A stretch of 35,848 bases of DNA. Origin: a virus (Duplodnaviria; Caudoviricetes). Below are positions 1-35,848 of the stretch, piece after piece (position 1 is the first letter of the stretch; the number at the start of each line of letters is the position of its first letter). Below the pieces are notes generated by a model. That model did no database searches. It was given only the letters and a program-made list of their open reading frames with translations, and was not told the origin of the DNA. The stretch is from the IMG/VR virus record IMGVR_UViG_3300046832_000060, positions 1-35,848 of that record. The stretch is one strand, 5' to 3'. The position numbers and the translations under genes were made by a program.

Positions 1-155
1 TTATGTTTTCCTTGTCTTTGATATTGTTTAGATAATAAGATACGTTAGGCGCTGTCCACGTGCTTCCTGAGTACGTTTTAACGCCTAGTTCATTGAGCTT
101 CTTTGCGATGTTGCGACATGATGCTCGGCCACAATTTTCCATGGCCAAGTCAAAC
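1..155. repeat. Terminal direct repeat, left copy (probable circular-assembly overlap)
   Basis: Identical to 35694-35848 except position 29 (T) versus 35722 (G). Confidence 0.95.
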
Positions 156-676
156 ATAGGTTTGATCTTTAATGCGTAGGCTATCTTAACTTTGGCTTGT
201 GCTTGACCGCCTTTGACAGCTATGACTCTCATCATCTCTCTAGGTGCGCCAAGTTTAACGCCTCTTGCTTTGGCGGCCATTAACGCATTGCGCGTATTGA
301 TTGAGATTTGTCGCCTTGTTTCTTCATTTAATACAGCTCGAATATGTAATTCAAAAATACTAGCTTCGGGCGTTTCCGCTATGGTAAGCGGCACCTTCTT
401 TTCCAATAGGCTACTCATCAATGCAACGGATCGAGTAAGTCTACATTGCTTAGCAACAAGTAAACGAGAGCCATTCTCAATTTCCAATAATGCCAACGCC
501 TTGAGCAGCTCAGGCCTATCATTATGAGAGCCGCTCTCGATGTCGGTATATTCTGAGATGATTTCAGCGTTGATGCTGCGGGCGTAGGCGTAGCAAATAG
601 TTCTTTGAGCTTCCAAACCTAGCCCGCTCTCGCCTTGCTTATCAGTTGAAACGCGATAATAAGCTATAAATTTCAT
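1..676 (-). CDS. Serine recombinase (resolvase catalytic domain plus short C-terminal DNA-binding domain); 227 aa after circular joining
   Basis: Translated by hand from ATG at 676: MKFIAYYRVSTDKQGESGLGLEAQ...EYTDIESG...RPEL...LLVAKQCRLTRS...AAKARGVKLG...IAKKLNELGVKT. YxRVS is the catalytic Ser motif. The frame runs off base 1 and stops at TAG 35688-35686. Not in the ORF track. Confidence 0.92.
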   Translation of the reverse strand, partial: MKFIAYYRVSTDKQGESGLGLEAQRTICYAYARSINAEIISEYTDIESGSHNDRPELLKALALLEIENGSRLLVAKQCRLTRSVALMSSLLEKKVPLTIAETPEASIFELHIRAVLNEETRRQISINTRNALMAAKARGVKLGAPREMMRVIAVKGGQAQAKVKIAYALKIKPMFDLAMENCGRASCRNIAKKLNELGVKTYSGSTWTAPNVSYYLNNIKDKENI

Positions 677-679
677 ATA

Positions 680-696
680 TAACCTTTCATGGTTTA
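680..696. repeat. 17-bp direct repeat copy 1 (TAACCTTTCATGGTTTA), includes the recombinase RBS
   Basis: Exact match to 958-974; contains AAAGGT on the - strand. Confidence 0.85.
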
Positions 697-697
697 A

Positions 698-952
698 TTA
701 ATCATTTTTAAAGAATGCATTGCAAGCCATTGCCTTAATAATCAATGGTTCGCTTTCAATAAGTTCTTTTGTGCTTCCGTATTCAATCTCACTATCATCA
801 ATTTGATTAATGATGTACCAGACATCAACATCGCTATAATATTGAATTGTTTTTGTAGACCTACAAAACGGATTAAGCCTTAAAAAAAACTCATTGTATG
901 GGCTATCATCGCAATGCTGCTTTAATACTTCAACGCTATTAATTGCTATCAT
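698..952 (-). CDS. Hypothetical early protein, 84 aa
   Basis: ORF with AAAGGT RBS, co-oriented with the early arm. Confidence 0.7.
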   Translation of the reverse strand: MIAINSVEVLKQHCDDSPYNEFFLRLNPFCRSTKTIQYYSDVDVWYIINQIDDSEIEYGSTKELIESEPLIIKAMACNAFFKND

Positions 953-957
953 GTTAT

Positions 958-974
958 TAACCTTTCATGGTTTA
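958..974. repeat. 17-bp direct repeat copy 2
   Basis: Exact match to 680-696. Confidence 0.85.
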
Positions 975-992
975 TTGGCCAAAATTAGCCCA

Positions 993-1017
993 TAAGGGCG
1001 CTATTTAAACGCCCTTA
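993..1017. other. Intergenic hairpin TAAGGGCG-N9-CGCCCTTA
   Basis: Perfect 8-bp inverted repeat with no clear U-tract. Confidence 0.55.
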
Positions 1018-1026
1018 AAGATAACT

Positions 1027-1113
1027 TTAGAATGCTAGTAATAGAATGAGCCAACAATAAAAACTTATTAACCCTAAAGCTAAATAACAAAAGTTCTTTA
1101 ATAAATTAGTCAT
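1027..1113 (-). CDS. 28-aa hydrophobic peptide MTNLLKNFCYLALGLISFYCWLILLLAF
   Basis: Translated by hand; AAGGGG RBS; fills the gap after the 288-aa gene; one TM-like stretch. Confidence 0.65.
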   Translation of the reverse strand: MTNLLKNFCYLALGLISFYCWLILLLAF

Positions 1114-1123
1114 GATTAGCCCC

Positions 1124-1990
1124 TTAATTTAAACGTAATTGATGCGCTATATTCTCAATTTCAGAATATGGGATTGAATGACAGCCAACAGTTAAAATGC
1201 CATTTTCAAATCTATTAACTGAATAATTGCCTAAATGAATAGAATGATGATCTTTGACATATGAAACGCCCTTTTCATGCCATGACTTAATCAAGCCCCA
1301 AAACTTAACAGCATGATCGAGGGGAATGCGAGCGCCTTTTGTGGTTTCAATTTGATCTTCTTTAATTCTTAATGCTGTAATCTCAAAACGATTGCGCACA
1401 TCTTCACCCTTGCGCCAATTAATAAGCGCTTCCGCTTGCTCTTTAATTCTTTCAGCGCGTCTGATTTTCTCAAGGGCTTTTGCTTCCTTGTCAGCTTTAA
1501 TGGCTAGCTCTTGAAGATCATCAATATCGGGGCATGAGTAGAAAAGGCCAGTAAATAAAGCATATTTTTCTAAATTCTTAATAATGCTGAATGCTTGCCC
1601 GCTGTATAAAGTAGCGTACTTTTTAGACCTTGAAGCCTTAACTAATAAATCGTTGGCTTTGTTGGCGTTTGGTTTTATTACAATCTCCTCAAAGTCTCGT
1701 TGATTGAATACTAGAGAATCAAGGCCACGTCTCGGGATGTCTAAATAAATCTTTTTTGAATAATGGCTTGTTGCTGATTGCATGTAGCCTTGTTGCTTTG
1801 ATGTGGTCACACTGTAGGAATGAGTATTATAAATAACAGTATCACCAATAATTTGAGCAATACATGTTGAATAGCTGTATAACTTGCCATTTTGACAGCT
1901 CATTGAATTGGCGCTTTTACCGATACTAGGATCGGGATCATTTGCCCAGATATGACTTAGTTCTGAATTGCTAGAGTATTTAGTTCTCAT
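1124..1990 (-). CDS. Hypothetical early phage protein, 288 aa
   Basis: Long ORF with RBS, first gene after the leftward promoter; YSxTTSKQQ-type motif familiar from phage hypotheticals. Confidence 0.8.
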   Translation of the reverse strand: MRTKYSSNSELSHIWANDPDPSIGKSANSMSCQNGKLYSYSTCIAQIIGDTVIYNTHSYSVTTSKQQGYMQSATSHYSKKIYLDIPRRGLDSLVFNQRDFEEIVIKPNANKANDLLVKASRSKKYATLYSGQAFSIIKNLEKYALFTGLFYSCPDIDDLQELAIKADKEAKALEKIRRAERIKEQAEALINWRKGEDVRNRFEITALRIKEDQIETTKGARIPLDHAVKFWGLIKSWHEKGVSYVKDHHSIHLGNYSVNRFENGILTVGCHSIPYSEIENIAHQLRLN

Positions 1991-2045
1991 AATTTACCTT
2001 TCAAAGTTTATTAATGATTAATAGATAATAGATATCTACATGCGA

Positions 2046-2074
2046 ACGATAGATGATTAATTTAAAGCTGTCAA
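2046..2074 (-). promoter_or_regulatory. Leftward sigma70-like promoter for the early arm
   Basis: TTGACA-N17-TATCGT on the - strand. Confidence 0.7.
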
Positions 2075-2094
2075 TAGCTTAATGCAATTAATTT

Positions 2095-2103
2095 TGTTAA
2101 AAT
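2095..2103 (+). promoter_or_regulatory. Extended -10 promoter, probably giving a leaderless mRNA
   Basis: TG-T-TAAAAT followed by 6 nt and then the ATG at 2110; no SD sequence. Confidence 0.55.
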
Positions 2104-2109
2104 GCTTAA

Positions 2110-2706
2110 ATGATTGAATCTAAATACAAAATCCCCGAGCAAATAAAGCTAAAGACAGTTAAAAATGAGGATCAAAGGCGCTTCTGTGTGGTTCCTTTGA
2201 AGGCCTTTTTAAATAGAAAAGTAAGCGGGGAGAATCTAAGAGTATTAGCCATATTAGCTAGTTATTGCAATAGAGGCGGTTATTCTTTTGTTAGTCTAAA
2301 GACTATTGCAAAAGATTTGAAGTGCAGCCCTCAAAACATCCTCAAACACTTAAACAAGTTAGAAGCACAAGGCATTATTGAAACTAAGTCAAACTATTTT
2401 CCTATGTTGAAAGGAAATACTAGACGAATTATCTATGATGAAAAGATTAAGGATGATGATTTAAAAGAGCATCAATTCACTAATGCTGATATCAGTGAGA
2501 TATTAAAGACTAACAAAGTTATCAACCAGTTAGAGGATAGCAATGAACCATTGAAGGTTAATCAATCAGCAATTCAGGAAGATGATGACTTAACTAGCTT
2601 GTTTAATACTATAACAAGAGAAGCTGACCTCATATTGGCTGAAAGGCTGTTATCTCAAGGACTAACACCTAAAGAAGTCAGAATCCGCATGGCTCTAGGT
2701 TCATAG
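2110..2706 (+). CDS. Winged HTH protein, phage replication-initiator-like
   Basis: LAILASYCN...SFVSLKTIAKDLKCSPQNILKHLNKLEAQGII resembles the HTH_36-type N-termini of phage replisome organisers. Confidence 0.7.
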   Translation: MIESKYKIPEQIKLKTVKNEDQRRFCVVPLKAFLNRKVSGENLRVLAILASYCNRGGYSFVSLKTIAKDLKCSPQNILKHLNKLEAQGIIETKSNYFPMLKGNTRRIIYDEKIKDDDLKEHQFTNADISEILKTNKVINQLEDSNEPLKVNQSAIQEDDDLTSLFNTITREADLILAERLLSQGLTPKEVRIRMALGS

Positions 2707-3059
2707 AGCATCATACAAGAGGGCTAATGGTTCGTTTAGCATCCTTAAAAAGTAAACGCCTCCAATGACATCCCTTATATAGCAAGAGACTCAAGGCTTA
2801 TTGATTCCCTATGAAACACCTTGCCTAATTCAGAAGGCACATGCTTCCCCTCCCCACCCTCTCATATACCGAGGGGTATCCCACACAAATTTTTCCTACT
2901 TTTTCAAGATGATTGACAACAGATATCTTATCAACATGGTATGTCTTAGCAAAAGCAGACCTTACCTACTGACTGCCTTTATAAATATATAGATTAAATA
3001 CAAACCAAACATTAACGTATCTAGTAGCTTATAGGTAATATAGAGGATCATGTGATAGA

Positions 3060-3311
3060 GTTCGTGCGAATAATAGACCTAACCCGATAATAAACAGTAT
3101 TGTTTAAATTATCTTACTAATCCAGATGGATTGTAGCTTCTCGTTTATCTAGTTTGGATGTAATGCACTACTTCACATCCCCAGTGGTCTGATCCCCGAT
3201 ACTGTTACTTGATCTCATCCGAGAGCAACTTGTAAGGAGAATCCACCGATTAAACACGTTTATCCCTATCTGTCAGCTACTACATTTAGGAAGGCTGGGT
3301 AATGGCCCCGT
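3060..3311 (-). ncRNA. Candidate structured non-coding RNA, family unknown; 3' end approximate
   Basis: Lies downstream of a TTGACT-N17-TATATT promoter; no long ORF; several nested helices whose wobble pairs are G-U only on the - strand. Confidence 0.5.
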
Positions 3312-3317
3312 ATGAGT

Positions 3318-3346
3318 AATATAAGCCATATTTATTTTTAAGTCAA
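3318..3346 (-). promoter_or_regulatory. Leftward sigma70-like promoter
   Basis: TTGACT (3346-3341)-N17-TATATT (3323-3318). Confidence 0.75.
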
Positions 3347-3358
3347 GCGAACATACTA

Positions 3359-3387
3359 TTGACTTGTATATCTATAAGATATATATT
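3359..3387 (+). promoter_or_regulatory. Rightward sigma70-like promoter with an overlapping palindrome
   Basis: TTGACT-N17-TATATT; TATATCT-ATA-AGATATA inverted repeat at 3367-3383; ATG begins at the 7th nt after the -10. Confidence 0.75.
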
Positions 3388-3393
3388 GAGCAT

Positions 3394-3567
3394 ATGAGCA
3401 AAGGATCACAACCTCGACCATTTACTGATAGAGAAATCTTTGAAGCCAACTTCGATAAGATATTTGGTAAGAAGAAACCATCTTCTGTTGAGACAATTAA
3501 AGAATATGAATACGAACTCCATCCTTCTACTGGTAATGTAGAGAAAGTATTTAAAGATGGAAGCTAA
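3394..3567 (+). CDS. Small phage protein (MSKGSQPRP...NFDKIFGK), probably leaderless
   Basis: ATG at 3394 preferred over the track start at 3364, which lies inside the promoter. Confidence 0.75.
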   Translation: MSKGSQPRPFTDREIFEANFDKIFGKKKPSSVETIKEYEYELHPSTGNVEKVFKDGS

Positions 3568-3811
3568 AGAGTGGATGCAATCCATGGCTAAAGCTTTCGG
3601 TAAGTATGAATATAAAGTTAAATACAAAAATGATAAAGGTCAAGTGGAATTAAAGTCACCAGGCTGGCGAGAAGATCCACCTAATCTAAAAGCCTATAAA
3701 GCAATTGATTGTATTTTGCCTGAATTTTTAAGACCTAAGAAAAAAACAGGCCAAAAAGATATTAAGAAGAAAGTAGTCAAGCAATTAACCAAGTATAAGG
3801 AGATAGAATGA
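3557..3811 (+). CDS. Basic hypothetical protein
   Basis: ORF overlapping both neighbours in the operon. Confidence 0.7.
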   Translation: MEAKEWMQSMAKAFGKYEYKVKYKNDKGQVELKSPGWREDPPNLKAYKAIDCILPEFLRPKKKTGQKDIKKKVVKQLTKYKEIE

Positions 3812-3981
3812 GTACCGAACTAAAACCATTCCTAGTAAGATTGACACCCTCTAGTGTTGAACTATTAGATAAAGCAGCTAAAGAACAAGAAAAACCAAAG
3901 GCTAGTATTATTAATGATGCAATTAAAGCATACCTTTCTAAAGGTGGCGATATTAATTCAAGACTGAATAAAATAATTTAA
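3808..3981 (+). CDS. Ribbon-helix-helix (CopG/Arc-like) DNA-binding protein, 57 aa
   Basis: Translated by hand: MSTELKPFLVRLTPSSVELLDKAAKEQEKPKASIINDAIKAYL...; AAGGAG RBS; ATGA and TAATG couplings. Not in the track. Confidence 0.75.
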   Translation: MSTELKPFLVRLTPSSVELLDKAAKEQEKPKASIINDAIKAYLSKGGDINSRLNKII

Positions 3982-4337
3982 TGATATTAGAGCTTCCATA
4001 TCCACCATCAGTGAATACATATTGGAGAGCAAATGGCAAAAGAAGATTCATATCGAAAGAAGGCGTATTATTCAAGACAGCAGTCCAAGCCATCTGCTTT
4101 AGAGACAAAGTGGGATCTTTTGGCGATGCTCGCCTTTCTGTTAATATTTATATTCATCCTAGAAGTAGGCGTATATTTGATCTCGATAATTGCTTGAAGG
4201 CTATTTTAGATGCATTGATGTCAGCGGGTGTGTATGATGACGATTCACAGATAGATATGTTATCAATTGCACGCAGTACACCTAAACCAGGAGGATCAGC
4301 AGTAGTGACTATTAGCGAATATGGAACTAAAGGATAA
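3981..4337 (+). CDS. rusA: RusA-family Holliday junction resolvase
   Basis: LPYPPSVNTYWR, DLDNCLKAILDAL and DDSQI motifs. Confidence 0.92.
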   Translation: MILELPYPPSVNTYWRANGKRRFISKEGVLFKTAVQAICFRDKVGSFGDARLSVNIYIHPRSRRIFDLDNCLKAILDALMSAGVYDDDSQIDMLSIARSTPKPGGSAVVTISEYGTKG

Positions 4338-4506
4338 GTATGTACATGCAGAACCTAGTCCACTTGGTGATAGATTCTGTTCAACATGCTACCAATACAA
4401 GTTTAGTGTCAATGGTAAATGGAAGATTGCAGCACATGGTAAGAATCGCAGATGGATATGCGAAGAATGTATGACGAAAAAAGTAAAACCCACGCCAATT
4501 AAATAA
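4321..4506 (+). CDS. Small zinc-ribbon protein
   Basis: CSTC...CEEC pairs. Confidence 0.65.
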   Translation: MELKDKYVHAEPSPLGDRFCSTCYQYKFSVNGKWKIAAHGKNRRWICEECMTKKVKPTPIK

Positions 4507-4517
4507 AGGAGAATATA

Positions 4518-4784
4518 ATGGCAGAACAAAAAATACGTAAACCAGGAACTGGTGTAGCGTTTATTAACGAGAATAAAAAAGAAGATTGGCATGCAGACTT
4601 CACTGGTGAATTTGCAGACCATGATGGCAATTTATTTTATCTAAATGTATCTAAGAAACTTAGCGGACATTCTGGTATTGAATATATTACTGTATCTTTA
4701 GGCAAACCAAAAGCACTAAAGGCTGCTCCAGCTAATGCAGCAAAGCCAACTTTTGATGACATTCCTGACGATTTACCATTTTAA
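4518..4784 (+). CDS. Small SSB-like protein
   Basis: AAGGAG RBS; acidic C-terminal tail DDIPDDLPF typical of ssDNA-binding proteins. Confidence 0.65.
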   Translation: MAEQKIRKPGTGVAFINENKKEDWHADFTGEFADHDGNLFYLNVSKKLSGHSGIEYITVSLGKPKALKAAPANAAKPTFDDIPDDLPF

Positions 4785-5251
4785 TGGATGAAGTCAAAAA
4801 GAAAAATCCAATCCCTTCTCTTGCTGGCTATGGTGGTGTCCGTAGCTTGCAAAAGAAACTTGAGCGTTCGACTACGCTTCAGCAGAATCGTGAAGCTGTT
4901 AGTTATTCTCTCTTATGTTTGGCGAATACAAAGCTTACTGATATTATGGAATGGGATGAGCAAGGTAATATTAAAGTTAAACCAAGTAAGGATATACCAG
5001 ACCATGCTCTACAGGCCATTAAGTCCATTAAGTCGAATACTAAAGTTGATAAGGAAGGCAATAGTTATACGACTTTGGACATTGAGTTGTGGGATAAAGT
5101 TGGCGTATTGAGGCTATTAGCAAAAGCATCTGGCTTATTAGATAATCCAGAAGAATCCGATAAACCAAGCGTATTAGGTATTAACATACGCGCACCAGAG
5201 ATCATAGATAATGGCGAAACCACAGGACCCGATAACAAAGATACTGAATGA
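4784..5251 (+). CDS. terS: Terminase small subunit
   Basis: IELWDKVGVLRLLAK resembles the TerS C-terminal motif; lies upstream of TerL. Confidence 0.7.
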   Translation: MDEVKKKNPIPSLAGYGGVRSLQKKLERSTTLQQNREAVSYSLLCLANTKLTDIMEWDEQGNIKVKPSKDIPDHALQAIKSIKSNTKVDKEGNSYTTLDIELWDKVGVLRLLAKASGLLDNPEESDKPSVLGINIRAPEIIDNGETTGPDNKDTE

Positions 5252-5513
5252 GCGTCAAGCAACACATGGGGATTATTTGTCTAAATGTGTTTTCATTCAA
5301 ACGACCAAAGAAGCCATGCGGAGTGAAAACGGAAATTGGTATAGATTAGATTCAGATATGCAAGAATCATTAGATATGGTGGTACATAAGATTAGTCGTA
5401 TTCTTTATGGAGATCCATATCATACTGATAACTGGTTAGACATAGCTGGTTATATTATGTTAGTTGGCAATCGTTTAAAACTTGAGGAGGAATTTAATGA
5501 GCGCACCAAATAA
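5211..5513 (+). CDS. DUF6378-like all-alpha protein, possibly nucleotide-related
   Basis: ILNERQATHGD, KISRI and DNWLDIAGY motifs. Confidence 0.7.
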   Translation: MAKPQDPITKILNERQATHGDYLSKCVFIQTTKEAMRSENGNWYRLDSDMQESLDMVVHKISRILYGDPYHTDNWLDIAGYIMLVGNRLKLEEEFNERTK

Positions 5514-5664
5514 TTTAGAAGATCGTATACAAAAGTTACGAGATGCTTATGCATTGAATAACATTTACCAAACGGAGTCATTGCAGATTATTGATGCATT
5601 ACAAGCACAGATCAATGTGCTTAATCAATTGCTAGCTTTAGAAATTAAAGATATAGATGGCTAA
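5497..5664 (+). CDS. Small coiled-coil hypothetical protein
   Basis: ATG at 5497 follows a GAGGAGG RBS. Confidence 0.7.
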   Translation: MSAPNNLEDRIQKLRDAYALNNIYQTESLQIIDALQAQINVLNQLLALEIKDIDG

Positions 5665-7210
5665 CAAAAAGGAAGTATCTCAGAAGTCCCTTCATGGACC
5701 TGGGATTGACTTAGACTTTTCTACAGCACCAACTACATGGAGCTTCTTACAGTCAGATGCATTCGTGCGTGGACTGATGGGACCTGTAGGTTCTGGTAAA
5801 TCCTATGCATGTGCCGCAGAGATTATGATGCGAGCAGTTAGACAAAAGCCATCACCTATTGATGGTATTCGTTATACACGATTTGTCATTGTACGTAACT
5901 CATATCCTGAATTAAAAACCACAACAATTAAAACATGGCAAGATTTATTCCCAGAAAACACTTTTGGTCCGATGCTATATACTCCTCCTATTACTCATCA
6001 CATCAGACTCCCATCAAGGGGTGATGCTGCGGGGATTGATTGTGAAGTAATTTTTTTAGCATTGGATCAACCTAAAGACGTACGTAAACTACTATCACTT
6101 GAACTAACAGGAGCGTGGGTAAATGAAGCTCGTGAACTTCCTAAAGCAGTTATTGACGGACTTACTCATCGTGTGGGTCGATATCCGACACAACGTGATG
6201 GTGGACCTACCTGGCATGGTGTGTGGATGGATACTAATCCAATGGATGATGACCACTGGTGGTTTAAACTAGCAGAGAAAACAAAACTCACTGGCAAGTA
6301 TGCTTGGGATTTCTTTAAACAACCTGGTGGTGTCACAGAAGTAGATCCAGGAAACTTACCAGAGAATCCAGAAGCTAACGATCATATATTTTCTGGTGGT
6401 CGTTGGTGGAAGATTAATCCTAAAGCTGAAAACGTAAGTAACTTACCAGCGGGTTATTACATGCAGATGTTAGGTGGTAAGAACTTAGACTGGATTAAGT
6501 GTTATGCCGAAGGTAAATATACCTATGTTCAAGAAGGTAGACCCGTATGGCCAGAGTATGACGATAGTTCTATGAGTGGTGAAGTCGATTATGATCCTGA
6601 GCATGCATTGCAAGTGGGTCTTGACTTTGGTTTGACACCAGCCGCAGTGGTAGGACAACGATTACCTAATGGCAGATGGATTATTTTAGATGAGATCGTA
6701 ACATTTGACATGGGGCTAGAAAGATTTGGTCAGCAGTTATTGGCAGAACTCAATGCTCGCTACCCTAAAGCACAGATTATGATGTGGGGTGATCCAGCGG
6801 GTATGCAACGAGATGCGATTTATGAGGTTACTGCATTTGATTATCTTAGAACATTAGGTTTACGCGCACAACCTACACCATCGAATGACTTTAAAGTAAG
6901 ACGAGAAGCAGCAGCCGCACCTATGCAAAGACTTATTGCTGGTAAACCTGGTCTTATGATTGCAACTAAATGCAAAATGATACGCAAATCATTAGCGGGC
7001 GGTTACCATTTCAAGCGTGTAGCTGTCGGCGCTGGTCAAGAACGATTTAAAGATGCACCTAACAAGAACGAACACTCTCACGTAGGCGATGCTTTTGGAT
7101 ACTTACTTCTTGGTGGTGGCGAACATAAACGATTAACCAAGAGTCCATTATCTGCATCAACCATTATTGCTCAAACGATAGCTAAGTCTGACTTTAATGT
7201 TTTCGACTGA
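5657..7210 (+). CDS. terL: Terminase large subunit
   Basis: Walker A GPVGSGKS, Walker B-like AWVNEARE, nuclease motif GLDFG, C-terminal HVGDAFGY. Confidence 0.93.
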   Translation: MANKKEVSQKSLHGPGIDLDFSTAPTTWSFLQSDAFVRGLMGPVGSGKSYACAAEIMMRAVRQKPSPIDGIRYTRFVIVRNSYPELKTTTIKTWQDLFPENTFGPMLYTPPITHHIRLPSRGDAAGIDCEVIFLALDQPKDVRKLLSLELTGAWVNEARELPKAVIDGLTHRVGRYPTQRDGGPTWHGVWMDTNPMDDDHWWFKLAEKTKLTGKYAWDFFKQPGGVTEVDPGNLPENPEANDHIFSGGRWWKINPKAENVSNLPAGYYMQMLGGKNLDWIKCYAEGKYTYVQEGRPVWPEYDDSSMSGEVDYDPEHALQVGLDFGLTPAAVVGQRLPNGRWIILDEIVTFDMGLERFGQQLLAELNARYPKAQIMMWGDPAGMQRDAIYEVTAFDYLRTLGLRAQPTPSNDFKVRREAAAAPMQRLIAGKPGLMIATKCKMIRKSLAGGYHFKRVAVGAGQERFKDAPNKNEHSHVGDAFGYLLLGGGEHKRLTKSPLSASTIIAQTIAKSDFNVFD

Positions 7211-7688
7211 TTACCCAGCAATCTTTGAACATATGCCACATGTTAAAGGTGGCTATTATTTGCCATACATGTCATATCATTTAGATGAATTAGACTGCAT
7301 GGAAATGAAAACTCAAAAAACTATTAAGCCACATGAGTTTAAAAACATGATAAATCATCAAGCAAAATGTGGCCCAACCATTACTGCATTCATTTATGGC
7401 AAGCCAGTCGCTATATTTGGGGCTACTATCATGTGGCATGGTGTTGCAGAATTTTGGTCTTTACTCTCAGAGCAATCTAGGAGATATCCAATAGCTATGA
7501 CAAAAGCGGGATTAACATTTATTGATATCGTTGAGATATTATTTCACTTGCACAGAGTGCAAATAACTGTTAAAACCTCAGATACTCGTGCTATGTCCTG
7601 GGCTAAAGCGTTAAATTTTGTGCCAGAATGCAATATGCTACGTTATAGCGCAGATAAAGATGATTATACATTAATGAGGAGAAAGTAA
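7197..7688 (+). CDS. GNAT-fold protein, T7 gp13-like
   Basis: GKPVAIFG...GVAEFWSL...LHRVQITV...AMSWAKALNFVPE matches the acetyltransferase-fold pattern. Confidence 0.6.
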   Translation: MFSTDYPAIFEHMPHVKGGYYLPYMSYHLDELDCMEMKTQKTIKPHEFKNMINHQAKCGPTITAFIYGKPVAIFGATIMWHGVAEFWSLLSEQSRRYPIAMTKAGLTFIDIVEILFHLHRVQITVKTSDTRAMSWAKALNFVPECNMLRYSADKDDYTLMRRK

Positions 7689-7930
7689 TGGGCGGATTGT
7701 TCGGAGGAAAGCCAGATACATCAGCAGCTGAACGACAAATTGCAATACAGCAAGAAGAAACAAATCGATTAAGAGCGCAAGCAGAGCAAGATAAAGTAAA
7801 ACTTGCAGAAGATTTAGCAGCAAAACGTATAGCTCGCCAACGTGGAGGAGCAAGAGCATTATTAGCAGAAGAACGTCTTAACCCAGAAACTGGTGTAGAG
7901 ACTTTAGGTTCTTCAGGAATGGTAGGTTAA
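7688..7930 (+). CDS. Small putative virion protein
   Basis: MGGLFGG start and helical body; position before the portal as for small podovirus virion proteins. Confidence 0.65.
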   Translation: MGGLFGGKPDTSAAERQIAIQQEETNRLRAQAEQDKVKLAEDLAAKRIARQRGGARALLAEERLNPETGVETLGSSGMVG

Positions 7931-7932
7931 TC

Positions 7933-8130
7933 ATGGGCGGAGGATCAAGACCATCAGCACCACCACCACCACCACCAGAGCCACCAAAGCCAGTTGATGT
8001 AGCGCCAGCTCGTACAGAAGCTGAAAAGGCTGCATCATTTAAAAAAGCTAGACGTGGTAGATCAGCTGGACTTATGTCGGCTACAACATCAGAGACATTA
8101 GGAACAGATACAACTTTAGGAGCATCATAA
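7933..8130 (+). CDS. Small Pro-rich putative virion protein
   Basis: MGGG start, poly-Pro, RRGR...TLG ending. Confidence 0.65.
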   Translation: MGGGSRPSAPPPPPPEPPKPVDVAPARTEAEKAASFKKARRGRSAGLMSATTSETLGTDTTLGAS

Positions 8131-8288
8131 TGAAAAAAGATAAGATGCAAGCTAAAGTTCGTAAAGTCATGCGTGAATACAAAGAAGGTAGTTTGCATTC
8201 AGGCAAAGGTGGCCCAGTTGTTAAATCACAAAAACAAGCTGTAGCTATTGCAATGAGTGAAGCTGGCAAAACTAAAAAAGGATATTAA
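8130..8288 (+). CDS. DUF6496-like small basic protein, 52 aa
   Basis: Translated by hand: KVRKVMREYKEGSLHSGKGGPVVKSQKQAVAIAMSEAG. Not in the track. Confidence 0.8.
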   Translation: MKKDKMQAKVRKVMREYKEGSLHSGKGGPVVKSQKQAVAIAMSEAGKTKKGY

Positions 8289-8289
8289 T

Positions 8290-8445
8290 ATGAAAGCTGG
8301 ACTTTATGCCAATATTCACGAAAAACGTGAACGTATTGCAGCTGGATCTAAAGAAAAGATGCGTAAACCTGGATCTCCTGGCGCGCCTACAGATGCTGCA
8401 TTTATTAAAGCTGCTAAAACAGCAATGAAACCTAAGAAGAAATAA
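8290..8445 (+). CDS. Small basic phage protein (GLYANIH...)
   Basis: ATG at 8290 after an AAGGA RBS; familiar phage motif. Confidence 0.75.
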   Translation: MKAGLYANIHEKRERIAAGSKEKMRKPGSPGAPTDAAFIKAAKTAMKPKKK

Positions 8446-9029
8446 TGGCAATTAATATATTGCGTGAGTCAGACACGACTAAATCACGTCATGTTAATCC
8501 AGCTTATGTAGATAAAGATGGCGCAAGTTATATTGCTAGCTCTGATAGACCATTTCCTATTGTAGACATTAATCACTTACGTTTACATGAAGGTAAAGCT
8601 TTTAAAGCATATAGAATATACCCAGAAGCAACAAAACTAGCAGCTGGAGCAAGCTGTAATATAGCAGTTGCATGGGCTAGTGGCGTTTATGCACATCTAT
8701 TAGTGGATGCAAGTTGCAGTGGTGATGCTGAACTTTATGTTTATGAAGGAGCAACTGTAACTGGTGGCACGTCGTTTACAGCAATTAAAAGAAATAGAAC
8801 AAGTGCTACAACAAGTCAATCAGCAATATTAATTAATCCAACTGTAACAGTAACTGGCACTGAGATTGATGCGCAAATTATTGCTGGTGGAACTGGTAAA
8901 AAGTCTGGCGGTGGTGGATCTAACGTTTTAGAAATGGTATTAAATCCATTAACAACATATTTATTTAGATTAACCAATGTAAATGGCACTGACCACATGG
9001 CTGAATTATTGTTAGAGTGGTACGAATAA
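8445..9029 (+). CDS. Hypothetical beta-rich, possibly structural protein
   Basis: TAATG-coupled ORF; Thr/Gly/Ala-rich. Confidence 0.7.
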   Translation: MAINILRESDTTKSRHVNPAYVDKDGASYIASSDRPFPIVDINHLRLHEGKAFKAYRIYPEATKLAAGASCNIAVAWASGVYAHLLVDASCSGDAELYVYEGATVTGGTSFTAIKRNRTSATTSQSAILINPTVTVTGTEIDAQIIAGGTGKKSGGGGSNVLEMVLNPLTTYLFRLTNVNGTDHMAELLLEWYE

Positions 9030-9301
9030 TGCCTTTAAAAAAATATCAAAATCCTAAGGGTGGTTTAAATGAAGCTGGCAGAAAACACTTTGAAAGTAAA
9101 GAAGGTGGTAACTTACAAGCTCCAGTCAAGAGTGGTACAAACCCTAGGCGCGTGTCTTTTGCTGCTCGTTTTGGTGGAATGGATGGTCCATTAGTAGATG
9201 ATAAGGGTAGGCCTACTCGATTAAAGTTAGCTTTAAAAGCTTGGGGATTTGGTAGTAAAGAAGCAGCAAGAAACTTTGCAAATAAAAATAAGAAATCATA
9301 G
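9029..9301 (+). CDS. DUF6321-like basic protein
   Basis: NPKGGLNEAGR...NPRRVSFAARF...PTRLKLALKAW; TAATG coupling fixes the start at 9029. Confidence 0.75.
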   Translation: MPLKKYQNPKGGLNEAGRKHFESKEGGNLQAPVKSGTNPRRVSFAARFGGMDGPLVDDKGRPTRLKLALKAWGFGSKEAARNFANKNKKS

Positions 9302-9309
9302 GGATTAAT

Positions 9310-10890
9310 ATGGCAGAAATGATGAGACTATCCGCAGAGGATGTTTTAAAACGACACGATAAAGCTCTTACTAAGAAAGAGGACTTTAGAAGTCTATACG
9401 AAGAATGTTATGAGTTTGCGTTACCACAACGTAATCTTTATGACGGATACTACGAAGGTAAAGTAGGCGGTCAAAAGAAAATGAATCGTGTATTCGATTC
9501 TACAGCCATTAACTCTACACAGCGATTTGCTAATCGTATGCAATCTGGCATATTCCCACCACAACGTAAATGGTGTAGGCTTGAACCAGGACCAGATATT
9601 CCTGAAGATCGCAAAGAAGAAGCACAAGCAGCATTAGATATTTACTCAGATAAACTATTTGCATCACTCAAGCAATCAAACTTTGATATTGCTATTGGTG
9701 AGTTCTTACTTGATCTATCTGTAGGTACTGCTGTAATGATGGTACAACCAGGTGATGACATTAATCCACTTAATTTTATTCCTGTACCACAATTCTTAGT
9801 ATCATTTGAAGAAGGTGCTAATGGTCAAGTAGACAATGTATATAGACGTATGCGTCTTAAAGGCGAGTCTATTATGCGTCAATGGCCAGATGCAATTATT
9901 CCAGATGACTTACAAAAGAAAATTGACCAAAAACCAACAGACGATTTAGAGTTTATTGAAGCTACTATACTAGATCAAAAGCGTGGTGATTTCTGTTATC
10001 ACGTTATTCATAAAGAATCTAAAACAGAGTTAGTTTATAGACGTATGGTAGAAAGCCCATGGATTGTATCACGCTATGCAAAAGTAGCTGGTGAGATTTA
10101 TGGTCGTGGTCCATTGATTACTGCATTGCCAGACATCAAGACGCTCAATAAAACATTAGAACTATTACTTAAAAATGCATCATTAGCTATTGCTGGTGTA
10201 TATACCGCAGCAGATGATGGCGTATTAAATCCTAACACAGTGAAGATTATACCTGGTGCTATTATTCCTGTTGCAAGAAATGGCGGTCCACAAGGTGAAT
10301 CATTGAAACCATTGCCAAGAGCTGGTGACTTTAATGTATCTCAAATCATTATGAATGATTTACGCATGAGCATTAAGCGTATTTTATTAGATGAGTCTTT
10401 ACCACCAGACAACATGTCAGCACGTTCAGCTACGGAAGTGGTAGAGCGAATGAAAGAGTTATCACAAAATCTAGGATCAGCTTTTGGCAGACTGATTAAT
10501 GAAACTATGATACCATTAGTTACTAAGATTTTAAGAGTAATGGATGAGCGTGGTCTTATTGATCTACCTCTTAAAGTCAATGGTCTTGAAATTAAAGTGT
10601 CAGCAGTTGCACCATTAGCTATGGCTCAAAGCATGGAAGATGTACAGAACGTATTGCAGTTTGCACAGATCGTTCAAGGTGCTGGACCACAAGCTCAGAT
10701 GACATTGAAAACAGATGCTATGATGGACTTCATTGCTGAGAAGTTAGGTATCCCACAAAAGATACGTAATACTCAAGAAGAACGTATGATGATGACTCAA
10801 CAAATGGCTGAAGCTGCACAACAAGTAGCTCAACAAAATCCAGAAGCAGTACCTGGTATGGTAGAAGCTGCAACTAAGGGGATGATGTAA
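9310..10890 (+). CDS. Portal (head-tail connector), T7 gp8/BPP-1-like
   Basis: FDSTA, GEIYGRGP, ALPDIKTLN and SATEV..R motifs; 526 aa. Confidence 0.93.
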   Translation: MAEMMRLSAEDVLKRHDKALTKKEDFRSLYEECYEFALPQRNLYDGYYEGKVGGQKKMNRVFDSTAINSTQRFANRMQSGIFPPQRKWCRLEPGPDIPEDRKEEAQAALDIYSDKLFASLKQSNFDIAIGEFLLDLSVGTAVMMVQPGDDINPLNFIPVPQFLVSFEEGANGQVDNVYRRMRLKGESIMRQWPDAIIPDDLQKKIDQKPTDDLEFIEATILDQKRGDFCYHVIHKESKTELVYRRMVESPWIVSRYAKVAGEIYGRGPLITALPDIKTLNKTLELLLKNASLAIAGVYTAADDGVLNPNTVKIIPGAIIPVARNGGPQGESLKPLPRAGDFNVSQIIMNDLRMSIKRILLDESLPPDNMSARSATEVVERMKELSQNLGSAFGRLINETMIPLVTKILRVMDERGLIDLPLKVNGLEIKVSAVAPLAMAQSMEDVQNVLQFAQIVQGAGPQAQMTLKTDAMMDFIAEKLGIPQKIRNTQEERMMMTQQMAEAAQQVAQQNPEAVPGMVEAATKGMM

Positions 10891-11153
10891 TGGCTGGATG
10901 GGAAGATTTAGATCAAGCACTTCCGTTAGATGTAAGAGATGTAGCACAAGCAAGAGAAGATTTAGATAGATTAGCATTAAGAGTTTTTGGTAGTGATGAC
11001 GGACAAAAGTTATTAGCATGGTTACGTCAAACAGTTTTAGAGCAACCAGTTGCTTTGCCTGGTAGCGACTCAAGTTATGCGTACTATCGTGAAGGTCAAA
11101 ATAGTATTGTGAGAGATATTGAAGCAAAGTTAATTAGAGCAAGGAAAATGTAA
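10890..11153 (+). CDS. Bbp19-like protein
   Basis: VFGSDDGQKLLAWL...YREGQNSIV immediately after the portal. Confidence 0.7.
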   Translation: MAGWEDLDQALPLDVRDVAQAREDLDRLALRVFGSDDGQKLLAWLRQTVLEQPVALPGSDSSYAYYREGQNSIVRDIEAKLIRARKM

Positions 11154-11944
11154 TGATAGACGACAACATCGAGCCTAGTGATAATGAGGAAGTATCTCAA
11201 GAAACTGGCCTACTCGACAGTGCATCAGTTGAAACAGAAGCAATAGAATCAAATCCACAAAAAACAGAAATATCACATCTTGAAGCATCAGATGAAGATG
11301 ATGATAGTCCTTTAGAACGACCCGATTGGTGGCCAGAGAATTTCTGGAAAAAAGATGAAGCAGAGCCAGACTTACAGGCTATGGCTAAATCTTGGGGCGA
11401 TTTAAGAAAACAAATCTCACAAGGCAAACATAAGGCGCCAGCAGATGGTAACTATGATGTAGCCGCATTTAAAGATATTCCAGCAGAAGATCCCGTACGA
11501 AATCACGTACTATCTTGGGCTAAAGAATATGGTGTAAGCCAAGCAGCTTTAGATACTTTAGTGGGTAAAGTTGTTGAGATGGGATTTGAAGCACAGCAAA
11601 CTAGCTCTGTTAATTTAGCAGAAGAAAAGAAAGCACTAGGTCCTAATGCCGATGCCCGTATTAATGGCATGGTTAAGTGGGCTAGTGGTTTAGTTAATAA
11701 GGGTATTTGGGGTAAAGATGACTTTGAGGAGTTTAAATACATGGGTGGTACTGCAAAAGGTATCGCTGCATTAGAGAAACTTCGTGGTGCTTATGAAGGT
11801 CGTGTACCTACAGATAGCGTTCCAGTTCAAGGTGCTGTATCCAAAGAAGAACTCTATGCTATGGTCGGAGATCCTAAGTATCAAACAGATCCTGGCTTTA
11901 GAAAGAAAGTAGAAAGAATGTTTGAATCTAATTTTGGTTCATAG
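11153..11944 (+). CDS. Capsid scaffolding/assembly protein
   Basis: Acidic; ERPDWWPENFW and DPKY..DP.FRKKV motifs; between portal and capsid. Confidence 0.75.
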   Translation: MIDDNIEPSDNEEVSQETGLLDSASVETEAIESNPQKTEISHLEASDEDDDSPLERPDWWPENFWKKDEAEPDLQAMAKSWGDLRKQISQGKHKAPADGNYDVAAFKDIPAEDPVRNHVLSWAKEYGVSQAALDTLVGKVVEMGFEAQQTSSVNLAEEKKALGPNADARINGMVKWASGLVNKGIWGKDDFEEFKYMGGTAKGIAALEKLRGAYEGRVPTDSVPVQGAVSKEELYAMVGDPKYQTDPGFRKKVERMFESNFGS

Positions 11945-11966
11945 TAAGACTCCGTAGTTCGCGTTT

Positions 11967-11991
11967 GACCCACTTCGGTGGGTCTTTTTTT
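11967..11991 (+). terminator. Rho-independent terminator
   Basis: GACCCAC-TTCG-GTGGGTC followed by T7. Confidence 0.9.
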
Positions 11992-12009
11992 GCCTAAAAC
12001 GCAAAATAC

Positions 12010-12038
12010 TTGCACAAATTTGTAAAATATGCTAAAAA
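12010..12038 (+). promoter_or_regulatory. Putative capsid-operon promoter
   Basis: TTGCAC-N17-TAAAAA with a TGn extension, just after the terminator. Confidence 0.5.
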
Positions 12039-12044
12039 CCATAC

Positions 12045-12146
12045 AAGGCTAATTGCATTCGCAACCCTTCACACAAGTCGTCTTGTCGTTTGGCTATCGT
12101 AAATAGCAAGCACTGGCCCAGGTTTTGTCTGGCTAACCAAAGCGAT
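12045..12146 (+). promoter_or_regulatory. Structured 5' leader of the capsid mRNA
   Basis: Several short hairpins plus a closing helix TCGTTTGG/CCAAAGCGA. Confidence 0.45.
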
Positions 12147-12180
12147 AAACTTTATTTTTATCAATTCTAGGAGAATTAAC

Positions 12181-13026
12181 ATGGCTATTGGATTATCTAA
12201 TGCTTTTGTAACGCTCTTTGATGCCGAAGTTAAACAGGCTTACCAAGGTAAGGCTAAATTAGTTGGTGCAGTTCGCCAAAGACGCGGTGTTGAAGGCTCA
12301 GTAGTAAAATTTCCTAAAGTAGGCAGAGGCGTTGCTACTTTAAGAATCCCACAAACAGATGTATCACCATTGAATGCTGGCTGGAGTCAAGTAACTGCTA
12401 CTTTAGCAGACTGGAATGCAGCAGAATATTCTGACATCTTTATGCAACAAAAAGTAAACTTTGACGAAAGACAAGAGTTAGTACAATTAGTATCTAACGC
12501 TATCGGTCGTAGACAAGATCAAATGATTATTGATGCGCTTGTAAACTCATCAACATCATTAACAGTGTCTAACGATATCGGTGGTTCAGACACTAACCTA
12601 AGCGTAGCAAAACTACGTGAAGCTAAACGTCTATTAGACAAAAACAACGTACCACCAGAAGGTCGTCACATTGTTCTTCATGGTAACAGCTTGGCTTCAT
12701 TACTTTCAGAAACAGCAGTAACTTCTTCTGACTTTAATACAGTTAAAGCTCTCGTAGCTGGTGAATTAAATACTTTCTTAGGCTTTACATTCCATTTATT
12801 GGGTGATCGCTCAGAAGGTGGTTTACCAATTGATGGTTCTTTAGATCGTAAAGTTTTTGCTTTCCATAAAGACGCTGTTGGTTACGCAGAAGGTATCGCT
12901 CCTCGCACAGAAATCAATTACATTCCAGAAAAAACTTCATTCCTTGTGAATGCTGTATTCTCTGCGACTGCAACTGCTATCGATGCTGAGGGTATTGTTC
13001 AACTCACATGCCGCGAATCAGCATAA
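12181..13026 (+). CDS. Major capsid protein
   Basis: AGGAG RBS; FVTLFDAEVKQAYQ, AIGRRQDQMII and FLGFTF motifs; position. Confidence 0.9.
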   Translation: MAIGLSNAFVTLFDAEVKQAYQGKAKLVGAVRQRRGVEGSVVKFPKVGRGVATLRIPQTDVSPLNAGWSQVTATLADWNAAEYSDIFMQQKVNFDERQELVQLVSNAIGRRQDQMIIDALVNSSTSLTVSNDIGGSDTNLSVAKLREAKRLLDKNNVPPEGRHIVLHGNSLASLLSETAVTSSDFNTVKALVAGELNTFLGFTFHLLGDRSEGGLPIDGSLDRKVFAFHKDAVGYAEGIAPRTEINYIPEKTSFLVNAVFSATATAIDAEGIVQLTCRESA

Positions 13027-13043
13027 TTTAAGGAGATTAAAAC

Positions 13044-13319
13044 ATGGCTTATTCATCAACTGGTTTAAACTCTGCTGGCGGTCAATCAAAAGCTGGTAAT
13101 GCTCCACAAATTTGGACATATACTAGTGCTGATGCAATCGCTACAGTAAACACAGCTGCTTACTTTAATGATGCTTCTTCACTTTTAAAAGTGGGCGACA
13201 TCATTTTTGTTTACGATTCAGCAACTCCTACAATGAGCATTGTATTTGTATTATCAAATGCATCTGGCGTTGTAGACGTATCTGATGGTTTAACAGTAAC
13301 AGCAACAGATACAGATTAA
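13044..13319 (+). CDS. Putative capsid decoration/minor head protein
   Basis: Strong AAGGAG RBS; directly after the capsid gene and before a hairpin. Confidence 0.65.
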   Translation: MAYSSTGLNSAGGQSKAGNAPQIWTYTSADAIATVNTAAYFNDASSLLKVGDIIFVYDSATPTMSIVFVLSNASGVVDVSDGLTVTATDTD

Positions 13320-13348
13320 TAAACTGTATTGTAGTAAGTAACTTAGGT

Positions 13349-13379
13349 AGGGCGGGTGTTTTGCACTCGCCTTATTCTT
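13349..13379 (+). terminator. Probable leaky terminator after the head genes
   Basis: GGGCGGGTGT-TTT-GCACTCGCCT stem with G-U pairs, then TATTCTT. Confidence 0.55.
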
Positions 13380-13396
13380 ACATTTGGAGATAGAGT

Positions 13397-14011
13397 ATGG
13401 CAGCTGGAGATTCAGCATTATCAGTTTGTTCTGATTCACTATTAATGTTAGGTGCTAAACCTATTGCGTCTTTTACCGAAGGCACAGATGAAGCGTCTAT
13501 ATGCGATAGACTATATCCAGATATTAGAGACCAAGCATTATCAACATATCCATGGTCTTTTTCATTTAAGAAAGTTCAATGTGCTAGACTGGTCACTACA
13601 CCAGTTACCGAATACAAATACGAATATCAACTACCTTCTGATCGCATAAACTCACCAAGAGCAGTCTATGATGCTAATGAAGTAGGATCTCCTGTACGCA
13701 ATGCATACAGAATCATGGGAGATAAAGTGCTAACAGATTATGAAGAAGTATGGGTAGATTATCAATACTCAGTACCAGAATCATCAATGCCAACATATTT
13801 TGTTCAACTGCTTAAATATATACTTGCATGGCATTTATCTGTGCCTATTACAGATCAAACAGAAAAGGCTGGATATTGGCAAACTGTTGCTGTAGGTACA
13901 CCAGGAGAAAATGGTCGTGGTGGCTACATGAGACAAGCTATGAATATTGATGGCCAAGGACAACCAGTAAACGCAATACAAGACTTCTCATTGATTAATG
14001 TGAGATACTAA
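13397..14011 (+). CDS. Tail tubular protein A (adaptor)
   Basis: SLLMLGAKPI...YPWSF...YQLPSD motifs, T7 gp11-like. Confidence 0.85.
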   Translation: MAAGDSALSVCSDSLLMLGAKPIASFTEGTDEASICDRLYPDIRDQALSTYPWSFSFKKVQCARLVTTPVTEYKYEYQLPSDRINSPRAVYDANEVGSPVRNAYRIMGDKVLTDYEEVWVDYQYSVPESSMPTYFVQLLKYILAWHLSVPITDQTEKAGYWQTVAVGTPGENGRGGYMRQAMNIDGQGQPVNAIQDFSLINVRY

Positions 14012-16011
14012 TGGCTCGTTTTGTAACCATTCAAACTAACTTTACTGCGGGTGAAATAGATCCACTATTACGCTCACGTATAGATATTAAATCATATGAG
14101 AATGGTTTAGAGACTGCTCAGAATGTATTATGCCAACCACAAGGTGGCATTACTAGACGCAGTGGTTTACGTTATATCAATGCATTGCCAAATTCAGGCA
14201 CAGAATCTGCTGCCAATGGTGTGCGATTAGTAGCCTTTGAGTTCTCAACATCAGATAGTTATATGCTTGCATTTACACATAATCGTATGCATGTATATAA
14301 GAATGGCGCATTAATTACAAACATCAATGGATCTGGCAATAGTTATCTTGATACATCAGGCGTATCATTATCATCAGCTAGATTAGCTAATATGTGCTGG
14401 ACACAATCTGCTGACACACTTATTGTTGTACATGAAGATTTAGCGCCAATAAAAATTGTACGTGGTGGCACAGACGCTACATGGACTGCATCTGCTATTT
14501 CATTTGACAGTATTCCTAAATATGCATTTACATTAAGCGTATCTAATCCAGCTGGTACATTAACGCCATCAGCTGTATCAGGTAAAGTGACACTTACTGC
14601 ATCATCATCTGTATTCTCTGCTGGCTCTGTAGGACAATATATTAATGTTATTCCACAAGGCAGAGCTAAGATTGTCCAATATACAAGCGGTACAGTAGTC
14701 AATGCTATTACTGAATTTCCATTCTTTAATACATCAGCTATTGCTAATGGTAATTGGGAATTAGAATCTGGCTACGAAAATGTATGGTCAGCTGGAAAAG
14801 GATGGCCTAGAACAGTAACATTCCACCAAGGTCGTTTATACTTTGGCGGATCTAAATCAAGACCATCTACAGTATGGGGATCTAAAGTTGGTATCTTCTT
14901 TGACTTTGAAGGCACAGAAGGTTTAGATGACGATTCAGTAGAAGCTACATTAGATACTAATACATTCAATGCGATTACAGATATTATCTCTGGTCGTGAT
15001 TTAATGATCTTTACAACGGGTGGTGAGTTCTATGTACCACAACAAGGTTTAGAGCCAATCACACCTACATCATTCTTTGTGTCTACTACGGGTCGTGCTG
15101 GTAGTAAACAAGGTATTCGAGTGCAACAACTAGAATCAGGCGTGTTATTTATACAACGTCAAGGTAAGATCCTAAGTGAAATTGCATACTCTGATACACA
15201 ATTAACTTATCTTACATCCAAAATATCTCTATTATCAGGACATCTATTAAAGAATCCTACACGTATGGCATTAAGACGTGCTGTGGATACAGATGAGAAT
15301 GATCTATTATTAATTACTAATTCTACAGATGGAAGTATTGCAGCATATTCAATTATGCGATCACAGAATGTTATAGCCCCATCAGAGTTTGTAACTGCGG
15401 GTGGTGAGTTTTTAGATGTTGGCGTAGACATTACTACTATTTATGTTGTAGTTAAACGTACCATTAGTGGTACTGCTCAATACTATGTAGAACGATTTGA
15501 CCCTACATTATTAACTGATAGTGCTAAAACAGGTGGTGTAGCATCAACAGTGTCTATGTCTCATGTAGTAGGCAAAGAAGTTAATGTATTATTAGATGGC
15601 ATTGTACAAGCCAACCAGACAGTTCCTGGAGGTGGTACAGTAACATTTCCTAGGGCATCTGCATCATCTTATGAAGTAGGATTGCCTATTGTTGTACAAG
15701 CAACAACTATGCCAATTGACTTAAAGATACAGTCTGGCACACGATTAGGCTTTAAAAAGCGTATTGTTGAAGTTAATGCATTAGTCTATGAAACACAAAA
15801 TATGGTCATTAATGGCATAGAAGTACCATTTAGATCATTTGACACAGCATCAACATTAGATGCTGATGTACCAGATTATACAGGAACTAAAGTATTACAT
15901 GGCATTTTAGGGTATAGTAATGAAGCAAAGATTACAATTACTCAAAACGCACCATTGAAATTAACATTATTAGGTTTAGAATATAAAGTAGGAGTCCATC
16001 AAGGAACATAA
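14011..16011 (+). CDS. Tail tubular protein B (nozzle)
   Basis: QTNFTAGEIDP, GGITRRSG and WPRTVTFHQGRLYFGG motifs. Confidence 0.88.
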   Translation: MARFVTIQTNFTAGEIDPLLRSRIDIKSYENGLETAQNVLCQPQGGITRRSGLRYINALPNSGTESAANGVRLVAFEFSTSDSYMLAFTHNRMHVYKNGALITNINGSGNSYLDTSGVSLSSARLANMCWTQSADTLIVVHEDLAPIKIVRGGTDATWTASAISFDSIPKYAFTLSVSNPAGTLTPSAVSGKVTLTASSSVFSAGSVGQYINVIPQGRAKIVQYTSGTVVNAITEFPFFNTSAIANGNWELESGYENVWSAGKGWPRTVTFHQGRLYFGGSKSRPSTVWGSKVGIFFDFEGTEGLDDDSVEATLDTNTFNAITDIISGRDLMIFTTGGEFYVPQQGLEPITPTSFFVSTTGRAGSKQGIRVQQLESGVLFIQRQGKILSEIAYSDTQLTYLTSKISLLSGHLLKNPTRMALRRAVDTDENDLLLITNSTDGSIAAYSIMRSQNVIAPSEFVTAGGEFLDVGVDITTIYVVVKRTISGTAQYYVERFDPTLLTDSAKTGGVASTVSMSHVVGKEVNVLLDGIVQANQTVPGGGTVTFPRASASSYEVGLPIVVQATTMPIDLKIQSGTRLGFKKRIVEVNALVYETQNMVINGIEVPFRSFDTASTLDADVPDYTGTKVLHGILGYSNEAKITITQNAPLKLTLLGLEYKVGVHQGT

Positions 16012-16013
16012 TT

Positions 16014-16601
16014 ATGTCATTTTTAGCAGCCGCACCAGCATTAGGAGTAGTAGGATCAACAGGAGCTATAGGCTCAACTTTAGCACTTAGCGCGGGTAGT
16101 GCATTTGTGCCAACAGCTATTGGAGCAAGTGCCGCCTCTTTATTTTCTCCATCTTTATTATTTTCTGCTGGATCTACATTATTCAGTGCTGCTCAAAGTA
16201 TGTCTCAAGCAAGCAGTCAAAATGCTATGTATCGTTTACAAGCTATGCAAGTACAAGCTGAGTCATCTCGTAGAGCATTGGCATATGAACAAAGAGCTAA
16301 TGAAACATTGCGTAGACTTAATGCTAATAATGCAGCAACAGTTGCTCGTGGATATGCTGGTGGTATAGTAGGATTAGAAGGATCTTCTAAACTAATAGCT
16401 GCAATTAATACTAGAGAAGCTGGCAGAGACTATCAAACAGATTTAAGCAATGCAGCTAATGCTATGCTATCTGGAAATGCTCAAGCGGATATTTATGGAA
16501 GTTCAGCAGACATAGCAACACGTGGTGGAGTATTAGATGCTGCTACCAAAATTGCAACTGGAGCATATGAAGTAAGTAAGGTATATAAAACTAAGGCGTA
16601 A
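16014..16601 (+). CDS. Internal virion/ejection protein, gp14-like
   Basis: Hydrophobic Ala/Gly-rich N-terminus; follows the nozzle gene. Confidence 0.65.
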   Translation: MSFLAAAPALGVVGSTGAIGSTLALSAGSAFVPTAIGASAASLFSPSLLFSAGSTLFSAAQSMSQASSQNAMYRLQAMQVQAESSRRALAYEQRANETLRRLNANNAATVARGYAGGIVGLEGSSKLIAAINTREAGRDYQTDLSNAANAMLSGNAQADIYGSSADIATRGGVLDAATKIATGAYEVSKVYKTKA

Positions 16602-16603
16602 TT

Positions 16604-18307
16604 ATGGCAGATAACCCAAGATACCAAAGACAAAATATTCAGCTTGAAAATACTCAGCCATTTGATTTTGCTAATCTTAAAGAGTCAATAAGGTTATCAA
16701 AATCAACAGAAGCTGGATTAAATAGGATTTCTGAGTTTGCATTTAAAGCACAATCAGAAAAAGCTAAGAAAGCTGGTTTAGAATATGGCGTGGCTAACCC
16801 ACCTACATTAGCACAGATTTCAGAGGCTCAAGCAGAAGGTAAAGATATTAGAGACATCTTCTCAGAAGATTATACAGTTTTTGGTGAAGCAGCAAGAGCA
16901 GCGCAAGCATCTGCATTAAGAACAGATCTTGAAGGTCAAGCTCGTGATGAGTTTAGTAGAATGATAGCTGGCATTAATACAACAGATATTTCTCAGTTAG
17001 ATATGGTTAATATTAGATCTAATTTAGATGCTATTATTAATGGACATTCCAAAGTATTAGCTCAAGTTGGCCCAGAAGAATCATTAAAATATAGACAATC
17101 TGTTACTGTACTAGGCCATGCTGTTTATAAATCTGCTTTGGATAGAGTGGAAGGTCTTGTTAAAGCAGAGAATATTGTCAAAGTAGATGAGCAGTTAAAA
17201 ACTCTCAAAATCAATATCCCAACTCTATTAGAAGCATATCCAATATTTGAAGAATTTGATTTAGCATTATCTCTTGATAAAAAGACTATCAAAGAAATGA
17301 TGATGAATATAGATCCAGCCAAGATACCAGAATACACAAAACAAATGGATAATGTTATTAAGAATGCAATTATGGATCGCATTGGTGATTATGCATTAAA
17401 AGATAGAACATTTGCTGGAACTGCTGGTGAAGCAGCTATTAAGATTTCAGAAGGTCAAGCTGGAGATTATACTCAATATTTACGCAAATATGTTCCAGAA
17501 GATGAATGGATGGAAGTGGTTAAACGTAAGACTGAAAAGTCAGTCAAACAATATGCGCTTGTTGAAGCAAATGAAAAGTTAAACAATAAGCTAAAAGAAG
17601 ATGTATATAGAGATTTGCAAAGCCAATATTATAATGGCAAGATTGGTCCAGAACAATATATTCAACAAACTAAAGCTAATGGCATTAATATTAGCCCAAA
17701 AGAATATGAAGAAGTAATTGGCGGTACACAAAGCACTCCAGCAAAAGAAAGAATGTATAGCAATATGCTAGACAAAGTTGAAACTGATACACTTAGTATT
17801 GCTGATATTAGAGCCGCGGCTGGAAGAACTATTACATTTGCAGACGCACAGAAGCTTCAAGAAAAATATTACAGTCGTACTGGAGATGATAAAGAAGCTA
17901 ATAAAGTTATCATTGGTAGATTAGACGAAGTAAGCTTGGATAGTTTAATGCTTAAACCTGAGAAAATAGCTCAAGCTGCCAAGGCCAATAGAGATTTAAG
18001 AAAAAAACAAGATGATGCTCGAATTAAAGGTTTGCCATTTAATGTCAATGAAGAAGCGGAAAAAAGTATTAATGCTGTGCTTAAAGCAGATTCAACTGAA
18101 AAATATACAGAAGCTAAAGCTGAGTTAAAATCTATTACTTCTAAATATAATATACCATATTCAGAAGATGCTTATAAAGCTAAAGATGTAGATAAAAAAT
18201 ATAAAGATATAATTAAAGATGACAAAGAGCGTAAGAAAATGAAGGCTGCATTGCTTGATATTGAAGCATTTAAAACATTCCAAAAGAATAATGCTGGGGT
18301 AAATTAA
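16604..18307 (+). CDS. Internal virion/ejection protein, gp15-like
   Basis: Large helical ORF in the expected position. Confidence 0.6.
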   Translation: MADNPRYQRQNIQLENTQPFDFANLKESIRLSKSTEAGLNRISEFAFKAQSEKAKKAGLEYGVANPPTLAQISEAQAEGKDIRDIFSEDYTVFGEAARAAQASALRTDLEGQARDEFSRMIAGINTTDISQLDMVNIRSNLDAIINGHSKVLAQVGPEESLKYRQSVTVLGHAVYKSALDRVEGLVKAENIVKVDEQLKTLKINIPTLLEAYPIFEEFDLALSLDKKTIKEMMMNIDPAKIPEYTKQMDNVIKNAIMDRIGDYALKDRTFAGTAGEAAIKISEGQAGDYTQYLRKYVPEDEWMEVVKRKTEKSVKQYALVEANEKLNNKLKEDVYRDLQSQYYNGKIGPEQYIQQTKANGINISPKEYEEVIGGTQSTPAKERMYSNMLDKVETDTLSIADIRAAAGRTITFADAQKLQEKYYSRTGDDKEANKVIIGRLDEVSLDSLMLKPEKIAQAAKANRDLRKKQDDARIKGLPFNVNEEAEKSINAVLKADSTEKYTEAKAELKSITSKYNIPYSEDAYKAKDVDKKYKDIIKDDKERKKMKAALLDIEAFKTFQKNNAGVN

Positions 18308-18801
18308 TGAACCTAGATCAAAGATTTGAAGATTATAAACTTAATGCATATGTGCCAGAAGAAGAAGTTATTGTAAGACCAAAAGGATTGCCATCTCCTG
18401 GCATAGTTGCTCCATTGGTTACAGAAGGTGTTAGTGCAGTTGTATCTGACATTGAACAAAGACCAGCAGAGTCTTTATATGCATTAGGCAAAGGTGCTAT
18501 AGAAGGTGCAATAGGCACACCTGGAGATCTTATATCTATTCTTAAAGGTGCTTATTATGCTGCTACTACTCCAGAAGGCAAAAGCAAGCTTGAGGAATTT
18601 ACACGCGGGTTAGAATCATCTACTGGATTGCCTACTACTGAAGATGTTAAAGCGTTTATAAATGAGTTAGTTCCACAATTACAAACAAAAGCAACAGCTG
18701 CTGAATCAGTTGGCGAGATTATAGCTCCATCTGGTCTAGCAACACTTGCTACAAAAGGTGTAGTTAAAGGTATTAAGCAAATCAAAAAGGCTACTAAATG
18801 A
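18307..18801 (+). CDS. Putative internal virion protein
   Basis: Coupled ORF in the ejection cluster with Gly/Ala-rich amphipathic segments. Confidence 0.55.
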   Translation: MNLDQRFEDYKLNAYVPEEEVIVRPKGLPSPGIVAPLVTEGVSAVVSDIEQRPAESLYALGKGAIEGAIGTPGDLISILKGAYYAATTPEGKSKLEEFTRGLESSTGLPTTEDVKAFINELVPQLQTKATAAESVGEIIAPSGLATLATKGVVKGIKQIKKATK

Positions 18802-21800
18802 CAATTGACAATAGACCATTAGATCAAAGATTAAATGCACTTGATAATGTGACTCAAGAATTAGATCAAGTTACAAAGACTATTGATCCTAATGAAACCA
18901 CTACTGCTACATTAGAACAATCTGTTCCTTATACAACACAAGGCGATTTAATATCTGATGAAACAACACCATTGCCAGAACAAACAGATCCAGTATTTAC
19001 TGGAGAAAAAATAGATACAGCTGGTCTAAGAGACATTGGTGTTAAGGTTCTTAAAAAGATTACTACTAAAACACCTAAAGATGCTGTGTCTGATTTAGCT
19101 ATGCCAATTGTTAAAGAAGGCAAAACAATAGAAAAGGCTGGTCAATTTACAATCATTCCAGAAGCTCCAAAGAAAACAACACAAAAAGTTATGCAACAAA
19201 TGGAAGTCCCATCAGCATCAGGTGAGATTGATAAAATGTTGTTTGACCCCACAGCACCATTAGACTTTAATAATCTTGGTCAAGCTGTTACTAATGCATA
19301 TGAATTAGGTAAGTATAAAAAATTATCATATAAAGAAATTGTAGAGCGCAATACTACACCTAAAGCATTTATTACTGAAAATGGCGTAACAGTTAAAGAA
19401 TTTGAAACTAAAGAGTTAGCAGATAAATGGGTGGCATCACAACCAAATGCTGAACAACTTGCAGTATCTGTAGAGCCTATTTACGATGAAAAGTTCTTGG
19501 CTCGTATGCTAGATGCTAATGGACAAACTATTGCTGATCCTAATGAGATTGCAAAGTTACCATATATAGCTCGAAGCATTCAAGATAAGAATATTTCTTT
19601 ATATAGAAACTATTTAGAAGCTAAAGCTAAAGACCCAGAAAGCATTGAGACTAAAGATTTGGCAGCTAAGTTTGCATTAGGACTTAACCTCGAAGGCAAC
19701 TTTATGGGTTCTGTTACTGGCAAACGTAGGGACATTGCTAGGTCTCTTGGTGTATTAAGAGAAGCGTATAAAGCATCTGGCACAAGCCCAGAAAGAGCAT
19801 TAATGTTAGATAGTATTCTTAATGGCTCAGGTGGCTTAGATAATATTGATGACATTGGTAAGCATTATATTGCTCTTAATTCAAGACTTGATAGAGCTGC
19901 ATTGGCAGAAAAAACATTATTCAGTAGCGCTAAAGATGTATGGTACGCAACATGGATAAATGGTTTGTTATCATCTCCAGTGACTCACGCAAAGAATATT
20001 GCTGGTAACTCATTGTTTGGTATGTGGCAAGTTCCAGAAAACTTTGTGGCATCAGTATTAGGCAAAGGCAGATCTGTTCTTACTGGCAATAAAGATTATA
20101 TTCAAATGAATGAAGTTATGGATAAAGCATCAGCTATGTCTATGTCTTTATCAGATGCATTTAGACTTGGAGCTAAAGCATTTAAAACTAATACTCCATC
20201 AGATCCTCTTACTAAACTTGAGATGAGAACTGCTGGTAGAGATGATTTTAATCTTAACTTTGGTGATAGTACATTTGGTAAAGCTATGTCAGATGGTGTT
20301 AAATACTATGGCAACTTTATTACATTACCAGGTCGAGCATTGATGGCAGAAGATGAGTTTTTTAAAGCCATCGGTTATCGTGGAGAGTTGGCTGCCTTAG
20401 CAAGACGAGATGCTAATAAAAAGTATAACGAATTAATAGCAGCAAATATTGATCCAGATGTGGCTCGTAAACAAGTAACAAATTATCATGCTTCATTATT
20501 AGAAAATCCTACAGATGAAATGCATGAACTTGCAACTAAAGAAGCACGTACTATGACATTTACTGCTGAATTAGAAGGCTCACTCAGATTAGCTAATAAA
20601 GCAATTAATACTGAATTTAAGGGATTCCCATATGGAAAACTATTCTTTCCGTTCGTACGAACTCCAGCAAATATTATTAAAGAAACATTATCTCGTAGCC
20701 CATTAGGTATTCCATCAGCTATTAGCACAGCTATTCAAAAAGGTGGCATTGAGGGTGATAAAGCATTAGCTAAAGTAACATTAGGTGGTGCAGCCATGTA
20801 TAGTATGTATCAATATACATTAGGTGGTAATCTCACTGGTGCTGGTCCAGTAAGGCGCAAAGATTTAGAAGCGCTTAAAGGAACAGGATGGCAACCATTT
20901 TCTTTGGTATTTAATAAAGCTGACGTAGACCAGGAGTTAGTTGATAAATTTTCTGATATTACTAATGTAAATGTAGGCGCAGATAAGATCTATATTTCTT
21001 ACGAATCATTAGGCCCATTAGCATCTTTACTTGGTATGTCAGCTACATCTGCTGAATATTCAATGACAGATCCAGAAGAAGAAGGGTTAGATAAATTAGC
21101 ACTGAATGGTGCAGTTGGTCTTTATGATTACATGTCTAATTTAGATATGCTTCAAGGTATTGGGGATATACATGATATGTTCTCTAGCGATGCTCAATCA
21201 GCGCCAGGCAAGTTCTATGCTATTGCATCTAAGGTTACCAAGAAAGCTGTAGAGTTTGGCATAGGAGGATCTCCAGCTGGAGCATACTCAAGCCTATCTG
21301 CTACCTATGAAAGATATAGTAATCCAGAAAAATCTAACTTAATGAGAGAAGAAACATCATTAAGATCAGATGCTAATGCATTCTATGATGGATACTGGCA
21401 AACATTAGCACAATATAAATCACGCAATCCATTGTTAAGTGATAGTTTACCACCAGCTTTAGATCCATTAACTGGAGAAACTAAGAAAGTTGGCAAAGGA
21501 AACTTCTATGAAACCTTCAATCCATTCAAAAGATCAGATGGTACTAATATAGAAGGATATCTAACCTTAGTAGAATATGGTGTGCCAGCATATATCCCAC
21601 AAAAATCTAAAGATGGCGTTATGTTATCGGGTGAACAGTACAATAGATGGATAGAAATTGCAACAAATGATGGTGCTTTAGAGAAAAGAGTAGTAAAATT
21701 GGGAGAACTTTATAAGCGCATTAAAGGTATGGATATGTCTGTGGCTCAAAAAGCTATTCAAAAAGAGATATCTGATACATATGGACTAGCATGGGACAGA

Positions 21801-21884
21801 CTTGTTCAAGAAGATGTAGACTTACAAATAGCTTTAGAAGATATGAAAGAAATTCAAAGAGAAACTGGTATTTATACAAGGTAA
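18798..21884 (+). CDS. Large internal virion/ejection protein, gp16-like
   Basis: 1028 aa; INGLLSSPVTH, DEFFK and FPFVRTPANI motifs; precedes the tail fibre. Confidence 0.75.
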   Translation: MTIDNRPLDQRLNALDNVTQELDQVTKTIDPNETTTATLEQSVPYTTQGDLISDETTPLPEQTDPVFTGEKIDTAGLRDIGVKVLKKITTKTPKDAVSDLAMPIVKEGKTIEKAGQFTIIPEAPKKTTQKVMQQMEVPSASGEIDKMLFDPTAPLDFNNLGQAVTNAYELGKYKKLSYKEIVERNTTPKAFITENGVTVKEFETKELADKWVASQPNAEQLAVSVEPIYDEKFLARMLDANGQTIADPNEIAKLPYIARSIQDKNISLYRNYLEAKAKDPESIETKDLAAKFALGLNLEGNFMGSVTGKRRDIARSLGVLREAYKASGTSPERALMLDSILNGSGGLDNIDDIGKHYIALNSRLDRAALAEKTLFSSAKDVWYATWINGLLSSPVTHAKNIAGNSLFGMWQVPENFVASVLGKGRSVLTGNKDYIQMNEVMDKASAMSMSLSDAFRLGAKAFKTNTPSDPLTKLEMRTAGRDDFNLNFGDSTFGKAMSDGVKYYGNFITLPGRALMAEDEFFKAIGYRGELAALARRDANKKYNELIAANIDPDVARKQVTNYHASLLENPTDEMHELATKEARTMTFTAELEGSLRLANKAINTEFKGFPYGKLFFPFVRTPANIIKETLSRSPLGIPSAISTAIQKGGIEGDKALAKVTLGGAAMYSMYQYTLGGNLTGAGPVRRKDLEALKGTGWQPFSLVFNKADVDQELVDKFSDITNVNVGADKIYISYESLGPLASLLGMSATSAEYSMTDPEEEGLDKLALNGAVGLYDYMSNLDMLQGIGDIHDMFSSDAQSAPGKFYAIASKVTKKAVEFGIGGSPAGAYSSLSATYERYSNPEKSNLMREETSLRSDANAFYDGYWQTLAQYKSRNPLLSDSLPPALDPLTGETKKVGKGNFYETFNPFKRSDGTNIEGYLTLVEYGVPAYIPQKSKDGVMLSGEQYNRWIEIATNDGALEKRVVKLGELYKRIKGMDMSVAQKAIQKEISDTYGLAWDRLVQEDVDLQIALEDMKEIQRETGIYTR

Positions 21885-21891
21885 ATAAAAC

Positions 21892-23703
21892 ATGGCTGAC
21901 TATCCAATAACAAGCGTAGCAAGACGAATCGTATACACAGGATCTGCGGGTGTAGGCCCTTATGCCTTTTCGTTTCCTGTCATTGTAAATACAGATATCG
22001 CAGTATACAAGAATAGCACACTTCTTACATTAACAACAGATTACACTGTAACCATTAGCGGAACTACTGGTCAAGGATCAGTTACATTAGTAGTAGCTGC
22101 TACTGGTGCTGATCGTATCACTATTGTAGGTGCAAGAGCTATTGAGCGTTCAACAGACTTCGTAACGGGTGGTGACTTCTTTGCCAATACACTTAATACA
22201 GAATTAGACTCAGAAGTAATCTTTGTTCAACAAGTAGCTGAAACAGCAGAGCGTTCATTAAAAGCTCCTGTAACAGATCCTACGACTATTAACATGACAT
22301 TGCCATTGAATACTGTGCGTGCTAATAAGACGCTTGCATTCGATGCTGATGGTAATCCTGTTGTGGGTGAGCAAATTGGTGACTATCGTGGTAACTGGGC
22401 AGCTGCTACATCTTATAACAAACGAGATCTCGTTAAAGATACAACTACCAATAATATCTATATTTGCTTAACAGCACATACATCAAGTGGTAGCCAACCA
22501 ATAACAACAAATACAGACTCAGCTAAATGGGGACTTATTGTAGACGCATCAGCTTCTACTAATGCTGCATCTAACTCATCTAATTCAGCAAACAACTCTA
22601 GCAACTTTGCTAATAACGCAAGCAACTCAGCCAATGCTGCAAGTAATAGCTCTAACAATGCATCTAACTTTGCTAACAACGCATCTAACTCAGCTAACAC
22701 AGCTTCCAATGCTCAAGCTAACGTAGCAGCTAATGCAAGTGCAGCATCTAATAGCGCTAATAACTCATCTAACTTTGCAAATAATGCGTCTAATAGTGCT
22801 AATGCTTCTAGCAATCATGCAAATAATGCATCTAATTTTGCGAATAACGCAAGTAATAGTGCAACTAGTTCTAGTGGATTTGCAAGTAACGCAAGTAATC
22901 ATGCTAATAATGCATCCAATAGTGCTAATGCTGCGGCAGCTTCATCAACAACTGCAAACACAGCAGCTAATAATTCAAGCAATGCGTCAAGCAATTCAAG
23001 TAACTTTGCAAACAATTCAAGCAATTCAGCCAATGCAGCTGCATTATCTGCAAGTGGTGCATCCAATTCAGCTAACAATGCTTCTAATAGTGCCAACGCT
23101 GCATCATCAGCACAGACAGCAGCAGAGTCAGCACGTGATGCAACACTAGCTGCATATGATTCATTTGATGATAGATATCTAGGTGCTAAATCATCTAATC
23201 CAACAGTAGACAATGATGGCAATGCGCTACTTGCTGGATCTTTATACTACAATACAGTTGTTCCAGAAATGCGTTTATACACTGGATCAGCATGGGTAGC
23301 TGCTTATGTATCTGGTGCATCATACTTAGCTGTCGCTAATAATTTATCTGACGTAGCTAACGTAGCTACATCAAGATCTAACTTACTAGCTGTTGGATAC
23401 ACAACAACTACAGGATCTGCTCAGTTACCAGCTGGCACAACAGGACAACGAGATGCATCTCCTCAAGCTGGATACATTCGATACAATAGTTCTACGCCAG
23501 GCTTTGAAGGATACAATGGCACAGCATGGGGATCTATCGGTGGAGGCGCATCTGCTGGTGGTGCGATCTATGAGAACACATTAACAATTAGCGCTAACTA
23601 CACATTAACAACAAGCACCAATGGATTATCAGTTGGCCCAATCACAGTCGCTTCTGGCGCAACAGTTACTGTAGGATCTGGCCAGAGATGGCTTGTACTA
23701 TAA
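21892..23703 (+). CDS. Tail fibre with T7 gp17-type N-terminal anchor and Asn/Ala/Ser heptad stalk
   Basis: YAFSFPV...DYTV...LNTELD N-terminus; FDDRYLGAK; GYIRYN...FEGYNG; C-terminal GPITVASGATVTV. Confidence 0.88.
   Translation: MADYPITSVARRIVYTGSAGVGPYAFSFPVIVNTDIAVYKNSTLLTLTTDYTVTISGTTGQGSVTLVVAATGADRITIVGARAIERSTDFVTGGDFFANTLNTELDSEVIFVQQVAETAERSLKAPVTDPTTINMTLPLNTVRANKTLAFDADGNPVVGEQIGDYRGNWAAATSYNKRDLVKDTTTNNIYICLTAHTSSGSQPITTNTDSAKWGLIVDASASTNAASNSSNSANNSSNFANNASNSANAASNSSNNASNFANNASNSANTASNAQANVAANASAASNSANNSSNFANNASNSANASSNHANNASNFANNASNSATSSSGFASNASNHANNASNSANAAAASSTTANTAANNSSNASSNSSNFANNSSNSANAAALSASGASNSANNASNSANAASSAQTAAESARDATLAAYDSFDDRYLGAKSSNPTVDNDGNALLAGSLYYNTVVPEMRLYTGSAWVAAYVSGASYLAVANNLSDVANVATSRSNLLAVGYTTTTGSAQLPAGTTGQRDASPQAGYIRYNSSTPGFEGYNGTAWGSIGGGASAGGAIYENTLTISANYTLTTSTNGLSVGPITVASGATVTVGSGQRWLVL
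22561..23140 (+). repeat. Degenerate 21-nt (7-aa) coding repeat, consensus ASN(S/F/H)ANN
   Basis: Roughly 27 heptads visible in the translation. Confidence 0.85.
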
Positions 23704-23713
23704 AGGAAAATAA

Positions 23714-24214
23714 ATGGCAAATATTATAAATGCAATTACGAGTGGGGCTGGCGGATTATCAACAAGCGCTGATAGTTCTGGCACATTAAACATACAGTCT
23801 GCTGGCTCTACAGTATTAGCACTTACATCTAGTGGAACAACAGTAACTGGCACTGGATCTTATTCTGGCAACTTATCTTTTAACTCTGGCTATGGATCAG
23901 CAGCAGTTGCATACGGATGTAGAGCTTGGGTAAACTTTAACGGAACTGGCACAGTAGCAATTAGAGCTAGTGGTAATGTAACAAGTATTACTGATAATGG
24001 AACTGGTATTTATACAATTAACTTTACTACTGCTATGCCTGATGCAAACTATTCTGCTGTATTAACTTGTAATGAATCTGCATCAGGAAGTGGAACAGGA
24101 ATTATAGCAAGAATGGTAAATACAGCAACAACAAGTGCATTGCCAATAGAAACTGTAAATTTAAGTGCAACTAGATATGATCAAGCTTTTATATGTTGTG
24201 CAGTATTTCGTTAA
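23714..24214 (+). CDS. Tail-fibre distal module 1
   Basis: CRAWVNFNGTGTVAIRASGNVTSITDNGTGIYTINF motif. Confidence 0.75.
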   Translation: MANIINAITSGAGGLSTSADSSGTLNIQSAGSTVLALTSSGTTVTGTGSYSGNLSFNSGYGSAAVAYGCRAWVNFNGTGTVAIRASGNVTSITDNGTGIYTINFTTAMPDANYSAVLTCNESASGSGTGIIARMVNTATTSALPIETVNLSATRYDQAFICCAVFR

Positions 24215-24225
24215 AAGGAAAAATT

Positions 24226-24411
24226 ATGAACAAAAGAATTGTATATCAAAATGACGAAGGTGGAATTAGCATTATAGTTCCAGCAGATTGTGGTTTAACT
24301 ATTGAAGAAATTGCTGCTAAAGATGTTCCAGCTGGCAAAGCATATAACATTGTAGACGTATCTGAAATACCAACAGACAGAACTTTTAGGGATGCATGGA
24401 CATGGGAATAA
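24226..24411 (+). CDS. Putative tail-fibre chaperone, N-part-like
   Basis: AAGGA RBS before ATG 24226; KDVP...DRTFRDAW motif. Confidence 0.7.
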   Translation: MNKRIVYQNDEGGISIIVPADCGLTIEEIAAKDVPAGKAYNIVDVSEIPTDRTFRDAWTWE

Positions 24412-24626
24412 TTGTTGATATAAACAAAGCTAAAGATATCACTAAGGATAGATTACGTCAAGAGCGTAAGTCATTATTAGAAGCACAAGATGTAGCATTC
24501 CAACGTGCTTTAGAATCTAATGCAGACACATCTGCTATTGTTGCAGAGAAACAAAGACTTCGTGATATTACTAATCAAGTAGACACAATGACTACTGTAG
24601 AAGAATTAAAAGGAGCATCACTATGA
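24396..24626 (+). CDS. Putative tail-fibre assembly chaperone
   Basis: R..R..LL...D...KQRLRDIT motif; the start may be 24402. Confidence 0.7.
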   Translation: MDMGIIVDINKAKDITKDRLRQERKSLLEAQDVAFQRALESNADTSAIVAEKQRLRDITNQVDTMTTVEELKGASL

Positions 24627-25390
24627 GTTCAGTCTACTGGATACATCATCCAGAACATACTGATATGTTCTCACAAGGATATATAGGTGTGTCAAAAGAC
24701 TTGAAGAAAAGATGGAATGACCATGCTAAGCGCACAAACAATGCTCACTTGTTACATGCTATTAAGAAATATGGATGGGATAGTTTAGTTAAAGAAGTTG
24801 TATTAGTGGCTGAAGAAACATATTGCTTAATGATTGAAGCTAAGTTAAGAGCTGAAAATAAGATAGGCTGGAACATTGTTAAAGGTGGAGGTATGCCACC
24901 AAGTGCTTTAGGCATGAAATTTACTAGGTCAGAAGAATGGAAACAAAAGCAAAGTGTTGCAAGAAAAGGTAAGCCTTCTTGGAATAAAGGTATTAAATAT
25001 ACAGAAGAACAAAAGTCTAATGTATTTAAATTATCTGAATACATGAAAGATAAACCACATGGCATGCTAGGGAAAACACAATCCATAGAGTCTATTGAGT
25101 CTATGAAGCAAAAGAAGATTGGTAAAAAACAAACACTAGAGTCTGTAGAAAAAAGACGTAAAGCTATGATTGGTTATGTATACACAAAAACTACTTGCCC
25201 AAACTGCAATAAGTCTGTTTCTATCAACATGGCAAAAAGGTATCATTTTGATAAATGCAAAGGAACAAGACCATTTATTGCTAGAACAACACTAGATAAT
25301 AAACGTATATTTTTAGGAAGATTTATGACTAAAGAATTAGCAATTCAAGCAGTAGACAATTATAAGAAGGAGCATGTATCATGCCATTAA
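24623..25390 (+). CDS. Freestanding GIY-YIG homing endonuclease with NUMOD3-like repeats
   Basis: VYWI...GYIGVS...R...H; GWNIVKGG; PSWNKG; CPNC; C-terminal FLGRF.T.E.A. Confidence 0.85.
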   Translation: MSSVYWIHHPEHTDMFSQGYIGVSKDLKKRWNDHAKRTNNAHLLHAIKKYGWDSLVKEVVLVAEETYCLMIEAKLRAENKIGWNIVKGGGMPPSALGMKFTRSEEWKQKQSVARKGKPSWNKGIKYTEEQKSNVFKLSEYMKDKPHGMLGKTQSIESIESMKQKKIGKKQTLESVEKRRKAMIGYVYTKTTCPNCNKSVSINMAKRYHFDKCKGTRPFIARTTLDNKRIFLGRFMTKELAIQAVDNYKKEHVSCH

Positions 25391-26028
25391 TTTTAGCTGG
25401 AGCTACATCTGGTGCTACAACAATACAAGCTACTGATGGTGCTACACAAACTATCACGTTACCAAATAATACAGGGACTATAGTAACAGACAGCGCTACT
25501 CAAACACTTACAAATAAAACATTAACAAGCCCAGTCATTAGTGGCACTCCAACAGGTGTAGGTGTATTAACAGCAGGCACAGCAGTATCAGCTAGTGGAA
25601 CTTCTGTTGACTTTACTGGTATTCCTAGCTGGGTAAAGCGGATTTCCATTGTTTATTCAGGTTTAAGTACAAACGGAAGTAGTTCTTTGCTAATTCAATT
25701 AGGTGATTCAGGGGGAATTGAAACAACTGGCTATATAAGCACTACAGTTACTGATGATAGCTCAGGTGGCTCTGCTGGTACAAGCTCAACAAGTGGGTTT
25801 TTAATATGGCAAGATAGTGCAAGTTATGCAACTCAAGGAATAGCAACAATTATTAACATTACAGGAAATAATTGGGTTCTTTCTCAGGCGGGTAGATTGC
25901 TTTCTACAAACGTTACTTCTTGCGCTGGTGATAAAACACTTTCAGCTACTTTAGATCGAGTCCGAATTACCACCGTAAACGGCACAGACGCATTTGATGC
26001 TGGCTCAATTAACATATTGTATGAATAG
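25381..26028 (+). CDS. Tail-fibre distal module 2
   Basis: TQTLTNKTLTSP shaft motif; FTGIPSWVKRI...FDAGSINILYE. Confidence 0.75.
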   Translation: MPLILAGATSGATTIQATDGATQTITLPNNTGTIVTDSATQTLTNKTLTSPVISGTPTGVGVLTAGTAVSASGTSVDFTGIPSWVKRISIVYSGLSTNGSSSLLIQLGDSGGIETTGYISTTVTDDSSGGSAGTSSTSGFLIWQDSASYATQGIATIINITGNNWVLSQAGRLLSTNVTSCAGDKTLSATLDRVRITTVNGTDAFDAGSINILYE

Positions 26029-26036
26029 GAATTAAT

Positions 26037-26207
26037 ATGAGAAAAGAATTAAATGTAATTACTGGTGAAGTTACAGAACATGAAGATGCTCCTGTAACAT
26101 GGGTAGTTCCTGTAGAAATAGCACAACCACAACCTACAGTAGAGCAACTACAAGCACAACTAGCAGACATTGCTACTAAACTACAAGCACTACAAGGAGC
26201 AGCATAA
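26037..26207 (+). CDS. Small tail-associated protein, 56 aa
   Basis: Translated by hand: MRKELNVITGEV...PTVEQLQAQLADIATKLQAL; AGGA RBS; TAATG coupling. Not in the track. Confidence 0.75.
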   Translation: MRKELNVITGEVTEHEDAPVTWVVPVEIAQPQPTVEQLQAQLADIATKLQALQGAA

Positions 26208-27307
26208 TGGCAATGACACTTGATGGCTCAAACGGAGTCACGTTCAATGACGCATCTCTACAAGGAGCTGCTGCATCTCCCTTTGGATTAAAGAACCGCA
26301 TCATCAATGGTGACATGAGGATTGACCAGAGAAATGCTGGTGCTAGTGTTGCAACATCTAGTGGTTCATATGTATATACAGTAGATAGATGGCAAGTAGT
26401 ATATTCACAAACATCTAAATTTACTGCACAACAAAACGCTGGTTCTGTTACACCTCCAGTAGGGTTTTCTAATTACTTAGGTGTTACCTCTTCTTCTGCT
26501 TATACTTTAACATCAACAGATTCTTTTCAAATACAACAATATATAGAAGGTTATAATATAGCTGATTTAGCATGGGGAACAGCAAATGCAAGAACTATTA
26601 CTTTATCTTTTTGGGCTAGAAGTTCATTAACTGGAACTTTTAGTGGATTTTTAGTTAATAGTGCTGGAACTCAAGTATACCCATTTGGATATACAATTTC
26701 AACTGCTAATACTTGGCAACAAATTTCAATTACAATTGCTGGTTCAACAACAGGAACATGGCTTACAACTAATGGAACAGGATTAAGAGTTGCATTTAAC
26801 TTAGGTCAAGGTTCTGCATATGTAGGTGCTGGTAATGCTTGGAATGGGGGCGGAACAGTTTATCAAGTTACAGGGTCAAATAATATAGTATCCACTAACG
26901 GAGCTACCTTCTACATCACAGGTGTCCAACTAGAAGTAGGCTCAACAGCAACACCATTTGAACGCAGAATGTATGGTCAAGAGTTTGCAATGTGTCAAAG
27001 ATATTATCAAGTTCAAGCTCAATTAATTAGTTACACTATTTCATCAACTGCTGTATCTGCATGGGGATCTTTACAAGCTACAATGAGAGCTGTACCTACA
27101 GTAGGTCAGACTGGAGTGTTCAATATGCAAGGAGGTCCAGATAATGTAACACAATCGTCATTAAGCACTGGAACTAATTATTGCTCCGAATATTCTATTT
27201 ATTTATATTCTATAGGTGGATTTAGTGGTTTAACTACTGGAAGATATAACACTATAAGCGTTACTGCAAATAATCAAAACTCTTTTACTTTTAGTGCGGA
27301 ACTATAA
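26207..27307 (+). CDS. Tail-fibre distal module 3, carbohydrate-binding-like
   Basis: KNRIINGDMRIDQR...DRW...TLSFW...ITGVQLEVGSTATPFE...CQRYY. Confidence 0.8.
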   Translation: MAMTLDGSNGVTFNDASLQGAAASPFGLKNRIINGDMRIDQRNAGASVATSSGSYVYTVDRWQVVYSQTSKFTAQQNAGSVTPPVGFSNYLGVTSSSAYTLTSTDSFQIQQYIEGYNIADLAWGTANARTITLSFWARSSLTGTFSGFLVNSAGTQVYPFGYTISTANTWQQISITIAGSTTGTWLTTNGTGLRVAFNLGQGSAYVGAGNAWNGGGTVYQVTGSNNIVSTNGATFYITGVQLEVGSTATPFERRMYGQEFAMCQRYYQVQAQLISYTISSTAVSAWGSLQATMRAVPTVGQTGVFNMQGGPDNVTQSSLSTGTNYCSEYSIYLYSIGGFSGLTTGRYNTISVTANNQNSFTFSAEL

Positions 27308-27308
27308 T

Positions 27309-27467
27309 ATGTATAAACTTCTTAAAGGATTTAATAACGAATTAGCACCTTGTGTTACTAAACTATCAGATGGAGCATCTATCCCATTTGACCCAGCTAA
27401 CACAGACTACCAAGCCTACCTAAAATGGGTAAGCGAAGGCAACACACCTTTACCAGCAGAGGAATAA
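27309..27467 (+). CDS. Small tail-fibre partner/chaperone, 52 aa
   Basis: Translated by hand: IPFDPANTDYQAYLKWVSEGNTPLPA. Not in the track. Confidence 0.8.
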   Translation: MYKLLKGFNNELAPCVTKLSDGASIPFDPANTDYQAYLKWVSEGNTPLPAEE

Positions 27468-27468
27468 C

Positions 27469-28035
27469 ATGGTTAAGCATGACGTAGAATCAAGGCTAAG
27501 CACACACGAGGAAGTATGTGCTATTCGTTATGAGCAAATCAATGCTAGACTTAAACGCTTAGAGCAGATCCTTCTTGCTACAGCTGGCTTCGTTATTGTA
27601 TTCTTGCTTAGTCAAAGTTATGCTCATGCTGATACAACAACGATCAACAACAAAGGGATGCCAGTGCCTAGTGCTATGGCCCCATCCATGTCTGGCTTCT
27701 CTAATGACATGTGTAAGTCTGGTGTATCTGGTGGTGCTAACACAGGCATGTTCTCTATCAGTGGTGGTGCTACTATCACAGATGAAAACTGTGAGCGTAT
27801 CAAATTAGCTAAGACACTTAACGACTTAGGTTTAAAGGTAGCAGCAGTATCAGTATTGTGTCAAGACAATCGTGTGTGGGAAGCTATGGAAATGTCTGGC
27901 TCACCTTGCCCTATTGGTGGTTCACTAGGTTACACAGCTAAACGTGCATGGCATGAGAGAGATCCAAAACGATTTGAGAAACTATATGGTCCTACCTATA
28001 CGCTCCCTCTTATTCCTAATACTCCTGTGGAGTAA
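27469..28035 (+). CDS. Membrane-anchored/exported Cys-containing protein with XhlA/holin-like N-terminus
   Basis: HEEVCAIRYEQINARLKRLE, a TM segment ending AHA, then DMC...DENCERIK...LCQD...SPCP. Confidence 0.7.
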   Translation: MVKHDVESRLSTHEEVCAIRYEQINARLKRLEQILLATAGFVIVFLLSQSYAHADTTTINNKGMPVPSAMAPSMSGFSNDMCKSGVSGGANTGMFSISGGATITDENCERIKLAKTLNDLGLKVAAVSVLCQDNRVWEAMEMSGSPCPIGGSLGYTAKRAWHERDPKRFEKLYGPTYTLPLIPNTPVE

Positions 28036-29014
28036 CCCACTCTATGCATGGTATTGCACATATGTTCCAACAACTCAAGGCTGGGTTAGTAACTTACAGT
28101 GCCATGGCATTGACGATGCTACAGCGCTTGCTACAGCATGGTGTCCGTATAGGCCAGATGATCCTATCTGCGCTCCATACATTCAGCCAGTCTGCACAGA
28201 TACAGTGGAGTATCAATCGCTTAGTTGCCCTCTACCACACTATAGTGGCGTGGTTAATCAGAGTCGTTCCTATGCTTGCAGCTCAAGCACTTGGACTTCT
28301 TGGACAACTACGTCAGATAATTGCACACAAGATCCGCCAACTTGTTTTGAAACTACAGAACAAAGGACACTAGCATGCGAAGCTGGATACACTGGATCAA
28401 TACTAGAGCAAAGAACTTCGACATGCTCAGATCCATACTCGACTCCAGCGTTTGGTTCTTGGATTCAAGTTACCAACAGTTGTGTCAAGTCGATGGACAA
28501 TCCAACGAATCCAATCAGTCCGACAAGTCCACTCAGTGTGACAAGCCCATTGAATCCCATCAATGCACCAGTCATACCAATAGAACCTGTAATTGTGCCA
28601 ATGGATTTTGCGCAGACTCAGATGCCAGAGGTGACTACTTCGGTGCGTCAAGAAACCAAGACGGAAGTCAAGACAGAAAGCAGACAAGAATCACAGCCCG
28701 CATCGAGAACAACCGCAAGTACAGAAGCGAAGCTAGACCCAAAACAAGAGCTTCCGAAATCAAAGGAACTCGTGCCTGGGTTTGGGATTGTTATGAGTAT
28801 GCAAATGCTAACACAAGCATACACGATACAGAATCAACAGATCATAGAAGCAATCAACATGGAGCAAGAGAATGACTACGCAAGAGAACAAGAAGTATAC
28901 CTTAAACTTATCCTCGCAGATGATCTTGGGGATAATCTTATCAGTGCTAGTTCCTACCAGTGGAGCAGTCTACTACGGGATAACCCTATTCAACGATTTG
29001 ACTTCGACAATTGA
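27986..29014 (+). CDS. Exported Cys-rich repeat protein
   Basis: Signal-peptide-like MVLPIRSLLFLILLWSNPLYA, two ~50-aa 4-Cys repeats and a Pro/Ser/Thr linker; the start could be 27944. Confidence 0.7.
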   Translation: MVLPIRSLLFLILLWSNPLYAWYCTYVPTTQGWVSNLQCHGIDDATALATAWCPYRPDDPICAPYIQPVCTDTVEYQSLSCPLPHYSGVVNQSRSYACSSSTWTSWTTTSDNCTQDPPTCFETTEQRTLACEAGYTGSILEQRTSTCSDPYSTPAFGSWIQVTNSCVKSMDNPTNPISPTSPLSVTSPLNPINAPVIPIEPVIVPMDFAQTQMPEVTTSVRQETKTEVKTESRQESQPASRTTASTEAKLDPKQELPKSKELVPGFGIVMSMQMLTQAYTIQNQQIIEAINMEQENDYAREQEVYLKLILADDLGDNLISASSYQWSSLLRDNPIQRFDFDN

Positions 29015-29273
29015 AGAAGTAAAGAAAATGAGTAATGTTGAAACACGCATTACATTAGTAGAAGATAGAGTTAAAGCTGCTGACAATCGTATGATTGAAT
29101 TAGCTATGTCTAACAACAGAGCGTATGAGAAAGCATCAGAAGCTTTTGCTACATCTAAAGAAACAGCAGCCATCATTAAAGGATCACAAAGAGAGATTGA
29201 TGTATCTCTTAGCGCAGTGCGTGAGGAGATGAAAGCATTACGCAAATCAACGATCAATCCATTGGCCAAGTAA
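28872..29273 (+). CDS. Membrane-anchored coiled-coil protein
   Basis: N-terminal TM, coiled coil, ends INPLAK; GGAG upstream. Confidence 0.7.
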   Translation: MTTQENKKYTLNLSSQMILGIILSVLVPTSGAVYYGITLFNDLTSTIEEVKKMSNVETRITLVEDRVKAADNRMIELAMSNNRAYEKASEAFATSKETAAIIKGSQREIDVSLSAVREEMKALRKSTINPLAK

Positions 29274-29614
29274 TGAAGCTACTTACCAAACAAAACTTGC
29301 GTAAGATGTATGCTTGTTTTGTTGGGCTTCCTCCGTTCAATGGCTACAAGATGCCAGCACCGCACAAGGTAAACTTCAGTATCATCAATACTAAAGGTGA
29401 GGTGCTTGGATACTTTCTTACAGAGCCTACTAGAATACAAATAGATATCTCTAATGATACATACTTAAAGATATCTGAAACACTCATGCATGAGATGATC
29501 CATTGTATGCTTTGGTATCATGGACACAATGACTTTGATGCACATGAAAAGAAGTTTAACAAATATGTTAATATCATCTGTGATTTATACAAATTTAATA
29601 GAGAGGAATTTTAG
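29273..29614 (+). CDS. SprT-like zinc metallopeptidase
   Basis: TLMHEMIH (HEXXH) and a downstream H...F. Confidence 0.75.
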   Translation: MKLLTKQNLRKMYACFVGLPPFNGYKMPAPHKVNFSIINTKGEVLGYFLTEPTRIQIDISNDTYLKISETLMHEMIHCMLWYHGHNDFDAHEKKFNKYVNIICDLYKFNREEF

Positions 29615-29616
29615 GA

Positions 29617-30117
29617 ATGTTTAGCATCATCAGCGGAATTTTAGGGTTTGCCACTAGTGGACTCCCGAGTTTATTAGGATTTTTTCAGCAAAAAGGTGAC
29701 CAAGCACATGAACGTGAGATGGCTAAGTTACAGAACGAACAAGCTATGCGTATGGCAGAGAAAGGTTTTGTATCTCAAGAGAAGATTGCTGCTATTGAAT
29801 TAGAAGGAACGTACGCAGAAACGTACGCTCAAGAACGTGAAGCATTATATGCACATGACACTAAGCTTGTAGAAGGTGCATCACAATGGGTCAAGACTCT
29901 TAATGCTTGTGTCAGACCATTCGTTGCATTTACTTTTGTAGGCTTACTTGTATTCGTTGATGTAGCTGGCTTCATATGGGCAGTTAAATCTACTGGTGGA
30001 TTCACACCAGAATCTATGGATGCTATATTCTCTAGCGATGAGATGAGCATTGTAGCTTCTATCATTGGATTCTACTTTGGCTCTCGCACATGGGAAAAGA
30101 AACGTGAAAGTATCTAA
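29617..30117 (+). CDS. Holin, 3TM-type
   Basis: VRP motif, TM helices, IIGFYFGSR; directly upstream of the lysozyme. Confidence 0.75.
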   Translation: MFSIISGILGFATSGLPSLLGFFQQKGDQAHEREMAKLQNEQAMRMAEKGFVSQEKIAAIELEGTYAETYAQEREALYAHDTKLVEGASQWVKTLNACVRPFVAFTFVGLLVFVDVAGFIWAVKSTGGFTPESMDAIFSSDEMSIVASIIGFYFGSRTWEKKRESI

Positions 30118-30556
30118 GCGTGGTATCGAACTTATTAAACATTTTGAAGGTGTGCGTAGTCGGCCCTATCGTTGTGCTGCAAACCTGTATACTGTGGGTG
30201 TTGGTCACCTTATCGGCGATGGCAAACATTTGCCTGATTCTTGGAACAGAACTTTTACGCAAGAAGAAATAGATGGACTTCTTAAATCAGACCTCAATCG
30301 TTTCGAGTTGGGAGTATCTAAGATGCTACCTAACGTGCGCCTTAGACAATGTGAATTCGATTGCTTGGTTTCTTTTGCCTTCAATCTTGGCTTGGGTACA
30401 TTTCAAAGATCAACACTCCGTCAAGCGTTGCTTCGTGGCGATAAAGAAGCGGCTATTGAATCGCTCCTAAAGTATTGTCGTGCTGGTGGTCGTGTGCTTA
30501 AAGGACTTCAACTAAGACGTGAAGCAGAAGCTAAGATGTTTAAGTCAGGCTATTGA
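30104..30556 (+). CDS. Endolysin, GH24 phage lysozyme
   Basis: IKHFEG...YRC...TVGVGH (E-x8-C-x5-T), FNLG, GL..RR.AE; GTG start at 30104 is likely. Confidence 0.92.
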   Translation: MKVSKRGIELIKHFEGVRSRPYRCAANLYTVGVGHLIGDGKHLPDSWNRTFTQEEIDGLLKSDLNRFELGVSKMLPNVRLRQCEFDCLVSFAFNLGLGTFQRSTLRQALLRGDKEAAIESLLKYCRAGGRVLKGLQLRREAEAKMFKSGY

Positions 30557-30581
30557 TTTAACAAACTAACTGTGCTATCTT
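30553..30581 (+). promoter_or_regulatory. sigma70-like promoter for the phosphoesterase
   Basis: TTGATT-N17-TATCTT with a TGn extension. Confidence 0.6.
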
Positions 30582-30608
30582 TCAGATACCTAATTTATAG
30601 GAGCTGTA

Positions 30609-31319
30609 ATGGCACAAGCATACAAGTCCGTATTAGTAATCAGTGATCTCCATATACCTTATCACCACCCAGATGCATTCAACTTTCTTAAAGCGCTCAA
30701 GACAAAATACAAACCCGATCTCGTTATTAATATTGGTGACGAGCTTGATATGCATGCGATGTCTATGCATGATAGCGATCCAGATCTATTCTCTGCTGGC
30801 CATGAGTTGGCAGCGTCTATTGCATACATTCAAACACTAGAAAAGATATTCCCTAAGATGAAGATTGTGCATAGCAATCACTCATCCATGTTATACAGAC
30901 GTGCATTAAAGCATGGTGTACCTAAAGGTTACCTTAAACATTACAATGATTTCTTAGGCGTTGGTAAAGGCTGGGAATGGGAAGAAGATATTACCATTAA
31001 CTTATCAGATGGATCACGCTGCTTCTTTACCCATGGATTATCTGCTGATGTACTCAAGGTAGCTATGCAATACGGAATGAATACAGTGCAAGGCCATTAC
31101 CATACCAAGTTTAGTATCGGTTACTATAGCAATCCTGATGCATTAGTATGGGGTATGCAAGTCGGATCTCTTATCAATCAGAAGTCCATGGCATTTAACT
31201 ATGCTAAGAACTTCAAGACTCGATTCATTGTTGGATGTGGAATGATACTGAATGGACAACCCAAACTAATGCCAATGGTTCTTAACACAAATGGTAAATG
31301 GAATGGTAAAATTGTTTAG
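30609..31319 (+). CDS. Calcineurin-like metallophosphoesterase
   Basis: SDLH, GDELD, SNH, THG and GHYH motifs. Confidence 0.9.
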   Translation: MAQAYKSVLVISDLHIPYHHPDAFNFLKALKTKYKPDLVINIGDELDMHAMSMHDSDPDLFSAGHELAASIAYIQTLEKIFPKMKIVHSNHSSMLYRRALKHGVPKGYLKHYNDFLGVGKGWEWEEDITINLSDGSRCFFTHGLSADVLKVAMQYGMNTVQGHYHTKFSIGYYSNPDALVWGMQVGSLINQKSMAFNYAKNFKTRFIVGCGMILNGQPKLMPMVLNTNGKWNGKIV

Positions 31320-31519
31320 TGGAAAACCCTACCTCAGAACAACTAGATATCCTAGACAAACTTATTGGTCGTAAGATTTGGGATATTGAAATCATTGAAG
31401 AAGAACCTCTCGCAATCATTAGAATTTTTTTCAATGAAAACGAGGATGATTACATAGAGATCAATGCTGAATACATGCAAATGTTGTACATTTCCCCTAA
31501 ACCTCAAGCTTTACACTAA
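31319..31519 (+). CDS. Acidic hypothetical protein
   Basis: GTG start coupled to the previous stop. Confidence 0.6.
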   Translation: MENPTSEQLDILDKLIGRKIWDIEIIEEEPLAIIRIFFNENEDDYIEINAEYMQMLYISPKPQALH

Positions 31520-31521
31520 AA

Positions 31522-31550
31522 CTAGGTAGGCTAAGGTATCACCTACCTAG
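31522..31550. terminator. Hairpin between the convergent arms, possible terminator
   Basis: CTAGGTAGG-N11-CCTACCTAG; TTTT follows on the - strand. Confidence 0.55.
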
Positions 31551-31597
31551 AGATCGTGCGTTATAGAGCGATTGTGTAGGTTCTATATACATATCAA

Positions 31598-32077
31598 TCA
31601 CTTAGGTAAGTTCCATGTAGATTCTAAATCTATAATGTCTTTAAATGGAACTAAAGTAATGGCATCAAGTCTATTCTCTCTTTGGTAAATGCAATATACA
31701 TCTTTCCCCTTGCGGTATTTATTCTCATACAATTTTTTTGAGACTAAATCATACAGCTCAACTCGATTTGCACATACCCAAGTTTTTTGCCGTTCAAATA
31801 CAATGTAATCTGCCTTACCTTTTATCCATCCATCTTTGCCATGGACATTCTTTCCTTCTACCCAAGTGATATCATCCTGAAAACTAGAATCATTCCTGTT
31901 AAGTTTCTTGTATCCTTTGACATCAAACTTTAATACTTCATCGCCTATCCAATCAAGTATGCCTTGCACATCCCAATGTTCTATCATGTCTTGTTCTTGA
32001 GTAGCCCAAGTGACGTTGGCTAAATACTCTTTGGCAAATGCTTCTTCTACTTTCTTCCCTTCTTCAAGGTAAGACAT
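31598..32077 (-). CDS. PD-(D/E)XK-like nuclease
   Basis: E...EHWD...FDVKG...WVE..NV.G..GW..G.ADYIVFE. Confidence 0.65.
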   Translation of the reverse strand: MSYLEEGKKVEEAFAKEYLANVTWATQEQDMIEHWDVQGILDWIGDEVLKFDVKGYKKLNRNDSSFQDDITWVEGKNVHGKDGWIKGKADYIVFERQKTWVCANRVELYDLVSKKLYENKYRKGKDVYCIYQRENRLDAITLVPFKDIIDLESTWNLPK

Positions 32078-32292
32078 TAGAATTTCCTTTGCTCAAAGCA
32101 TTCAAGGTGACTAGACACAAACATATTCTTCTTTACTTCCTCAAATAGTTTGCCATCAATACACTTTAGATCCTTGTCTGCAAAACTTCTTGGCTTAATC
32201 TGATTAATGTTTACCTCAACACTAACAAATAGCATCATAAAGATACACACCATACACAATAAAGTTAATAACTTTTCTTTGCCTGTCATCAT
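32077..32292 (-). CDS. Small membrane-anchored hypothetical protein
   Basis: N-terminal hydrophobic helix; coupled ORF. Confidence 0.65.
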   Translation of the reverse strand: MMTGKEKLLTLLCMVCIFMMLFVSVEVNINQIKPRSFADKDLKCIDGKLFEEVKKNMFVSSHLECFEQRKF

Positions 32293-33002
32293 AATGTCCC
32301 TTCAAACTTATAACTACCTATATGACCTAACTTTGCCCATGGTGCAGCCCATACTTTAATCCCATTCAGTCTTGCTAATCTACAGAAGTGATAGTCCTCT
32401 GATAATAATCTATTTGAGTCTGGCTCAATCGATGTAGCAAAGTATTCTGTAACAATTTCTTGCTGGCCTGGCAGCATGTCATTGGTATAGGTAGGGCAAT
32501 GTGGTTTAAGTAAATCAAATACACTACGCTTGATAAGCATAAAGCCTGTGCCACCATTAAATATTTCTATAGGTTCTGTCATTGAATGCAATGGCGTATC
32601 AATATAGTTAAGCTTATTAATAACAAGATCACCCGTAGCATACTTTAGATCTTCCCCTTGAATACCACGCGCTACTGCATCGCCAATCTTTTCCCATGCA
32701 ATACGTTTCTTAGGATACACACCACAGATAATATCTTTATCTGCATCAATCATAGATACAATATCTTCTGCATGATAACTAATGTCAGCATCAATGAATA
32801 GTAAGTGAGTGCAATCTGTTTGATAGAACATCTTAACCAATCCATTCCTAGCTCTTGTAATTAAGGATTCGTTATAAAGAAATTGCCAGTTATAACCTAT
32901 CCCTCTATCTAAGAATAGCTTTGTTGCATTGATGTGGCCAATCGCATTCTCTCCTGTACATACACCACCATACATTGGAATGCCTATAAATATATTACTC
33001 AT
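32289..33002 (-). CDS. GT-A fold glycosyltransferase-like protein
   Basis: IGIPMYGG, ESLITRARN, LLFIDADI (DxD), GTGFMLIKR and SEDYHFC motifs. Confidence 0.85.
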   Translation of the reverse strand: MSNIFIGIPMYGGVCTGENAIGHINATKLFLDRGIGYNWQFLYNESLITRARNGLVKMFYQTDCTHLLFIDADISYHAEDIVSMIDADKDIICGVYPKKRIAWEKIGDAVARGIQGEDLKYATGDLVINKLNYIDTPLHSMTEPIEIFNGGTGFMLIKRSVFDLLKPHCPTYTNDMLPGQQEIVTEYFATSIEPDSNRLLSEDYHFCRLARLNGIKVWAAPWAKLGHIGSYKFEGTL

Positions 33003-33135
33003 CGTATCGTTCGCCTATCCCATGATCGTGTTTAAAATCTTTGATGTCATTATCATCCTCAGTTGGATCTTCGTATAACTTTTGCAATCCTTTGAGTGGC
33101 TTCTTAACTTTCTTAGGCTCTAACTCGTCATCCAT
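32995..33135 (-). CDS. Small charged hypothetical protein, 46 aa
   Basis: Translated by hand: MDDELEPKKVKK...; AGGAG RBS. Not in the track. Confidence 0.65.
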   Translation of the reverse strand: MDDELEPKKVKKPLKGLQKLYEDPTEDDNDIKDFKHDHGIGERYDE

Positions 33136-33144
33136 AATATTCTC

Positions 33145-33498
33145 CTAATAAAATATATGATTGTTAATAATGGTTCTTGGCTTCATACCCCATTGATTAT
33201 CCATCTTAACATTATGAAAGTAACTAGCTCCCTTGCTACTGTCTTTGATTTTTTGTTGGATAATTTTTTGGGATAATTCTATAAATGGTTTGAGTGTTTC
33301 ATAAGGCGGGACATGCTTTGTCTTTTTAGTCCATTCAAACTGGTGTGGCTTGAAAGTCTCCGAACATATATTCTTTTGGTCAAAGTCAGCTCTCCGATAA
33401 AGCACATACCCCACTGCCACTTGGCCAGAGATAGGTTCACCTCTGGCTTCATGGAACATGGTCAAACTCATACACATGACTGCTGCAATATCTAACAT
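33145..33498 (-). CDS. Cell wall hydrolase, SleB/Hydrolase_2 family
   Basis: FHEARGEP..GQVAV, QFEW, GASYFH and HIFY motifs. Confidence 0.88.
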   Translation of the reverse strand: MLDIAAVMCMSLTMFHEARGEPISGQVAVGYVLYRRADFDQKNICSETFKPHQFEWTKKTKHVPPYETLKPFIELSQKIIQQKIKDSSKGASYFHNVKMDNQWGMKPRTIINNHIFY

Positions 33499-33610
33499 AA
33501 AGTCTCCTTCATTAGGTAGCTTTCATGGTTTTACTGATTAGTTTGTCTTGCAAAAAGTGCATAATTTGCGTAACAAGTAATCTTGCTTGTCATAGATAAG
33601 GACTAACACC

Positions 33611-33682
33611 ATGTGGACAACTCCAGCAGCTACTGAAATGCGCTTTGGCTTCGAAGTTACAATGTACGTAATGAATAAATAA
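33611..33682 (+). CDS. pqqA: Pyrroloquinoline quinone precursor peptide PqqA, 23 aa
   Basis: Translated by hand: MWTTPAATEMRFGFEVTMYVMNK. W-x-x-P leader and R-x-G-x-E-V-T-x-Y core with E15-x3-Y19; AAGGA RBS 8 nt upstream. Not in the track. Confidence 0.96.
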   Translation: MWTTPAATEMRFGFEVTMYVMNK

Positions 33683-33857
33683 GCCAAGCATACAATGATA
33701 AGGCAATGCCTACGGAGATCTTTGTTGCTCTCCATATGCGTTGCCTTTTCTCTTTGGGTGACTCCATTGTCACCTCGTATTCATAGCCATTAAGCTCTTT
33801 AAATGATCGTGGATAACGCCATTCAAAAGCATTGAAGTCTGTCTTAATTGGTTTCAT
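33657..33857 (-). CDS. Small protein with C-terminal TM helix
   Basis: AAGGA RBS; WRYPRSFKE; hydrophobic tail overlapping pqqA antisense. Confidence 0.7.
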   Translation of the reverse strand: MKPIKTDFNAFEWRYPRSFKELNGYEYEVTMESPKEKRQRIWRATKISVGIALSLYAWLIYSLRTL

Positions 33858-34581
33858 TTGATTGTCCTTTCACTGTGTTGATGCGTGTGGCTTGTTTGCC
33901 TATGTATTGCATCTTAACTGTTATGGGTAAGCGATTTAGTGTTGGCTGATTAGCGTCTACTAATGCTTTAAGTTTCGATATCTTATCCTCTGGGTTTAAG
34001 CTAGAATTAACTAGCTGTTCAGACATTTGATCGAATTTTGCTTGCCATGTCAATACATCCGATACCTCTATTGGGTCTTTATTAGGAATATAGAAGGTAT
34101 ATTCCTTAGTTTGTGGCTTTTTTACAACACTGCCAGCTCTTTCTGTAGCTAGATTACCATCATCATCCTCTGGCGCAATACCACAGGCCGCCATTAAACT
34201 ACCTCTACGACAGTAAGTAAGCGATGCCATAACGCCATGCGGATCTATCTTAGATGCTGGTATGTGTAAGATGCCACCACTTAAAGTCTCACCTGACTCA
34301 TGGATAAATACAGTTTCTACCTTGACACCATCATCACAATCATGTGTCTTTTGTATAAGACCAATGCCATTGTTATGTAATGCATCAATCACAGCCTCAA
34401 TACAGCCTTCTAAGTTTACATACTTACTTCTAAAGTGTGGATTGGTAGCTGTCTTAATTGCTGGAGCGAACTCCTTTTGTGCTTTAATAAATGCTGCTGA
34501 TATAGTTTTCATACTTTTCTCCTGTTGTTGTAATTCATTCATAACTTCTGTTTCAAAACGATCTTGGTCATTATCTACCAT
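33844..34581 (-). CDS. erf: ERF-family single-strand annealing protein
   Basis: NPHFRSKY, IHESGE and SLTYCRR...GIAPEDDDGN motifs. Confidence 0.9.
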   Translation of the reverse strand: MVDNDQDRFETEVMNELQQQEKSMKTISAAFIKAQKEFAPAIKTATNPHFRSKYVNLEGCIEAVIDALHNNGIGLIQKTHDCDDGVKVETVFIHESGETLSGGILHIPASKIDPHGVMASLTYCRRGSLMAACGIAPEDDDGNLATERAGSVVKKPQTKEYTFYIPNKDPIEVSDVLTWQAKFDQMSEQLVNSSLNPEDKISKLKALVDANQPTLNRLPITVKMQYIGKQATRINTVKGQSNETN

Positions 34582-34745
34582 GCTGCTCTCCTACCATCAA
34601 TCTTGTACATGTCCATGGCTCGGTTAAGTACCATAGCATCTCTGCTATACCTAGCACCTGACTGATCGTGATCGTGGCATCTTTTAGCGTGTAACTTAAT
34701 ACGCCATTTCTTACGGATCTGAAAATGAGTTAATCTTTTAATCAT
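34575..34745 (-). CDS. Small basic hypothetical protein, 56 aa
   Basis: Translated by hand: MIKRLTHFQIRKKWRIK...; overlaps both neighbours; AAGGA RBS. Not in the track. Confidence 0.65.
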   Translation of the reverse strand: MIKRLTHFQIRKKWRIKLHAKRCHDHDQSGARYSRDAMVLNRAMDMYKIDGRRAAW

Positions 34746-35692
34746 ATACGATCCTTGATTGAAAGTTTAGACTGACGAATGACGTACGCTTCTTTAGCTG
34801 GCACAGTTTTTGCTGGCTGTGCTTTGTAAGAACGCATAGGCCATGAGATTTTGTAACGACCCGCATTACATACTTCGTGATCCCTCATATGCTCCATGAT
34901 GTTGATTTGCAAGCGATCAATCTGTGCTTCTAACTCCGCGATTTGCTCACGAATTGTGATGATCTTCTCAGCTTGGATCTCAACTTCTGGTAACTCAATC
35001 GTACTCTTTTCAGCACGATCAAACACACGACTGGCTTCAAAAGAGTTTTGTAAGTCATACCATTCAATCTCTTGATTAGTTTTATACTTATTCAAACGCT
35101 CTTGAAAGTCCTCGACAGCATTGTGAATCATGTTGATGTGATCTTCATTAATGGGATATAAAAAGATGCGTAATGTTGTACCCTTGTATAACACACAAAG
35201 AGCGCCCCATGATGCTTTCATAATATCCATTTGACCTTGAAGCTGGATCACACCACGATATGGCGCTGGCTCATTCTCGACTTCTTGAGCAGTAAGCTTG
35301 GCTTCTAAAATACCATAACCATCAAGCTTAATTGAATCATGCCCCATGACATAAATACCTTTGTCAATGTCAGTGTAGATTGTTGTGCCATTGCCAGACG
35401 CTGTGCCATCAAGGCTTGTAGCCAATGGTATGTCAGGATGAAAGTATGGTTTATCATGGGCTAGATCATCAATATCAACGCCAAGCCTTTTACAGCTTTC
35501 GGATAATATTAACTTCTCTGTAAGGTTTCCCCATAACATAGGCTCTTGCTCTGTAAACTCATTAGCCTCTCCGTTAAGTGCATTAATTGAATACTTCAAT
35601 TCATCATTAGGCGTTCGAAACTTACTGAAACCTAATAATGCTGGAAGCCTTGAGCATGACATCATGTCATCGGGCGTGACTTTTCCTACCAT
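34742..35692 (-). CDS. YqaJ-like viral recombination exonuclease
   Basis: LLGFSKFRTP, MLWGNLTE, ATSLDG, ILEAK and QLQGQM motifs; adjacent to ERF. Confidence 0.88.
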   Translation of the reverse strand: MVGKVTPDDMMSCSRLPALLGFSKFRTPNDELKYSINALNGEANEFTEQEPMLWGNLTEKLILSESCKRLGVDIDDLAHDKPYFHPDIPLATSLDGTASGNGTTIYTDIDKGIYVMGHDSIKLDGYGILEAKLTAQEVENEPAPYRGVIQLQGQMDIMKASWGALCVLYKGTTLRIFLYPINEDHINMIHNAVEDFQERLNKYKTNQEIEWYDLQNSFEASRVFDRAEKSTIELPEVEIQAEKIITIREQIAELEAQIDRLQINIMEHMRDHEVCNAGRYKISWPMRSYKAQPAKTVPAKEAYVIRQSKLSIKDRI

Positions 35693-35848
35693 TTTATGTT
35701 TTCCTTGTCTTTGATATTGTTGAGATAATAAGATACGTTAGGCGCTGTCCACGTGCTTCCTGAGTACGTTTTAACGCCTAGTTCATTGAGCTTCTTTGCG
35801 ATGTTGCGACATGATGCTCGGCCACAATTTTCCATGGCCAAGTCAAAC
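35686..35848 (-). CDS. C-terminal end of the serine recombinase, duplicated by the terminal overlap
   Basis: ...VSYYLNNIKDKENIKW-TAG; the stop overlaps the YqaJ start region. Confidence 0.85.
   Translation of the reverse strand, partial: FDLAMENCGRASCRNIAKKLNELGVKTYSGSTWTAPNVSYYLNNIKDKENIKW
35694..35848. repeat. Terminal direct repeat, right copy
   Basis: Matches 1-155 with one mismatch. Confidence 0.95.

Follow-up and report, generated by a model that had tools for sequence, protein, structure and literature searches.

The genome described here raises a simple question: why should a phage carry the gene for PqqA, the peptide precursor of the redox cofactor PQQ, and none of the genes that process it? 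The window, by which is meant the whole stretch of DNA that was analysed, is 35,848 nucleotides long (IMG/VR record IMGVR_UViG_3300046832_000060), and the gene takes up 72 of them. One PqqA peptide is spent for every PQQ that is made. A preliminary description of this DNA proposed on that ground that the phage supplies a stoichiometric substrate to the pathway of a methylotrophic host. The gene, its relatives and its upstream control region are examined below, and the possible uses of the peptide are then weighed against each other.

The pqqA gene and its surroundings

The coding sequence lies at 33611..33682 on the plus strand and consists of 23 codons and a stop. Its product scores 40.3 bits against Pfam PF08042 (cut-off 21.1, E 3e-10) and 38.8 bits against TIGR02107 (cut-off 20). 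Because both scores exceed the family cut-offs, the match is not due to chance, and the identity given in the preliminary description is confirmed. The reading of the gene itself was also correct: the ATG is at 33611, the TAA ends at 33682, the 23-residue translation is as given, and the AAGGA Shine-Dalgarno sequence (33598..33602, plus strand) is found 8 nt before the ATG. Similar purine-rich sites precede the viral and host copies. Glu15 (33653) and Tyr19 (33665), the PQQ-forming residues of the Glu-x3-Tyr core that had been pointed out earlier, are both in place.

Over its full length, leader included, the peptide is the same as that encoded by 76 of 135 distinct host copies, which bears out the Methylophilaceae character ascribed to it in the preliminary description. 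The nearest host copies differ from the window gene by 4 of 72 nt. PqqD binds the leader of PqqA and delivers the C-terminal Glu/Tyr region to PqqE, according to the available part of one account (PMC10906245); the leader encoded here is of the host type and is predicted to be suited to such binding.

The gene is antisense within the minus-strand early arm. On one side of it is a cell-wall hydrolase gene (33145..33498, minus strand; PF07486, 53.5 bits), from which it diverges, and on the other a 66-aa open reading frame (33657..33857, minus strand) that has no Pfam, PHROG or NCBIfam match and was recovered in 15 of 16 distinct relatives. The last 26 nt of this frame overlap the 3' end of pqqA tail-to-tail, and the overlap with a phage gene reported earlier is thus real. 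The frame has a Glu-Val-Thr-Met run resembling the PqqA core, probably by chance. Another antisense frame of 65 aa (33538-33735, minus strand) spans pqqA and has no family match; GenBank annotates similar opposite-strand frames over pqqA in Melnitz and MW202481. Among the 54 open reading frames of the window scanned with Pfam and PHROGs none matches the pqqB-E families, as had been stated. The accompanying statement that pqqA is the only credible plus-strand gene in the arm holds to the extent that the other plus-strand frames of 31.6-35.8 kb overlap minus-strand genes, as seen from the listing of open reading frames alone.

Downstream of the stop codon, the segment 33683-33765 has a computed folding energy of -28.6 kcal/mol (z -3.83, matched by 0 of 200 shuffles). 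It contains a long hairpin with a T-rich tail (33700..33755, plus strand) inside the antisense frame, and this candidate terminator may end the pqqA transcript. The fold is the same in 16 of 16 distinct relatives, a conservation for which coding constraint could account.

The phage and its likely host

The window is a complete podophage genome (CheckV completeness 100%). A 155-nt direct repeat at 1-155 and 35694-35848 marks it as a circular assembly. T7-like capsid, portal and tail genes are combined with recombination genes (Pfam, PHROGs), namely an Erf annealing protein and a YqaJ/RecE exonuclease in the early arm (33844..35692, minus strand), which served as anchors in the searches for relatives. 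The terminase large subunit (5657..7210, plus strand) has 85.5% identity over 516 aa to that of MEP301 (MW452941), the next best match having 43.9%. By sequence comparison, terminase and gene order place the window phage in the MEP301 type, that of an OM43 phage.

Several other features of the genome were observed. A GIY-YIG homing endonuclease is found within the tail fibre genes (24623-25390), and a 603-aa tail fibre gene has Asn/Ser/Ala-rich repeats with a 21-nt period (22567-23100). The early arm holds a glycosyltransferase-like gene (32289-33002, minus strand) as well as the cell-wall hydrolase, and the lysis cassette at 29617-30556 is separate from both.

The pattern of the first 15 codons of pqqA matched about 1,100 stretches of prokaryotic genomes, and the 80 titles listed are nearly all of Methylophilaceae or unclassified bins. 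The RNA runs that contain the window region are freshwater for the most part. A freshwater Methylophilaceae host is likely because of the MEP301-like terminase and gene order, the host pqqA matches and the freshwater RNA runs, the assignment being made at family level and by similarity alone. The methylotroph host suggested in the preliminary description is supported to that extent.

Conservation and spread of phage pqqA

Searches with the exonuclease gave 52 viral loci (67-100% identity), 35 of which have a full pqqA, antisense in every case, while 2 end inside the gene and 15 before it. The gene is kept in all 35 of these relatives that span the site. A second set was anchored on the terminase and comprised 24 records chosen for length among the 80 matches listed; pqqA is present in 12, including 6 of 6 with at least 90% completeness, and the 12 misses are 11 records without the neighbouring gene erf and one cut within erf. 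No relative that spans the site and is without pqqA was found in either set. A chimera or host insert, already thought unlikely in the preliminary description, is rejected, as all 35 spanning relatives and all 6 near-complete terminase relatives carry the gene. Contamination of the viral set by host DNA is rejected as well: in 80 viral loci only three open reading frames match those of host loci, all of them frames that overlap pqqA. The gene is metabolic and of host origin, and it lies in a genuine phage genome with phage genes on both sides.

The 120 loci compared (119 viral and the window's own) encode only 9 peptides with 102 different coding sequences. Codons 16-23 were left free by the search pattern, the peptide pattern still having selected the genes and the pairs not being independent; over the 102 distinct viral genes they give a pS of 0.657, a pN of 0.049 and a ratio of 0.074, against 0.134 in hosts. 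For 15 viral genes found without the first-15-codon pattern the ratio is 0.15. Taken over all comparisons, pN/pS ranges from 0.07 to 0.17 and pS from 0.45 to 0.66, so that synonymous change is far above amino-acid change. The coding sequences thus indicate that pqqA is under purifying selection at the protein level in the phage lineage. Part of the low pN/pS could result from repeated recapture from hosts.

From 9 of 64 parts of IMG/VR, about 900 stretches are estimated to match the pattern. The 80 viral loci that have flanks sort into 8 neighbourhood groups, not proven to be separate lineages, and 8 singletons; portal, terminase, polymerase or tail genes are near pqqA in many of the 38 typed loci. 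With a second pattern, 119 of a further 120 viral loci proved to have PqqA-like genes that belong to other sequence types (about 150 stretches estimated). Phage pqqA is therefore not limited to the Methylophilaceae type.

The suggested survey of phage genomes yielded 12 matches among 50,697 GenBank phage records: nine records of cultured Methylophilaceae phages, one phage from a spring metagenome and two Acinetobacter contigs. The last two were excluded from the count, the one examined being a bacterial pqqABCDE contig. This record, CAKLQF020000010.1, is filed as Acinetobacter phage MD-2021a and also has ppk. The cultured carriers are P19250A, Venkman, MEP301, MEP401, MEP402 and four Melnitz records, and their architectures differ. 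At the sensitivity used, no other cultured phage with the gene was found among these 50,697 records. NCBI lists 18 taxa under Methylophilales or Methylophilaceae phage names; 9 records carry pqqA, and the other 9 (MEP431-434, Venkman EXVC038S, two HIM624-A entries, MG-MTP1 and RSA-MFP1) are perhaps outside the searched collection. The pqqA strand bears no annotated coding sequence in 5 of 5 isolate records examined; the gene has been overlooked in cultured phages because 72 nt falls below gene-calling limits.

The upstream box and promoter

Upstream of pqqA and directly beside the ribosome binding site of the hydrolase gene there is a 15-bp imperfect palindrome (33523..33537), which went unmentioned in the preliminary description. 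The motif was first found in viral upstream DNA, in 76 of 87 sequences; its matrix was counted from 93 host sites that had been located with the viral motif, which makes the scores mildly circular. At 12.9 bits the window box is the best site in the entire 35.8-kb genome, the next reaching 8.0. The box exceeds 5 bits in 82 of 93 viral copies as opposed to 4.4% of shuffles. It occurs in 4 of 5 isolates, MEP401 being without it, and 17 of 28 viral PqqA-like genes of one other sequence type also have it. It precedes pqqA or pqqB in 5 of 5 hosts, with a background of 3% of 371 windows. In Ca. Methylopumilus universalis it stands before all three pqqA copies and before a separate pqqB operon; the third pqqA of this organism adjoins an alternative oxidase gene. 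The palindrome is thus termed a PQQ-regulon box and is a candidate site of a host regulator.

The Fur box consensus has a 15-bp core that we take to resemble the pqqA box. Of the eight perfect sites in Ca. Methylopumilus universalis, three precede pqq genes, one each precedes a pair of rhodopsin genes, a cytochrome b561 gene and an M48 peptidase gene, and two lie within genes. None of them precedes iron uptake or storage genes, and a Fur box was rejected.

A predicted extended -10 element (33557..33565, plus strand; hexamer 33560-33565) scores 9.9 bits with a -10 motif derived from hosts and is accompanied by no consensus -35. A generic scan for sigma-70 promoters and terminators returned nothing at pqqA, neither this -10 nor the downstream hairpin. 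The box is 36 nt from the -10 in the window, which is the modal viral spacing, whereas the most frequent host spacing is 59 nt. Hosts also have a weak second site, whose offset matches this difference of 23 nt. Mean site scores are 17.6 bits for the host distal position and -13.2 for the host proximal one, and 11.6 bits for the phage proximal position and -25.3 for the phage distal one, random sequence giving -34.7. In hosts a strong box thus stands 59 nt ahead of the -10 and a weak site at 36 nt, and in phages a single strong box occupies the 36-nt position. The centre of the window box is at about -42 from the predicted transcription start. An activator is suggested because the box is centred near -42 and a -35 is absent. 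We infer that a host regulator binds this putative site and activates the promoter.

The DNA between box and ribosome binding site (33538..33597, plus strand) is an exchangeable promoter and 5' leader module, of which close relatives have other alleles; it is swapped in close relatives and in RNA-library contigs (joint 33534-33611). A weak hairpin at 33573-33590 was considered as a structured leader RNA and rejected, as its z of -0.65 in the window is not significant.

It is possible, with the odds somewhat against it, that the phages have rewired a two-site PQQ switch of the host by dropping the strong distal operator and bringing the weak proximal site near consensus. In this reading pqqA would be a near-core gene of Methylophilaceae phages, the equivalent in methylotrophs of cyanophage psbA, and the host's PQQ regulator would turn the phage copy on at a lower threshold or in the absence of its inducing signal, forcing cofactor synthesis in infected cells.

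Proposed role

Because an intact pqqA sits behind a host PQQ-gene box, extra precursor is likely to be fed to the host PQQ enzymes. The preferred reading, to which a probability of roughly 0.7 is assigned, is that pqqA is a dosage gene: under the host regulator it likely supplies single-use substrate to host PqqD, PqqE, PqqB and PqqC, sustaining the cofactor of methanol dehydrogenase. During infection, the host-type pqqA would be transcribed from the box-linked promoter, the host regulator acting at the box and activating without a -35, and PqqA peptide would be added. The pqqA copy number would rise with replication of the phage genome, adding precursor. The host PqqD, PqqE, PqqB and PqqC would convert the extra PqqA into PQQ, and the extra PQQ would keep the periplasmic methanol dehydrogenase supplied with cofactor. 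PqqA supply would limit PQQ output, and extra cofactor would raise phage yield. As PqqA alone is consumed one-for-one, an amplified gene of 72 nt would be the cheapest lever on the pathway.

The copy numbers of the hosts fit this logic of substrate supply, at least two pqqA matches being found in 59 of 61 host genomes; among the 8 genomes of 1.3 Mb, 7 have three. The second half of the proposal made in the preliminary description, sustained methanol oxidation, stays conditional. Methylophilaceae are reported to have 3-12 copies of pqqA against single copies of pqqB-G (Beck et al. 2014, PMC4109929, as far as the text consulted extends), and in excerpts on a Hyphomicrobium producer the peak of pqqA expression coincides with that of the PQQ synthesis rate (PMC9851590).

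RNA-library contigs were compared for 8 of 24 listed runs. They cover the site on phage-specific flanks at a depth of 2-7, in data that are without strand, level or DNA control, except that one of the eight runs gives no pqqA coverage and another covers the 3' part alone (from 33623). Contigs of two RNA runs extend from pqqA (33597-33682) into flanks that are seen only in Venkman-like viral loci. The pqqA units of other phages are therefore present in lake RNA libraries. In one run of lake RNA, the depth of host-type pqqA contigs reaches the thousands. Since hosts have 2-12 copies and deep pqqA RNA of their own, the gain from a further copy may be small, unless genome amplification or host shut-off plays a part. 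PQQ is recycled as a cofactor, and the demand for it within the latent period is thus uncertain.

The alternative that survives best accepts that the peptide becomes PQQ and places the gain in redox or stress protection, or in other quinoproteins, instead of methanol oxidation. It draws on the association of the box with PQQ synthesis rather than with the genes for dehydrogenases. No box above 10 bits was found within 450 nt of the match start before 12 PQQ alcohol or methanol dehydrogenase genes of five hosts (0 of 12, best 5.9), and a site of a methanol-oxidation regulon was rejected because the box does not reach that score before any of these XoxF/MxaF-type genes. The rhodopsin pair and cytochrome b561 that follow boxes in Ca. 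Methylopumilus universalis point the same way, as do the PqqA-like genes of other sequence types in viral contigs. Nevertheless, PQQ alcohol dehydrogenases score above cut-off in all five hosts, and in Baikal phages pqqA is accompanied by the gene for the dehydrogenase itself, according to the portion of PMC7678222 available, which makes a benefit confined to other uses of PQQ rather improbable.

It is less probable still that the nucleic acid is the active part, either as an early minus-strand transcript antisense to host pqqA or as an amplified box that titrates the regulator, the frame being incidental. Such a role would suit the orientation of pqqA, which is antisense to the early arm at all 35 loci of the window lineage, the match of 68 of 72 nt to a host copy, and the 72 viral loci with both neighbours called, in 30 of which both are opposite to pqqA. 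However, in 17 of the 72 pqqA is co-oriented on both sides; variation is unrestricted at synonymous sites (pS 0.45-0.66), whereas residues, ribosome binding site, start and stop are retained; and box, -10 and ribosome binding site are all oriented to the pqqA strand.

There is very little to recommend pqqA as lysogeny cargo, a prophage gene under host control that helps the lysogen and not lytic growth. The promoter box is of the host type and a resolvase-family gene is found at 2-676 (Pfam, PHROGs), but its product of about 227 aa is too short for a large serine integrase, and the MEP301 homologue was judged unlikely to be a working integrase in the consulted part of its description (PMC8024684). 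An attachment site or prophage was rejected, there being no tRNA and no terminase match at E <= 1e-30 in 301 host-family genomes, a sample searched without a positive control. It is equally hard to credit that pqqA is a nearly neutral passenger, a short host sequence repeatedly captured as a recombination boundary between phage lineages: the promoter module is exchanged exactly between box and ATG and for 30 of 62 viral modules a look-alike exists in a different neighbourhood group, but only 5 of 62 resemble a host module, loss is seen in 0 of 35 spanning relatives, and the spacing is phage-specific (36 versus 59 nt), which suggests adaptation after capture.

Comparison with known systems

Virus-encoded PqqA has a precedent in print, as the preliminary description had suspected. 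A viral PqqA was reported for the T4-like Lake Baikal population VP_266 (Coutinho et al. 2020, PMC7678222), and virus-encoded pqqA is listed for reservoir sediments (2026, PMC13188868), both sources being known in part. The novelty of the gene is reduced by these reports. VP_266 is like the window phage in that it encodes PqqA, is a predicted Methylophilaceae virus and was proposed to boost methanol oxidation. It is T4-like and has a methanol dehydrogenase, whereas the window is a 36-kb podophage of the MEP301 type in which pqqA comes alone and lies antisense within the early arm. The sections consulted of the VP_266 account contain no treatment of pqqA prevalence, selection or promoter. The main texts on MEP301 (Yang et al. 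2021, PMC8024684), Melnitz, MEP401/402, Venkman and MG-MTP1, in the portions available, do not mention pqqA, which their supplements may list. The growth medium described for Melnitz includes PQQ at 1 nM. A literature search from which subscription journals were mostly absent gave no paper on pqqA prevalence in Methylophilaceae phages and none on a Methylophilaceae pqq operator or box. The kind of gene is thus already in print, and what is new here is the prevalence, control logic and testability of phage pqqA.

MEP301 resembles the window in gene order, in its terminase (85.5%) and in the position of pqqA, which is antisense and downstream of erf. It is unlike the window in being marine and in having a peptide that differs at 2 of 23 positions, encoded by an unannotated gene. 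The orphan pqqA of hosts encodes the identical peptide, stands alone with its ribosome binding site, has the same 15-bp box and is not adjacent to pqqB-E. It has a two-site promoter and a short terminator, whereas the window copy has a one-site promoter, an antisense overlap and no terminator of the host type.

Among methanol oxidisers the Methylophilaceae (OM43, Ca. Methylopumilus) are abundant, and the existing cultured phage-host pairs make the role of pqqA directly testable. Together, gene and box offer an inexpensive way of marking the host of uncultured phages, and the box is a pointer to a candidate regulator of PQQ synthesis.

A further parallel is the psbA gene of cyanophages, which is very common in phages and copies a component of the host energy pathway that turns over fast. 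Genes of the psbA type encode an enzyme subunit and their effects have been measured, whereas pqqA encodes a consumed substrate and its role is predicted. To supply a consumed cofactor precursor in place of an enzyme would be an unusual way for a phage to steer host metabolism.
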